NCBI GenBank assembly: GCA_965237675.1
Contig: OZ250150.1
Location: forward strand, 4,768,001 to 4,832,000
Direction of reading: 5' to 3'
DNA from: Candidatus Latescibacterota bacterium
GTDB lineage: Bacteria; Latescibacterota; UBA2968; GCA-2709665
DNA: 64,000 bases
Positions within the stretch are counted from its first letter, which is position 1, and each line of letters begins with the position of its first letter. The position numbers were made by a program, and so were the translations under genes. This document shows positions 1 to 64,000 of the stretch, piece after piece. The notes below the pieces were generated by a model. That model saw only the letters and a program-made list of their open reading frames with translations, was not told the DNA's origin and made no database searches.

Positions 1-210
1 CCGCAGGGGATCACGGCCCAAAATACAAACCGTTCCGACGGTGGGCTTCAGGAGCGTACTGAGGATGCGGAACAGCGTCGTCTTCCCGCCTCCGTTCGGG
101 CCGAGCAGGCCATAGACTTCCCCCTTCTCAATTCGAAGATCAATACCCTCCAGCGCATTCAGATCTCCGTAACGGTGGCACAACCCGGCAACAGCTATGG
201 CAAGCGACAC
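1..210 (-). CDS. ABC transporter ATP-binding protein (5' part; runs off window start)
   Basis: Manual translation from GTG at 210 with AGGAG RBS: MSLAIAVAGLCHRYGDLNALEGIDLRIEKGEVYGLLGPNGGGKTTLFRILSTLLKP; Walker A GPNGGGKTT. Confidence 0.9.
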   Translation of the reverse strand, partial: MSLAIAVAGLCHRYGDLNALEGIDLRIEKGEVYGLLGPNGGGKTTLFRILSTLLKPTVGTVCILGRDPLR

Positions 211-304
211 GGAAACTCCTTGTGGGAAACCGTCATCTTCCGAAAAGAGAAAGGTGATAGGCAGCCCCTATCACCTGGAAATACCTGGTTTGCGCAGACC
301 AGAC

Positions 305-1201
305 TCACAACAGGAATGTATCGAACAAAAGGGCCGCCCAGAGCAGAGGCAGATAGACCAGCGTCGTGCGCAACAGCCGCCTCGCGTTTTGCCTGGAACG
401 GGATCTGGAAAACACAATACCGGAATACAAGAGGCAAATCCCCATCGCCGCGGCCACGGCGACGTAAAGCACACCGCTCAGGCCCACCAGCCCGGGAAGC
501 AGACAAAATGCCATCAGGATTGCACTGTAAATATTGATCTGCCGAGCCGTGCGCCGGCCCTCCGGATCGTTTGTCGAAATCATTTTGAATCCGCCGCGGA
601 CGTAGTCTTCCCGATAGATCCAGGCGATAGAGAAAAAGTGCGGAAACTGCCAGAGAAACAGGATACCGAACAGCAACCACGCGCCGCCGCCGACCTCGCC
701 CTGCGCCGCGGCCCAACCGCCCACCGGCGGCAATGCCCCCGCGATGGCGCCCACCGCGGTGTTGTGCGTCGACTTCCGCTTGAGCGGCGTATACAGGAAA
801 AGATAAATGACCGCCGTCAACCCCGCCAGAAAGCCCGCCAACCAGTTGATCTGCAGCCCCATGTAGAGAATGCCCGTTCCAGACAATAACAGACCGAATA
901 AATAAGCCTCTTTCGGATGCAGGCGGCCGGCAGGCAGGGGCCGTTTCGCGGTCCGCTCCATCCGGGCATCCATTTTCCGCTCAAGGTACTGATTCAGCAC
1001 CGCCGAACCGCTCGCAATCAGCACCGTCGCCAGCACCGTATGCAGGAGTCGAAAGAACTCGAAAACACCGGCCGCGCCCAGAACAAACCCCACCGTCGTG
1101 CTCAAAACGACGAATACGGTGATTCTGGGTTTGGTGAGCGACACGTAGTCCATCACGCGCACCCACGATAGCGCCGCCCCGGCCTCGACCTGTCGTTTCA
1201 T
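305..1201 (-). CDS. ctaB: Heme o synthase (protoheme IX farnesyltransferase)
   Basis: LTKPRI, NQYLERKMDARMERTAKRPLP, YTPLKR, WQFPHF motifs; start placed at MKRQ. Confidence 0.95.
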   Translation of the reverse strand: MKRQVEAGAALSWVRVMDYVSLTKPRITVFVVLSTTVGFVLGAAGVFEFFRLLHTVLATVLIASGSAVLNQYLERKMDARMERTAKRPLPAGRLHPKEAYLFGLLLSGTGILYMGLQINWLAGFLAGLTAVIYLFLYTPLKRKSTHNTAVGAIAGALPPVGGWAAAQGEVGGGAWLLFGILFLWQFPHFFSIAWIYREDYVRGGFKMISTNDPEGRRTARQINIYSAILMAFCLLPGLVGLSGVLYVAVAAAMGICLLYSGIVFSRSRSRQNARRLLRTTLVYLPLLWAALLFDTFLL

Positions 1202-1221
1202 AAGGGGTGAACCTCCAAAAC

Positions 1222-2226
1222 TCACCGTGCCGCGCCCGTCAAACCAATCACGGAATCTCTCGCGGCATGCATCCGCCATGCGCGAAGCGTCAACACCAGA
1301 CTGGTAGCCAGCACCGCCGCACCCACCACGACATGTAACGTCGTAATCGCAACGCCCTTGCGGTTCCAGATCACCAGGGCACCCAACGCAAGCTGAACAA
1401 CCAGCAGCGCCAGCAGCGCCACGGAGGGCCTGGCCAATTCAGTTCGTGTTTTGTGCAAGCGCAGGACGCGGACCGCAGCCCAGACCAGAACGCCCGACAC
1501 AACAACAGCCCAGGCCCGATGGGCAAAATGGATGGCCACACGGGTCCGATAGGTATCGATGGAGATGGGAAACGGGTCCGACGCATCGACTGTCAATTCG
1601 GAAAACGGCGGAATCAGACGGCCGAAGGAAAGCGGAAAATCCGGAATGGCCAGCCCGGACCGGGTGTGCCGCATGAGCGCGCCGAGTATCAATTGAAGGT
1701 AGACCACAGCCGTACCGGCCGCAGCCAGCCACTTCAGCGGTACGCCCCCGGTCTCCCGCAGCGGCCCGTCGGCCGTCCGCCAGCCCGCTGACGTAAACAG
1801 CGCGATGCCAACGGTCAGACAGAAAAAGGCTTGCGCCAGACAGGCGTGGCTTACGGAAATCCACGTGGGCAGGAGATACAGCACCGTCAACCCGCCCAGC
1901 AGGCCCTGCACCACTATGGCGGCCAGGGCCGCCGCCCCCAGGCCCCGCAACCAGCGCCGCTCCTCCCGCCGCCACAACCAGATGGCGAGAACCGTGGTCA
2001 GGATCCCCACGAAGGTCGCCACAATCCGGTGTCCGTGTTCGTAGAAGATTCCGCCGACCATGGGCGGGAAAAACATACCGTACGAAAGCGGCCAGTCCGG
2101 GACCGCCAGCCCCGAACCCGTACTGCTGACCATCGCGCCGGCAAAAACTAAAAAAAGGGTCGCGCCGGCCGTGAACACAGAAAACCGGTGCAGCCAGCGA
2201 TACCCCCGTGACATTGCGATATCCAT
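1222..2226 (-). CDS. ctaA: Heme A synthase (COX15/CtaA family)
   Basis: GLAVPDWP, EHGHR, QGLLGGLTV, HFAHR and TLH histidine motifs; multi-TM; next to ctaB. Confidence 0.9.
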   Translation of the reverse strand: MDIAMSRGYRWLHRFSVFTAGATLFLVFAGAMVSSTGSGLAVPDWPLSYGMFFPPMVGGIFYEHGHRIVATFVGILTTVLAIWLWRREERRWLRGLGAAALAAIVVQGLLGGLTVLYLLPTWISVSHACLAQAFFCLTVGIALFTSAGWRTADGPLRETGGVPLKWLAAAGTAVVYLQLILGALMRHTRSGLAIPDFPLSFGRLIPPFSELTVDASDPFPISIDTYRTRVAIHFAHRAWAVVVSGVLVWAAVRVLRLHKTRTELARPSVALLALLVVQLALGALVIWNRKGVAITTLHVVVGAAVLATSLVLTLRAWRMHAARDSVIGLTGAAR

Positions 2227-2242
2227 CTCCGGCCACCCCCGC

Positions 2243-2539
2243 CTATTCCGCGTCGGCGGCAAGCCATTTGCCGTTCATGCCCAAGAATCCGGGTTTTCGC
2301 CCGGATTGAATTTGCACACCTGCGTTATGGTGGCGGCGTGCTCTGCGCATCCAGAACAACGTCACACCCACAATTCCTCCCAGTACCGACACAATGATGC
2401 CCATCAGCACCAGTACTCCCGCCACCGCGCCCTTTGCCATATCCGAATCCGGATTCCCGTAACACACTGCACAGGCCCGCGCCATCTCGGGTAGCATCAC
2501 CGAGGCAGCGACGGTCGTCGCAACACAGATCCGCCTCAC
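2243..2539 (-). CDS. Small membrane protein with signal-like N-terminus and CAVC motif (oxidase-associated hypothetical)
   Basis: GTG start overlapping upstream TGA with GGAG RBS; ARA-CAVCYG followed by one TM helix. Confidence 0.7.
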   Translation of the reverse strand: MRRICVATTVAASVMLPEMARACAVCYGNPDSDMAKGAVAGVLVLMGIIVSVLGGIVGVTLFWMRRARRHHNAGVQIQSGRKPGFLGMNGKWLAADAE

Positions 2540-2742
2540 AGATAGCTCCACCCTTTAAGCTTTTTCAAGAACCATACGCCGTACCAAACCAGCACGCCAC
2601 ATCCCGCAATGGCGCCGATACCCAGTCCAAGATTTGTTCCATTACCCGAAACGGCATAGTCCCGGATCGCCCAGATGCCAAAACCCATACAGCAGAGAAT
2701 GGACGCAATCACAAAGACCACGTGGAATGCTTTCAGAGACAT
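2536..2742 (-). CDS. Small 2-TM hypothetical protein in cox operon
   Basis: 68 aa MSLKAFHVVF..., two hydrophobic helices, GGAG RBS, operonic position. Confidence 0.75.
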   Translation of the reverse strand: MSLKAFHVVFVIASILCCMGFGIWAIRDYAVSGNGTNLGLGIGAIAGCGVLVWYGVWFLKKLKGWSYL

Positions 2743-2755
2743 CGCGTTCTCCGTT

Positions 2756-3073
2756 TCAGGACTGGCTCAGACCTTTACCGACGCCCGAGAATTCCGTAAT
2801 AGTCGGCAGTAGCATCAGAACGGCGAAAAAGACAACCGTAAGCGCAAGCACCCAGTAGACGATCTGTTTTTCGGACACCAGATGCATAAAATATCCGGCC
2901 ACCAGCCCGCCTTTGATACTCGCAATGAACAGTGCAATCATAACGGTAGCTGCTACCGATTCGATTTGGAGATATGAAACCCCAACCGTGGCCAACGTCA
3001 GCACGGCCAGCGCGGCAAACACCAGAACGTAAACCCGAACATGCTTCCTGATCTCTTCAGCGCTTTCAGCCAT
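2756..3073 (-). CDS. Cytochrome c oxidase subunit IV family protein
   Basis: Y..VF..L.VLT..TV and IASIKGGLVAGYFMHL motifs; follows subunit III. Confidence 0.9.
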   Translation of the reverse strand: MAESAEEIRKHVRVYVLVFAALAVLTLATVGVSYLQIESVAATVMIALFIASIKGGLVAGYFMHLVSEKQIVYWVLALTVVFFAVLMLLPTITEFSGVGKGLSQS

Positions 3074-3083
3074 ACCAGGCTCC

Positions 3084-3683
3084 TTACAGCAGATAAAGAA
3101 TCGGGAACAAGAAGATCCAGACCAGATCCACAAAGTGCCAGTAGAGACCGGCGCACTCGATCCGGTTGGCAAACTGCTCCGGCGCCGTATGCCATAGCTT
3201 GCTGCCCGGGAACAGCAGGTAGAGATTCACAACGATTCCACCGATCACGTGCAGTCCATGAAGGCCGGTCATTGTAAAATACGTGGCGTAAAACATGTTG
3301 GTGGACGGATAGATGCCAAGATGAAATTTGTGGGTATATTCGAAGTATTTCACAACCAGGAACACAAACGCCAGCAACACCGTCAGGCCAAGGTATAACT
3401 TGAACGTGCCAAAATTGTCCATTTTCAAGGATGCCCAGGACATCACCATGGTCACACTCGAGGCGATCAGCACAAACGTATTCAGCGTGGCCAGCGGCAC
3501 ATTCAACAACTCCCAACCATGCGGCCACGTCGGCGCGCCCACCCTGAGCAGGACCAGCGTTGAAAACAACGCGCCAAACAGCATCACCTCGGACGCCAGG
3601 AACAACCAGATCCCGAACTTCCCGTTATACACCCCCGTTATCGGATGCGGCTCCACCGTGTGGGGAATCTCTTCAACGGACAC
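3084..3683 (-). CDS. ctaE: Cytochrome c oxidase subunit III
   Basis: WLFLASEVMLF, TGLHGLHV, GLYWHFVDLVW; GTG start with AGGAG RBS. Confidence 0.95.
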   Translation of the reverse strand: MSVEEIPHTVEPHPITGVYNGKFGIWLFLASEVMLFGALFSTLVLLRVGAPTWPHGWELLNVPLATLNTFVLIASSVTMVMSWASLKMDNFGTFKLYLGLTVLLAFVFLVVKYFEYTHKFHLGIYPSTNMFYATYFTMTGLHGLHVIGGIVVNLYLLFPGSKLWHTAPEQFANRIECAGLYWHFVDLVWIFLFPILYLL

Positions 3684-3737
3684 CGTTAATCTCCTTTGCA
3701 TTTTCGCGGACTGACGCCTCGCTCGCAGCCGACGGGG

Positions 3738-5528
3738 TTAATCGTCGTCGGCGGGCGTGGGCGCTGGCTCGGGTTGGGCCACCTGCCCGTTTTCAGCCAC
3801 GTATTGTGGCGTAAAATCACTCGAGGCCCCAGGCACGCTATATTCGTACGGCCCGCGGTAGACCCGCGGCGTGGCCAGGAAATTCCCGTGCGGAGGCGGC
3901 GTGGGCGTGGCCCACTCCAAGGTGGTGGCCTGCCACGGATTGTCCGACTCGACCTTCCGGCCCTTCCTTATACTCATAAAGAAATTGACGATGAAGAATA
4001 TCTGCGCCAGCCCAAGCAGCCATGCAGACCAGGAGCTCATTGTCGTCAGGCCCTGCACCTGCGCCCCATAGGCGTACTGTGTCTGGTCGTAAAGTCTCCT
4101 GGAAACCCCGGCCATCCCCACGAACAACATCGGCATGAAGACGCCGTTTATAAAGATCAGGCTGGACCAGAAATGCAGTTTGCCCAATACCTCGTTCAAC
4201 ATACGGCCGGTCACCTTGGGAAACCAATGATAGACCCCGGCGAACAGCGCGAATATCGTGCCCGGCGCCACCACATAGTGGAAATGGCCGATCACGTAGT
4301 ACGTGTCGTGCAGATGCAGATCCGAGGCCGTGAGGCCCAGCGGCAGACCGGTCAACCCCCCAATGGCGAACATGGGAATGAATGCCAGGCAGAACAGCAT
4401 GGGCACCGAAAACCGGATGGACGCGCCGTGCAGGCTCAACGCGTACGCCGTCAGGATAATCACCGACGGAATGGAGATGATCATGGTCGTGGCCTGAAAG
4501 AAGGTACTGATTGTGGTTCCCATCCCCGTCATGAACATATGATGCGCCCAGACGGTAAACGACAGGAACCCCAGAGAGATAATCGAGTAGACGAGCGTGC
4601 GATACCCCCACAGTGGCCGACGCGTATTGTTGGCCACAATCTCCCCGACGATGCCCATCGCCGGCAGAATCAGTACGTAGACTTCCGGATGCGCAAGAAA
4701 CCAGAACAGGTGCTGCCACAAGAGCGGACTGCCACCGCCGCTCACCTCCAGCGCCTGTCCTGTTACCACCAGGCCGCTCGGCATGAAGAAGCTGGTACCC
4801 GCGATCCGGTCCATGAGTTGCAGCACGCCGGCGGCCTCGAGCGGCGGGAACGCCAGCAGCAGCAGAAACGCCGTCACGAACTGCGCCCAGACAAAAAACG
4901 GCAGCCGGAAAAACGACATCCCCTCGGCCCGCATCTGCACCGTCGTCACGATAAAATTCACCGAACCCAGAAGAGACGACGTGATCAGGGCCACCATGCC
5001 CCACAGCCACCAGGTCTGCCCCGTCGGGGCGATATTCGCCAGCGGAGGATAGGACGTCCAGCCGGACTGAGCCGCTCCCTCGGGAACGAAAAAGCTGGCC
5101 AGCATAATGACACCGCCCACGAAAAACACCCAGTAGCTCGCCATATTGAGCTTGGGAAACGCCATATCCGGCGCGCCGATCTGAAGCGGCAGCACGTAGT
5201 TCCCAAATCCACCCACAGCCAGTGGAACCACGCCCAGGAACACCATGATCGTTCCATGCATCGCCCCCAGCTGGTTGTAGAACTCCGGCACCATCACGCC
5301 TTCCGGCATGTTCACCTCGCTGAACAACTTGCCGATCCAGGGTATCGGTTGTCCGGGATAGGCCAACTGCCACCGCATCATCATCATCAGGCAGAAGCCG
5401 AAAAACAGGAAAAGCAGGGCGGAGACAGCGTATTGAATCCCGATGACCTTGTGATCGACGGAAAAAATGTACTTGCGCCAGTACGTCAACTCATGGTGTT
5501 CGTGATCACCGTGCGCTTGCTCAGCCAT
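3738..5528 (-). CDS. ctaD: Cytochrome c oxidase subunit I (A-family heme-copper oxidase)
   Basis: DHKVIG, HGTIM, GWTSYPPL, HPEVY, WAHHM, HDTY..HFHY, RR motifs. Confidence 0.97.
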   Translation of the reverse strand: MAEQAHGDHEHHELTYWRKYIFSVDHKVIGIQYAVSALLFLFFGFCLMMMMRWQLAYPGQPIPWIGKLFSEVNMPEGVMVPEFYNQLGAMHGTIMVFLGVVPLAVGGFGNYVLPLQIGAPDMAFPKLNMASYWVFFVGGVIMLASFFVPEGAAQSGWTSYPPLANIAPTGQTWWLWGMVALITSSLLGSVNFIVTTVQMRAEGMSFFRLPFFVWAQFVTAFLLLLAFPPLEAAGVLQLMDRIAGTSFFMPSGLVVTGQALEVSGGGSPLLWQHLFWFLAHPEVYVLILPAMGIVGEIVANNTRRPLWGYRTLVYSIISLGFLSFTVWAHHMFMTGMGTTISTFFQATTMIISIPSVIILTAYALSLHGASIRFSVPMLFCLAFIPMFAIGGLTGLPLGLTASDLHLHDTYYVIGHFHYVVAPGTIFALFAGVYHWFPKVTGRMLNEVLGKLHFWSSLIFINGVFMPMLFVGMAGVSRRLYDQTQYAYGAQVQGLTTMSSWSAWLLGLAQIFFIVNFFMSIRKGRKVESDNPWQATTLEWATPTPPPHGNFLATPRVYRGPYEYSVPGASSDFTPQYVAENGQVAQPEPAPTPADDD

Positions 5529-5540
5529 GGAAAAGGCTCC

Positions 5541-6311
5541 TTAAAAGGAAAACTCGTCTTCTTCATCCGCGGCACCTGACTGTTCGTCGAACCAGGCCTG
5601 GAACGCCGCTTCCGACTCGACCGTCAGCTGTCCGCGCATGCGATAGTGCCCCAGACCGCACAATTGAGCACACGCGATGTCAAATGTACCGGCCCGGGTT
5701 GCCTCGAACCAGATCTTGATGTCCTGTCCTGGAATTGCATCCTGAGTCATCCGCATCACGGGGATCTTGAAGCTGTGAATGACATCCTTCGACGAGAGGT
5801 GCGCAATGACGGGCTTGTCCTTCACAATATGCAGATTGTTGATGGCATTGAAATCGTCGTTGCCGTTCGGATCGTCGGGATCCAGCCCAAGCAGATTATC
5901 GGCGCTCACGAATTGCGGCGCCGTCCGTCCGAATATTCCGTCTTTCCCCGAATAGTGGATGTTCCATGCAAACTGCTCGGGCACCACCCGCACCACCAGC
6001 GCGTCGGATTCGTCGGGAAACGCATGTTTGAAGTCCGCCCAGAGCGGCATGGAGAGTCCGACAAGCAGCACGGCCTCGACGACGATCACGCCGTACTCCA
6101 CGTATTTGGCCAGTTTTCCCTTCACGGGATCGTAAGTCGCCGAAGGGTTTGCCCTTCTTCGGTACCGGAGAAGGCAGTAGACGAAAAAGACCCCCCAACC
6201 CAGAAACAGCGCCAACATAAAGACATGCAGCCAATTGATCAGCCAATCCACGGTTGCGCCGTGTGTTGAGATATCGATTGGCAGCCAGTAACCGTACACC
6301 TTTTCTTGCAT
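5541..6311 (-). CDS. ctaC: Cytochrome c oxidase subunit II (CuA, no fused cytochrome c)
   Basis: QFAW..HY, DVIHSF, DAIPG, CAQLCGLGHYRM CuA motif. Confidence 0.95.
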   Translation of the reverse strand: MQEKVYGYWLPIDISTHGATVDWLINWLHVFMLALFLGWGVFFVYCLLRYRRRANPSATYDPVKGKLAKYVEYGVIVVEAVLLVGLSMPLWADFKHAFPDESDALVVRVVPEQFAWNIHYSGKDGIFGRTAPQFVSADNLLGLDPDDPNGNDDFNAINNLHIVKDKPVIAHLSSKDVIHSFKIPVMRMTQDAIPGQDIKIWFEATRAGTFDIACAQLCGLGHYRMRGQLTVESEAAFQAWFDEQSGAADEEDEFSF

Positions 6312-6383
6312 TCGGGACCCCTCCCGTATTGTCGCGGGGCGGACCCTATCATCCGCCCGCGTTGCCAGTCCGAGGACGTGTGC

Positions 6384-7133
6384 CTATTTTTTCGGCTTTC
6401 TCGGCTTTATTTTGAACATAAATTCCAGGGATTTGGACTCGCCATCGGCAACCGTAATCTCCTCCGTCATCGTGCCCAGCCGCTGGCTTTCGTGCCATGC
6501 CTCGATGGTATAGGCGCCCGCCGGCAACCCCGCGATCTCGAATTTTCCGCCCTCTCCGCTAACGGCGAAGAAAGGATGTTCCATCACGCCGATATAGGAT
6601 TTCATCCAGGGATGCACATCGCACTTGACCGGTACCATCACCTCGGGGTTTGCGAACGAAATCGTGGTCTTCTTCAAAAATTTCGGCATCGCTCTATTGA
6701 CTTCGGCGGAGTTCTGCGGCTTCGGATGGATGTTGTGGAGGGTCCCGTCGCTGTTCAAAACCGTAATCGACTGCCCTGCCATAACGCCCAGGACGTGGGG
6801 TCTGTATATACAGCCCTGCTGATCCACAACGGCGGCCTCGACCGGCGTCTCGAACGTTTTGCCCTCCAACCCCTTCTTGACGTAGACAAATACATTGTGC
6901 AAACCTCCATCGTCCTCCACCACCACGACCTCGCTCAATGCCGAGCCGCCGGTGTGTTTTCCTGCGCAAACCGGGTCGGCCGCCATCTGGATTTTCTTGC
7001 GGCCCGGTTTCTTGCCGCCGGGGAATTCCAGTTTGATGGTTCCGGAAACCGTCGCGCCCGCCACCGCGTCGCCGATCGCAAAACAGCCGAAACCCAGCGC
7101 AATGATCGTTGCAATAAACCCGCGTCGTTCCAT
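6384..7133 (-). CDS. Exported cupredoxin-like / carboxypeptidase-regulatory-like domain protein
   Basis: Signal peptide MERRGF..AVA; NSD..LHNIH and CDVHPWM (His/Cys/His/Met copper-type ligand set); GLPAGAYTIEAWHE. Confidence 0.8.
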   Translation of the reverse strand: MERRGFIATIIALGFGCFAIGDAVAGATVSGTIKLEFPGGKKPGRKKIQMAADPVCAGKHTGGSALSEVVVVEDDGGLHNVFVYVKKGLEGKTFETPVEAAVVDQQGCIYRPHVLGVMAGQSITVLNSDGTLHNIHPKPQNSAEVNRAMPKFLKKTTISFANPEVMVPVKCDVHPWMKSYIGVMEHPFFAVSGEGGKFEIAGLPAGAYTIEAWHESQRLGTMTEEITVADGESKSLEFMFKIKPRKPKK

Positions 7134-7247
7134 TGTAGTGTCCCCTCTCTTCCATTTACGGTTGCACCTGGCCGGTCGGACATTCGTGTTACACGCCGGC
7201 TGGCATTCCCTCTCTAATTTCAATGCTGAAGACACCCGAAATTCCAA

Positions 7248-10200
7248 CTATCGCCGGGTCAACCGGACATCCTGGTGCAAGCCGTAGACGATGTAGTCGG
7301 TGAGCGCCCGAATGACCACGTCGGTTGGCAACTCGAGCAGGCCATCCTCCGGCTTGACCCCCTCCGGCAGCTTCAGATAGGCGGCCATTTCCACCGGAAG
7401 ATAGGTCATTTCGTCACCGAAGAACGTGGGCATCTTGGTGCCCGGCTGAATCTTCTGCGGATCCCACAACCAGTCTCTGATCCACGCAGGTTTCAGCCGC
7501 TCCCGGGCCAATTTCAGGTCGGGCGCCCAGCTTGCCGGATCGCCCTTGGGCTTGATATCGCCCTGCTGGTGGCAGGTGAAGCAGTTGTAAATGTCCTCGC
7601 TGAACAGCTTCTTCGCGCCACTCATCTCCTTTGAAATCAAACGCTTATCCACAAACGTCGCGTAGGGAAACTGCTCCTTGTCCAGACGGGAAAAATAGGT
7701 GACCAGATCGTTGGCCTGCTGGTCTTCGAAGCCGAATGTGGGCATCCGCACTTCAAGCCACGGACGGATGGGCTCCACGTTTCTAAGGAAAGTGAAGAAC
7801 CAGTCCGGCTGAACTTTTCTGCCCTCGCCATTCAGGACCGGCGGCACGAAACCCGCCGCGTCGGAGGCCGAAACATCCTCGGCCTCGTAGGCCTTCACGA
7901 GCGGATCCCGGATCGCCCCGCCCAGATTCTCGACGACGTGGCACCCTTGACAATTCCTCTCGTAGACCAGCCAGCGGCCCTTCTCGATATCGACTTCCTC
8001 GGGGGCCAGGCGTTTGACCGCGTTGGTGCCCACCTGGGTCCTGTTCATGCTCAGTAGCGCCGTCGTCACCGCGTGCGCATCCTGATCGCTCAGATCGAAC
8101 TGGGGCATCCGCAACTTGTCGTCGAACAGCCTCACCTTGCCCTTATCGAAGACGCGGGGTTGTTTCAGCTTCTTGTAGAACCAGTCATGACGCGTATGCG
8201 GAATGGCGTCGGGATCGGTGTTGTGGAAACCCGTTTCCCTGGCCAATAGACCGAAATCCAGCTTGTCCACGTCCTTGCTGCCTTCCTCGGTCAGTTCGGT
8301 GCCGATGGGCTGGGTATCCTCGAATCCGGGTATCAGGTGGCATCCGAAGCAGCCCTGCCGGGAGATAATCTTCTCGCCGAGCCAGATGTCCCTTTCATGA
8401 CTCGACATCTGAGCCAGTTGGGCCTTCGCGGTCTTCACGGGCAGCCTGCTTTGCAGATAATTCAGCACCAGATCGTCACGCACCTGCGGGTCCACCGCCC
8501 CCAACTGTCGGGCTTCAAACGCCGTATTCCGAAGGGTGAGCAGATAGGCCGTGATATCGGCCGCCTCCCGGTCGGTCAGCCGCAAATTCGGCATCCGGGT
8601 ATCCGGGAAATAGCCCGAGGGATCCTTCAGCCAGGCGAACAGCCAGCCAGCCGAGACCTTGCTGCCCACCTCGTTCAGGTCCGGTCCGAAATTCCGCAGC
8701 CCGAATCCCTGGCTCAACCGATCGTCCGCGCCTACCACGTGGCATGCCTTGCAACCCACCATTTCGACGAGACGCTCGCCCCGGCCGGCGTCGCCCGGCA
8801 CCGGAGGCGGGGGGTATACGGGTCGCTCGGACTTCTCGAACAGATACGTCACAATAGCGTTGACCGCGGCCGTATTGCGCTCGATATCCTCCCGTCCGCT
8901 CACGTTGGACAGATCGAAAATCTTGGGCATCTTGGTGGTCGGACGGAAGCCCTTGGGGTCGCGCACCCACTTCAGGGCCCACTCGCGATCCAGCTTGCCG
9001 GCCGCCTTCCGCAGATCCGGACCGACCTTGCGCAGATCCTGCAGCGTATGCCTGGAGATTTTGTGGCAGCCGTGGCAACCCAGCGTGCGCACGAGATGGA
9101 TACCTCGATTCAGGTTGTCCGCCTGCGGTACGTCCACGACGCCTGTGTGGCATTGCGCGCACGTCGATTCCACGTAGCGGCTGGGTAGCATGGGGTGGTC
9201 CCAGTATTTCATCTTCTTCCAGCCGTACAGCTTTTTCCACCTGGCCGCCTCGGCGTCGTCGCTGGGGGTATGGGCCGTATTCTTGAACGTCACCCCCCGG
9301 TCTCGACCCAGATGACAGGTCGTACACCCCGACTCATCGATCGGATGAGGCGAACCGCTGCTCAGGAAAAGGTCCAGCCTCGGATGGGTGGAAAACGCCC
9401 TGGTGCGTCCGAGCCGGACATCTTCGTCCGAGTAGACCGTTTCCATATAAGCCCGGAGTGCCTCATCCTCGAACCAGCCGGTTTCCGGATGGAGTTCGTA
9501 ACCGGGACGATTGATGTTCAGATGGCACGTGGTACATCGATCCACCCGGGGCACCCGGGTGAAGTTGAGTTCGTTTCTGAGTTCAGCCAGCACGACCTGC
9601 CTGACCTTTATGGACGGATCGATAAAGTCAACCATGGGCAGGTTTCGGAACACATTGGGGAAGCTCGGTACAAGTCCGGTCAGCTTCCGCCGCAGGTTCT
9701 CTTCGTCCCTGCGCAACGCGCGCCGCCTGGACTCAAGCGCCTGCCTCTGTCCCGCCACGGCGTCAATGATCTTCTGCTGCGCCGCCTGTTTTTCCTCCAC
9801 CGCCTCCCTGGCCAGCCGGAGCTCGTAGATCCGGATCTCCATGGCGTCCATATCGGCCTTTTTCTTAGCCGCCGTTTCGCCATGTCCGGCCTTCGCCGCG
9901 GCTTCATACTCAAACTTCACCACGTCGTACTGCGCTTTTTCGAATTTGAGCCTCTGATCGACGCCGTACCATTCCGCCTGCGTGAGCCGTTTCAGCTCGG
10001 CCTCCGCCGCGTCGTATCGCTGCTGATGCCCCTTAATCGCTGCCTCAATTCCCGTGAGTTCGTCTTCAATCGCGTTCAGGGCGTCCTGGTCAATGTTCTC
10101 CTGGGCCGATCTGATTTCCGCTTCCGTCTTGTAGGCCTCAAGAGCCATCGCTTCTTTTTGAAAGCCCTTCCACTCCCGGTCGTAGTCGTCCCAGACCATC

Positions 10201-10301
10201 CAGAGTACGGCAAGAACCAGCGCGACGCTGGACAGGGCGAAAATCATGTTCAATTTATCTACATTGTAGACAAAGTCTATGAAGCGCTTCTGTTCATTCA
10301 T
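7248..10301 (-). CDS. Membrane-anchored multiheme (8x CxxCH) cytochrome c of a Rieske/cyt b complex
   Basis: N-terminal TM, long coiled-coil-like segment, then CTTCH x2, CAQCH, CHGCH, CKACH, CFGCH, CQGCH, CFTCH; several distal MP motifs. Confidence 0.92.
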   Translation of the reverse strand: MNEQKRFIDFVYNVDKLNMIFALSSVALVLAVLWMVWDDYDREWKGFQKEAMALEAYKTEAEIRSAQENIDQDALNAIEDELTGIEAAIKGHQQRYDAAEAELKRLTQAEWYGVDQRLKFEKAQYDVVKFEYEAAAKAGHGETAAKKKADMDAMEIRIYELRLAREAVEEKQAAQQKIIDAVAGQRQALESRRRALRRDEENLRRKLTGLVPSFPNVFRNLPMVDFIDPSIKVRQVVLAELRNELNFTRVPRVDRCTTCHLNINRPGYELHPETGWFEDEALRAYMETVYSDEDVRLGRTRAFSTHPRLDLFLSSGSPHPIDESGCTTCHLGRDRGVTFKNTAHTPSDDAEAARWKKLYGWKKMKYWDHPMLPSRYVESTCAQCHTGVVDVPQADNLNRGIHLVRTLGCHGCHKISRHTLQDLRKVGPDLRKAAGKLDREWALKWVRDPKGFRPTTKMPKIFDLSNVSGREDIERNTAAVNAIVTYLFEKSERPVYPPPPVPGDAGRGERLVEMVGCKACHVVGADDRLSQGFGLRNFGPDLNEVGSKVSAGWLFAWLKDPSGYFPDTRMPNLRLTDREAADITAYLLTLRNTAFEARQLGAVDPQVRDDLVLNYLQSRLPVKTAKAQLAQMSSHERDIWLGEKIISRQGCFGCHLIPGFEDTQPIGTELTEEGSKDVDKLDFGLLARETGFHNTDPDAIPHTRHDWFYKKLKQPRVFDKGKVRLFDDKLRMPQFDLSDQDAHAVTTALLSMNRTQVGTNAVKRLAPEEVDIEKGRWLVYERNCQGCHVVENLGGAIRDPLVKAYEAEDVSASDAAGFVPPVLNGEGRKVQPDWFFTFLRNVEPIRPWLEVRMPTFGFEDQQANDLVTYFSRLDKEQFPYATFVDKRLISKEMSGAKKLFSEDIYNCFTCHQQGDIKPKGDPASWAPDLKLARERLKPAWIRDWLWDPQKIQPGTKMPTFFGDEMTYLPVEMAAYLKLPEGVKPEDGLLELPTDVVIRALTDYIVYGLHQDVRLTRR

Positions 10302-10415
10302 CGAACGGCTCCAGAGAGGCGGCATTTGCCAAAAGCACAGGGCGAGCCGCGTCTTTCAATCCCTTCAGAAATTCCACAGCATGCTGCAGCGGCGCCGGAC
10401 AACAAAAAAGAACCC

Positions 10416-11492
10416 TCAGATATTGAAGAAATATTCCGGAATGGCAACGATGTATTTCAGGTTGAACAGCCAGCGAAGCAACATCTTGATGGGGAGGGCG
10501 ACCATGCAGAGGAAGAAGAGGATCATCACGCTATAGCGGGCGAATCCCATGGTCTTGTAGAACTCCTTGAACGCCGTTTGCGCCAGTACGGGCGGCGGCA
10601 CCAGAAAATACAGGATAACGATGAGGAAACCCCATATCTCGCGCGTCAACCAGAAGGATGGTAAACCCGTACCCAGCCATTGGACATAGATATATTCCGA
10701 AAGATTGACGTTGACCAGCGCTTCCAGTTTGTGTACGTCCCAGAATTCGTACGGCCCGAAAAAGTTCCAGTTCGGGCCACGCAAAAACGTACCGATCATG
10801 ATCAACACCACCCACAACACCACAAAACCGAACAGAAACACCGTAATGGCGAACCGGCGTTCCTTGAAGGTATAGTAACCCAAACCCTTCGGATTCCGAT
10901 CGATAAACGGAATGGCCATGAGACCCACAATGACGAGGGTGGGCATAACGACCCCGGCGATCCATGGATCGTAATACACCAGCATTTCCTGAAGGCCCAG
11001 GAAATACCAGGGCGCCTTGGACGGATTGGGGGTTGATGCGGGGTTGGCCGGCTCTTCGATGGGGGCTTTTATCAGCACGGACCAGAGAATCAGAAAGACT
11101 GTTGCCAGGGTCAGGCAAATCAACTCCGTGTAGACCAGATGGGGCCAGGTGAGGACCTTCTCTTTGAATTCGGCTTTCTCAACCGGCCCTTCTCCGCGTT
11201 CGATACGCTCGTCGTTGTCGTACCCCTGTTTCAGGCTGTACCAGACAAAAAAACCGACCAGGAACAACAACATGACAATTGGGATATTGTCGCCCTTGGT
11301 CACGATGATGCGGAAATTCTCATCCTGAAAACTCACAACGAAGAATACGATCGAGGCGATCAGGGCGAGGACGCCGAACCGGACCGTCCAGACCCAGCGG
11401 GTCCGCAAAGCCAGGAAAAAGAGAATGGCAAACAACGGCATGAAATATTCAGGCGTCAGAAGCCAGTTGATGAAGCCCTTCAGAACTTCCAT
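10416..11492 (-). CDS. Cytochrome b/b6 subunit IV-like protein with extra TM helices
   Basis: WPHLV..E and PA.P..TPNPSKAPWYFLGLQE (PEWY-equivalent), IPFIDR. Confidence 0.88.
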   Translation of the reverse strand: MEVLKGFINWLLTPEYFMPLFAILFFLALRTRWVWTVRFGVLALIASIVFFVVSFQDENFRIIVTKGDNIPIVMLLFLVGFFVWYSLKQGYDNDERIERGEGPVEKAEFKEKVLTWPHLVYTELICLTLATVFLILWSVLIKAPIEEPANPASTPNPSKAPWYFLGLQEMLVYYDPWIAGVVMPTLVIVGLMAIPFIDRNPKGLGYYTFKERRFAITVFLFGFVVLWVVLIMIGTFLRGPNWNFFGPYEFWDVHKLEALVNVNLSEYIYVQWLGTGLPSFWLTREIWGFLIVILYFLVPPPVLAQTAFKEFYKTMGFARYSVMILFFLCMVALPIKMLLRWLFNLKYIVAIPEYFFNI

Positions 11493-11537
11493 CGTCTTCC
11501 TCGATGATTCCGCAGATCGGACAAGCGGAGGCCGCTT

Positions 11538-12323
11538 CTACATCGGTCCGGAGATCCCGCCGTCCTTTCGGACCCGCCAGAAGTGAACGGACATTAATAC
11601 AGCCGCCACAAACGGGATGAACAGACAATGCAGTACATAAAACCTCAGCAGCGCGCCCTCCCCGACAAAACGGCCACCCAACAGCGCAAATCGGGCGTCG
11701 TCGCCGGCGTGGACCAGGTTGATGTCGCCGAGCATCAGGAACGCCGCTCCCGGCCCCTCGTGCCCGAGGAAAGGCGTTGCCCGCGCCATATTCGATCCGA
11801 CCGTAATAGCCCAGATGGCAAGCTGATCCCAGGGTAACAGATACCCGGTAAAGCTCAGCAATAGCGTCAATAGAAGCAGAATGACACCAATCGCCCAGTT
11901 GAACTCGCGCGGCGGTTTATAGGAACCGGTCATAAACACGCGCAACATGTGCAGCCAGACCGTAATAATCATCGCGTGGGCGCCCCACCGGTGAATCTCC
12001 CGCATGATGCCCAGCGGCACCTGCTCACCCAGGTCGATAATGTCGGTGTAGGCGTATTCGAGTGTGGGCCGGTAGTAAAACATGAGCAGAATGCCGGTGA
12101 TGGTCTCAACCAGAAAAATAAAAAAGGTGAGCCCACCCATACACCACGTGTAGCGCACCCGGATACCCGATTTGGGGGTTCGCACGGGATGCAGATGCAG
12201 GAATACATTGGTCAGTACCACCTGCGCCCGACCGCGTTCGTCACTCGGCACGTCGTGTCTGAAGATCGACTTCCAGATCTGAGAGCGCTTGGTCTTGTCA
12301 AGCAGGCCCGAAATCTTCGGCAT
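11538..12323 (-). CDS. Cytochrome b6-type N-terminal subunit
   Basis: [62 protein letters not shown]. Confidence 0.95.
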
Positions 12324-12410
12324 ACCGTGTTCTCCCGATGGGTTCGCAATGCTTGAACTGACAAGAAGAATCGCGCAAACGGCAACACTGCCGCCTGCTT
12401 GCTGGCGTGT

Positions 12411-13361
12411 TTAGATCCGCAAAAAGGATTCCGGGTTGTCCCAGTGACCCTTCTCGTACAGAAACTTTCGGGTCTTGTCGACCAGCACCTGACCGTCCTC
12501 GGCCAGCACGATGCGGGCCCGTTCCAGCGGTCGCGGCGCCGGGCCCTCGAAGTTGATGCCGGTCATATAAAAGCCGCTGCCGTGGCAGGGACACTTGAAC
12601 TTCTGTTCATTGCCCAGCCAGTTCGGCGTGCAACCCAGATGGGTACATACCGAAATGAGCGCGAACATATCCTGCGTGGTCTTGATGACCCAGACGCTGA
12701 ATTTATCCTTCCAGCGTTCGTCCACGCCCAGATCGTAATCTTCCGGAAACCCGATTTTGAAAGTCTGCGGCGGCTCGAACAGGACATTCGGAAACAGAAA
12801 ACGCGCGAACCCCAGGAGCCCCGCCGCGGACGCGGCCGCGAACGCCGCCCAAGCCAGGGTCAGCCAGGTAAAAAACCCCCGCCGGGTGGTCATGCCGCCT
12901 TCAGCCACCGACTGCGTTCTCTCCGGCCCAGGGCGGATTGCGGGCGGGGCCGGCGAGGTCTGGACGATCACGCGCTCCGCTTCCGGCGCATCCTTTTTTT
13001 GCGTTAACGCGCGAGCGGCAGCGGCCCTGTCTGCGGTGGAAGCGGCCTTCTTCGCCGGCGCACCTGCCGGGGCCGCTCCGCCGCCCCCGCGGGCCTTGCG
13101 CATCAGTTCGGCCTTGGCTTTTGCACGGGCAACGCGATCCTGGATCTCGTTCAGCGACGAAAGATCCACTTCGGCGCCGCCGGAATCGCCCCCCGGTTCC
13201 TCCGGGGCCTTCGCGGAAGCTCCCTCCGCCGGTGTTGCCGGGGAGGCTTCGCCTCCGGCGGCCGCTCTGGCCTTGCGCATCGCCTCCGCTTTGGCCCTGG
13301 CCCTGGCCACTCGATCCGGAATTTCGTCGAATTCCGAAAGATCGATATTATCTTCCGACAT
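12411..13361 (-). CDS. Rieske [2Fe-2S] subunit with long N-terminal repeat extension
   Basis: Tat-like TTRRGFF plus TM anchor, CTHLGC and CPCHGS boxes, GPAPRPL. Confidence 0.95.
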   Translation of the reverse strand: MSEDNIDLSEFDEIPDRVARARAKAEAMRKARAAAGGEASPATPAEGASAKAPEEPGGDSGGAEVDLSSLNEIQDRVARAKAKAELMRKARGGGGAAPAGAPAKKAASTADRAAAARALTQKKDAPEAERVIVQTSPAPPAIRPGPERTQSVAEGGMTTRRGFFTWLTLAWAAFAAASAAGLLGFARFLFPNVLFEPPQTFKIGFPEDYDLGVDERWKDKFSVWVIKTTQDMFALISVCTHLGCTPNWLGNEQKFKCPCHGSGFYMTGINFEGPAPRPLERARIVLAEDGQVLVDKTRKFLYEKGHWDNPESFLRI

Positions 13362-13484
13362 GGAACACCCCAGAAACCACTTGAGCGGATTTCGAGCCGA
13401 AACTCGTTAGAACGAAATAATATATGATATAAGCTAAAGAAATACCGCAAATTGAATCACTTACAGCCCCCGAGATACCGGGCC

Positions 13485-13513
13485 AATATATCGAAACCGC
13501 CCCGGATTGTCAA
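13485..13513 (-). promoter_or_regulatory. Sigma-70-type promoter for the respiratory operon
   Basis: TTGACA-17 bp-TATATT on minus strand upstream of the Rieske gene. Confidence 0.65.
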
Positions 13514-13619
13514 GCGGGATTTTCCGTAGATTCGCACCTTGCGGGGAGAGCGAACGAGGGTTCCGATGCGCGCCCGAACGGGCCGGATCCCTCGCTGCAA
13601 TTCCGTCGATTCAAGTCGC

Positions 13620-14528
13620 TCATTTCTCCCCCCATCCGTTCAGAACTTCAATGGCCGCCTGCCGGACCCGCAGGTCCGGATCCTGTTGGCGCAGTTCCTG
13701 CATCGCGGGAGCCAGGGACCTGGCATCGAGAATGCCCACGGCCCTGATCGCTTCCACCAGAATATTGCGCCGGCCCTCACCGCTTATCCGGTCGAATTTG
13801 CCCAGGTACCCCGGGCTGAGCATCTCGCCCAGAACCTCGAGGCCCGCGTTATTGCCGGCCGCCGCCAACTGCAGGGCGGCGTTCCAGCGAACGTCGGGCT
13901 CCCGGTCGTACAGGGCCAGTTCGAGTGCGGGCTGCACGCGCGGGTCTTCAAGAGTTCCCAGGGCGTATACCGCGGCCTTACGCAGGCCGGCATCGTCGTT
14001 GGACGCGATCCTTACAAGATGCGGCACGGCGCTCGGATCCCCCTGCGCCCTGAGCGAGAACATCGCGTTGATCCGGGTCTCGTCGTCGGGATCATCCAAC
14101 GCGGAAATCAATACGCTGACCAGCGTGGGATCCTGCACCCTTCCCATTGCCGCGGCCAGAAAACGCCGCACGCGGGGGTCGTCCGAACGGGAATCCTCGA
14201 ACACCCGGATCATTTCTCCGACAAACTTCCGGCCGATCCGTCCCTCGCGCTGCTCCTCGTCGAGTACCGTGGCCAGTTCGTACGCCGCCTGCCACCGGCT
14301 GTTAATGCCGCCGACGCGAATGGCGTTGAGATAGTCCTCCGCCGTTTTTCGCTCTGCGGTCAATAGCCCCAGTCCCAGGTATATCGCAAGCCCTACGAGG
14401 ATAATGGCCACCGGGAAGATGACGAACTGTGAGACCAGCCTCGCCCTGGAGACGTCCACGTCCGAAACCGGAGCGGCGGCATCCTCGGCGATTTTTCTGA
14501 GTTCCTCTTCGGGAGTCGGATGGTCCAT
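13620..14528 (-). CDS. HEAT-repeat (PBS lyase-like) protein with N-terminal TM helix
   Basis: Repeated L.D.D..VR..AA.ALG units; one hydrophobic segment near the N-terminus. Confidence 0.85.
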   Translation of the reverse strand: MDHPTPEEELRKIAEDAAAPVSDVDVSRARLVSQFVIFPVAIILVGLAIYLGLGLLTAERKTAEDYLNAIRVGGINSRWQAAYELATVLDEEQREGRIGRKFVGEMIRVFEDSRSDDPRVRRFLAAAMGRVQDPTLVSVLISALDDPDDETRINAMFSLRAQGDPSAVPHLVRIASNDDAGLRKAAVYALGTLEDPRVQPALELALYDREPDVRWNAALQLAAAGNNAGLEVLGEMLSPGYLGKFDRISGEGRRNILVEAIRAVGILDARSLAPAMQELRQQDPDLRVRQAAIEVLNGWGEK

Positions 14529-14596
14529 TCGGCAACCTCTGTCTTGAACACCGGTAATCGTGAACCTTCAAGTCGACGGGCGAAAACACGCGGACC

Positions 14597-14700
14597 AATA
14601 TAAACAGAGGCGGTATACGCTGTCAAGATTTTGGTCCGCGACAAAGTTTGCACGAACCCGCCCCTTCATCCTTGACAACCCATGAGAAAGACCTTATTTT
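14597..14700. promoter_or_regulatory. Divergent sigma-70-type promoters (HEAT gene / ferredoxin gene)
   Basis: Minus: TTGACA(14621-26)-18-TATATT; plus: TTGACA(14672-77)-17-TATTTT. Confidence 0.5.
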
Positions 14701-14758
14701 ATTCTCGGATTGCACTTTCCCCATCCACTGATTGCGATCGACAGGAGATCTCTTTCCC

Positions 14759-15493
14759 GTGAACGTCGACCTTTCTCAGTTTGACGGCATCTCCGACCGG
14801 GTGGCGCGGGCCAAGGCCAAGGCCGAGGCCATGCGGAAAGCCAAGCAGGGCGGCGGCGACGCTGCGGTGGCCATGGCGGAATCAGCCGCTCCGGAACCCG
14901 ACGCCGCACACGTTTCCGCAGACACCGAAAAGGAGACCTCGGGCCTCACCATTCTCGAATTCCGGCCTGGCATGCATTTCAAACTGGACGGGCGGGCGGG
15001 ACGGACCGTGAGCATCCGTTACGACTTGGTCAGTTTCGTCTACGACGACGACCCCGACCAGCTTGTTACCGCCGACCGATTTCGCCTCAGTCACGCCCAC
15101 GCCGAAGGCGCACTGGAATTCGCTCCAAAATCCGAGGTCTACCGTCCCGAGCGGGTCGCGAAAAAAGAACGCGTCGACTTCCATGAACACCTCTGGTTGG
15201 AAACCCGCTCCGGCATGGTTGCCAAGAAGAAACGGCCCCGGCATATTGCCATTATCAACCCGGACTACTGCACCGGCTGCAACGCCTGCATCGAAGTCTG
15301 TCCAACAGATTGTATCGAAGAAGTGGACGTCGCGGATGCGGGGCTGGACGGCATCGGCACTTTTTGTGAAGTTCGGCTTGAAGACTGCATCGGATGCATC
15401 CAATGTGTGCATATCTGTCCGTGGGAAGCCATCGAAATGGTGGACACCCAGCGGGTTGAAGAGGCATACGGCATTCCCGTGGGGTCATTATAG
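14759..15493 (+). CDS. 2x[4Fe-4S] ferredoxin-domain protein with N-terminal extension
   Basis: GTG start after AGGAG; CTGCNACIEVCP and CIGCIQCVHICP motifs. Confidence 0.9.
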   Translation: MNVDLSQFDGISDRVARAKAKAEAMRKAKQGGGDAAVAMAESAAPEPDAAHVSADTEKETSGLTILEFRPGMHFKLDGRAGRTVSIRYDLVSFVYDDDPDQLVTADRFRLSHAHAEGALEFAPKSEVYRPERVAKKERVDFHEHLWLETRSGMVAKKKRPRHIAIINPDYCTGCNACIEVCPTDCIEEVDVADAGLDGIGTFCEVRLEDCIGCIQCVHICPWEAIEMVDTQRVEEAYGIPVGSL

Positions 15494-15520
15494 GTCGTTA
15501 TCGACCTGAGAATCACGTGA

Positions 15521-15560
15521 AAGGAGCCTCAACCAGTCGGGTTGGGGCTCCTTGTTTTGT
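15521..15560 (+). terminator. Rho-independent terminator
   Basis: AAGGAGCCTCAACC / GGTTGGGGCTCCTT stem followed by GTTTTGT. Confidence 0.75.
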
Positions 15561-15748
15561 GCCCGATTCCGACCCTGAGGGGTCGCGTGTGATGTCGGCG
15601 GCGCGTGATGCCCCGCATTGCCCGACCGGGTTGTTGCGCTTGCGTCAATGGGCATCGCTGGCGGCCGCCATTCCACATATCGCAAGATATCCCGGAATCA
15701 ATCCGTATCATCGCACGGCCCCGATCGAACGGTGTGCGCGGAACCCCG

Positions 15749-16717
15749 TCAGCAACTGTTGGCCGACAACACGTGGAAGACCTCGCGCATGTCCCGCGGC
15801 ACGTCCGCGTGGAATTCCAGCGTTTCGCCCGTTACCGGGTGGTCGAAACCGAGGGTCCCGGCATGCAACATCTGCCGACGCGCCAGATTCAGGACCGTCC
15901 CGGCAGCGTTCCGCAGTAGTGGTGAAATCCCCCGAATTCGTTTCGCGCCGCCGCCGTACGTGGTATCTCCAAAGACCGGATGTCCGATATGGGCGAGATG
16001 TACGCGAATCTGATGCGTCCGACCCGTCTCCAGCTTCAGACCGAGCGTTGACGCAAATCCATGGAACGACGTCACCTCGTACGTGGTGGCGGCGATGCGT
16101 CCACCGGCCTCCACCACGGCCATGCGCTTGCGGTCTTTCGCACATCTGCCGATGGCTGTCTCAATGCGGCCGCGTTCCTTCTCAAGTTTCCCCCATACCA
16201 GGGCGATATATCGCCGGGTCACCGTGTGCGCCTCCAACTGTGCCGCCAGCCCCCAGTGCGTCACATCGTCTTTGGCCACCATGAGCAGACCGGAAGTTTC
16301 CCTGTCCAGCCGGTGTACAATGCCGGGACGCAGAACGCCGTTGATGCCCGAGAGACGGTCGCAATGCCCCAGGAGGCCGTTCACCAGGGTACCGGATCGC
16401 ATCCGGCCCGCGGGATGTACAACCATTCCGGGCGGCTTGTTTAACACGAGCAGATGCACGTCTTCAAAAAGAATATCCAGAGGAATTTCCTCTGGATCAA
16501 GGTCGGCGGGCACGGGCGGAGGCAGAAAAACCACAATCCGTTCGCCGGTCGTAACCCTGTAATTGGATCGAACCCGTTTTCCCGTTACAAGCACTTCACC
16601 CGAAGCGATCAACGCCTGAATGCGGGACCGGGAGAGGGGCTCGCAGACGGCTGCCAGCATCCGGTCCAGTCGGCTGCCCGCCAGTTCCGGAGGGACGGTA
16701 ACGTCAAACTGCCTCAT
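15749..16717 (-). CDS. RluA/RluD-family pseudouridine synthase
   Basis: S4 domain, NKPPGMVVHP, GIVHRLDRETSG, LETGRTHQIRVH. Confidence 0.95.
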   Translation of the reverse strand: MRQFDVTVPPELAGSRLDRMLAAVCEPLSRSRIQALIASGEVLVTGKRVRSNYRVTTGERIVVFLPPPVPADLDPEEIPLDILFEDVHLLVLNKPPGMVVHPAGRMRSGTLVNGLLGHCDRLSGINGVLRPGIVHRLDRETSGLLMVAKDDVTHWGLAAQLEAHTVTRRYIALVWGKLEKERGRIETAIGRCAKDRKRMAVVEAGGRIAATTYEVTSFHGFASTLGLKLETGRTHQIRVHLAHIGHPVFGDTTYGGGAKRIRGISPLLRNAAGTVLNLARRQMLHAGTLGFDHPVTGETLEFHADVPRDMREVFHVLSANSC

Positions 16718-17168
16718 CCTTTCCGCCCTTCAGTAGACCGCAGCCCAGTATCAACAGGCCGGCCCCTACCGTAACGGAGGCGTCGGCGACGTTGAACACC
16801 CACCAGCGAAGGGATCCGAAGCCGAAATCCAGGAAATCAACCACGGCACCGAAACGGATCCGGTCTACGACGTTGCCGACGGCTCCCCCCAGCACAAGCG
16901 CCAGGCCGGCCGAAGCCAGCCGTTCCGCGGCCGGCAACCGGAACCACATCACAGCCACGATCATCAGTGCGATCCCGGTGAAGATCAGATGGGCTACGTT
17001 TCCCCCCAACCTCAAACCGAAAACGGCGCCGGGGTTCCGGATATAGGTCAACTTGAAAAAAGATCCGAGGACGGGAATCGACTCTCCCAGATACATCGTA
17101 TCCATCACCAGGTGTTTTGTCACCTGGTCCAAAACAAGGACAGCACCCGAAATCCAGAGGATGCGCAT
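16704..17168 (-). CDS. lspA: Lipoprotein signal peptidase II
   Basis: LDQVTK, NPGAVFG, GGAVGNVVDR, VVDFLD, FNVAD. Confidence 0.95.
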   Translation of the reverse strand: MRILWISGAVLVLDQVTKHLVMDTMYLGESIPVLGSFFKLTYIRNPGAVFGLRLGGNVAHLIFTGIALMIVAVMWFRLPAAERLASAGLALVLGGAVGNVVDRIRFGAVVDFLDFGFGSLRWWVFNVADASVTVGAGLLILGCGLLKGGKDEAV

Positions 17169-17226
17169 AACGCCTCCCGTGCGATGGAACGAAAGCGCCC
17201 GGCCACGTGCAACGGGGCCCGTACGA

Positions 17227-17610
17227 TTATGCGGATCGGAAGTTCTGCCGATGTTCCCCTTCCTTGCAGGGAACACACAGCCGTGTTGTCGGCACGGCCT
17301 CCAGGCGCGCTTTCGGGATCTCTTTCTCACACACCCTGCATTCCCCGAACGTCCCGTCCTTTATGCGTTCCAGCGCGTGTTCGACCTGCGTAAGATAGGC
17401 GCCGTCCCGGGAAGCGAACAGGAATGCCTTTTCCCGCTCGATGGAATCGCTACCCAGTTCCGGCATATGGTCCGAGTAAATCTGTCCGCCCGAAGCCTCT
17501 TCGGATGTTGCGTGCATTGAACGTTGCTCCAACATTCCCAGGTCCTGAACAATGGACAGCCGCTTTTCTTCCAGAATCCCCCGGAAGTATTCAAGATCTT
17601 TCTCGGTCAT
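17227..17610 (-). CDS. TraR/DksA C4-type zinc finger protein
   Basis: ALERI..GTFGECRVC...IPKARLEAVP...LCVPC. Confidence 0.9.
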   Translation of the reverse strand: MTEKDLEYFRGILEEKRLSIVQDLGMLEQRSMHATSEEASGGQIYSDHMPELGSDSIEREKAFLFASRDGAYLTQVEHALERIKDGTFGECRVCEKEIPKARLEAVPTTRLCVPCKEGEHRQNFRSA

Positions 17611-17707
17611 CGTCTTCTCCGCCTGACATTGCCAATAGTGCGCGCCAGCCAAATGGTGTTGTCATCGAGCGCCCGCGATGCCCGGACCGTATTCGGGCCC
17701 GGGAAAT

Positions 17708-20700
17708 TCAATTGCGTGAAATCCCAATGGTGCCTCGCAGCCCGTTCACCTGCCATTCCCGCGTCAACTGGCAGGAATCGGGCAGTTGACCCACCAGTAC
17801 CTCCTCGGCAAGCGTTTCGCCGCTGACATATGCACGATAGCGGGTGACCGCCCTCTCCAGACAGCCTTCTCCAAAAACCCCAACATGGATGCGATCGACA
17901 ACTTCCAATCCTGTCTCCTTCCGCATGTTCTGCACGCGGTTGACGAATTCACGCGCCGTGCATTCATCGATCAGTTCGTCGTCGAGAAGCACATCCAGCC
18001 CGACGCACAGATTGTTCTCGACGGCCACCACCACGTCGTCTTTCTTCCGGCGCTGGATTTCCAGGTCCTCAAATGCGATCTCTCCTCCCGCAACCTCAAG
18101 CTTCTCACCCGTTTGCAGGCGTTCGATCTCCTCGGACGCCAATCCGGCTATGCGTCCGGTCACCTCTTTCATGCGTTTCCCGAAACGCGGCCCCAACGCC
18201 CGGAAGTTGGGTCTGTAGGAAATTTCGCTCAACTCGGTCTCATCCTCGACCAACACCACCTCTTTGATATTCAATTCCTCGGCGATCAGGCCCTGCATCG
18301 AAGTCAGCGCATCGCGCCCGGCGGTATCGGGCGGCAGCAGGTAGACCCGCCGCAACGGTTGTCGCACCTTCAGGTCGTGCCGGCTGCGAAGCGACCGACC
18401 CAGAGCAACCGCGCGCATCGCCAGATGCATCTGGGCCTCGAGTTCGGGATCGCGTAACGACTCATCGGCCTGCGGCATATCGCACAGGTGCACGCTCTCC
18501 GGAGCTTCCGGATCTGCCCGTCTCACCAGATTCTGATAGATATGCTCGGTCACGAAGGGCAGAACGGGCGCCATGGCCTTTATCAACACAACCAGCACCT
18601 CGTAAAGCGTTTCGTAGACCGCCGCCTTGTCTTCATCGTCTTCCGACTTCCAGAAGCGGCGGCGGCTGCGTCGGATATACCAGTTTGTCAACTTCTCCAC
18701 AAAAGAAACCATCACCGGCACGGTCCGGTACAACCGGTACGCCGACATCTCGGTATTCATATCGTGAAGCAGGGTCTGCAATTCCGACAGGATCCAGCGA
18801 TCCAATTCGTGCGTGCGTACCGCCCCGTTCGCGGTGGCCGGCGTCCAACCGTCGATATTGGCGTAGGTGACGAAGATTCCGCCGTACGCGTTCCACAGTG
18901 GTATGATCACCGAACGCAGGCTCTCCTGAATGCCCCGTTCGCTGATCCTCAACTCCTCGGCCTTGAGCGCCGGTGAGTTTAACAGATACAGCCTCAACGC
19001 GTCCGCGCCGTACGCATCGAGCATTTCGGTGGGCTCCGGATAATTCTTCAGCCGCTTGCTCATCTTGCGTCCGTCCTCTGCAAGCAGCATCCCGTAAACA
19101 ATGCAATTCCTGAACGCCGGCCCCTCGAACAACGCGGCCGCCAGAACCGTCAAGGTATAAAACCAGCCCCGGGTCTGATCCAGCCCTTCTGAAATGAAAT
19201 CGGCTGGAAAATTCGCCTCGAAAAACGATCGGTTCTCAAACGGATAGTGTGTCTGGGCGTAGGGCATGGACCCGGACTCGAACCAACAGTCCAGCACCTC
19301 CGGAACACGTGTCAACGTGCCTCTTCCAGTGGGACTGGGAATTTCGATATGATCGATCAGATGCTTGTGCAGATCCGCCACCTTCTTACCGCTCAGGCGC
19401 TCCAGTTCTTCGCGGCTGCCGACACAAATCGTCTCTTTCGTCTCCTCGTTCCGCCAGACGGGTAACGGCGTACCCCAGTAGCGGTTCCGGCTGACCGCCC
19501 AATCACGCGCATCCGCCAGCCAGCGTCCGAATCGTCCGTTCTTGATGTGTTCCGGCACCCAGCGGACCCGCTGATTCGAGGCAATCATCTGTTCCTTGAT
19601 CGGTTCAATGGCCACGAACCAGGTTGAGATCGCGCGATATATCAGGGGGGAATCACACCGCCAGCAGTAGGGGTAGCTGTGAACCAGCGTGCTCTCGGAA
19701 AACAGCAAACCGCCCTTTCGCAGTCGCCGCACAATATGACGATCGGCTTCCTTGACAAACTGTCCTGTATAGTCCGGCACCTCATCCGTGAACGCGCAGT
19801 CCTCGTCGATCGGACACACGACCGGGATGCCCTTTTCAACGCCCAGCTGATAGTCGTCTTCACCAAAACCGGGCGCGACGTGCACGATCCCCGTACCTTC
19901 TTCGGTCGACACGAAATCGGCCGCAACCACGCGAAACGCGCCCTCATCTCCCAGATTTTCAAAATAGCCGAACAGCGGCTCGTAACGCATCTCCAGCAGT
20001 GCCTCTATCGGCTCCGCCTCCACCCGCGCCACTTCCCCGTTGCGCCCGCCAAACAGGGCATCGAACCGCGGCTCCGCAAGGACCAACTGCTCTCCGTTCT
20101 CCATATGGACGCGCACGTACGGAATGTCTTCGCCGACCGCGAGCGCCATGTTCGAAGGCAGCGTCCAAGGGGTGGTCGTCCAGGCCAGAATCGACGTATT
20201 CGCCTGTCCCAGCACGCGGAAACGCACCGTGATCGAAGGATCCTGGGTATCCCGGTAGCCCCCCTGATTCACCTCGAAATTCGAAAGCGGCGTGGCGCAT
20301 CTGGGACAGTAGGCCAGGGAATAGTATCCCTCGTAGACAAGATCTTTCTCCCACAGGCTCTTGAACACCCACCACACCGACTCCATGAAATCCGAATCCA
20401 TCGTCCGGTATTGGTGGTCCCAATCCACCCACCGTCCGCATCGCTGGATCACCCGTTTCCACTCCGCCGTGTACTGAAGCACCTGTTCCCGGCAGAACTC
20501 GTTGAATCGACTCACTCCGAATGCAAGGATGTCTTTCCTGGACTTCAGGCCCAACTGCCGTTCGGCCTCGTTCTCGACCGGCAGTCCGTGACAATCCCAT
20601 CCAAAGCGCCGGTCCACGCGGTAACCGCGCATCGTCCAGTACCGCGGCACGACGTCTTTGATAATGGATGCCAGCAGATGCCCGTAGTGCGGAAGGCCGC

Positions 20701-20878
20701 TTGCGAACGGCGGCCCGTCGTTGAAGATGAACGAACGGGATTCAGGGCGCGTTGCCACCGACTTCGCAAACGTTCGGTTATCCTCCCAGAACCGAAGGAT
20801 CTCCTTCTCCATTCCGGAAAAGTTCATCCTGCCGGAAACGTCCTCAAACACTCTGTCTGCCTTTTTTTCCGTCGCCAT
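17708..20878 (-). CDS. ileS: Isoleucine--tRNA ligase (type 2)
   Basis: DGPPFASGLPHYGH, GWDCHGLP, WTTTPWTLPSN, EGLDQTRGWF, KMSKR. Confidence 0.97.
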   Translation of the reverse strand: MATEKKADRVFEDVSGRMNFSGMEKEILRFWEDNRTFAKSVATRPESRSFIFNDGPPFASGLPHYGHLLASIIKDVVPRYWTMRGYRVDRRFGWDCHGLPVENEAERQLGLKSRKDILAFGVSRFNEFCREQVLQYTAEWKRVIQRCGRWVDWDHQYRTMDSDFMESVWWVFKSLWEKDLVYEGYYSLAYCPRCATPLSNFEVNQGGYRDTQDPSITVRFRVLGQANTSILAWTTTPWTLPSNMALAVGEDIPYVRVHMENGEQLVLAEPRFDALFGGRNGEVARVEAEPIEALLEMRYEPLFGYFENLGDEGAFRVVAADFVSTEEGTGIVHVAPGFGEDDYQLGVEKGIPVVCPIDEDCAFTDEVPDYTGQFVKEADRHIVRRLRKGGLLFSESTLVHSYPYCWRCDSPLIYRAISTWFVAIEPIKEQMIASNQRVRWVPEHIKNGRFGRWLADARDWAVSRNRYWGTPLPVWRNEETKETICVGSREELERLSGKKVADLHKHLIDHIEIPSPTGRGTLTRVPEVLDCWFESGSMPYAQTHYPFENRSFFEANFPADFISEGLDQTRGWFYTLTVLAAALFEGPAFRNCIVYGMLLAEDGRKMSKRLKNYPEPTEMLDAYGADALRLYLLNSPALKAEELRISERGIQESLRSVIIPLWNAYGGIFVTYANIDGWTPATANGAVRTHELDRWILSELQTLLHDMNTEMSAYRLYRTVPVMVSFVEKLTNWYIRRSRRRFWKSEDDEDKAAVYETLYEVLVVLIKAMAPVLPFVTEHIYQNLVRRADPEAPESVHLCDMPQADESLRDPELEAQMHLAMRAVALGRSLRSRHDLKVRQPLRRVYLLPPDTAGRDALTSMQGLIAEELNIKEVVLVEDETELSEISYRPNFRALGPRFGKRMKEVTGRIAGLASEEIERLQTGEKLEVAGGEIAFEDLEIQRRKKDDVVVAVENNLCVGLDVLLDDELIDECTAREFVNRVQNMRKETGLEVVDRIHVGVFGEGCLERAVTRYRAYVSGETLAEEVLVGQLPDSCQLTREWQVNGLRGTIGISRN

Positions 20879-21033
20879 GAGGCTTGTTCACTTCGCTGGT
20901 GTGGTCTGGAATGTTGCCGATACGTTCTGTTTCAACGTCCTACTCAGTTCAGGGACCGCGACCGATCGGAATCCTTCTGCGCCGTACCTCAAAACGGTTC
21001 CGGCGGAAACACCGTGCTTCGAGTGACTCGATG

Positions 21034-21504
21034 TTATCGAACCGATTCGCCATTCACCACCGCGACAATCCGGTCCTCGTTCTCCCCCAACAACGCCTTC
21101 TGTTCCGGCCACATCATCACCGGCAGCCGATCGATGGGAAACCAGTCCACGACTTCGTGATGTTCTACGTCCGAGGGCACGACATCCACCTGCTCGGTCC
21201 GGTACAGGAAATAATGGGTGGTCTTCCATTCCGTTCGATAATAATTCATCCGCGCCCGAACGCCCATCGACTGGATCAATTCCAATTCCGTAAACCCCGC
21301 CTCCTCCTCGATCTCCCGACGCGCCGCCGCCTCATCGGTCTCGCCTTTGTCCACGTGTCCCTTGGGCAGCACGTATTTCTCGTACGACTGCTCGCGAATC
21401 AGCGCCACCATTACCTGTCCGTCCGCCACTCTTGCAACCACCCCTCCCGCCGAAACGCGTTCCGGCATGCCCTCGGGTTTCCGGTACCATCGTTCATCGA
21501 TCAT
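21034..21504 (-). CDS. NUDIX hydrolase
   Basis: LPKGHVDKGETDEAAARREIEEEAG Nudix box. Confidence 0.92.
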   Translation of the reverse strand: MIDERWYRKPEGMPERVSAGGVVARVADGQVMVALIREQSYEKYVLPKGHVDKGETDEAAARREIEEEAGFTELELIQSMGVRARMNYYRTEWKTTHYFLYRTEQVDVVPSDVEHHEVVDWFPIDRLPVMMWPEQKALLGENEDRIVAVVNGESVR

Positions 21505-22388
21505 CTCGTCCCGCCCAGATAGTTTTCATACAGGACGACCAGCCGTTGTCTTGCCGCCCTGGAAATGGCGCCGGGCGCCGTAATAATCGCATCCTGCGCC
21601 GCGTGGTGACACTTGCAATCGGACGCCTCCGGCAGCAGACCGGCGATTTCTTTCACCACTGCATTGGCCCTGCGCGTATTGGCCTTCAAAATGGCCAGCA
21701 CGGCTTCGATGTCCACATCCTCTTCCTGCTCGTGCCAGCAGTCGTAGTCCGTGCCCATGGAAAGAATGGCATAGCACATCTCCGCTTCCCGGGCCAGTTT
21801 GGCCTCTGGAAGCGCCGTCATTCCAATCACTGTAGCATCTGCGGCCCGGCGGTAAAATCGGGACTCGGCCCGGGTTGAAAACTGAGGACCCTCCATGCAG
21901 ACATACGTACCGCCCTCGTGCACGGTTGCGCCCCGATTCTTCGCCGCCCGCGCCACAATGTCCCGCATGTCGGCGCAAAATGGGTCTGCGAAGGCCACAT
22001 GTCCCACGACCCCGTCGCCGAAAAACGTGGAGGGTCGAATCCCCTTGGTACGGTCGAAAATCTGATCCGGCACCACCATGTCTCCGGGCCTGATATGTTC
22101 TCTCATAATTCCTACGGCGCCTACCGCGAGTACGTGGGTGACGTCCAACTGTTTCAACGCGTGGATATTGGCACGGTATTTCACCTCGGAAGGCAGCAAC
22201 CGGTGTCCGCGCCCGTGACGGGGCAGGAATACAACCGTACGTCCATCTATGTTCGTTTCTACCAGCAGATCGGAGGGTGGGCCGAACGGCGTGTCCACCG
22301 CGTGTTCCGCCACCACCGTGACGCCCTCCATCTCGTAGAAACCCGATCCGCCAATCACACCCAGGCCCAACGGCTTTGTTTCTATCAT
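21501..22388 (-). CDS. mtnP: S-methyl-5'-thioadenosine phosphorylase
   Basis: GVIGGSG, TPFGPPS, RHGRGH, EGPQFSTRAES, GMTALPEAKLARE, TDYDCW. Confidence 0.93.
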   Translation of the reverse strand: MIETKPLGLGVIGGSGFYEMEGVTVVAEHAVDTPFGPPSDLLVETNIDGRTVVFLPRHGRGHRLLPSEVKYRANIHALKQLDVTHVLAVGAVGIMREHIRPGDMVVPDQIFDRTKGIRPSTFFGDGVVGHVAFADPFCADMRDIVARAAKNRGATVHEGGTYVCMEGPQFSTRAESRFYRRAADATVIGMTALPEAKLAREAEMCYAILSMGTDYDCWHEQEEDVDIEAVLAILKANTRRANAVVKEIAGLLPEASDCKCHHAAQDAIITAPGAISRAARQRLVVLYENYLGGTR

Positions 22389-22458
22389 GGATCCGCTCCG
22401 CTTATGCCGGAAACAACCCGTTTCGCAAAGGCGAGCAGGCGCGAAGACAGACAGGACA

Positions 22459-23007
22459 TCAGTCCTCCGTCTCCGCGTTTTCTCCATTCGGGACCTGGCC
22501 GTTGCCACCCTTTACGTACGCTTCCTCGTCCGCGTCCGTCGCACGCACGTCGTCGTCGTCATCCTGAGACAACTGCGCCAGAAAATCGGACTGGGCCTGA
22601 ACAAGGGACCGGTACCTGGCCACGAACATGTCCCGATGACTTATTAGATTCACGATCTCATTCCGCATCTGCCGCACATGCGAACGCGCTTTTTCCACGG
22701 CCCGATTTCCAAGCGCTTCGGCCTCCTTCACAATCAACCTGCCCTCCGTCCGGGCATTCTCCCGTACATCGTCCGCCGTGAGTTGGGCCGTTTTCAACAT
22801 CTCCTGCAACGTCGATTCCATCTGCGTGTACCGCTCCACTTTCTCCTGCAAATTGGCCTCGCGTTCCTCCGCCTGCAAACGCTCGCGGTGCAGTTCCTCG
22901 AACGCATCCGCAATCAATTCAAGAAAGGCCATCACTTCATCCGGGTCGAGACCTCGAAAAACCCGTTTAAACTCCTGCTTCCGGATATCCAGCGAAGTCA
23001 TCTTCAC
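22459..23007 (-). CDS. DivIVA domain protein
   Basis: T.LDIRKQEF...FRG.D.DEV..FL N-terminus plus coiled coil; GGAGG RBS before GTG. Confidence 0.9.
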   Translation of the reverse strand: MKMTSLDIRKQEFKRVFRGLDPDEVMAFLELIADAFEELHRERLQAEEREANLQEKVERYTQMESTLQEMLKTAQLTADDVRENARTEGRLIVKEAEALGNRAVEKARSHVRQMRNEIVNLISHRDMFVARYRSLVQAQSDFLAQLSQDDDDDVRATDADEEAYVKGGNGQVPNGENAETED

Positions 23008-23174
23008 GGTAACCACCTCCATGACCGTCCTCGGCGCCGGCTGCGCCGGGATACCTCAAGCGGGCGGAAGGGGAAACCGCCACTCGGGGAGAAGAAAAGC
23101 GGGAATCAGGATCCAGAGCCGGGTCGGGAGGGACGCGCGCCTGGAGTAGGCATCCTCGTACCCAACTCCCGACC

Positions 23175-23777
23175 TCACGACGTACTCAATCCGAAAACGA
23201 CGAGAACCGCTCCTTTGGCAAAATTCAACAGGAGGATCAACAGAATCGGTGACAGATCGAACATGCCCAGTGTTGGAATCAGGCGTCGGAAGGGCGCCAT
23301 AACGGGCTCGGTCAGCGCGTACAGCGTCCAGACCAACCGCCCGTTTCGCAAAAAGGGCATCCAGGAAACAATGATCCGGGCGAGGATCAACACCAGGAAA
23401 ACCGAAATTGCGCCGTAAAAGAGCCAGCCTATGACCTGAAGAAAAGCCACGTTCAACAGCGCCCGAACCATCCCTTCCAGTGCCAGAAGCACGTCGTTGC
23501 TGACCCACTTCAGAAAAAATGCGCCCAACAAAGTGGCCAGAATCACGAACAAAGGCGCAATGCCGAGACTGTTGGGGGCGGGCAGGCTCTGCGCGATCGG
23601 CCAGACCATCGGATCGGTCCATTCCCGAACGACCTGAGACAGCCGGCCAAACGGTTGCGCCTTCAACAGTATCCATCGTAGAACCATCAACACAACGACA
23701 ACCACAACCGCCGAAAACGCCACAAAGCTGATGGCTGCCCGCATGTAGTCGAACACCTGCAACAGAACGTATAACAT
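23175..23777 (-). CDS. YggT family membrane protein
   Basis: Two YggT repeats: TDP...PI and TEP..APFRRLIP..G.FDLSP. Confidence 0.9.
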   Translation of the reverse strand: MLYVLLQVFDYMRAAISFVAFSAVVVVVVLMVLRWILLKAQPFGRLSQVVREWTDPMVWPIAQSLPAPNSLGIAPLFVILATLLGAFFLKWVSNDVLLALEGMVRALLNVAFLQVIGWLFYGAISVFLVLILARIIVSWMPFLRNGRLVWTLYALTEPVMAPFRRLIPTLGMFDLSPILLILLLNFAKGAVLVVFGLSTS

Positions 23778-24004
23778 AATTGCCCTTCGCTGAACCCTGC
23801 CACCGCAGACGGGCAGGCGCCAGACTGGCGGTTAATCGCACCACATTCCGCCCCTAACAGCCCGTTGAAAAAGTCCATCCGGTCTGCGGCCGGCTCTTGT
23901 GGCCGAATTACTGCGTTGCGCTCCCTTCCCGAATCCCCCGATTCGGCTCGGTCGCGCGCCTTGTCTTCGATCGCAATGGCTCGGCCTCGCCTGCAGAGCA
24001 ACTT

Positions 24005-25952
<1,948 letters not shown>

Positions 25953-25985
25953 TATCAACGGACTGCTAAGCACCCTGATCCTGCG

Positions 25986-26675
25986 TTATTGCCTGGAACC
26001 GAAAATCGCCGAGCCGACACGCACCATCGTGGCGCCCTCTTCAATTGCCACTTCAAAATCACCCGTCATTCCCATTGAGAGATGCGTCATCGATACATCC
26101 GGCATTCGTGCCGCCGCAATCTTCTCACTCAGTTCCCGCAACTGAACAAAACAGGGTCGCACCTCCTCCGGGTCCGGTAGAAACAAGCCAATCGTCATCA
26201 AACCTTCCACCCTCACCCCGTCCACTTCGGAAATCAGCCCGACCAGGTCCAGTGTCGCATCGGGCGCGGCCCCAAACTGCGACTCCACCCCGGAGGTATT
26301 CACCTGCACAAGCGTCCGCGCGGACATGCCGTCCTGCACGGCGCGTTTTCCAATTTCCCTCGCCAGCCGCAGACTGTCCACTGAATGTACCATCTGGAAC
26401 AACTGCAGCGCACTCTTCACCTTATTTCGCTGCAAATGTCCCACCATGTGCCAATTCACCGTACCCGCGACCCTGTCTACCTTCGTCTCGGCCTCCTGTA
26501 CCCGGTTCTCTCCCAGCACCCGAACCCCGGCCTCCACCGCTTCGCGGATGACCTCTACGGGTTTTGTCTTGGATACCGCAACCAGAGTTACATCGTGCGG
26601 CTGTCGTCCCGCTCGCTCCGCAGCCCGAACGATGCGTTCCTGGACCCATTTCAGATTCTGCGAAATCGACGTCAT
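25986..26675 (-). CDS. yggS: YggS/PLPBP pyridoxal phosphate homeostasis protein
   Basis: [42 protein letters not shown]. Confidence 0.95.
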
Positions 26676-26903
26676 TGGCGCTCTGCCGAAACGTAAATAA
26701 GTTCAACCCCGGTACCGATACAGAATTGTAAATTTAGAATAAAACGGACGGTTTGGCAACCCATTCGCGGCCTCGAAAGCGCGAAGTTCGACCGACAGCT
26801 TCATGGAAAATCGGATAAATAATTAAAAAAAAGTGGCTTATGCGAATATATCCTGGGATTGGACTGACTCAAGTCCGGTAGTCGTCTGAACTGTCCGCCC
26901 CGG

Positions 26904-29477
26904 TTATGACCGTGACTCACTCCCGTCGTCGTGAATTTTCACGACACCGCGACTCCCGTCCACGGTTACGCGGTCTCCGGTGCGAATGCGCCGCGTCGCG
27001 CCCGACACGCCCACAACCGCCGGAACCTGATACTCCCTCGCGATCACCGAACTGTGGTTCAACACGCCGCCGATTTCCGTTACGACCGCACTCACACGCC
27101 GGAACAGCGGTGTCCACCCCGGATCGGTGCCGAGGGCAACCAGCACCTCCCCGGCCGCCAGCGCCTCGAACTCCTCGGGTCCACGTATCAACCGGGCGAT
27201 TCCGGTTGCCATACCGGGGCTCGTACCGATTCCTTGTAGCCGATCTGCGTCCTGATCCTCGCGGGGAACCGGATTCTCACCACGACCTTCGATCCAGAAA
27301 TAAAACGGCTGCCGGCCTCGCGCGCGTTCGAAGTCGGCGATCCGTCGATGAATTTCGTCCTCGCGAGCCACGGGCTCACCCTTGAACGCATTCTCAACCT
27401 CGGAACACGTCAAGAAAAACACGTCTTCGTTCCGACGCAGCAATCCGCGGGATGCGAGATGGTCCCCCAGCTTCAGAAAAACCACCCGGTATCCGGCAAA
27501 CAGTCTGTCCAGATGAAACCGCAACTCTTCACGGAGTCCGAGATAGATCCTGGCATATTTCAACACAGACCGAAATATCACGGCCCGCGCCCGCCCCCAC
27601 GTCTTTTCCGACAGACGACTCAACACAGCCGTTTCGGCCGCCCGCATCCGTTCCCGCGGATCCTGCCCCGCCGATGCGGGTCCCGCCCAAAGATTCTGTC
27701 GGAGCATCTGCACAACGGCTTCCGGGCGTTCCCGCCATCTCACAGACGTAAAATCCCTATTTGCCGAGCGAATCCCATACACGTCGATAAATGCGTTGAA
27801 CCTGGATGCGAATCCACCGTTGCCTGCCCCCAGGTATTCGAGAAACTCCTCGTCCGTCCCGGTTTCCATGCGCCCTCGCAACCCGGAATCGCTTCGGATC
27901 TCATCCGCCAATTCTTCCAGTGCGGCGTTGCCCTCCGAAGTCTTGTTGCTTTCAGGCACCAGCAACAGATCCTTGAAGGTGACCATCTCGAGTTCCGCCC
28001 AATCGACCACGATCACACGCAGGACCCAGATACAGTTCATCGCAAATGCGTAACTCCACTGGTTGACATCCTGTTGCTGATGCACGGCCAGTGCCGTCAG
28101 ACGATCCACGGCCAGGAGCAACGCATCCGGATCGCCGGCCGAGGCAATCTGCCGCTCGATCGAACGTGCCCGCCGGTTGAATACCGGGAAAAACGCGTGT
28201 CTGACCTTTCGGTGGTTGTTGTGAATCAGGCCGTAGGATTCGGTCATCAGAAAGGCCGGGAGACGCAGCAGTGCCGGCAGAATCCACCTCCAGGTTCGCG
28301 GCGCGCTTTCGACCTCCTCCTGAAGTTTCCGGGGCAGTATAACCAGCGCATCCCCCACAAGAAGTTTCTCCGGAACCAGCTTGAGCGCCTGTGCAACGGC
28401 GTCTGCATTCACGTACATATAACAATCGATCACCTTCATCATATCATTGCGTACCAACGCCCCCAGGCCCAGGCGCCTCGCGGGTCGCTGAAACGTATAC
28501 GCCTCACTCAGGCGGTCCGCAATAATCGACGCCGCCATTGGACACAGGGCTTCGGACCAGAGATCGTCACAGATCCCCCGGGACCAGATCCCCCGCGGCC
28601 GGGACACGGTCGTTGTAATTGGCCGCGCCTGCAGCAGATAGAGCCGCCCGTCGCAAAATGCCCATTCGACATCCTGGGGCTGGCCGTCGGAGAAACTCTC
28701 GATCTCCCTGCCCTGCTGCCACAGCAAATGGAGTTCATCCGCTGAAAGGGCCTCCGCATCCCGAAGCCCGGCCGGCATGGGTTCGGCACGGCGGGCTCCC
28801 GGACGGAGCCTCCACAACTTGTGCGCGATCCGTTTCTCAACCACCCCGCCCGTCTCCCGGTCCAACACGTAGGAATCGGGCGAAACCTCCCCGCCGACCA
28901 CGGTTTCGCCGAGCCCCCAGTTCGCCTCCACAAAAATACCCGGCGCGCCTGAAGCCACCGGGTTCCGCGTAAAAAGAATGCCTGACTTTTCAGCCTCAAC
29001 CATCTCCTGAACCACAACCGCGATTCGAGGAACCAGACCCGGCGCATAGGCTCGCGCCCGGACGTTCCACGCCGAAGCCCAGCACAGCCGGACGTGCTCA
29101 AGCACCGACGCGACATCCGTCAGGTTGAGATAGGTCTCGAACTGTCCGGCAAAAGCGAACGCGCTACCGTCCTCAGACGCGCCCGACGACCGGACCGCAA
29201 CGGACCTCGCTCTTTGACCGACGAGCGTCTCGCTGGATGCGCGAATAGCCTGTTCGACGTCAGGGGGAAACGAACCGCGGGCAACCGTTTCCTCAGTCGT
29301 GCCGGCCGGATCCAGGCCATTGTATTGCAGAAACCGCACACAGGCGTCGGCTGTGACGCAAAACCCGTCCGGGACACGGAATCCGCCGGTAAGCAGGCGC
29401 CCTAAATTCCGCGCCTTTCCGCCAACCTGCTCCGATGACAACCGGGAGGCCCGCGCGAGTTCAACAACAATATCCAT
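26904..29477 (-). CDS. PEP-utilising / rifamycin-phosphotransferase-like enzyme (ATP-grasp, central domain, His swivel)
   Basis: VGGKA, AVRSS..ED...AFAGQ, WGLGE.VV.G, QDVEWA, LQARPIT; C-terminal TDPGWTPLF..GG.LNH..VIARE. Confidence 0.88.
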   Translation of the reverse strand: MDIVVELARASRLSSEQVGGKARNLGRLLTGGFRVPDGFCVTADACVRFLQYNGLDPAGTTEETVARGSFPPDVEQAIRASSETLVGQRARSVAVRSSGASEDGSAFAFAGQFETYLNLTDVASVLEHVRLCWASAWNVRARAYAPGLVPRIAVVVQEMVEAEKSGILFTRNPVASGAPGIFVEANWGLGETVVGGEVSPDSYVLDRETGGVVEKRIAHKLWRLRPGARRAEPMPAGLRDAEALSADELHLLWQQGREIESFSDGQPQDVEWAFCDGRLYLLQARPITTTVSRPRGIWSRGICDDLWSEALCPMAASIIADRLSEAYTFQRPARRLGLGALVRNDMMKVIDCYMYVNADAVAQALKLVPEKLLVGDALVILPRKLQEEVESAPRTWRWILPALLRLPAFLMTESYGLIHNNHRKVRHAFFPVFNRRARSIERQIASAGDPDALLLAVDRLTALAVHQQQDVNQWSYAFAMNCIWVLRVIVVDWAELEMVTFKDLLLVPESNKTSEGNAALEELADEIRSDSGLRGRMETGTDEEFLEYLGAGNGGFASRFNAFIDVYGIRSANRDFTSVRWRERPEAVVQMLRQNLWAGPASAGQDPRERMRAAETAVLSRLSEKTWGRARAVIFRSVLKYARIYLGLREELRFHLDRLFAGYRVVFLKLGDHLASRGLLRRNEDVFFLTCSEVENAFKGEPVAREDEIHRRIADFERARGRQPFYFWIEGRGENPVPREDQDADRLQGIGTSPGMATGIARLIRGPEEFEALAAGEVLVALGTDPGWTPLFRRVSAVVTEIGGVLNHSSVIAREYQVPAVVGVSGATRRIRTGDRVTVDGSRGVVKIHDDGSESRS

Positions 29478-29674
29478 CGTTTTTGCCTTGACGATGCTCA
29501 GCGTTGATTGCCTGCACGATCGCAATTGGCCCGATCGGGTATCCGTCGGGCAGTGCGCCCTTCACATTCCGTATCGTCCGCGTCTCCTGCAACGGGGCCG
29601 GTCTTTCCGTGCGCTTCGGCGCCGGACACCAATCCCCCTTTCTTCATCCTTGCCCCCTGGTCACACGTTTGCGA

Positions 29675-30665
29675 CTATCGGCCCGTCCCAAGCGCCTGCA
29701 GGAACCCGTGCATCTGTCCCACACAGAATGCGATATAAGCCCGCCCTCCCGTGTCACCCGCCAGTTCCATGATATGGTCGTAGTCGATGGCGCCTTCAAA
29801 CCCCACCTCGTACAACGCCCTGACCACCTGAAACATATTCAGATCTCCCAAATCCGGAATCACCTCTTCATACCCTCCGGTTTCGGGAATGGTGCCCCGC
29901 ACGTTCCGAAAATGCACGTGAATGATTTTCCCCTGTCCGCCGAAACGCCGGATTCCCTCAAACACATCCTCGCCCGACTCGTACCGCGTGCCCACGCAAA
30001 ACGTCATCCCGTTTGCCGGCGACGGCACCTCTGAAAATAGTCGATCGAATGCCGCAAAGTCGTACAAGACCTGCGGCACGCCATACAGGCTGGCCACGGG
30101 CGGGTCGTTACCGTGCATGGCGACTCGTGTGCCCGCCGCTTCGGCAACCGGCACCGCCGCGCGAAAAATCTTCAGCGTTCGCTCCCAGAGTTCCTCGGAC
30201 GTGGGGGCGCCCTCCCGCGAGGGCCTGTCCAGCGCGTCGCGCAAATCCACTTTCAAATGCCTGTATCCGCCACCGCCTTCCACCCACTCGAATACGCCGC
30301 GAGTAAAGCCGCCGAATTGGGCGGCCTGAAAACACTGTATCCCGACGACGGGAAAACCGTATTCCCCGCAAAGCGCGACGTTCGCCACAAGATGATCCAG
30401 TTCCTCGTCCGCACCCGGTTCACCCAGAAAAATCAGCGTTTGTATAGTCGCTGGTCGAATTCGCCCGTTCGATTTTCAGGCCGGCCCCATCCACCACCTC
30501 CACGACTCGCTCCACGCTCTCGCGATGGAGTTGACCTGTCTCTTTATAGCCTGGAAAAATATCCAGCGTAACATCCACCACGTCGACGCCAATCTGCTTC
30601 AGGAACCGCAAATCCTGCGGCCGGTCCAGCCAGCTCGGATCGATCCGAGTGCCAATCTTAATCAC
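29675..30665 (-). pseudogene. Mannonate dehydratase (UxuA)-like gene split by a +1 frameshift (or sequence error)
   Basis: N-part ..FLKQIGVD..ERANS continues in another frame as LIFLGEPGADEEL..; C-part has HGNDPP, FCVGT, HFRNVRG, DH motifs. Confidence 0.75.
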
Positions 30666-30774
30666 AGGACACCTCTCAGGACGATATTTTCATTTTTTCG
30701 TTGTCGCGTGCCGGACTATATTGCTTCAGTTCTTACGATAACCGACAACCTGCTTTCCACGGAGCCAGCCGGAA

Positions 30775-31692
30775 ATGTTTCCCGAAGACATGAAAGATCA
30801 ACTCAAAAACACACATGCCTTTGTTGTCACCCCCTTCGAGAAGGGTAACCTCCGGCGACTCGACGAGAACGCCCTGGAACGAAACCTCGGCTTTCTCATT
30901 GAGAACGGCGTGAAGGTGCTGAGCATCGGCGGAGGTACCGGAGAGGTCAACGCCCTCTCCAATTCCGAACTTGAAACGCTATCCCGAACCGCATTCGACA
31001 TTGCGGGTTCCGGTCCGCTGGTCATTCCCACCCTGCCGGAGAATCTCGGAGCCGCCCTGGAACTTGCGCCCGCTTACGAACGGATGGGTGCCCGCGTCGC
31101 CCTGGGAATGGCGCCGTATATTCGCAACGAAGTACCGGACAACCTCGAGGGTGTTCTCAACCATTATCGGGTCCTGGCAGGCGCGTCTGGTCTGGCATTG
31201 ATGCCCTATAACACACAGGCCTGGCCCGCCGCGTTCTTTCTCCGGCTCGCGGAGGTCGACGGCATCATCGGAATCAAGGATCCGTGCCGGGTGCCGCACA
31301 ATCTGTTCGCCGCCATTCAGACCCTTGGCAACCGATTTGTCTGGATCGGCAACAAACGCCACGATCCGGGTGTGCTCCACCTGCGCTTTCAGATGGGCAT
31401 TGACGGTTTCTCCGCCGGCTTCGTCAACTTCGCACCGAAATACGAACTCGAACTCTTTGACCTCGCCCGCGAGAAAAACTGGGAGGCCATGGTCCACATC
31501 CAGCGCCAGCTTGTCCCCCTGGAAAGGCTGAGAGCCAAATACGGGGACGTCGCGATGATCAAAGCCGGCATGGACCTTGTCGGACTGCCGGGCGGACCCG
31601 TTCGCCCGCCTCGTGTAGACGTTTCCGTCGAGGGGCGCGCGGATATCCACGCCGCCTTCAAGAAACTCGGCATCGAAACGATCCGGGTATAG
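30775..31692 (+). CDS. DHDPS/NAL-family aldolase or dehydratase
   Basis: VTPF, GGGTGE, PYN, GIKD (Schiff-base Lys), GGPVRPP. Confidence 0.88.
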   Translation: MFPEDMKDQLKNTHAFVVTPFEKGNLRRLDENALERNLGFLIENGVKVLSIGGGTGEVNALSNSELETLSRTAFDIAGSGPLVIPTLPENLGAALELAPAYERMGARVALGMAPYIRNEVPDNLEGVLNHYRVLAGASGLALMPYNTQAWPAAFFLRLAEVDGIIGIKDPCRVPHNLFAAIQTLGNRFVWIGNKRHDPGVLHLRFQMGIDGFSAGFVNFAPKYELELFDLAREKNWEAMVHIQRQLVPLERLRAKYGDVAMIKAGMDLVGLPGGPVRPPRVDVSVEGRADIHAAFKKLGIETIRV

Positions 31693-31738
31693 TCCGGAAG
31701 AAGCCGGCGCCGGGAAACCCATGACGCCCGTCAGCGCC

Positions 31739-32980
31739 TCAACTCCGTCCAAAACCGACCGGGGCGGCATTGAAGAATTGCTCGTCGCCGAAGAAAGGAA
31801 ACATACCGAACCCGGCCGCCAGGTCTCGTTGTTCCCACACGAGACCGGTTTCGCAATAGCTCAGTGAGCCGTGGGCGGGTGGCGAAAACTCCGGACGCCC
31901 CAGCAAGTCGCTCCGGAACCAGACGCTGCGGTGCCCGAAACACACGCCCTGCTCCAGGTTCTCCCGGACGAATTTGACCATATGCGGGAACGTCCCCTGA
32001 AACTCCGTACCCCGACCGTATTCGATATGGGGCTTCAGATTCGCCCCCGCGGCCTGCACGTCGCCCATTGACATGGGCACCCCGTTTCTGACGAACAACG
32101 CATCGGTGTTCGGATCCACGACCGCCCACGTGCCATACTCATCGAACCAGACCTCCGCCACAAAATGCCCGTTGAATCCGTTTACCGCATCGGTCAACAC
32201 CGAGCAACGGGCAGGAATACCCGCCGCCTGAGCGCAACTCACGAAGGCCGCCGCGTAGTGAACGCACATCGCCACGGGCCGTTTTCCGTTGTGTCCAACC
32301 TGTCCGGGCGCCCACGCAAGGAGCGTTTCCGCGTCCCACGGCGCATATTGCCCCGCTCTCAGGGAATTGGTATGCTCCCAACTGGACGCCAGCCATGCCG
32401 ACAACGCGCGCACCCGTTTCATCAGCGGCCCCTGGTCTCTCGCCGCGGGTGGCAGCAATCGCCTCAATGATGCCAACCTCGGCGAATCCGCAACCTCCCA
32501 CACCATGGCGGGAGGCGGGGGATCCTCCCCTTCGGCCAGGCGGACCCGAACAACGTATTCGCCCAGAACCGAATTGAGGTAACCCATCCGCTCGCTGCGC
32601 CAGGTCCTTCCACCGTCGTCGGTTACGCCGCTGTCGGGTGCGGCATGCCCCGCCTCCAACGCGAGCGACCAGCCAGCCATCGCCGTCCCGTCCGTCCACA
32701 GTTCAAAGGTGTTTTCTCCCTCTCTCAATTCCGCCACCGAAAATTCATACCAGGAATACGCTCCCGGGCGCGCGGGCTTCAGCGCGGCGATCTCAACGCC
32801 GTTCAGGGCCACGCGCAGCGGCGCTTCGTTTTCGGGATAGGGCCGGGCCAGTACATAGGCCTGCCCGGGCCCGTCTGTCGCGGGCAACGTGAGTGTTTTG
32901 CGCGCCCGCCTGAACGTCGTCAACTCCTCGCAAAGAGACGGCATGACCCGCCCCTCTTCGCTGTAGTACAATCGGCTCAT
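31739..32980 (-). CDS. Transglutaminase-like domain protein
   Basis: MCVHYA...GIPAR, GHFVAEVW, W.VVDP Cys-His-Asp triad pattern. Confidence 0.8.
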   Translation of the reverse strand: MSRLYYSEEGRVMPSLCEELTTFRRARKTLTLPATDGPGQAYVLARPYPENEAPLRVALNGVEIAALKPARPGAYSWYEFSVAELREGENTFELWTDGTAMAGWSLALEAGHAAPDSGVTDDGGRTWRSERMGYLNSVLGEYVVRVRLAEGEDPPPPAMVWEVADSPRLASLRRLLPPAARDQGPLMKRVRALSAWLASSWEHTNSLRAGQYAPWDAETLLAWAPGQVGHNGKRPVAMCVHYAAAFVSCAQAAGIPARCSVLTDAVNGFNGHFVAEVWFDEYGTWAVVDPNTDALFVRNGVPMSMGDVQAAGANLKPHIEYGRGTEFQGTFPHMVKFVRENLEQGVCFGHRSVWFRSDLLGRPEFSPPAHGSLSYCETGLVWEQRDLAAGFGMFPFFGDEQFFNAAPVGFGRS

Positions 32981-33093
32981 CCAAACCTCTCCTTACTGAT
33001 CACACGCAATTCTCGACAGGAAATCCGTTATGACCCATCCCGCACCACCACGCTCCCGCAAGAACTGCGACATTCTCAAGAACGCCGCATCTT

Positions 33094-33993
33094 TTAGCCG
33101 ATACACTCCGGCAGGGCCTGTTTCCAGTTCTCGTAGATGATGTTGTGGATCATTTCGTCCGGCACCGTCGGGAAATTCGTCCCCTTGACCACGTCGTTTA
33201 CCTTCCACAGGCCGGCAATCACCTGCGCTGCCGTGGCCGATGGAAAATCGGACCCGAAAATCAGTTTGTGCTCCACGCCATATTCGATGGCGGACATGAA
33301 GGCCTGATAGTGCCGCCGCGGCCGATAATGGAGCGCGGACACGTTGGTGTAGAGGTTCGGGTGCTTGCGAATCAGCACGACGCATTCATCCTCCCACGGA
33401 TGCCCCATGTGAGAAATGACGATGCGCAGATCAGGACACGCGATTGCAATATCCTCGAGCTGTATGGGATTGGCGTATTTCAGCGGTCCGAACCGGACGA
33501 ACGACGTACCCTGATGAATATTCAACGGAATACCCAGCGACTCCGCCTTTTTGAAAAACGGAAGGTGTCGGGGATCCTGGGGGTCCCAGTTCTGATAGAT
33601 CGGCGCCACCTTCAACCCGCGAAGCCCCAGATCCTCTACACAATATTCCAGCTGTTCGATACAATCCGCATCGTTCGGATTGACCGAACCCCACCCGAAG
33701 AACCGGCCCGAGTTTTTGTTCACGAATTCGGCCACCAGTTCCTGTGGCACGTCGATACCCACTTGCGGCGCCCGCAGGCCGAACACAATGACCCTGTCAC
33801 AATCGTCAGTGGCCGCCAGCAGTTGCTCGGGTGTGGCGTCGAACGCGTTCCGCTCGTCCTGCGCGTCGTCCGCATAATACACGTCGGTCGACAATCGCAT
33901 CTTTGCCTTCTTGGCGGCAAGCGCGGACTCGACGAATTCATCCGACAGATGGTCGGGATACCAGAGCAGATTGGTATGCGTGTCGAAAAGCAT
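33094..33993 (-). CDS. Amidohydrolase family (Amidohydro_2) metalloenzyme
   Basis: DTHTN, GLK, IHQG, ISHMGHPW, IFGSDFP. Confidence 0.9.
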   Translation of the reverse strand: MLFDTHTNLLWYPDHLSDEFVESALAAKKAKMRLSTDVYYADDAQDERNAFDATPEQLLAATDDCDRVIVFGLRAPQVGIDVPQELVAEFVNKNSGRFFGWGSVNPNDADCIEQLEYCVEDLGLRGLKVAPIYQNWDPQDPRHLPFFKKAESLGIPLNIHQGTSFVRFGPLKYANPIQLEDIAIACPDLRIVISHMGHPWEDECVVLIRKHPNLYTNVSALHYRPRRHYQAFMSAIEYGVEHKLIFGSDFPSATAAQVIAGLWKVNDVVKGTNFPTVPDEMIHNIIYENWKQALPECIG

Positions 33994-34037
33994 GGGGCGC
34001 TCCTCCCTCGGAAAAGACCGGCGCCGGCGAAAAATCG

Positions 34038-35624
34038 TTACGCCAGGAAACGCCTCAACACATTGCCCGTGAGCCGGGATAGTTCGTCGCTCACCAACAG
34101 GGAACTGATATACGTGATCGACCCCGCCGAGAAGACGGCGCCACCCCCGTCGGGCTCGTGAATGACCATATGGGCGCCCCCGTCGTTATCGTTGATCCCA
34201 CGGGCAAGCAGCTTGACGTTCCGAGGAGAGAACCTGGATGAGATCTTATCCGTTTCGTGTCCGGACGCGCCCCCCGGAATTCGCATGTGCAGATACTCCT
34301 GACCGAAGATATCCCCGTCGCCGAGGCCCGTGCCCTCGAATGCCCAGTGGCGGGCTTCCGCGACCCGATAAGGAGCCGCCGTCATAATGCCGGCATCGGT
34401 AAAAACCACTCCCAGCAAATTTGCCTCCGACTCGTGGCGCATATGCATGCGGCTTTCAAACCCTTCGTCCCGCTGCTGTCGTCGGTTTCCGTTCCGGACG
34501 ATCATCGTCTCCTCGTCCACGAACTCCACCTCGCAGTTCAGGCCGTTACCGCCCAGATACATCAACCTGCCGCCGCGGTTGAAAACCCAATCCTTCACGT
34601 CGTAGTACATTTTGCTGGACCAGTATTCGGGATGGGGCCCCAGAATCAGGACGTCGTAATCGTCCAGGTTCATCGCGCCAAAATGCAACTGGGTTTCCGA
34701 ATATAAATCGTACTCGAACCCCTCCCGCTCCAGCCACCCCAGAAGCCGCCACTCCGCCGGCGCGACGTGATTGGGCGCACGACCCTCAATGGGATCGGTC
34801 ACCTGCTCATCCTCCGGCACGACGTTAATCGGCTCGGGACGTTCGAAAGAAAGCGGCAGATATTCCTCCGCATCGTAATTGATATGCTCAGGATCGGTGT
34901 ATCGCTTCAATTCGAGCCGCGCGTTGATGGTGGGTGTGGGGGGCATCTTGTCAGGGTGGATATAATTGCTGCGCCCACCGAAGTTGTTATAGCAGTTCCA
35001 GTTGATGTCGGACGCCAGAACGGCCACCTTTGCGCTCGGTTCGGCAGGCGCCACGACCCACGGAAACGAGAAGAACAGACCGGAGTCCGTCTTGGCATGA
35101 AAATAGTAAAGCCCGGACCGCTCAGGCGCCGCGATAAGCTGCTTGTGACCGGGGCTGGTATATCCAAACTTGTTCCACTGTGCGCCCACCTGCGTATAAT
35201 CGCCGTCGGGCGTCAGTTGGACGGTGGCCCGCGGACCGTGCTCGTCGTACCATCCGATTGGCCTGATGAGTTCCTTTTCCCAGCCGTAACGCCATAACTC
35301 CAGCTTATACTCTTCGTGGGAATGCACGCGAAATTCGGAGCGATCGCCCGCCTTCACGCACTTGGGCCACACATAGCCCATGAGACAGTCCTTCAACAGA
35401 CGAAACTGATGGGGTTCGTCCGGCTTCACCTCCATATTGACGATTTTCGATCCATATCCATTCCGCGCCAGAATCACCTGATACCGACCCGGCGTCACCT
35501 CCGCATATACCGCACCCGATGCGGATGAACGTGCGAGCACAGCATTTCCCGTCGCGTCTCTGAACTCCAGAGCCACATCGGATAACGCAATGTAGCGCTC
35601 ATCACTCACGTAACCCGCCAGCAT
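34038..35624 (-). CDS. N,N-dimethylformamidase large-subunit-like protein
   Basis: W..YNNFGG.SNY, LGWLEREG.EYD, HPEYWS, MYLGGN, E..LLGV, SGHETD motifs. Confidence 0.75.
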   Translation of the reverse strand: MLAGYVSDERYIALSDVALEFRDATGNAVLARSSASGAVYAEVTPGRYQVILARNGYGSKIVNMEVKPDEPHQFRLLKDCLMGYVWPKCVKAGDRSEFRVHSHEEYKLELWRYGWEKELIRPIGWYDEHGPRATVQLTPDGDYTQVGAQWNKFGYTSPGHKQLIAAPERSGLYYFHAKTDSGLFFSFPWVVAPAEPSAKVAVLASDINWNCYNNFGGRSNYIHPDKMPPTPTINARLELKRYTDPEHINYDAEEYLPLSFERPEPINVVPEDEQVTDPIEGRAPNHVAPAEWRLLGWLEREGFEYDLYSETQLHFGAMNLDDYDVLILGPHPEYWSSKMYYDVKDWVFNRGGRLMYLGGNGLNCEVEFVDEETMIVRNGNRRQQRDEGFESRMHMRHESEANLLGVVFTDAGIMTAAPYRVAEARHWAFEGTGLGDGDIFGQEYLHMRIPGGASGHETDKISSRFSPRNVKLLARGINDNDGGAHMVIHEPDGGGAVFSAGSITYISSLLVSDELSRLTGNVLRRFLA

Positions 35625-35667
35625 ATCGCGCTCCCCTTTGTTGAACTTTGGCTTTGAGATCTGTTTG

Positions 35668-37101
35668 TCAATCGATGTGCCACCGACGCCCGCGAAGCCC
35701 TACTCCTGCGTACGCGGGCGGACGCGATGCGCGCCAATCCGTTGCCTGCTCGTATGCATAGGCCAGCCGCAGGATCGTCGCTTCGTCATACGGCTTGCCC
35801 GTCAGTTGCAACCCGACCGGAAGTCCTTGCGAAGTAAACCCGCACGGCACGGATACCGCGCACAGACCCAGCCAGTTTACAAGCCGGGTGAGCAAGCGTG
35901 TCGGTTCCCCGCGATCCAGATCACGCAGCCGCGGCGCGGGCTTCGACATCGTGGGACCCGCGACGGCCTCGACGTCGGACAACCTGACCGCCGTCGTCCG
36001 CATCATCTCGGCTCGTTTGCGCTGAATTTCAGCAAGATCGACGGCCAGCAATCCCGGCTCGACCTCCAGACGCGCTCGGACGATGGGTCCGAATGAATCC
36101 GGCGCATCTGTCAGCGCCTCGCGGTGGACAACAACCGCCTCAGTCCGCAGCAGCCTCAGGTTGTCTTCCTCTTTTTCGGCCTGCACCGCCTCCGGAAACG
36201 CCATCTCCCGCACGTCAAGGCCCAGTCCGGCCAGGACCTCGATCGCGTCCTCCACCAGCGAGACCACCTCGGAATCCGCCCCACTGAAGAACGGCTCACG
36301 GACCACCGCAAGCCGCAGGCCCCTGACATCCTTCTTCAAGAGGCTCATAACGTCGCCGACCGGCAAATCGAGGGCCGTGGAATCTTCGACGTCCGCACCG
36401 GCGATTGCCGCATACATCAGCGCGGCGTCCTCAACGCATCTGGCCATGGGCCCTATCGTGTCCAGTGTCCACGAAAGCGGCATCACACCCGCCGTACCGA
36501 TGCGACCGGTTGTGGGTTTAAGGCCGACGACGCCGCAGAATGCCGCGGGAATTCGTACCGACCCGCCTGTGTCCGTTCCGATCGCCGCTACAGCCAGGCC
36601 GGCCGCGACGGCCAGGCCGGATCCGCTGCTGGACCCGCCTGGAACCCGATCCGGATCCCACGGATTCGGAGGGGTTCCGAAATGAGGGTTGATTCCGAAC
36701 GGACCGAATGCGTATTCCACCAGATTCGTCTTGCCCAACAACACCGTGCCGGCGCGCGCCAGCCGCTTCGCCACCGTTGAGGAACGCGTTGGCACATAGT
36801 CCTTCCGCACCCCGGATCCCGACGTCGTTCGAATGCCCGCCGTATCGCACAGGTCCTTCAATGCTATCGGCACACCGTGCAGCGGCCCGAAGTCGTTTCC
36901 CGATCGGAACGCCAATTCCGCCGCCTGCGCGTCTGCCCGCGCGCGATCCGCCGTTACCGTAATGAAAGCATTCGTCTCGGGTTGATAATGATGGATTCGC
37001 TCCAGATACGCTTCCGTTACCGCCACGGGCGAAACCTGCCCGCTGCGGTAGAGCGCGGCGAGTTCCGTGGCCGATAAGAAATGAAACGCCTGATCCGTCA
37101 T
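35668..37101 (-). CDS. Amidase signature family enzyme
   Basis: PLHGVPIALKD, GKTNL.E, GGSSSGS, GTDTGGSVRIP. Confidence 0.93.
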   Translation of the reverse strand: MTDQAFHFLSATELAALYRSGQVSPVAVTEAYLERIHHYQPETNAFITVTADRARADAQAAELAFRSGNDFGPLHGVPIALKDLCDTAGIRTTSGSGVRKDYVPTRSSTVAKRLARAGTVLLGKTNLVEYAFGPFGINPHFGTPPNPWDPDRVPGGSSSGSGLAVAAGLAVAAIGTDTGGSVRIPAAFCGVVGLKPTTGRIGTAGVMPLSWTLDTIGPMARCVEDAALMYAAIAGADVEDSTALDLPVGDVMSLLKKDVRGLRLAVVREPFFSGADSEVVSLVEDAIEVLAGLGLDVREMAFPEAVQAEKEEDNLRLLRTEAVVVHREALTDAPDSFGPIVRARLEVEPGLLAVDLAEIQRKRAEMMRTTAVRLSDVEAVAGPTMSKPAPRLRDLDRGEPTRLLTRLVNWLGLCAVSVPCGFTSQGLPVGLQLTGKPYDEATILRLAYAYEQATDWRASRPPAYAGVGLRGRRWHID

Positions 37102-37166
37102 CGCCGGGTACTCATTGAATGGGCAGATTGCTGCGGTCGTTTCCACTCGTGAAGATCATCGCATAT

Positions 37167-37508
37167 CTATCCACAGCCCGGCCCCTTAACTTCCTGCCTC
37201 GCAAATTGCTCCGGCAGCAGGCCGTTTGCAAACCCGCCGGGATCTGCCCGATGTCCGTCGACGAGTTTCCCGATCTCTTCCAACACCCGCTCCCGGTCGT
37301 AGAGTCCGTACCGGTAGATGTCGATGGGTCCAATCAACCGCAGATAGAAATGGTTGTCCGCGTCGTGTTCCACCGCGCAGGCGCTGGGCTTCCGCGCAAT
37401 TTCCAGTTGATCTTCAAACGCGACCGCGAACGCCGCAAGCAGCGGCTCACCGTGCAGTTCGGCCGGGATCTCCGGGAACCGGCTCACCAGTTCCTGAACC
37501 GTCATCAT
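37167..37508 (-). CDS. Hypothetical protein
   Basis: GAGGAG RBS, 113 aa, same strand as neighbours. Confidence 0.7.
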   Translation of the reverse strand: MMTVQELVSRFPEIPAELHGEPLLAAFAVAFEDQLEIARKPSACAVEHDADNHFYLRLIGPIDIYRYGLYDRERVLEEIGKLVDGHRADPGGFANGLLPEQFARQEVKGPGCG

Positions 37509-37518
37509 TTTCCTCCTC

Positions 37519-37944
37519 TCACTGATCCGTCGCTTGTTCCCGTAACAATTCGTCGGGAATCCGTTTGCGCCCCTGATAGCCTTCCGTGGGACTGTGGTAA
37601 TACGTGACCCGGGGCTCATCGCTCCGCCAGCACAGAAGTACCTCCTCGCCGTTGATTACGCCGGGAAAATCCACCAGGCCGAGGGTGAAGTTCGGATCTT
37701 TGTACGAACACCCGATTCCCTCCAATTCCTCGAAGAATTCATTCAACGACGCAATCAGCTTCTTTATCTCGGCATCATCGGCCGCGGCCGGCCCCAGTTC
37801 CCCGGCAAGTTGACGCAACCGACGACCGGAAGCCTGGATGTCGGCAACAATTCGCTTCACCAGCGGCAATGTCTGGTTGGCCTCCAAGGGCGTAAAATAC
37901 CTGATTTCGTTCATTGGCGCCATCCCCGTGTCAAGAAGTTTCAC
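37519..37944 (-). CDS. DUF2203-like protein
   Basis: FT..EAN..LP, GLVDFP, V.LCWR.DE, YH...G..GRK. Confidence 0.8.
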   Translation of the reverse strand: MKLLDTGMAPMNEIRYFTPLEANQTLPLVKRIVADIQASGRRLRQLAGELGPAAADDAEIKKLIASLNEFFEELEGIGCSYKDPNFTLGLVDFPGVINGEEVLLCWRSDEPRVTYYHSPTEGYQGRKRIPDELLREQATDQ

Positions 37945-38998
37945 GCTTCACGCCGGTATTCACCGGGCTACGATCCGGGTTCCCAACAGCCCCGGACACG
38001 AAATCGTCCAGCCGTATCGGTGCGCCTCCTTCGGCGGCAGACGCATTGGCGCCCAACACCGCGGCCAGACTATTCAGCGCCTGGGTGTACCCGTTTCGGA
38101 GCCCGGAAGCGTCGCCTGAACGGATTGCATCCACAAATGCCCGCGCCTGATTGGCAAACGCATTGTCCCGGGCAGGCGCCTTGAAAACCGTTTCACCGTT
38201 TTCCACGACCCTTTCCGCCGACCACTCCAGAAGGGAATCGTCACAGACCACCAGCACCTCTCGTTTGGACGCATTCACATTTGTCAGCACGCGCGAGGTT
38301 GTGACACTGGCCACGCCGCCGCCGTCAAAACGATAGTTCACATCGTACACGTGAGGAAGATTGATGGGTTCGGGGCCCTCACCGGGCTCGCGATAAAAAT
38401 AAAACGCGGACACCGCAGCGATGTCCCCCAGGAAAAACCTGAGGAGATCCACCATATGAATCGTATTCTCGACAAACGACCCGCCGCACAGCTCGAACCG
38501 GCTCGTCCAGTAGCGAATGTGCCTGCCGCTGTAGAGCAGTTGTACAAGTGCGTGCCTCGCCCTCCGTTCCGCAATCTTATCCCGAAGGAACTCCGCCGTC
38601 GCGTAATAACGGCTCATAAAACCGACCTGAGACGGGACGCCCGACTTCCGGATCGCCTCGCTGAACCGAACGGCCTGGGCGATATCCAGAGTCTGGGGTT
38701 TCTCCACCAGAACCGCAATCCCTTTCTCCGCGGCGATCAACTCGGCATCCGTATGCAACGTGGGTGGAATGCATATGTAAACGCCGTCCAACGCCTCTTT
38801 CTCGAACATCTCGTGATGATCCGTATATACGGCATTTGCTCCGAACGCCCGTGCCTGCCGCGCGGCTGTTTCCTCGTCCATGTCGCAGAACGCCTGAAAC
38901 ACCACCAGACCCCTCTCCACGAGTTCGGCCAGCGGCGGAAGATGGGCATTTACGGTAATATGCCCCAGACCGATAAAACCCAGTCGCGCGGCGTTCAT
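37931..38998 (-). CDS. Gfo/Idh/MocA family oxidoreductase
   Basis: GFIGLGHI, VLVEKP, GG..VE..IH.VD. Confidence 0.9.
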   Translation of the reverse strand: MNAARLGFIGLGHITVNAHLPPLAELVERGLVVFQAFCDMDEETAARQARAFGANAVYTDHHEMFEKEALDGVYICIPPTLHTDAELIAAEKGIAVLVEKPQTLDIAQAVRFSEAIRKSGVPSQVGFMSRYYATAEFLRDKIAERRARHALVQLLYSGRHIRYWTSRFELCGGSFVENTIHMVDLLRFFLGDIAAVSAFYFYREPGEGPEPINLPHVYDVNYRFDGGGVASVTTSRVLTNVNASKREVLVVCDDSLLEWSAERVVENGETVFKAPARDNAFANQARAFVDAIRSGDASGLRNGYTQALNSLAAVLGANASAAEGGAPIRLDDFVSGAVGNPDRSPVNTGVKRETS

Positions 38999-38999
38999 T

Positions 39000-39896
39000 C
39001 TAAGCCTCCTCGATCTGCCGGACCCGGTCCGGTGAGAGGTACTCGCCGTCCGAAACCGATACACACGTTTCCAGTTCATCCGCGTCGGATGCCCCGCAAA
39101 GCAGCATCGTCACCCGCTGGTCCGAAAGCAGGTACCGAAGCGCCACTCTCACCAGACCCTGCGGTTCGTCCGTCAATAGCGCCTCCACACCGCGCAGCTT
39201 GGCGTGCAACTCGGGGAATCGTCCGTCCACGATAAACCGGTCGCGTTTGGACCCCAGCAGACCTCCGTGGAGGGGGGACGCGGCGATGACCGCCACATTC
39301 TCCTCTGCCGCTACGGGCACCAGCGCTTCCTTGGCTTCCTGCGTGAGCAGGTCGTACTTGCAGAACGTGATCACGGAAACAAACTCATCGGTCTCTTTCA
39401 GGATTTCGCCCATCAATGACAGATCCGACCCGGTCAATCCGATATGTTGCGCAAGCCCCTGTTCACGAATATCCACCAGCGTCTCCAGAGTGCGTTCCTT
39501 TCCGAAAATACCGTCCCATCCGGCCTGCTCCGATTCATGCACCTGAAGCAGATCCACCCGATCCCGCCGCAGTCGCTTCAAACTGGCCTCGAATCCACGC
39601 CAGATCGCGTCCCGTGTATAGTCGAACGGTTCCGGATAATAACCGACCTTGGTTGCCAGATAGTACGGTTCGGTTACGCCCTCCAGGGCAAGCCCCAACA
39701 CTTCTTCGCTTCGGCCCTTTCCGTAAAGAGGGGCCGTGTCGAAATAGTTAATGCCCAACTCGAGCGCCCGCTCAGCCATCTTCACTCCGTGGGCGTCGGG
39801 CAGCATACCCTCCTCCGGACGGCCGTAAAACCACGCACCGCCCATCCCCACCTCGCTGACCAGCCAGTCCGTCTTGCCGAAACGCCGGTATTGCAT
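39000..39896 (-). CDS. Aldo/keto reductase
   Basis: GINYFDTAPLYG.G.SE, LATKVG, SLKRL..D.VDLLQVH. Confidence 0.92.
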   Translation of the reverse strand: MQYRRFGKTDWLVSEVGMGGAWFYGRPEEGMLPDAHGVKMAERALELGINYFDTAPLYGKGRSEEVLGLALEGVTEPYYLATKVGYYPEPFDYTRDAIWRGFEASLKRLRRDRVDLLQVHESEQAGWDGIFGKERTLETLVDIREQGLAQHIGLTGSDLSLMGEILKETDEFVSVITFCKYDLLTQEAKEALVPVAAEENVAVIAASPLHGGLLGSKRDRFIVDGRFPELHAKLRGVEALLTDEPQGLVRVALRYLLSDQRVTMLLCGASDADELETCVSVSDGEYLSPDRVRQIEEA

Positions 39897-40093
39897 CCAG
39901 GTCCCGTCCTATTCGGATTCAACCTAACCAGGCCAAATTGCGATGGTATAATCGGACTCACCCGCCATTTTCTTTGCCGGCATCTTCGAATCACCCCGAT
40001 GAACCGTGTCGCCGAACCTATCCGGCATTCCGCGGCCGGAAGACCCGTTGCCGAAAACCGGAATCCATTAGGAGAATCCATCACGCGGCGCTC

Positions 40094-40783
40094 TCATCGA
40101 ACGTCGCGATAAAGGCGACTCAATCGTTTGTCCGAAACCGAGCAAAGGTGCAGGATACGTATCATCCACATCCAGACGACGGCCGGAACGATACCCCATC
40201 GCCGCCACCGGCGCGTGGAACTGCAGACCCTGCCTTGCAACAGTACGAAACGCCCCAGCTTCCGTACTGCTGCACAGAATTCCGAATCTTCGAAAAGCTC
40301 CAGTTCCGGAAACCCGGCCACCCGTTCAAAAGCGGATCGTCGGACGTATATCGCCTGATCTCCGTACGTGGTTCCAAGGTACCTGGATCGCATCGTGCTG
40401 AATGCGGCAATCGCCCGGAACATCCACGTATCTTCGGAAAGCCCCAGCCGGAATCTTCCACCAACCACACCCGAATCCTCGAGCGAGTCCAGAATCATCT
40501 CGATGCCGCCGTCAGGCAGAAACGTATCGGCATGCAGGAACAGCAACACCTCCCCTGAGGCCGACCTCGCCCCGCGATTCATCTGTACGGAACGGGCGGA
40601 TCTCGGCGACATCACCAGCCGTGCCATTCCGGTTGCCCTTATTCGCTCCTGCGTACCGTCGCGACTGCCGCCATCAACCACAATCACTTCAATATCCCGT
40701 TGTCCGCGGAACTGCTCGAGGCAACCGTCGATGGCTTCCGCTTCATTGACAACAGGAATAATCACACTGACTTGCAACGTCAT
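40094..40783 (-). CDS. GT2 glycosyltransferase (TIGR04283-like)
   Basis: VSVIIP, VVDGGS.D, QMN.GA, FLHADT, YGDQ, ED, S.RRW. Confidence 0.85.
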   Translation of the reverse strand: MTLQVSVIIPVVNEAEAIDGCLEQFRGQRDIEVIVVDGGSRDGTQERIRATGMARLVMSPRSARSVQMNRGARSASGEVLLFLHADTFLPDGGIEMILDSLEDSGVVGGRFRLGLSEDTWMFRAIAAFSTMRSRYLGTTYGDQAIYVRRSAFERVAGFPELELFEDSEFCAAVRKLGRFVLLQGRVCSSTRRWRRWGIVPAVVWMWMIRILHLCSVSDKRLSRLYRDVR

Positions 40784-40810
40784 CTCGTGGAAAGAAGAAT
40801 GCCTGCCGCG

Positions 40811-41359
40811 CTACGCGTTTTGCCTTAGAAATCTGAGCGCGTAACTTACCGACGAAACCACCAGGAGCACGGCCGAAAGGTACAGAAAAGGAACCTTCAG
40901 CGGCTGCGTATCCATCGCATAGGCAATCAGCAAGACACTCATCGCGCAGGTGGTCAGCTTGCCCCACATATTGGAAGAGTGCACGATACGGACCCGCGCC
41001 ACCAGGAAGACACCGGCCAGCACAATCGAAATATCCCGCCCCACAACCACCGCGACCACCCACCACGGCAACCCCTTTACAAGCGCCAGCATGATCGCTA
41101 TGGAAACGATCGCCACCTTGTCCGCAAGCGGGTCCAGTATCTTTCCCCAGCGGGTAACCGCCGCCCAGCGCCTCGCGAAGTATCCATCCAGAATATCGGT
41201 GATAATCATCACAATGACAACCGTGAACAAGTACCACCTGTATTCAGGCCCCAATCGGATCAACCAAAGTACTGGAACGGACAACGCGGCCCGGAGCAGA
41301 CTGAGGCCATTTGCAACCGTCCAGAATGGATCCTCCGAGTGATTTTCCGATGGCGTCAC
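40811..41359 (-). CDS. CDP-alcohol phosphatidyltransferase
   Basis: N.LS..R, TD.LDG.FARR....T.WG..LDP.ADK. Confidence 0.92.
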   Translation of the reverse strand: MTPSENHSEDPFWTVANGLSLLRAALSVPVLWLIRLGPEYRWYLFTVVIVMIITDILDGYFARRWAAVTRWGKILDPLADKVAIVSIAIMLALVKGLPWWVVAVVVGRDISIVLAGVFLVARVRIVHSSNMWGKLTTCAMSVLLIAYAMDTQPLKVPFLYLSAVLLVVSSVSYALRFLRQNA

Positions 41360-41382
41360 AGGACGTCACCCCTCGTACGTGG

Positions 41383-42072
41383 TCATTCGTATTCGCCGGG
41401 CGCGAGAACCACGCAGCCCATATGCACGACCTCGCAAAACGCGTTGCGGGCCGGACCCCACGTGGTGAAATGATAACTCCCGTCCGGCAACTTCTGACTG
41501 CGGGTAAAATTCACGAACACGCAGGATCTTCCTTCGTGTTGCGCCCGGCTGGCGTCCGGTACGCCGGCCCATGGAATGGCCAACTGCGCACACCAGCGCC
41601 CGCTTGCGTTCACCTCCGCGGCCGACCACACCAGTCCCGGCACGTCGTATTTCGCCATCGCCCGCCAGTCTGTCTCACTCTCATCCGGAAAATACAGATC
41701 CAGTACCGCACCACGGGGGTTCACCTCGATCTCGTAGTATCCGCTGCCTGCTCGAAGGAAGACCTCCACCGCACATTCGTTAAAAAGATCCTGATCCCGC
41801 TCCCGCAGTGTCACGGGAACCGGCGACGGGTCGGACACAAGACACACGTACAGTGCCTCCTCGTCCCACAGCGCCGCCGCTTCCAGAAAATATCCCGGCG
41901 GATCGGCATCCGTACCGAGCAAATGGAACGCCCGGTTGATTTTGTCGACGGACTCCCAAACCGTCCCGGAAATCTTTCCATCCAGCGGCGGTGGGGTGGA
42001 GACATATTTGCAGCAGTAAACAGGTCGCTCTCTCATCGACAATCCCTTCCTGGAGGCAGACTCCCGAACCAT
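41383..42072 (-). CDS. Carbohydrate-binding family 9-like protein
   Basis: P.LDG....W, WD..ALYV, D.VEVF, YYEIEVNP.G, W...LAIPW, NF.R. Confidence 0.75.
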   Translation of the reverse strand: MVRESASRKGLSMRERPVYCCKYVSTPPPLDGKISGTVWESVDKINRAFHLLGTDADPPGYFLEAAALWDEEALYVCLVSDPSPVPVTLRERDQDLFNECAVEVFLRAGSGYYEIEVNPRGAVLDLYFPDESETDWRAMAKYDVPGLVWSAAEVNASGRWCAQLAIPWAGVPDASRAQHEGRSCVFVNFTRSQKLPDGSYHFTTWGPARNAFCEVVHMGCVVLAPGEYE

Positions 42073-42141
42073 GACTCGTATGGACCGTTGTAACTTTCGA
42101 TCACCCCTACACGGACACGGGAGATCGCCGCTGCGTATTCG

Positions 42142-42882
42142 TCAAAGCCGGCTGCCGGGTCCCCTGTTCACGCCTTTTTGCGAAATGGCGACCAGATGAT
42201 CGAAAATGCGGTCCCACACCGTGCCAGGCATCGCTTCCGGGTGAAACTGAACGCCAACAATGCGTCCATCTTTCGTCTCAATCCCTTCGATCACCCCGTC
42301 TTCGCTTACCGCATTCACGCGGAGCCCGACCCCCGGACCCTCTATGGCCTGAATGTGCGAACTGTTTACCTCGACGGGGTCACCGGGCCGCCCGGTCATG
42401 CGGGCAAGCCAGGTATCCGCTTGTGTCCGTACGTGGTGCCGCACCGGACGTTCTCTCGACCGCTTTGGGGAATGGGCACATTTGCCGAGTTGGGCTTGCA
42501 AATCCCCGTAAATCGCTCCGTCGAATTGGGCATTGATGAACTGCATGCCGTAGCAAATGCCCAGCATGGGGAGACCCCGTTCTCGTGCGCCGTGGAAGAC
42601 CCACGCATCCGTACGGGCACGGGTCGCGTCCACAGGCGGCAAGTCCTCAGGGAGAACGCCGACCAGGCCCTCCGTGATGCCGGGACCACCCGTAATGATC
42701 AGCCCGTCGATCCGGTCGAGCACCGGCGCAAGCGCATCTCTGTGTTCGACCATTGGCAGAATCACCGGGCATCCGCCGGCGCGCTCCACCGCACGAACAT
42801 ATGCGCGACTCACAACCTGCCGGGAATCCCCGCTTTCGGACGTTTCAACGCTCGTGGTGATGCCAATTACGGGCCTGGACAT
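42142..42882 (-). CDS. Peptidase C26 / gamma-glutamyl hydrolase family glutamine amidotransferase
   Basis: RPVIGIT, TGG, LGICYGMQ, VNS.HIQ, GVQFHPE. Confidence 0.9.
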   Translation of the reverse strand: MSRPVIGITTSVETSESGDSRQVVSRAYVRAVERAGGCPVILPMVEHRDALAPVLDRIDGLIITGGPGITEGLVGVLPEDLPPVDATRARTDAWVFHGARERGLPMLGICYGMQFINAQFDGAIYGDLQAQLGKCAHSPKRSRERPVRHHVRTQADTWLARMTGRPGDPVEVNSSHIQAIEGPGVGLRVNAVSEDGVIEGIETKDGRIVGVQFHPEAMPGTVWDRIFDHLVAISQKGVNRGPGSRL

Positions 42883-42926
42883 ATGTCCTCCCGCACCGTT
42901 CGAAGCGCCATGCGACGCCCACGATT

Positions 42927-43643
42927 TTACGATATTATCAACCGGACGCCGATGGCCAGCACCAGTGTCAGAATTGCCCTGTTGAACCACACAACCGGCA
43001 ACCGGCGGTTCATCAGAATGCCGATTGCCACGCCCGCGGCGAGCGTCGGGAGCATCCATAGATCCATCAGCCAGACTTCACGGCCCAGCAGACCCAGTTT
43101 TGCGTAAGCCACGGATTTCATGGTATTCAGCGCCAGCCCGACCAACACCGCCGTGGATACAAAAACCCGACCACTCAACCCCTGGGGCATCAGGTAGAGC
43201 ATGAGTATAATTCCACCCGAATGGGTGAGTACCGAGACGACACCCAACGCGACGCCTGCGGCAACTCCCGAGGCGTGTGGGACTTTCGGCAGCCGGTCCT
43301 TAAATGCCTGCAACACCCCGAAGACACACGCCAATCCGCCAAGCATCCGCCGGAACCAGAGTTCCGGGATCGCATCGAGCAATACCCAGCCAACCAACAC
43401 ACCCACCGCCATTCCAGGAAGGAGAACGACGACGAATCTCGCAACCCGGTACTTCCAGTAAAACCTGATTGCGATCAAATCCGCCGCGAGAGATAGCGGA
43501 AGCATGACGCCAAGCGCCATCTTGGCCGGCATCACGAGCGCCAGCAGCGGCGTCACGACCACCCCCACGCCGCCGCCAAACCCCGCTTTCATCACGCCAA
43601 TAAGCAGGCCTGCCAACGCCAGCACCAGATGCGTAATGTCCAA
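42927..43643 (-). CDS. TauE/SafE family membrane exporter
   Basis: G..KAGFGGG.G....PLL N-terminal motif; ~8 TM helices. Confidence 0.85.
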   Translation of the reverse strand: MDITHLVLALAGLLIGVMKAGFGGGVGVVVTPLLALVMPAKMALGVMLPLSLAADLIAIRFYWKYRVARFVVVLLPGMAVGVLVGWVLLDAIPELWFRRMLGGLACVFGVLQAFKDRLPKVPHASGVAAGVALGVVSVLTHSGGIILMLYLMPQGLSGRVFVSTAVLVGLALNTMKSVAYAKLGLLGREVWLMDLWMLPTLAAGVAIGILMNRRLPVVWFNRAILTLVLAIGVRLIIS

Positions 43644-43822
43644 ACAGCCCCCTGTATATCCCGGAACCGGGCCAACAGTCCCCGCACCGGCAGGCGATTG
43701 TCAGCCGCCTCCCCTTCGCCCGGCGATGTCGCCGGAGTCCCGGTTCACAGAATTTCAAGTATAACACACCGGGGCCCAGGTAAAAAGACAAAATCGAGCC
43801 TCATGTCCCGGTCAGGTCATCC

Positions 43823-43851
43823 TTGACAGCCTCCATCCATCTGGATATGTT
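43823..43851 (+). promoter_or_regulatory. Sigma-70-type promoter
   Basis: TTGACA-17-TATGTT upstream of the YkgJ-like gene. Confidence 0.5.
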
Positions 43852-43986
43852 TGGCACGGAAAGATCGTATTCAACCGTGGCGTGGCGTCGAGACCACCGG
43901 AAAAACGATCGACGAAACGCCACTTATTGAAACCCGTAGGCACGACACCCTCCGATTTAAATTCAAGGCGTCGAGGATTCCATACG

Positions 43987-44535
43987 ATGGCGAAGGCATG
44001 GAAGCACCTTCTTGGATTCCGTTGCACCGGTTGCGGTAACTGTTGCAGGGAACCCATCGCGCTGGTGACGGACGAAGACATCCGGCGCATCACCATGTCT
44101 ACGGGACGGGACGCCGTAGAAGTCGTTGAATTCTATACACCCGGTGAAATTGAATGGAGCGTCTCGAATCCGGGATGGATCAGGCTCGAAGACGAACACC
44201 ACATCATGGGCTTGAGCCGGAATGAAGACGGATGCCGATTTCTCGGGAAGGACGACCTCTGCACCATTTATGAATTTCGCCCGGTAACCTGTCGCCGCTA
44301 TCCCTTCAACGTTGAATTCGACGCGCACGGCGGGATCGAATTTCTCAGCATCAGCGATGTGGTTGAATGTCCGTACGAACTCGACGGCCAAAACTCGCTC
44401 ATGCAGATCAAGGCCATGTGCGATTGGGAAGAAAAAGAAGAGCAGTGTTATTACGAGCGGGTCGAATCCTGGAACAGGAAGGAAAAGGCAGGCGGCAAAC
44501 GTGAATTTCTGAAATATCTGGGGTTTGAGAAATAA
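43987..44535 (+). CDS. YkgJ family cysteine cluster protein
   Basis: FRCTGCGNCC, C.FL....CTIYE.RP..CR.YPF. Confidence 0.88.
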   Translation: MAKAWKHLLGFRCTGCGNCCREPIALVTDEDIRRITMSTGRDAVEVVEFYTPGEIEWSVSNPGWIRLEDEHHIMGLSRNEDGCRFLGKDDLCTIYEFRPVTCRRYPFNVEFDAHGGIEFLSISDVVECPYELDGQNSLMQIKAMCDWEEKEEQCYYERVESWNRKEKAGGKREFLKYLGFEK

Positions 44536-44630
44536 GCGCGAAAGTCCCGGTTCCCCTGCGACCTCTTCCCGTCACAAAACCGGGAAACCAACCGACCGCC
44601 CGGCGAGGAGAAAACCCCTTAACCCTATCG

Positions 44631-45410
44631 TCAGCAGTTACCGCCGAAAACCGCTCTTTTCAATTTCCGCAGCAGACAGAACAGCCACCGCACGTCTCTT
44701 ATAAGCGGTAATTTAAAGTAGAGTCCGAGTCCGTATTTCCGTCGGACGGACCAGATCGCCCGGTCGTCGGACTCCTTTCGGCTGATATTGGCACCGTGGA
44801 TCCGATAGAAAAAAAGAGGCTGTGGCACATAGCATCCACGCCCCCCCTGTCTCAAGACGACATTCAACCAGAGGTCCCAATCCTGATAACGCCGCAGCGA
44901 TTCGTCAAACCCGGGAAAACAACCGGCCCGCAACAGTGAGGCGAGATCTACATAATTTCCCTGTCGCAGCCGGTCCGGCTGAAAGGGACCGGACCTCCAG
45001 ACCCCCTCCGGCTCCGGATGCCATGAGCCATCCCCGTCTGTGAAATTGATGCGATCGCAATACACAAAATCAAGGCCGGGCCTCACGCGTGACGCCCCGT
45101 GAAGGACATCCAGGAATTCGGGAGCCATATAGTTGTCCGCGTCGAAAAAGACAACCCATTCGGCCGTGACCTGAGTGAAGCCAAAGTTGCGGGATCTGTT
45201 TCCGTTCAGGAATTCAACCCGCCGGTAATCCACCTCAGGAAACTGCCGGACGACAGCCTCGGTCTCGTCCGTGCTGGCGTCGTCCACAACCAGGACGGAC
45301 GCCGGCTTCAACACTTGAGATTCAATCGATTGCAGGCATTGCCGCAAGTAACGGCCATAGTTGTGACAGGTGACAATAACGGCAATATCGGCCTTTTTTT
45401 CTGGTTTCAC
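44631..45410 (-). CDS. GT2 glycosyltransferase
   Basis: CHNYGRYL, VVDDAS.D, FFDADN, GFDE.L...QDWDLW; start uncertain. Confidence 0.88.
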   Translation of the reverse strand: MKPEKKADIAVIVTCHNYGRYLRQCLQSIESQVLKPASVLVVDDASTDETEAVVRQFPEVDYRRVEFLNGNRSRNFGFTQVTAEWVVFFDADNYMAPEFLDVLHGASRVRPGLDFVYCDRINFTDGDGSWHPEPEGVWRSGPFQPDRLRQGNYVDLASLLRAGCFPGFDESLRRYQDWDLWLNVVLRQGGRGCYVPQPLFFYRIHGANISRKESDDRAIWSVRRKYGLGLYFKLPLIRDVRWLFCLLRKLKRAVFGGNC

Positions 45411-45429
45411 CTTAGGCGCCTGGTGCTCG

Positions 45430-46419
45430 TCATTGGGTCGGGGCTTGCGCTCTGGACATGCGCAGAAGTTCCACCTGGTATTCCAGCCCCAGCAGCCCTT
45501 CTTTTTCGGAAACAACCGCCCGCTGGCCAGAACCCTTCACCCAGGAAACGAAGGCCTCGATTAAAATATGCAGGAAATCGTTGCATTGAAACGATTCGCC
45601 GCCGTGGACCAGCCGTGCGCGGTAAACCCCCCCGGTATCTTCGTACCCCTCCCAATCCACCATAAAGCCGTTCACACCGAACCGCCGGGCCGGTATGCCT
45701 TCGTCGATATCCCGTAACACCAGTTCGACGGCGCAGCGCCCACCTGGGCTGACATATTCGAAACGTGCCCGATTCTCCCGTTCTTCGATTTCACAGACCG
45801 CTGTTCGTGTATCCATCCTGCCTTCCGGCAGGAATCCGATGACCAGACTCAACGCATGCGGGGCGACATCCGCCCAGATTTCCTCGTAGCGTTTTGGCCC
45901 CTTTCTTCCCCTCACCTCCATTTCCATCGTAATCCGCCTCACTTCGTCCCACGCCCCGCGGACCTGCTCATAAAAATTCCGGTAATGCGGAATGCCGGCC
46001 GGGTACTGGGCAGACACCCCCAGCAGACGGCCGGCGTCCTTCGCTTTGCCCACAACGGTCCGCCCGTCCGCAAGAATCTCATCCAGTTCCTTGTGTCTAT
46101 CCCAGCAGAACGGCTTCTCGCACAGCACGTGGGCCCCAGCGTCGAGCGCGGCAAGCGCGTGTGTCTTGTGCATCGGATATGGGCTCGTCACCGCGACAAT
46201 GTCGGGCGCCTCCTCCCGGAGCATTGCTTCCACATCCTGATATGCCCGGCCGCAGAATCCGAAGTACGACGCCAACCGCGCACGGGTGTGCTCGCACGAA
46301 TCCTGCGAAGTACCCGAAAACGCAACCACCTCGCACCCCGAAAGATGGTACCACCGGGCATGATGCTGACCGATTCCACTGGCGCCGATGACGGCGACCC
46401 TGAGAGGCTTGGTATCCAT
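45430..46419 (-). CDS. Gfo/Idh/MocA family oxidoreductase
   Basis: VAVIGASGIG, AGAHVLCEKP; GAGGAG RBS. Confidence 0.88.
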   Translation of the reverse strand: MDTKPLRVAVIGASGIGQHHARWYHLSGCEVVAFSGTSQDSCEHTRARLASYFGFCGRAYQDVEAMLREEAPDIVAVTSPYPMHKTHALAALDAGAHVLCEKPFCWDRHKELDEILADGRTVVGKAKDAGRLLGVSAQYPAGIPHYRNFYEQVRGAWDEVRRITMEMEVRGRKGPKRYEEIWADVAPHALSLVIGFLPEGRMDTRTAVCEIEERENRARFEYVSPGGRCAVELVLRDIDEGIPARRFGVNGFMVDWEGYEDTGGVYRARLVHGGESFQCNDFLHILIEAFVSWVKGSGQRAVVSEKEGLLGLEYQVELLRMSRAQAPTQ

Positions 46420-46430
46420 AACCGCTCCTC

Positions 46431-46752
46431 GTGTTCTGTCCCGGAAATAGATTGCCGAAATTCGGCCGACGAATCGCCCGGCTCCCTGAGCCGGTGCCCT
46501 GAGCTTGTCGAAGGGTAGCGAAACGCGGGCATTTGGACAAGCTCGTTTCGACAAGCTCAACGCACGCAATGACCACGCGTCGGCGAGCTCGTTTCCACAG
46601 GCGCGCTTCGACAAGCTCAGCGCAGGCAACGCAGGCAACGGACGCAACATACGCAACGCAACGAGGCGGAATGAACCGGCGCCTGTCTGCGTGCGTGCTG
46701 CCTCACGCACGCAGACAGGGTAAAGTGGTGACATATTTCTGGGACAGGACAC
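46431..46752. repeat. MITE-like repeat (copy A) carrying a nested REP-like insert
   Basis: Ends GTGTTCTGTCCCGGAAATA / TATTTCTGGGACAGGACAC are inverted repeats; reverse complement matches 62694-62821 apart from a ~194-bp insert. Confidence 0.8.
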
Positions 46753-47057
46753 CAGTAATGAATTCAACACCGGCCTTACGTAAAATAGATATCCTCGATT
46801 TCGCAGCCAATCGTTTTTTTAACGCTCCACCTCAAAAAGGCCGGATTTTTCTTGACGTTTGAGAACCGAACTCATATGTTTCAGTTATATAACAAATGTC
46901 ATATATATTTAATAATTGATTTCTCTATATACTATGGATGCCAACCGTCAATGAAATGTGGGTTCACGCCCGGAGAATCGGAAAACGTTACCGCAAACGA
47001 CCGAATGTGCGACAGGCCTAAACCAGCCGCCTGACGGCAAAAGGAGAGAGTAGAAAG

Positions 47058-47408
47058 ATCAAGAGCATCGCGCAACCTTATCTCGGAAGACGTCTTCTAA
47101 CCTGCGCCTTCGGCGTCCTTGTGCTTTCCGGGACCGGCGGGAGCACGGCGCTCGCGGAGGACTCAACCGCCACAGCCACACTCGCACCGGCCGACTCGAT
47201 TCTGGCCGAAGTCATCGTCCTGGACCGCGTAATGGTCATCGGAGATCCGGACAGGTCAGGCACGCACCTCACGGCCCGGGAAAACAAGGTGTCCGTATGG
47301 ATCCCCGGCCTTGGCGTCAACTACAAACTGCCATCCGGCGCAAGTGTCTTTGCCGGCGTCCGTCCCGGCCTTCCACGCAGGCTGATCGGTGGCGTCAAAA
47401 CGGACTTC
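47058..47408 (+). pseudogene. Collapsed remnant of a TonB-dependent (FecA-like) receptor
   Basis: Signal-like RRLLTCAFGVLVL..ALA, TonB-box-like LDRVMVIG, barrel strand IPGLGVNYKL...SVFAGV, terminal RPGLPRRLIGGVKTDF. Confidence 0.55.
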
Positions 47409-47410
47409 CA

Positions 47411-47433
47411 GCGTTCTGTCCCGGAAATAGATT
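47411..47433. repeat. Isolated end of the same MITE-like repeat
   Basis: GCGTTCTGTCCCGGAAATAGATT matches 46431-46453 at 22/23. Confidence 0.7.
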
Positions 47434-47601
47434 CAGGTATCGAAACCCTTGTTTTTTTTTCGCTTTTTGGTATACTTAAAATCCCTTCGTTTGTCGTCAC
47501 ATTACAGATGAGATAGGGTGAGCCATTGTGCGCAGTCTATCGCGTAAACCGGGATTGACCCTCTTACGTGCTCTGTTCATTTGTCCGCATGGAGAATGTG
47601 A

Positions 47602-48111
47602 ATGCTTAAAGATAATGTACAGGCCGCCTTGAATGATCAGTTGAATTCCGAACTCTACGCCTCGTATTATTATCTTTCGATTTCCGCTTATTTTCATGCC
47701 ATCAACCTGACCGGTTTTGCCTCCTGGATGCGCGCTCAAGCCCAGGAGGAATTGATGCATGCCATGAAGGTTTACGACTTTATCAACGACCGGGAAGGCG
47801 ACGTGGCGCTAACGACCATCGCGGCGCCCAAACGGCAGTGGGACAATTCCCTGGCGGCGTTCGAAGATGCCTATCAACATGAGAAGGCCGTAACCGCTCA
47901 GATCTACGACCTTGTGGACCTTAGCCTTACGGAAAGAGACCACGCCACCAACACCTTTCTCCAGTGGTTCGTGACCGAACAGGTGGAAGAAGAAGCCACC
48001 GCGAGCGATATCGTTAACAAGCTGAAATTGGTTGGCAACGACGGCAACGGCCTGTTTATTCTGGACAGAGATCTGGGTACGCGCGGCCCGGAAGCCGGAG
48101 CGAACGAATAA
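47602..48111 (+). CDS. ftnA: Non-heme ferritin
   Basis: LN.QLN.E..ASY.Y, QAQEE..HA.K, HE..VT, FLQWFV.EQVEEE. Confidence 0.95.
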   Translation: MLKDNVQAALNDQLNSELYASYYYLSISAYFHAINLTGFASWMRAQAQEELMHAMKVYDFINDREGDVALTTIAAPKRQWDNSLAAFEDAYQHEKAVTAQIYDLVDLSLTERDHATNTFLQWFVTEQVEEEATASDIVNKLKLVGNDGNGLFILDRDLGTRGPEAGANE

Positions 48112-48214
48112 ACGCGCCGACCGGGGCGCACCTCCCCGTCGGCCGTCCACTACCTCCGCCGATTTCTGCCGATCCCGTTTCTTTACATGGTTCAATAAAA
48201 ACCGCGATCCTGGG

Positions 48215-48243
48215 TTGACAAAACGCCAGTCGTGTGTTATCAT
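48215..48243 (+). promoter_or_regulatory. Sigma-70-type promoter (extended -10) about 490 nt upstream of the sigma factor gene
   Basis: TTGACA-17-TATCAT preceded by TG. Confidence 0.65.
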
Positions 48244-48736
48244 GCTATTTCACACGACTTTCGGTACATTGGAACCGAAAAAATTCGGTTTGACCCCGAG
48301 TCGCCGGAGGTATCAGCCGTACCCCTCGGTTGCGAAACGGTGATTCCGGGAAAGAACCTGCTCTCCGGCTGAAAGTAAGATCCAGGTTGGAGAAACAAGG
48401 AGGTGCAGATCAGGAAATAGGCTCAGGGAACCTTTCCCCTACACGGTTCTCGTCTCTTTCTCCTGTTTTCCCCACAAGTTCAACTCCTCGCCCCGAGAGG
48501 AGTCAGACTCTCCAGATTCCCCTTCTCCCTTTCTTCTTTCGTCCCCTTTCCAGATCGTGTTGTTCACGTTCACAGGCGGTGTTTTCGAACCTGTCTGTCG
48601 TCGGTAGTGTATGGTACCCGCACAGGATTGTCTACGTACGGGTTCCGGCGTATTTCCTGTTTGATTGAAATACGCCCGGTTCCCGCATGCAGACGTCCGC
48701 ACCATTGCCTGGGGGAAAGTAATGCCTGCAACGGTA

Positions 48737-49603
48737 ATGAGCCAGCAGAACCGAATCTCATCACGGGGAACGAAGCGGACGGCGCTTGAGCTTTATCTCA
48801 AGGATATCGCGTATAATGATCTGCTCACGCCGCAACAAGAGGTGGCATTGGCGAAGCGAATCAGGGCCGGCGACCGCAAGAGTCTGGATCAGATGGTCGA
48901 GTCCAACCTGCGGTTTGTCATCACGATCGCCAAAGAGTACCAGGGGCGGGGCTTGCCCCTGGAAGATCTGATTGCCGAGGGCAACCTCGGGTTGGTTCGC
49001 GCGGCAACGCGGTACGATGAAACGGTGGGGGTCAAATTTACAACCTATGCGGTCTGGTGGATCCGGCAGGGCATTCTCTCGTCGCTTGCCGAAAAAGCCC
49101 GTATGGTCAGGCTTCCGGTAAACAAGATCAAACACCTGTGCCGGCTGGAGCGTATCGCATCAAGCCTGAAGCAGAAACTTGGCAGGGAACCCAGCATCGA
49201 CGAGATTGCGGTGGGGGCGGAGATGCAGCCCAAGCAAGCGCAGGATCTGTTGAACGCATCGCGGTGGCACGTGTCCCTGGACATGCCGCTGGAAGACGGG
49301 CCGGACTCTTCCCTGCTGGAAGTCCTGGAAGACAAAGACCAGGTATCGCCCGAGGTTGAAGTCATGGAACAGGCGATGGCCGACGAGATTCGGTCCGCGC
49401 TGAATTCCCTCTCCTCGCGGGAGGCGCGAATTCTACGGCTCTATTTCGGAATCAACGGCCAGGACACAATGACGCTCGAACAAATCGGCAATCTACTCAG
49501 CCTTACAAAGGAGCGAGTCCGACAGATTCGAGACAAGGCCCTTGCCGCACTCAAACACCCGTCGCGAGTGCGCAAAATCCGCGCATACCTAACGGAGAAC
49601 TGA
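48737..49603 (+). CDS. RNA polymerase sigma-70 factor (RpoD/RpoS-like, no region 1.1)
   Basis: YL.DI....LL, NLRFVI.IAK.Y, DLI.EGNLGL, TYAVWWIRQ, TLE.IG....LTKERVRQI. Confidence 0.93.
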   Translation: MSQQNRISSRGTKRTALELYLKDIAYNDLLTPQQEVALAKRIRAGDRKSLDQMVESNLRFVITIAKEYQGRGLPLEDLIAEGNLGLVRAATRYDETVGVKFTTYAVWWIRQGILSSLAEKARMVRLPVNKIKHLCRLERIASSLKQKLGREPSIDEIAVGAEMQPKQAQDLLNASRWHVSLDMPLEDGPDSSLLEVLEDKDQVSPEVEVMEQAMADEIRSALNSLSSREARILRLYFGINGQDTMTLEQIGNLLSLTKERVRQIRDKALAALKHPSRVRKIRAYLTEN

Positions 49604-49608
49604 GAACC

Positions 49609-50028
49609 GTGGCACACGATACCCTCAATAATCCGGAATACTCTCTCAGGGGTGCGGTCTCTCCCGTGCTGGACATCGTGGGCGTGCACCACATCACCCT
49701 TGTGGCGAGCAATCTGGATCGATCCAGGTCCTTTTATGAGAAATTCCTGGGTCTGCACCCCATACCCCGGCCCAGTTACGATTTCGAAGGCGCCTGGTAC
49801 CGATGCGGAAGCGTGGAAATACACCTTCTGGTTGCGGAAGAACATCCCGATCCGTCCAGACGCCACATCGCGCTGGAGGTCTCAGACTTTGAACGGGTGA
49901 TCAAAACTCTGGACGTCGAGTGGGTGAATGTTGTCGGCGGCCCGGGAGTCAGACCGCACGACGGAAGCCGGTTTGTCTTTCTCCAGGATCCCGACGGTAA
50001 TCTGATTGAGATCACGTGTCGAGGCTAA
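49609..50028 (+). CDS. VOC/glyoxalase family protein
   Basis: HHITL, FY...LGL, HL, HIAL.V, DPDGNLIE. Confidence 0.88.
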   Translation: MAHDTLNNPEYSLRGAVSPVLDIVGVHHITLVASNLDRSRSFYEKFLGLHPIPRPSYDFEGAWYRCGSVEIHLLVAEEHPDPSRRHIALEVSDFERVIKTLDVEWVNVVGGPGVRPHDGSRFVFLQDPDGNLIEITCRG

Positions 50029-50057
50029 AAATCCGGCGGTTGAACCGCCGATGAACG

Positions 50058-50105
50058 CCAAACAGGACAGGGCCGCGATGAATATCGCGGCCCTGTCCTG
50101 TTTGG
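50058..50105. terminator. Perfect 22-bp hairpin between convergent genes
   Basis: CCAAACAGGACAGGGCCGCGAT-gaat-ATCGCGGCCCTGTCCTGTTTGG. Confidence 0.75.
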
Positions 50106-50124
50106 GTTGAGATGGACACGGGTG

Positions 50125-51576
50125 CTACGCGCGCCGGTTCGCCCTCAACACCGGCTTCCGTGCGGCCGTTGCTTCATCCAGCCGCCGTACGGGCGTGTTG
50201 TGGGGCGCACAGCGCAACAGGTCGGGGTCCTCTTTTGCTTCTCGGGCGATCCGGATCATGGCTTCGATAAACTCGTCAAGCTGTTCGAGGCTCTCGGTCT
50301 CCGTCGGCTCGATCAACATCGCCTCCGGCGCCACCCTCGGCAACGGAAAATAAATCGTGGGTGGATGGTGCCCATAATCGATCAGTCTCTTCGCAATATC
50401 CAGCGCGCTCACCCCATTGGCCTTTTTCTGTCGAGACGCCGAGAACACCATTTCATGCATGGGCTGCGCCGATTTCGGGCGATCAAAGTAGGCATCCAGC
50501 CTGCTGGCGATATAATTCGCATTCAAAACGGCCATCTCGCTCGTGCGGCGCATACCTTCCGCACCCAACATTCTGGCGTATACGAAGGCGCGGATCACCA
50601 TCCCGAAATTACCGTAGAAGGAACTCACCTTTCCGATCGACTGCGGGCGATCGAAATCCAGCCGGAAGAGATCGCCTCCTTTTGTGACGACAGGGAGCGG
50701 CAAATACCGCAGCAAAGCTTCCTTCACCCCGACCGGCCCGGACCCGGGGCCGCCACCCCCATGCGGGGTTGTAAAAGTTTTGTGCAAGTTGATATGGACA
50801 ACATCAAAACCCATATCACCCGGCCGGCATTGTCCCAAAAATGCGTTTAAATTCGCTCCATCGTAATAGAGCAGCCCGCCGCCGTCGTGAACCACCTGTT
50901 GAATTTCCAGGATTTCATCCTCAAACACCCCGAACGTATTGGGATTGGTCAGCATCAATCCTGCAACCTGGCTGTTCATCTTCTCTTTCAAATCCGCGAC
51001 ATCCACGGTTCCGCGGTCGGTAGACTTCACTGTCTCCACACGAAAACCGCACATCGCCGCGGTAGCGGGGTTTGTACCGTGCGCCGAATCCGGAATCAAC
51101 ACGATCTGCCGGCTGTCTTTTCTTTCGCAGTGATACGCCGCAATCAATGAGATGCCGACGAACTCTCCCTGCGCTCCGGCCGCCGGCTGAAACGTAAAGC
51201 CGTCCATCCCGGTAACGGCCTTCAATATACCATCCATCTCCCACAGGATCCGTAACGCCGCCTGGGACGACGCCCCATCCGCCAGGGGATGCAATCCGGA
51301 AAAATCGGGAAACCGCGCAACGCGTTCGTGTACCTTGGGATTGTACTTCATCGTACACGAACCCAGCGGATAAAAAGCCGTATCGATGCTGAAATTCATC
51401 GATGAGAGACTCACATAATGGCGCACCAGTTCAAGTTCGCTGACCTCCGGCAACGCCGGCGCGTCATGCCGATACATCCCGTCGGGAATCGGTACTACCG
51501 GGGCGCCAGCATCTGGAAACCTCGTACAACGCCGCCCCTTTTCACCTCTCTCAAAAATCAGGCGATCCTTATCCAT
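50125..51576 (-). CDS. gcvPB: Glycine dehydrogenase (decarboxylating) subunit 2
   Basis: YPLGSCTMKYNP, SAHGTNPA, YYDGANLN, NLHKTF.TPHGGGGPG, EPTETE. Confidence 0.96.
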   Translation of the reverse strand: MDKDRLIFERGEKGRRCTRFPDAGAPVVPIPDGMYRHDAPALPEVSELELVRHYVSLSSMNFSIDTAFYPLGSCTMKYNPKVHERVARFPDFSGLHPLADGASSQAALRILWEMDGILKAVTGMDGFTFQPAAGAQGEFVGISLIAAYHCERKDSRQIVLIPDSAHGTNPATAAMCGFRVETVKSTDRGTVDVADLKEKMNSQVAGLMLTNPNTFGVFEDEILEIQQVVHDGGGLLYYDGANLNAFLGQCRPGDMGFDVVHINLHKTFTTPHGGGGPGSGPVGVKEALLRYLPLPVVTKGGDLFRLDFDRPQSIGKVSSFYGNFGMVIRAFVYARMLGAEGMRRTSEMAVLNANYIASRLDAYFDRPKSAQPMHEMVFSASRQKKANGVSALDIAKRLIDYGHHPPTIYFPLPRVAPEAMLIEPTETESLEQLDEFIEAMIRIAREAKEDPDLLRCAPHNTPVRRLDEATAARKPVLRANRRA

Positions 51577-52919
51577 TAAACCTCTCTCCAGGCATCGACC
51601 AGCCGTGCCAGGTCCGTTTCGGTCTTCGTTTCGGTCAGACAGGTCAGAACGCACCGGTCCAGTTCAGGGTAGAAGCGACCCAGATCTATGCCGCCGGCAA
51701 TGCCTTTTTTTCGTAACGCGCCAAGAACTTCCCGCGCCGGCCGGGTGGTTTCAACCACGAATTCATTAAACGCCGCCCCCGAAAACCTGAGCGAGAGCCC
51801 ATCGACCTCGGCAAGCGCCGCGGCCGCATCGTGGCTTCGGTTCCAGTTCAACCATCCGACTTCCCTCAACCCTTCCGGCCCCAGAGACGAGAGATAGACG
51901 GTTACGGCCGTGGCGCAGAGCGTCTGATTCGTACAGATATTCGAGGTTGCGCGTTCACGGCGAATATGCTGCTCACGCGTCTGCAACGTCATCACAAACC
52001 CGCGCCTTCCCTCCGCGTCGGTGGTCTGCCCGACGACCCGTCCCGGCATCCGGCGGATGTGCTCCTGGCGCGTGGCGAACATCCCCACGTAGGGACCGCC
52101 GTAGGATAGCGGCAACCCCAGAGGCTGGCCGTCGCCGACGACAATATCGGCCCCGAAGTCTCCCGGAGGCCGGATCACCCCCAGAGAAATCGGATTCACA
52201 GCGGCGACGTACGCCGCCCTGCGATTCTGTGCCAAGCCTCCCAGTGCTTCCAGTGGCTCAAGCAAGCCCAGGAAATTCGGATTCTGCACCACCACCGCCG
52301 CAGTGTCGTCGTTCAGATTCGCATCCACCCAATCCAGGTCGACTGTGCCAGCATCCGTCCAGGGAATTTCCACCAGTTCCAGTCCGATACCCCGAACATA
52401 GGTCTCTACCACGCGCCGGTAGAACGGGTGCAGGCTGCGCGGAAGGAGCACGCGGGATCCGCCGTTTATCCGCACCGCCATCAACACAGCCTCCGCAAGC
52501 GCGGACGCGCCGTCGTACATGGAGGCGTTGGCCACCTCCATGCCGGTCAACTCACAGACCATTGTCTGAAACTCGTAAATGGCCCGTAATGTACCCTGGC
52601 TCACCTCCGCCTGATACGGCGTATATGCCGTATAGAACTCGCTGCGCGAAATCATCGCATCGACAACGCTGGGTGTGAAATGCTCGTAAGCCCCGCCACC
52701 CACAAAGGACAGCTCAGGCGCTTGCTCCCGAGCCGATCGGCCAAGTTCCTGAACCAGCCCGAGCGCCTCCATCTCGCTGATTCCGCGTGGCAGATCCAGC
52801 GAGTTCAGGCGGAGGGATTCCGGCACCGGTTCAAACAACGCCTCCGTTGAATCGATCCCGATCGTGTCCAGCATCTTTCGAATATCTCGATCCGTATGTG
52901 GTGTATAATTCACGAACAA
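51576..52919 (-). CDS. gcvPA: Glycine dehydrogenase (decarboxylating) subunit 1
   Basis: YTAYTPYQAEVSQG, NASMYDG, YGGPY, TREQHIRRERATSNICTNQ. Confidence 0.96.
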   Translation of the reverse strand: MFVNYTPHTDRDIRKMLDTIGIDSTEALFEPVPESLRLNSLDLPRGISEMEALGLVQELGRSAREQAPELSFVGGGAYEHFTPSVVDAMISRSEFYTAYTPYQAEVSQGTLRAIYEFQTMVCELTGMEVANASMYDGASALAEAVLMAVRINGGSRVLLPRSLHPFYRRVVETYVRGIGLELVEIPWTDAGTVDLDWVDANLNDDTAAVVVQNPNFLGLLEPLEALGGLAQNRRAAYVAAVNPISLGVIRPPGDFGADIVVGDGQPLGLPLSYGGPYVGMFATRQEHIRRMPGRVVGQTTDAEGRRGFVMTLQTREQHIRRERATSNICTNQTLCATAVTVYLSSLGPEGLREVGWLNWNRSHDAAAALAEVDGLSLRFSGAAFNEFVVETTRPAREVLGALRKKGIAGGIDLGRFYPELDRCVLTCLTETKTETDLARLVDAWREV

Positions 52920-52950
52920 AACCCTGAAATTTGCAACGGTGGACAGGTGT

Positions 52951-53673
52951 CTATTTCTTCAAATACGTATATTCCAGGCGATCCTTCGGGTGCCAATCCA
53001 GAATGCGCTTTGCCTTCTCGTTTAAAAACTGCCCGTGCGGCCGATCCCCGAAAATATTGAAGACCTCGCACCGCGACGGCAATGGGTCCAGTTCAATGGT
53101 CAACCCGGGCAGGAACGCGGCGGCCGCGTCACGCCAGGATACGAGAAACGACCAGTCCCGAGCGGGCCCGGACGACGCGTCGTGATCCCGGAAAATACAG
53201 AACAGGTAACACAACACGTAAACGTCGCAATGCAACGTAAAGATCCGACAAATTTCCTGGCCCAATCCCTTCGAGAGCGCATATAGATTCGTACTGGGTT
53301 TCGGCGGAACATCGGGGCCGATGCCATAGTCCCAAGCGACGTAGGGTTCCCCCTGCACGGTAAAGTGCGGACCCGTATTTATAATCCGACGGATCCCATG
53401 TCTGACCGCTGCACGCATGATATTGTAACAACCCAGCGTGTTGACATCGAATGCGATCTTCCGATGCGGCCGCAAAACGGAAAGGTTGATAATCGCATCC
53501 ATCCCTTCGGCCGCGCGCATGACGGCCTCCGGATCCGCCACATCCACGGGCATCGTTTCATGGGGCGTTTCGAACGGCTCGAGGTCCGTTATCCGGAGCG
53601 AGACGTGCCCCTCCAGGGCCTTCACCACGTGCGGCCCCAACATCCCGTTGCCGCCGTAAATCACGACTTTCAT
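52951..53673 (-). CDS. NAD-dependent epimerase/dehydratase (extended SDR), copy 1
   Basis: GGNGMLG, YALSK; near-identical to the adjacent gene. Confidence 0.9.
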   Translation of the reverse strand: MKVVIYGGNGMLGPHVVKALEGHVSLRITDLEPFETPHETMPVDVADPEAVMRAAEGMDAIINLSVLRPHRKIAFDVNTLGCYNIMRAAVRHGIRRIINTGPHFTVQGEPYVAWDYGIGPDVPPKPSTNLYALSKGLGQEICRIFTLHCDVYVLCYLFCIFRDHDASSGPARDWSFLVSWRDAAAAFLPGLTIELDPLPSRCEVFNIFGDRPHGQFLNEKAKRILDWHPKDRLEYTYLKK

Positions 53674-53701
53674 ATCGATCTCCAGCGTTGGTCAGATTTG
53701 A

Positions 53702-54430
53702 CTACCTGAGTTTTTTCATGTACGTATATTCCAGTCCATCCCTCGGCTGCCACCCCAGGACCCGCTTGGCCTTCGCGTTCGTAAAGTGCCCGTGCGGCCG
53801 GTCGCCGAGAATATTGAATACCTCGCATCTTGACGGCAGACGCTCCAGTGGAATTTTCAATCCGGGGAGGAACGCTTCAGCGGCATCCCGCCACGTCACA
53901 ATAAAAGACCGGTCGTGAACAGGTTGAGAGGATGGGTCGTGATCGCGAAAACTCCAGAACAGGTAACACAGCACGTACACGTCGAAGTTCGAGGTGAAGA
54001 TCCGGCAGATTTCCTGGCCCAATCCCTTGGACAGCGTATACAGATTCGTTCCGGGCCTGGGGGGCACGTCCGGACCGATGTGATAGTCCCAGTCCACGTA
54101 GGGGTCGCCCTGTACGGTAAAGTACGGCCCCGTGTTGATGACGCGCCGGATCCCGTTCCTAACGGCCGCGCGCATCACGTTGTAGCATCCCAGGGTATTC
54201 ACGTCGAACGCGATTTTTCGATGCGGCCGCAAAACGGACAGGTTGATGATCGCATCCATCCCTACGGCCGCGCGCATAACGGCCTCGGGGTCCGCCACGT
54301 CCACGGGCATCATTTCGTGGTGCGTTTCAAACGGCTCCAGATCCGTGATCCGCAGGGACACGCGCCCTTCCAGCGCCCTTACGACGTGCGGCCCCAGCAT
54401 CCCGTTGCCGCCGTAAATTACGACTTTCAT
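53702..54430 (-). CDS. NAD-dependent epimerase/dehydratase (extended SDR), copy 2
   Basis: GGNGMLG, YTLSK; GGAGG RBS. Confidence 0.9.
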   Translation of the reverse strand: MKVVIYGGNGMLGPHVVRALEGRVSLRITDLEPFETHHEMMPVDVADPEAVMRAAVGMDAIINLSVLRPHRKIAFDVNTLGCYNVMRAAVRNGIRRVINTGPYFTVQGDPYVDWDYHIGPDVPPRPGTNLYTLSKGLGQEICRIFTSNFDVYVLCYLFWSFRDHDPSSQPVHDRSFIVTWRDAAEAFLPGLKIPLERLPSRCEVFNILGDRPHGHFTNAKAKRVLGWQPRDGLEYTYMKKLR

Positions 54431-54462
54431 ATCCGCCTCCAGCGTCACGCGGAGCTGACGAT

Positions 54463-55107
54463 TCAGATATCGAGGGCTTTCCTGGCCTGGTCGATGGGAA
54501 ACCTCGCGTTTTCGACCTCCGACTGCACGTGCAGCACCCGCCACATCGGCCCTTCTTTCGTCAGTGCCGATGCGATGGCCCTGACCGCGTCCTTCACCGA
54601 CAACGCAGTGTCTCCGTCGCCGCTGACTTCGCCGAGTCGCAAACACGTTACGCGCACCGAGTGCTCCCGCGCAAACTCACGGCAGGTGAATTCACCCAGG
54701 TACCTCGCCATGGGCGCGGCATCCGTTGACGGCCGCGGCGCCCACTGCTCGGTCACGTTCCAATTCGGATCACATGTCGCAAACAGGCTCAGAGAGCTGA
54801 TGTAGACGACGTGGCCGACCTTCTTCTCCCGGGCGGCATGCAACAGGTTATACGCGCACCTCGTCTGAAAGTCGATTTCGCGTTCGTCGCTCTTCAATCC
54901 TTCGGGCAACTCCGCGAGATGCACGATCGTATCCATCCCATCCACCAGGGATTCCGTCTCTCCATCGTGGCCCAATTCACACTGAAGAAAGGCGAGATCC
55001 GTCGACACGTCCACGACGTCCGTCAACGTCACGTCGTGTTCCCGCGACAGGTCCGCCGCCAATGCCTGAGCCAGCGTTGACCCACCTGAAGTAATCAGTA
55101 CTTTCAT
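54463..55107 (-). CDS. Degenerate NAD(P)-dependent epimerase-like protein
   Basis: MKVLITSGGS, D.IVHLA, YISS; Gly-rich and YxxxK motifs eroded. Confidence 0.8.
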   Translation of the reverse strand: MKVLITSGGSTLAQALAADLSREHDVTLTDVVDVSTDLAFLQCELGHDGETESLVDGMDTIVHLAELPEGLKSDEREIDFQTRCAYNLLHAAREKKVGHVVYISSLSLFATCDPNWNVTEQWAPRPSTDAAPMARYLGEFTCREFAREHSVRVTCLRLGEVSGDGDTALSVKDAVRAIASALTKEGPMWRVLHVQSEVENARFPIDQARKALDI

Positions 55108-55304
55108 AAATCGCTCTCCTGTATTGGGAAGTACGATTGCCGGTCCACCCGCACTCTACCCACATACAAATCGCCGAACGAATCCAGCGGAATATCGCGC
55201 GGGCAGATATCGAAGTGATCGAAAGCCGGCAAGCACCGCATCTGGCAAATCCGGGAAACGGCTCATGGACCATCCGATTCGTCGGCTGGATATTTGCTGT
55301 CGAA

Positions 55305-55628
55305 TTAAACGGCAACGACGCGTTGTTTTCCCGCGCCACTTTCTGACGGAATAATACGGATTTCTATATCTCGATTCAGGCGGGTAAGAAATGTCATCAA
55401 TCGCTCAACGCTGTAATGATTGAACTTGCCCTTCTTTAAACGGGATATTTCCGGTTGCTTCACTCCTAAAACGTCTGCTGCCTCCGCCTGGGTGAGCTTT
55501 CGTTTACCGATAATTTGAAACACTTCAAAACCAAGTGTTGCCTTGAGGAACAATTCATCCGCATCTGGTAGGTCCAGATCTTCAAACACGTTACCTGAGC
55601 TCTTTTCGATTTCAACCCTGTCGCTCAT
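55305..55628 (-). CDS. XRE-family HTH antitoxin (HigA-like)
   Basis: SSGNVFEDL.L, LTQ.EAA..LGV.QP.IS.L..G, S.ERL. Confidence 0.9.
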   Translation of the reverse strand: MSDRVEIEKSSGNVFEDLDLPDADELFLKATLGFEVFQIIGKRKLTQAEAADVLGVKQPEISRLKKGKFNHYSVERLMTFLTRLNRDIEIRIIPSESGAGKQRVVAV

Positions 55629-55986
55629 AGTTCGCCTCCAGTTCCTGCGCTATTCTCATACGTCGCCTGATAAGATCGACCTCTTTCCTGGGAGTCTTAT
55701 TTCCGCGCGTTGATTTTTTCTGAAAACAATGTAGTACATAAACCCTCGCTCCAATTTTCACTGCGTAGACCGCGCGATAAGTGTCCGTTCTGTGTTTCGC
55801 CCGTATCTCGAAAACTCCTGAGCCGACGCCCCTTAATGGTTTGGCTTCGGGGGACATGCTTCCCGCCTGCGCAAAAAACAGAGCGTCACCGATATCCTTC
55901 TGAACCGGCGTCGGAAATTCTTTCAGTTTTGTCTTGGAATCCCCTAGCCACAAGACTACTCTTAAATTTCCTCGCGCCCGAAACAT
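55612..55986 (-). CDS. RelE/ParE-superfamily toxin (HigB/Gp49-like)
   Basis: AKPL.G.G.GVFEIR, TYRAVY, VYVLHCFQKKS..G.KTP; overlaps downstream antitoxin. Confidence 0.9.
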   Translation of the reverse strand: MFRARGNLRVVLWLGDSKTKLKEFPTPVQKDIGDALFFAQAGSMSPEAKPLRGVGSGVFEIRAKHRTDTYRAVYAVKIGARVYVLHCFQKKSTRGNKTPRKEVDLIRRRMRIAQELEANYERQG

Positions 55987-55991
55987 CAAAT

Positions 55992-56020
55992 ATTATAACC
56001 AACTGGCTATAAATTGTCAA
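55992..56020 (-). promoter_or_regulatory. Consensus sigma-70 promoter with overlapping palindromic operator
   Basis: TTGACA-17-TATAAT; inverted repeat TTATAACCA-AC-TGGCTATAA at 55993-56012. Confidence 0.8.
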
Positions 56021-56121
56021 GAGTTTCGATAAAAACAGCGCCCGACAAGACCCTTCTTGTAGAGGCAGGATAGACACGATCAGATTAATAAGATCCGGAT
56101 GGTCGTTCAGGCATGGTTGGT

Positions 56122-56640
56122 TCACAGATATTGATAATACGTTACCTGGGGCTGCGCAATGTTGAATCCCACTTTCTCATAGGCCCGGCGGGCGGGCGCG
56201 TGGCCCTCGTCCAAACCCGTGCCCACGGCCGCAAACCGAAGGCCTTCGGACCGAAAACAGCGCAGGGCATACCGATACATGGCCGTACCTATCCCCTTTC
56301 CCTGTACTTCCGGGGCCACCGCGTTATTCGTGATTCTTCCCATCGATTTCCCGCGATCGATCCGATACGTCAGGAATGCAACCACCTTCCTTCTTTCCAT
56401 TGCCTCAACGACCCTGAACCACTCAGGGAACTGCTCCCAGTGCCGGCGAACCGCGGCTGTTTTCTCTTCCTCCCAATTCGCGCACAGTACTCCGTGCATC
56501 TCCTCTCCCAAAATTTGCGTTGAACTGTCGTGGATCCTTCGCCACGCCTCGCGCGCGATCTCGCCCACCCGATCCATATCCTCCGGAACCGCCTTTCGTA
56601 TTCGAAACCCCGGAGTGAGTTCAGATTCCGGCCGGCTCAT
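56122..56640 (-). CDS. GNAT N-acetyltransferase
   Basis: AVAPE.QGKGIG, A.R.YEKVGF. Confidence 0.88.
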   Translation of the reverse strand: MSRPESELTPGFRIRKAVPEDMDRVGEIAREAWRRIHDSSTQILGEEMHGVLCANWEEEKTAAVRRHWEQFPEWFRVVEAMERRKVVAFLTYRIDRGKSMGRITNNAVAPEVQGKGIGTAMYRYALRCFRSEGLRFAAVGTGLDEGHAPARRAYEKVGFNIAQPQVTYYQYL

Positions 56641-56883
56641 CCAACCTCCTGATTTTTCCGATACGGCGGCAGGTTATTCCTCTGGTGATTGCAGGTCGAG
56701 CAAACCCGTTTCTGAAGCGAACAGCCGGATCGTCGCCGGTTCGGCTTGCTGTGGACGAACGCAAACCTGAGACGTAGGGCCGGGGGCGCCATTTCCATAA
56801 CACAAAGGCGTTGACTTTCGCCCTGAAGCCGATATCTTGAAATTTCACCCAACAACCAGCCAGGCACGAGAGGAGCGCCACGG

Positions 56884-57648
56884 ATGAAGCTTGGAATCGT
56901 CACCTACCAGATCGCCAAAGACTGGGATGTCCCCACACTGATCGACATGTGCCAAACCACGGGGATTCAGGGCGTTGAATTGCGCACCACACACGCCCAT
57001 GGTGTGGAAATCGACCTTTCGCAGGCTAGGCGCAGCGCTGTAAGACGTCGGTTCGAAGACGCGGGAATTGAAATTGTTGGCCTCGGAAGCGTATGCGAAT
57101 ACCATGCACCGGACGCGGAAACGGTGCGTCAGAACATCGACGGGACCGTTGAAACCGCGAAACTCGCTGCGGATCTGGGTTGTCCAGGCGTGAAGGTGCG
57201 TCCCAACGGGCTGCAGACGGACAAAGGTATTCCGGAAGAAAAGACCCTCGAGCAGATCGGGCTCGCCTTAAGGGAATGTGGTAAAGCCGCAGCCGGCCTG
57301 GGCGTCCAGATTCGCGTGGAGGTCCACGGCCGGGATACCTGCGAACCCCGCCGCATGCGCGCCATTGTGGACCATGCCGACCACGACAACGTCTATGTCT
57401 GCTGGAACTCGAACCCCCAAGACGTCGTCGACGGCTCGGTCAAAGCGAGTTTCGACCTGCTGAAACACAAAATCGGGCTTGTGCACATCAATGAATTGGC
57501 CAAATCCGAATACCCCTGGCGGGAACTCTTCGGCCTCCTGAAGGACGAAGGGTACGAGGGTTACACGCTTGCCGAAATCCCCGCCAGCCCGGAACCCGAG
57601 CGCCTGTTGCGCTACTACAGGGCGCTCTGGCAGGCGCTAATGGCTTAA
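56884..57648 (+). CDS. Sugar phosphate isomerase/epimerase (xylose isomerase-like TIM barrel)
   Basis: GVELR, EVHG, WN, VHI.E, GY.G...AE. Confidence 0.85.
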   Translation: MKLGIVTYQIAKDWDVPTLIDMCQTTGIQGVELRTTHAHGVEIDLSQARRSAVRRRFEDAGIEIVGLGSVCEYHAPDAETVRQNIDGTVETAKLAADLGCPGVKVRPNGLQTDKGIPEEKTLEQIGLALRECGKAAAGLGVQIRVEVHGRDTCEPRRMRAIVDHADHDNVYVCWNSNPQDVVDGSVKASFDLLKHKIGLVHINELAKSEYPWRELFGLLKDEGYEGYTLAEIPASPEPERLLRYYRALWQALMA

Positions 57649-57716
57649 TCCGATGCGCAGCCGCGAGCAGCACGTCAACGCCGCGGCCCGTGCTTTCCCG
57701 CCAGTCGGCGTCTTCT

Positions 57717-59621
57717 TTACAGACCGGGCACCCGGAAGCTCCAGACCTCGGAACTATGGGTGAAATAGAGCCGGCCTTTGTGTATTACAATTCCCGCATT
57801 CGCGTTCACCGGGGGCTTCCCCAGCAGGCTGTGTTCGAACGAGCCCGGCTCAATACCAACGATCGCGTTACGAAACAGCGCATAGATCTTATCGTCAGGT
57901 CCCGTCGCCAGGATCCTGGGGGCCTGTTGGCCCGCCAGTTCGCCGTAAGGCAGGTTCTCCTCGCTGTGAACGACCGTCCACGATTCGGGATCGAACACGA
58001 AGAAAGTGGACCCCGAGGCAAGGCCATAGATCAACCCGTCCGGCCCCAGAACCATATCCCGAATTTCCGTGGCGCCAGGCACCACGGCATCCCGAAATAG
58101 CACGCGTTTTTCATCCAGATCCAGGACGTACAACTCGGCCTGCTTCGCCTGCGCCTCTCCTCCCGTACCCGGGCTGATCGTCGTGCCCCCCACAATTTTA
58201 CCGTCGGGCAACGCCACCAGCGATACCGTGCTGTGCGCAGGAAGCAGTTCCTCATGTGTCAGCAGCGTGTGGCTGTCCGTTTCTGTATCCCATATCAGCA
58301 TCCCCCCACCCGTCAATCCATAACCCGGCGTGCCCGTCATGACCAACCGCCGACCGTCCGGATGCGCCAGGAGCGCGTGCGGGCGGATAATTGTCGGACT
58401 CACGGAAACCAATTCGCGGGGGTTCGGATCCGCCGTTGCCTGATCGTCCCACGGCCGAAACGGATCGTATTCCCAGAGCCTGCCGCCCGAATATTCCCCG
58501 CAATAGACCTTATCGCCCTGCACCGCAAGCGCGTTCAGATGTCCGCTCAGATCCCAGAGACCCCGGTGAATGAACGTGTCCGCCTTTACATCGTACGTAT
58601 AGAACCGTAGCGGATGCCCGGTCGAACCGTGAATTTTGCCATCCGGACCTTCCGCGATCGACAGAATGTGTGATCCGGCCGATTCGTAGTCGATATCCAA
58701 CCGCCTGACCGTTCCCCCCTCCCTGATCTCGACGAATTTCTCAGGCAGGTTGATCGTTTCCAACGCCCAGCCCTTCGGGAAATTGTCCAGAATCGCCTCC
58801 TGGCTTCCGGCCAGAATCGGCTGCTCGCCGGCTGGAGCGTCCACGGGGGTCACCACCCCTTCGAACAGTGCCCACCAGGGTCCTTCATGGAAGGGCTTTC
58901 CGTACACCTTTCCGTCTGTCCCCCGGTAGACCGTGGATGCGCCGTGCTGACGTTCCAACTCCGGAATCAACGTGGCGCGCTCCCTGCTTTTCGGATTAAA
59001 CGCCACGATCTGTCCGCGCGTTGCGCCGATGCCCGTGTAAACCCATCCTGCGGAGTCCACCGCGATTGTTCGGGGATACTGCGGCCATTTCTCATGGTTG
59101 AGCGGACCGTAATTCGTGAGTTCACCTGAATCCGGCACGAAGCTCAGCAATTCACAGTTGGGATAAGCGGACGTCCAGACCACGCCGCGATCGTCCTCCG
59201 TAAACGACATGGCGAAATTCGGCGGCGCGTCGGACCAGAACGTGAAGCGACGTGATTCGGCGTCGAACTCCACGAACTTGTCGAAATAGGAATAGAACCG
59301 GTTCCGCGTGGAAAGCAGCACCGCAAACGGTGTGGAGGCCATCCCGAACGGGGTCGGGATCTGATCCACCTTGCCCGATAGGGCATCGATCACAAGAATC
59401 GACCCGCAGCCCCGGTGGTCCATCGGCCACGCCAGAACAATCGGTCGCCCGTCTCCGTCGACGGTTGCCGCCACGCCCCTCGCGCGGGACACGGGCGCCG
59501 CAACGCCATGACGCACGAAACCTTGCCCCTCATCGCCAGTTCCGGCCCCGGCGTGCCCCGGCACTGCCAGCAGAATGGCCGAAAACATAATAACCAATAA
59601 CACGAATAGTACGACGCCCAT
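57717..59621 (-). CDS. Exported beta-propeller repeat protein
   Basis: Signal-like N-terminus; repeated GPDG.IY, F.YDP, G.LY blades; start uncertain. Confidence 0.75.
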   Translation of the reverse strand: MGVVLFVLLVIMFSAILLAVPGHAGAGTGDEGQGFVRHGVAAPVSRARGVAATVDGDGRPIVLAWPMDHRGCGSILVIDALSGKVDQIPTPFGMASTPFAVLLSTRNRFYSYFDKFVEFDAESRRFTFWSDAPPNFAMSFTEDDRGVVWTSAYPNCELLSFVPDSGELTNYGPLNHEKWPQYPRTIAVDSAGWVYTGIGATRGQIVAFNPKSRERATLIPELERQHGASTVYRGTDGKVYGKPFHEGPWWALFEGVVTPVDAPAGEQPILAGSQEAILDNFPKGWALETINLPEKFVEIREGGTVRRLDIDYESAGSHILSIAEGPDGKIHGSTGHPLRFYTYDVKADTFIHRGLWDLSGHLNALAVQGDKVYCGEYSGGRLWEYDPFRPWDDQATADPNPRELVSVSPTIIRPHALLAHPDGRRLVMTGTPGYGLTGGGMLIWDTETDSHTLLTHEELLPAHSTVSLVALPDGKIVGGTTISPGTGGEAQAKQAELYVLDLDEKRVLFRDAVVPGATEIRDMVLGPDGLIYGLASGSTFFVFDPESWTVVHSEENLPYGELAGQQAPRILATGPDDKIYALFRNAIVGIEPGSFEHSLLGKPPVNANAGIVIHKGRLYFTHSSEVWSFRVPGL

Positions 59622-59723
59622 GTGCCAGCATCCTCCATATCCAGGTCTCATCCACCACCAGCGTCGAGCCCGTCAATCGGACTGCCGCCTGATCAGCCAC
59701 GGACCGCCTGGTTCTTGTTGCCA

Positions 59724-59866
59724 TCACCCATCCAGAATACCAACCACCGCCGCCTCCAGTTCAATCGCGTCCCGCTCGGCGGGGGCGCCCACGTGCACAA
59801 TCACCTTACCGCGTCCGGCGGACTTACAATTGCGGGATAGATCCCATCGAAGCCGCCGTTCGCCAT
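59724..59866 (-). pseudogene. Collapsed DHDPS/NAL-family gene remnant
   Basis: GAGGAGG RBS, MANGGFDGIYPAIVSP, then in another frame AGRGKVIVHVGAPAERDAIEL, then EAAVVGILDG-stop. Confidence 0.6.
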
Positions 59867-60220
59867 CCATCCTCCTCAGCCGAAACCGGTTTCACATACG
59901 AATCGAAGCTCAAATATGCCGAGGCCGACCCGGAAAGTCAAGCGCATGCGCGGGCACCCCAGGAAGTTCCGGCGGGTTACCGCGCGGATGCCGGATGACA
60001 CGTGAAAAAAGCCGACCTGTGTTCAGATCGGATAGAGAAGAGGGCTCAGGTGTATCTTTGAATATTGGATACATTTCAGACAGTGACATTTACGTGACGC
60101 CGGAACCGTTGTCTCTTTGAGTTTATTACGAGGAGCGGAAATAGTTGACGGTTTTTTCCTCTGCTACAAAGGAGGATGTAAACCATACGGTGTTCCCCGA
60201 ACCTGTGGCCCTTAGCCGCT

Positions 60221-60370
60221 CCCTGAGCCTGTCGAAGGGTCGGCGAAGGGCTGGCTAAGGGGACCGAACGGGTGTCGAAACCCGGGCACTTCGACAAGCT
60301 CGTTTCGACAGGCTCAACGCAAGCAATCACCACGTTTCGGCAGGCTCAACCACCGCTTCGACAAGATCAA
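60221..60370. repeat. REP-like cluster (TTCGACAAGCTCA family)
   Basis: CCCTGAGCCTGTCGAAGGG and several TTCGACA(A/G)GCTC units, co-linear with 46497-46625. Confidence 0.75.
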
Positions 60371-60454
60371 CTTCTGCAGCGGAGGATGTAAATTATAGGT
60401 TGCACCACGTAATATGTCATCACACTTCAAATCTGATCGCACGGTGACGCTCGA

Positions 60455-61030
60455 TCACAGATCCTTGTACCAGGTCAGTTCCACCTCGTCAAGGCCCTCG
60501 GCAAGGTAGGCGTAGAGATGGACCTTGCCGAGCGTGGCTCCCATACGCGCGTAGAAGCGGCATGCGGCGACGTTTATGTTCTGCGTTTCAATTTTCAATT
60601 GTGTGCAGCCCCGGTTCCTGGCGCAGGTTTCGTCGCGGTGAAAGAGCGCTTTGCCGACGCCCCGTCCTCGATATTCCGGGCTGACGCGAATGACCCACAG
60701 GCCGGCGAGGTCTTCGCGTCCTTCGCAGTAGCCCAGACCTTCGCTATGAAACGCGACAATCGCGCCGCCGATTCGCTCCTGCTCCCGGAATGCGCCCAGA
60801 AAGATCCAGTTCGACAGGTCCCACGATCTCCGGGTCCACCGCTCGGGACCATCGGGTTGGTCGTAGTCTTTCGTATACGGTGAATCCACGGTTTCTTCGA
60901 CCAGCCTGAATCCTCCCAGGCCATTGGCGACAGGTTCGACCCGAAAACGGCTTCTCACTTCGAAGGCAATGGGTACCTGTCCGTATTCCGACAGGACATC
61001 AATGGATTCTTCTTGAATGTGGAAGTCCAT
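60455..61030 (-). CDS. GNAT acetyltransferase (streptothricin acetyltransferase-like)
   Basis: IRVSPEYRGRGVG, ETQNINVAACRFY, E..L.WY. Confidence 0.85.
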   Translation of the reverse strand: MDFHIQEESIDVLSEYGQVPIAFEVRSRFRVEPVANGLGGFRLVEETVDSPYTKDYDQPDGPERWTRRSWDLSNWIFLGAFREQERIGGAIVAFHSEGLGYCEGREDLAGLWVIRVSPEYRGRGVGKALFHRDETCARNRGCTQLKIETQNINVAACRFYARMGATLGKVHLYAYLAEGLDEVELTWYKDL

Positions 61031-61312
61031 TAGTGTTTCCGTCTCCTCGATCGCCCGCCTTAAACCGCCTCGCGGACGCGTTCCGTCAGGGCGCTACCGT
61101 TTAGTTTAGCCCATTTCGAAAAACCATCAAGCACTAAGTGGGTCAGACAAGCGTTTCATTGGCTATCGTTCCGGAGCACCCTGGACGAAAAAACGGAATA
61201 TCGGGTCAATAAACTCGATCATACATAACCTGTTAATTTCATTGCATTTTCTGAGTTCTTTGTCTATTTTCCGTCTTGCATTTTCGCACGAAATATCAAG
61301 GCATTCCTAATT

Positions 61313-62689
61313 ATGAACCGAAAAACCGCCGCCGGGCTTGTTCTCGCCATCCTCCTGCCGCTGGTCGTCATGCTGTATCCGGGCGATATCGGCACCGTGC
61401 CGCGTCTGGCACTGGCGCTCTCTCTTGCGACGATTGTCCTGTGGACCTTCGAGCCCGTCCCCCTCGAATACAGTTCGCTATTGTTGATTGTCCTGTTCCC
61501 TATCCTGGACGTACTCCCGTTTGAAACCGCCTTCGGGCCCTTCTCCAGCAAAACGGTCTGGCTCATCTTCGCCGGCATGGCGCTCAGCCTGAGCATCACC
61601 GAAACTCCGCTGGGGGCACGAATCTCCAGCCTGGTTCTGGGGCGCATCGGCAGCCTGAACGGACTCATCCTTGCCCTCCACGTCCTGGGCATGCTCTCCG
61701 CGCTTCTCATCCCCTCGGGCGTCGTGCGGATTCTGATCCTTATGCCCCTCATTATCACCCTGCTTCGGACACTCGGCGAACCGCCAGGATCCAGGGTGAG
61801 TGCGGCGCTGATTCTCTCTCTGGCCTGTTCTACCTACTACGGCGGCACCGGGGTCCTTACCGCTTCGGTGCCCAGCCTGATCGTCTTCGGCGTTCTGGAA
61901 TCCCGCGACATCACCGTTTACTGGGGCCAGTGGACGCTGTATCTCTTTCCCATATTCTCCCTCTGCCGGGTCGCGTGCTGTTACCTGCTGATCCGCCTGT
62001 TGTTGCCCCTGCGAGGTGAATCCCGCATCCGGACGAAGCTCGATGTCGAAACCGAAGTCCCCGATAGCATCACGCCCGCAGAGAAAAAAACCCTTTGCAT
62101 CCTGCTCGCGGGGGTATTGCTGTGGGCGACCGACGCGCTACACGGCATCCATCCAACCTACGTGGGTCTGGCGCTGGTCCTGGCCTGTTATCTCCCCGGA
62201 TGGGGACCCTTGCACCCGGATTTGCTGAAAAAGATCAATTTCCCCCTGCTCATCTACATCGCAGCGGCGTTCTCCGTCGGACACGCCCTCGAAACCACCG
62301 GCTTCAGCCCCCTGCTCGCCGATCTGTTTACGGACTGGCTTGGTCGTTTCGACGGTAGTCTGCTCACCCAACTCGGTCTGCTCTCCGCCTTCATCCTGCC
62401 CTTCAATTTTCTGGCGGATACAGCCGCGGTTGCCGCCATCCTCACCCCGGTGCTCCTGGACGTTGCCGCCCAGACCGGCATGGCTCCGCTTCCAGCCGCC
62501 CTCTGTATGGCCATTGTTGCAAGCTGCGGCTTCTTTCCGTACCAGGCGGCGCCATTCATCCTGGCCTACAGCTTTCGCTACGTGCATATGGGCCAGTTCA
62601 TCCGTCTCATGGTTCTCCTCGCCCTGGTCTCGCTCCTGTTTCTCATACCGCTCAACTTCCTCTATTGGCGACTCATCGGACTAATCTGA
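61313..62689 (+). CDS. SLC13/DASS family anion permease
   Basis: W.FEPVP, LIPS...R, G.G.LTA, PYQ.AP; many TM helices. Confidence 0.85.
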   Translation: MNRKTAAGLVLAILLPLVVMLYPGDIGTVPRLALALSLATIVLWTFEPVPLEYSSLLLIVLFPILDVLPFETAFGPFSSKTVWLIFAGMALSLSITETPLGARISSLVLGRIGSLNGLILALHVLGMLSALLIPSGVVRILILMPLIITLLRTLGEPPGSRVSAALILSLACSTYYGGTGVLTASVPSLIVFGVLESRDITVYWGQWTLYLFPIFSLCRVACCYLLIRLLLPLRGESRIRTKLDVETEVPDSITPAEKKTLCILLAGVLLWATDALHGIHPTYVGLALVLACYLPGWGPLHPDLLKKINFPLLIYIAAAFSVGHALETTGFSPLLADLFTDWLGRFDGSLLTQLGLLSAFILPFNFLADTAAVAAILTPVLLDVAAQTGMAPLPAALCMAIVASCGFFPYQAAPFILAYSFRYVHMGQFIRLMVLLALVSLLFLIPLNFLYWRLIGLI

Positions 62690-62693
62690 CCAG

Positions 62694-62821
62694 GTGTCCC
62701 GTCCCCGAAATATGTCACCATTCTTCCCTGTCTGCGTGCGTGAGGCTGCACGCACAGGCAGGCGCCGGTCCATCCCGTCTCGGCGGCCGAATTTCGGCAA
62801 TCTATTTCCAGGACAGAACAC
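62694..62821. repeat. MITE-like repeat (copy B, 128 bp, no insert)
   Basis: GTGTCCCGTCCCCGAAATA ... TATTTCCAGGACAGAACAC ends; internal hairpin CCTGTCTGCGTGCG..GCACGCACAGGCAGG. Confidence 0.8.
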
Positions 62822-62891
62822 CAGCAGGTCAAGGCACCGCTGTTCCTTCGGCCCTCGAGCTACGGCAATCCCGTCACATTCCCTTTAGCGC

Positions 62892-62920
62892 TTGACAAGC
62901 CCCGGATGTACGGGTACCAT
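62892..62920 (+). promoter_or_regulatory. Sigma-70-type promoter
   Basis: TTGACA-17-TACCAT upstream of the iorA-like gene. Confidence 0.6.
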
Positions 62921-62965
62921 CGTAATTCCGACTGCAATAATGCCAATTCATAACGGAGAGCCCGG

Positions 62966-64000
62966 ATGAGTGCATTGCGAATCAACGGAGACACGGCTTT
63001 GGCCTGGGGCGCGATCGAGGCCGGTGTCGCCTGCGTTACCGGATATCCCGGTTCGCCCGGTACCGGCACGTTTAGCGCGCTCGCCGACACGGCGGCCGAA
63101 TATGGTCACGAAGCCGAGTGGTGTCTGAACGAACGCATCGCCCTGGACATCGCTGCGGGCGTCTCCCAGGGTGGCCGACGGGTGCTCGTGTGCACCAAGA
63201 GCGTGGGCATGAACGTGGCTTTGGACACGTTAATGGTCCTGAATATGACCGGCGTACACGCCGGCCTGGTGATCCTTATGGGCGACGATCCCGGCGCGTG
63301 GGGTTCGCAGAACGAGCAGGACGGGCGCTTCTTCAGCCCACTTGCGGAAATCCCGATGCTGGAACCCGCAACTCCGGCCGAGGGCCGGAAAATGATGCGC
63401 TGGGCTTTCGACTTCTCTGAGTCGTTCCGAACGGCCGTCATCCTGCGCATCACCCGGAGCTTCAGCGTCTGTGCGGCCGACCAACCGGCCATCGACAGGC
63501 CCCAGTCACTGCCGGCGTTGGCACCGGACAGGGAACCGATGCGCTGGATCTCGTCCCTGTCCAACTGTATACCCAACCATCAAAGACTCCATCGAAATCT
63601 CCAGTCCATCGCGGAAAAATTCGAAGACATCCCGTTCAACCACGTGGAGGGCTTCGGAGAGATGGGCGTCATCGCATCCGGATTTGGCCACAATAAACTT
63701 CAGGACGCGCTTGAAGGGGCAGACACCTCGGACCTGAGATGTCTGAAACTCGGCGCCCTCTATCCCCTGCCCCGTGGCCTGATCGCGAATTTCCTGAAAC
63801 AATGTAAGCAGGTTCTGGTACTTGAAGAAGTGAACCCATATCTCGAAGACGGCATCAAGTCTATCGGGTACGACGCGGGCGTCACCCCGAGGGTCATCGG
63901 CAAACGAAGCGGTCATGTACCGGGAGAAGGTGAACTCTTCCGTTGGCAGATTCAGAAAGCGCTGAAGGCCTACCTGCCCGAACTGACGCCAGCGCGCATA
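62966..64000 (+). CDS. iorA: Indolepyruvate:ferredoxin oxidoreductase alpha subunit-like (runs off window end)
   Basis: Manual translation: MSALRINGDTALAWGAIEAGV..VTGYPGSPGT..EW.LNE..A..TKSVGMNVALD..GDDPGAWGSQNEQD. Confidence 0.88.
   Translation, partial: MSALRINGDTALAWGAIEAGVACVTGYPGSPGTGTFSALADTAAEYGHEAEWCLNERIALDIAAGVSQGGRRVLVCTKSVGMNVALDTLMVLNMTGVHAGLVILMGDDPGAWGSQNEQDGRFFSPLAEIPMLEPATPAEGRKMMRWAFDFSESFRTAVILRITRSFSVCAADQPAIDRPQSLPALAPDREPMRWISSLSNCIPNHQRLHRNLQSIAEKFEDIPFNHVEGFGEMGVIASGFGHNKLQDALEGADTSDLRCLKLGALYPLPRGLIANFLKQCKQVLVLEEVNPYLEDGIKSIGYDAGVTPRVIGKRSGHVPGEGELFRWQIQKALKAYLPELTPARI

Follow-up and report, generated by a model that had tools for sequence, protein, structure and literature searches.

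What is a 27-residue peptide doing twice on the Rieske subunit of a b6-type complex and once more on the product of the divergent gene next to it? We analysed a window of 64,000 nucleotides (the whole stretch of DNA under study), for which an earlier note had taken this peptide to be a tag that docks a ferredoxin to the complex.

Three copies of one peptide at a b6-type locus

All three copies are present where the earlier note had placed them (Table 1). In every pairwise comparison they share 20 to 21 of 27 residues but 52 to 58 of 81 nucleotides, with 10 to 13 synonymous codon differences per pair, just as the note had described a peptide conserved as protein and differing in codons. The genome-wide search that it had proposed was run with an HMM of the three copies against 121,606 six-frame ORFs of the host genome (G000) and returned the same three only, on the Rieske protein and the divergent gene product (domain E about 1e-17, these being the HMM's own building sequences; next-best match, E = 4.5). 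Broader profiles of the motif again found just those three in this genome.

The Rieske protein carries an extension of about 157 residues ahead of its twin-arginine anchor (twin Arg at residues 160-161, in the 12870-12890 region). Since sequence ahead of such a Tat anchor stays on the cytoplasmic side, the extension is predicted to be cytoplasmic. The complex has the b6-type make-up, with a short cytochrome b, a separate subunit IV, and a Tat-dependent Rieske protein, and its cytochrome b contains CxGG, the motif of heme ci (cn) in the excerpted text of PMC5600118, in keeping with the heme ci that had been predicted here. The host genome encodes a 2-oxoacid:ferredoxin oxidoreductase and futalosine menaquinone genes, and a search of it found no reaction-centre genes, which agrees with the non-phototrophic context proposed earlier. 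Sigma70-like sites numbered 4, against 0.8 ± 0.9 in shuffles. The HEAT-repeat gene is syntenic in the motif loci examined, and a homologue is also found at the motif-less locus of genome G048.

Table 1. Features of the locus, with positions in the window
Feature	Position	Strand	Remarks
Heme-copper oxidase subunits II, I, III	3084..6311	-	Downstream, same orientation; III from ORF list alone
Cytochrome c	7248..10325	-	8 CxxCH motifs
Subunit IV	10416..11492	-	PF00032; canonical PEWY Qo motif absent, variant APWY instead
Cytochrome b, short (b6-type)	11538..12323	-	CxGG at 12132-12146, residues 61-64
Rieske [2Fe-2S] subunit	12411..13361	-	316 aa; PF00355
Further Ala/Arg-rich conserved segment	13002..13043	-	Rieske residues 107-120; recurs in same-family and same-order orthologues
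Motif copy 2	13089..13169	-	Rieske residues 65-91
Motif copy 1	13266..13346	-	Rieske residues 6-32
Sigma70-like site, near-consensus	13485..13513	-	Ahead of Rieske operon; 11/12 matches
HEAT-repeat protein	13620..14528	-	PF13646; one TM segment; flanked by the two motif genes
Back-to-back sigma70-like sites	14597..14700		HEAT gene (-, 14626-14597), ferredoxin gene (+, 14672-14700)
Soluble fusion: motif, linker, SH3-like domain, 2x[4Fe-4S] ferredoxin	14759..15493	+	244 aa
Motif copy 3	14765..14845	+	Fusion residues 3-29
SH3/Tudor/KOW-like barrel	14951..15121	+	Fusion residues 65-121; pLDDT 79-91
KKKRPR lead-in (basic) and 2x[4Fe-4S] domain (acidic)	15224..15490	+	Net charge -13

The divergent gene encodes an SH3-ferredoxin fusion

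The divergent gene starts at a GTG (14759) behind an AGGAG ribosome site, and no TM-like segment was seen in its product. The earlier reading of this protein as a ferredoxin holds for the 2x[4Fe-4S] domain but had missed that motif and Fe-S domain are set apart by an SH3/Tudor-like barrel, a domain of its own. The barrel matched no Pfam or NCBIfam family, and its fold matches, spread over Tudor, KOW, and CarD folds with Z up to 6.6, were generic (the best, VIA, had Z 6.6 and rmsd 3.6 over 66 aligned residues). Its distribution is identical to that of the motif, 30 of 168 Latescibacterota genomes. The ferredoxin domain scored below pLDDT 50 in the AlphaFold model of the fusion, so the model is uninformative on contacts within the chain.

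In two of the 30 motif-bearing genomes (G077 and G079), an SH3-like protein with a membrane anchor bears the motif and the ferredoxin is a separate, motif-less protein, a split arrangement that does not fit a tag on the ferredoxin itself. Related motif-less ferredoxins lie inside a b6 operon (L043) or directly 3' of 2-oxoacid oxidoreductase genes (L083 and L084). The ferredoxin probably owes its copy to a fusion with the SH3-like membrane partner, whose TM anchor would have been lost, although the change may have run in the opposite direction.

Conservation and predicted structure of the motif

Each of the 30 motif-bearing genomes has 2 to 3 copies, every time at the Rieske/partner locus and with the Rieske motif single in some relatives. 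In all 30 the motif is carried by the Rieske protein as well as by the divergent gene product and by no other protein, so that the co-occurrence expected of the two orthologues was found throughout. Among 15 same-genus genomes, codon differences per pair were 7.0 synonymous versus 0.9 nonsynonymous for copy 1 and 8.1 versus 0.9 for copy 2. The column conservation of copy 3 was 0.83, versus 0.35 in the linker after it (46 homologues), and the strict motif pattern is kept in 44 of 47 homologues of the fused ferredoxin. Codon and column comparisons of this kind showed the motif to be under purifying selection at the protein level.

Copy 3 was modelled as a short helix (residues 6-8) and a long one (residues 14-30). 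Its charge is bipolar, -3.7 in the acidic first half and +5.5 in the basic second half, and the second half stays at +5.4 to +6.9 across all four carrier groups. One Asp and the pattern R..R.K.K are what the Latescibacterota, Marinimicrobia, and actinobacterial groups have in common; the pattern also served as the selection regex and is invariant partly by construction, the alignments showing it as well. Three of the basic residues share one face of the helix (40-100 degrees), and the motif has no Leu/Ile heptad. The ferredoxin core is acidic: its net charge ranges from -10 to -17 over 45 homologues, and among the split lineage's free ferredoxins without the motif (n = 3) it is -14 to -15. We tentatively read the peptide as a small interaction module of helix-turn-helix form, tethered flexibly by Ala/Pro/Gly sequence.

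The earlier statement that no family is described for the motif stood up to our searches. The three copies matched no Pfam family, two of the three were run against NCBIfam and matched none, and the best PDB sequence relatives had E values of 3.7, 0.3, and 0.43. Distant copies gave unrelated or sub-threshold matches to family models only, and the fold search with the Marinimicrobia repeat model returned generic helical bundles (best Z 6.0, rmsd 3.4, 67 aligned). Atlas searches yielded no usable match, 0 of 22 pattern matches in viral contigs were confirmed, and plasmids gave no confirmed match. No description of the motif was found in the literature searched, which lay mostly outside subscription journals and was queried by terms other than the motif letters.

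Distant carriers in other bacteria

Hundreds of database proteins carry the module, with named records from Nitriliruptor, Egicoccus, and Frankiaceae among them, and by sequence comparison it is mobile. NuoI tails bear it in repeats, both in Marinimicrobia, for which homology is strong, and in actinobacterial operons without nuoD-G, for which homology is moderate (median of 15 bits with a Latescibacterota-only HMM versus 7 for reversed sequence; HH probability of 96% versus 75%). A related peptide occurs on one b6 subunit IV. Two membrane proteins that have a START/SRPBCC domain and no redox centre carry related repeats, contrary to the expectation that matches would be limited to redox proteins. 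Most of the identified carriers are cytoplasmic-side subunits of quinone-linked complexes or the adjoining SH3/ferredoxin partner, and those identified are proteins of membranes or of membrane complexes. Four candidate carriers (P0079, L074, L078, and L079) were set aside as probable chance matches.

All 88 actinobacterial NuoI carriers fall into a single family, at 72-100% to P0140, and in both loci with upstream context (L070 and L076) nuoC runs straight into nuoH; the absence of nuoEFG was scored on these two operons and not on whole genomes. The 11-subunit complex I-like enzymes include an actinomycete set referred to as 'nuo2', a name that did not turn up in the literature searched. The actinobacterial loci (2-8 kb each) showed neither a second motif carrier nor any match to the HEAT or SH3-like proteins. 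In Marinimicrobia the motif was modelled within its own four-helix domain (pLDDT 84-91), and the NuoI core is 43% identical to the NuoI of the 11-subunit enzyme in G000, which has no tail, versus 29-32% to the other NuoI of that genome.

A candidate recruiting arm and its rivals

The peptide is shared by Rieske and ferredoxin tails, has relatives on complex I and cytochrome b6 subunits of other bacteria, and therefore may be an arm that recruits a ferredoxin to the electron-entry face, the reading we tentatively prefer. Through its invariant Arg/Arg/Lys face, the long helix would bind an acidic low-potential carrier, here the 2x[4Fe-4S] domain, and repeated copies would raise the local concentration of that carrier at the electron-entry site, namely heme ci/Qi in the b6 complex and the NuoI clusters in a complex I without its NADH module. 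Upstream of the heme-copper oxidase, ferredoxin reduced by the 2-oxoacid:ferredoxin oxidoreductase could then exchange electrons with menaquinone at the b6 complex. In favour of this reading are the basic residues common to the three groups, the acidic ferredoxin core, the NuoI carriers of operons in which nuoC runs straight into nuoH, the closeness of the Marinimicrobia NuoI core to that of an 11-subunit enzyme, the basic ferredoxin site of cyanobacterial NDH-1, the related motif-less ferredoxins beside b6 or 2-oxoacid oxidoreductase genes, and the oxidoreductase and menaquinone genes of G000. Counting against such an arm are the tail-less NuoI of the 11-subunit enzyme in G000, the START/SRPBCC carriers, the unrelated repeat of G048, the moderate actinobacterial link, and the strongly conserved copy that the fused ferredoxin retains for itself. 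The wider proposal, in which a single cross-phylum module flags the face where ferredoxin enters NADH-module-less complex I as well as b6-type complexes of nonphototrophs, is doubtful.

The ferredoxin's own conserved copy finds a simpler explanation in self-pairing. Antiparallel pairing of two motifs, acidic half on basic half, an amended form of the docking model in the earlier note, would tie the fusion, or an SH3-TM protein holding a free ferredoxin, to the Rieske tail. The bipolar charge, the exclusive presence of the motif on both genes in every motif-bearing genome, and its retention on a soluble fusion without a TM segment are all consistent with this, as is a slight excess of identity within genomes (0.748 versus 0.736; permutation p 0.02, from 25 related, nonindependent pairs). 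However, the motif lacks a Leu/Ile heptad, its invariant face is basic, the Marinimicrobia copies are modelled inside a domain of their own, the actinobacterial loci show no second carrier, and copies group by host protein (0.80-0.81) and not across partners (0.74). Homotypic pairing is rather unlikely. A tether of either kind, by recruitment of the ferredoxin or by motif-motif pairing, is reasonably probable.

About as unlikely as motif-motif pairing is a common nonredox ligand, such as an anionic lipid, a nucleic acid, or a scaffold protein, that would co-localise the hosts without wiring them for electrons. Invariant basic residues on a small-residue helix, the nonredox START-domain carriers, and the membrane association of the identified carriers would all suit it, as would the repeat that replaces the motif at the same Rieske position in G048 and has a weak, sub-cut-off match to Rho_N (E 0.003). 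Yet the copies keep to one respiratory locus in 30 genomes, where a tag for localisation in general should turn up more widely, and neither by sequence nor by fold did the motif match nucleic-acid-binding domains.

Still less probable is an assembly or regulatory handle read by the HEAT-repeat protein, the SH3-like domain, or Tat or Fe-S maturation factors: the HEAT-TM gene between the two motif genes and the exact coincidence of SH3-like domain and motif in the phylum speak for it, whereas the HEAT homologue at the motif-less G048 locus and the actinobacterial loci devoid of HEAT or SH3-like matches speak against it. A functionless duplication or DNA-level repeat, suggested by the low-complexity Ala/Lys/Arg composition and a copy number of 1 to 4, is largely refuted by the codon counts (synonymous to nonsynonymous, about 8:1) and is highly improbable, given also the poor conservation of the adjacent linker; a mobile DNA repeat was rejected likewise, protein conservation exceeding DNA conservation and the scattering of copies that the earlier note had named as adverse to a tag not being found.

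Comparison with known systems

Two known types of appended helix resemble the motif. PCP_red (PF08369) is a small helical domain appended to redox proteins, often in repeats; its likeness is a superficial 'IP..R..K', and homology to it found no support, with 0 matches in G000 and HH probabilities of 0.7-4.6% in hhalign against 12 PCP_red domains. PDB entry 2L09, met in the PDB search with the motif at E 0.86, is presumably a member of that family. The tails of RnfB and RnfC are Ala/Lys/Arg-rich basic helices on cytoplasmic Fe-S subunits, a loose likeness that the earlier note had pointed out. Rnf proteins were absent from the 30 matches of one motif search and from the 120 matches listed in another, and no RnfC exceeded the cut-off in the 30 motif genomes.

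Some Rieske/cytochrome b6-type complexes, among them those of the anammox bacterium Kuenenia and those with a subfamily G cytochrome b, have a cytoplasmic oxidoreductase partner according to the excerpts of PMC5600118 and PMC12954380. They share with the present locus the short cytochrome b, subunit IV, a multiheme cytochrome c, the CxGG site, and a cytoplasmic Fe-S partner from an adjoining gene. The partner here differs in being a small fusion of SH3-like domain and ferredoxin that lacks any NAD(P)/FAD domain, encoded divergently, and the present host has a heme-copper oxidase; the same excerpts make no mention of a peptide shared by complex and partner. Electron exchange between heme ci and ferredoxin in b6-type complexes has been suggested (PMC5600118, in the part available).

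Like the 11-subunit complex I-like enzymes, for which the available part of PMC3144371 reports that no designated electron donor was found and suggests a NuoC extension as the partner contact in Bacillus, the distant carriers are NuoI proteins of operons without nuoD-G; a NuoI repeat common to b6-complex subunits was not found in the literature searched. The motif touches two questions, the donor of NuoEFG-less complex I and the exchange between heme ci and ferredoxin, and the one 27-residue peptide present at both places lends itself to synthesis and direct use as bait. Were the wider, cross-phylum proposal correct, the module would be a bait for the donor of 11-subunit complex I and would point to a ferredoxin:quinone route through heme ci outside photosynthesis; even with another ligand, hundreds of database proteins bear the motif as a module that no catalogue lists.

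In cyanobacterial NDH-1, ferredoxin docks onto basic residues in NdhI, NdhH, NdhV, and NdhO beside the SH3-like NdhS, which makes no ferredoxin contact in the structure (PMC7021789, as excerpted). NdhS and PsaE fell outside the top 50 fold matches of our SH3-like barrel. The likeness lies in a complex I without its NADH module that takes up ferredoxin through basic patches near NdhI, with an SH3-like subunit at that site, and the difference in that compact subunits are used there and repeated, tethered arms would be used here.

A conserved module at the Rieske/ferredoxin locus

When the coordinates of the three copies of the 27-aa motif, two on the Rieske N-terminal tail and one on the divergently encoded 244-aa protein (a fusion of an SH3-like barrel and a ferredoxin), were re-derived from the window sequence, those of the earlier note proved exact. 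Its description of protein-level conservation with differing codons was also borne out: the copies showed 74 to 78% protein versus 64 to 72% DNA identity, with 10 to 13 synonymous codon changes per pair. A profile scan of the whole 5.6-Mb genome in six frames found no fourth copy (next match, E value of 4.5). Across 15 genomes of the same genus, synonymous codon differences per pair numbered 7 to 8 in either Rieske copy, against 0.9 nonsynonymous ones, so the Rieske extension is translated and under selection.

The minus-strand operon encodes, in order, the Tat Rieske protein, a short cytochrome b (CxGG), subunit IV (APWY), and an 8-heme cytochrome c, and also a carboxypeptidase-regulatory-like protein and a heme-copper oxidase. 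Upstream of it lie a HEAT-repeat membrane protein gene and the divergent 244-aa gene; the sigma70-like promoters that serve the operon and these two genes are nearly identical to each other. The supposed nonphototrophic context agrees with the source genome (G000; 99.9% complete), in which no photosynthetic reaction-center gene was found. It has futalosine menaquinone and 2-oxoacid:ferredoxin oxidoreductase genes, and no RnfC over the cut-off was found there. In its second nuo operon, which includes nuoEFG, nuoH runs into nuoJ and the ORF listing has no nuoI.

Promoters in the window and nuo genes in the source genome
Feature	Position	Gene(s)	Remark
sigma70-like promoter	window 13485-13513	Rieske operon	near-consensus
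sigma70-like promoter	window 14597-14626	HEAT gene	near-consensus
sigma70-like promoter	window 14672-14700	ferredoxin gene	near-consensus
complete 11-subunit complex I-like operon	G000:C1:3780964-3791981	nuoA-D, H-N	adjoins suf genes
nuoEFG-containing operon	G000:C1:1028982-1040000		
orphan nuoI	G000:C1:3200294-3200788	nuoI	~2.2 Mb from nuoEFG-containing operon

Distribution of the motif and its partner domains

A profile search of 168 Latescibacterota genomes detected the motif in 30, with 82 copies in total (two or three per genome), all clustered within ~3 kb at the Rieske/ferredoxin locus; a broader profile returned the same 82 at E values of ≤5e-13, the next match having one of 0.012. These are the 30 genomes with a cytochrome b6 of at least 85% identity, and seven more have homologues of 47 to 77% identity without the motif. 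The SH3-like domain was found in the same 30 genomes; the ferredoxin was found in them, with three weaker matches besides. Since the motif genomes are kin, the 30 occurrences count as a single conserved locus rather than as independent events. Among 47 ferredoxin homologues from a protein search, 44 had the strict motif pattern, one had a variant, and two had none. In G048, the Rieske N-terminus (L039:8792-10015, minus strand) has, where the motif would be expected, an unlike repeat of ~50 aa in two copies, which matches Rho_N weakly (E value of 0.003, below the cut-off) and which we take to resemble an Lsr2-type DNA-binding helix pair.

AlphaFold modeled the motif of the fusion as one short and one long helix followed by a disordered linker, and residues 65 to 121 confidently as an SH3/Tudor-like barrel, the fold matches of which were generic (Z up to 6.6). 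The earlier view of the motif as a tag on the ferredoxin was not supported as it stood. Barrel and ferredoxin lie in one frame in 28 of the 30 motif genomes. G077 and G079 instead have two genes, the first for a membrane protein that combines the barrel with two copies of the motif and the next for a free, motif-less ferredoxin; L031 and L081 are split likewise. A Ca. Handelsmanbacteria record falls in one cluster of such membrane proteins. Related motif-less ferredoxins occur in a second b6 operon of G079, and in G049 and G050 they directly follow genes for 2-oxoacid oxidoreductase. Thus, it is the barrel and the tail of the Rieske protein that the motif accompanies, and a ferredoxin-b6 gene link exists without it.

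Where the related ferredoxin comes after 2-oxoacid:ferredoxin oxidoreductase genes (L083:6325-9430 and L084:4013-7130), the genome has its Rieske and cytochrome b genes at separate loci. A four-cluster polyferredoxin gene lies downstream of a motif-less b6 operon in G071 (L042:2845-3396).

A mobile module: carriers beyond the Rieske/ferredoxin locus

A Latescibacterota-only profile run against 1.84 billion representative proteins gave 30 matches: 21 local types, five NuoI-like proteins or fragments, two START/SRPBCC membrane proteins, one unplaced fragment, and one probable chance repeat. The NuoI-like carriers, 5 of 20 homologues of which bear Marinimicrobia or Fidelibacterota names, have two or three C-terminal repeats of ~65 aa, each starting with the motif. 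Sequence comparison argues strongly for homology between this Marinimicrobia repeat and the motif (25 to 35 bits versus ≤7 reversed; HH, 98% versus 1% reversed). The START/SRPBCC proteins (P0078 and P0080) are membrane anchored and end in three or four repeats akin to the motif; some START-domain proteins, such as Coq10, are quinone chaperones.

In a metagenome scan, 30 loci matched, namely, 21 of the local type, five actinobacterial-type NuoI tails, the N-terminus of one b6 subunit IV (L071), and three that were set aside as probable chance matches. With the metagenome-derived copies included, the profile matched 942 of 8,000 candidates at E values of ≤10, a search that is circular for the actinobacterial group, whose copies it contained. 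The classification covered the best 120 of the 942, which comprised 89 Fe-S/NuoI proteins, 20 Rieske proteins, six of the barrel-transmembrane type, and five NuoI-tail fragments; nonredox carriers may therefore be undercounted. We hold with moderate confidence that the actinobacterial tail is related to the motif (median of 15 bits versus 7 reversed; HH, 96% versus 75% reversed); in its copies, five residues are inserted into the first helix. All 88 NuoI cores of this type belong to one family, and nuoD-G are absent between nuoC and nuoH in both loci with upstream context.

Novelty and possible function

The motif is a real module on known kinds of complexes. It is apparently undescribed: it had no match in Pfam, NCBIfam, or the PDB, in line with the earlier statement that no family was known for it, and no description was found in the literature searched, which lay mostly outside subscription journals and was queried by terms other than the motif letters. 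Homology to PCP_red (PF08369) was not supported by profile-profile comparison. Gene clusters at L095 to L106 (5 of 132 class genomes) contain several PCP_red domains, carried by radical SAM-like and universal-stress-like proteins.

The role of the module is plausible, cheaply testable, and unproven. In all groups its first half is acidic and its second half basic, and one face of the helix bears Arg/Arg/Lys; no large hydrophobic heptad was found. The Marinimicrobia motif is modeled as part of a four-helix domain with those residues retained, which suggests an external acidic ligand. Ranked first, tentatively, is a ferredoxin-recruiting arm, the basic helix face of which would bind acidic ferredoxin. 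It leads because the ferredoxin core is strongly acidic by computed charge, basic residues around NdhI form the docking site of ferredoxin in NDH-1 (PMC7021789), anammox bacteria have known b6-type complexes with cytoplasmic Fe-S partners (PMC5600118 and PMC12954380), and the available part of PMC3144371 identifies no donor of the 11-subunit complex I. Against it count the fused ferredoxin, which keeps its own motif copy, and the tail-less NuoI of the 11-subunit operon in G000. Pairing of motifs between carriers is compatible with all the Latescibacterota arrangements, and we regard it as possible but rather unlikely. The related repeats on the two START proteins and, in G048, the weakly Rho_N-like repeat that takes the motif's place on the Rieske protein also count against the ferredoxin arm; a lipid, nucleic-acid, or scaffold ligand shared by all copies, to which we give the same low probability as to pairing, would account for nonredox carriers.

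Immediately upstream of a second Rieske/cytochrome b locus in G037 (L049:2903-6849) lies a large gene that resembles those of NAD(P)/Fe-S oxidoreductases, an arrangement like that of anammox bacteria.
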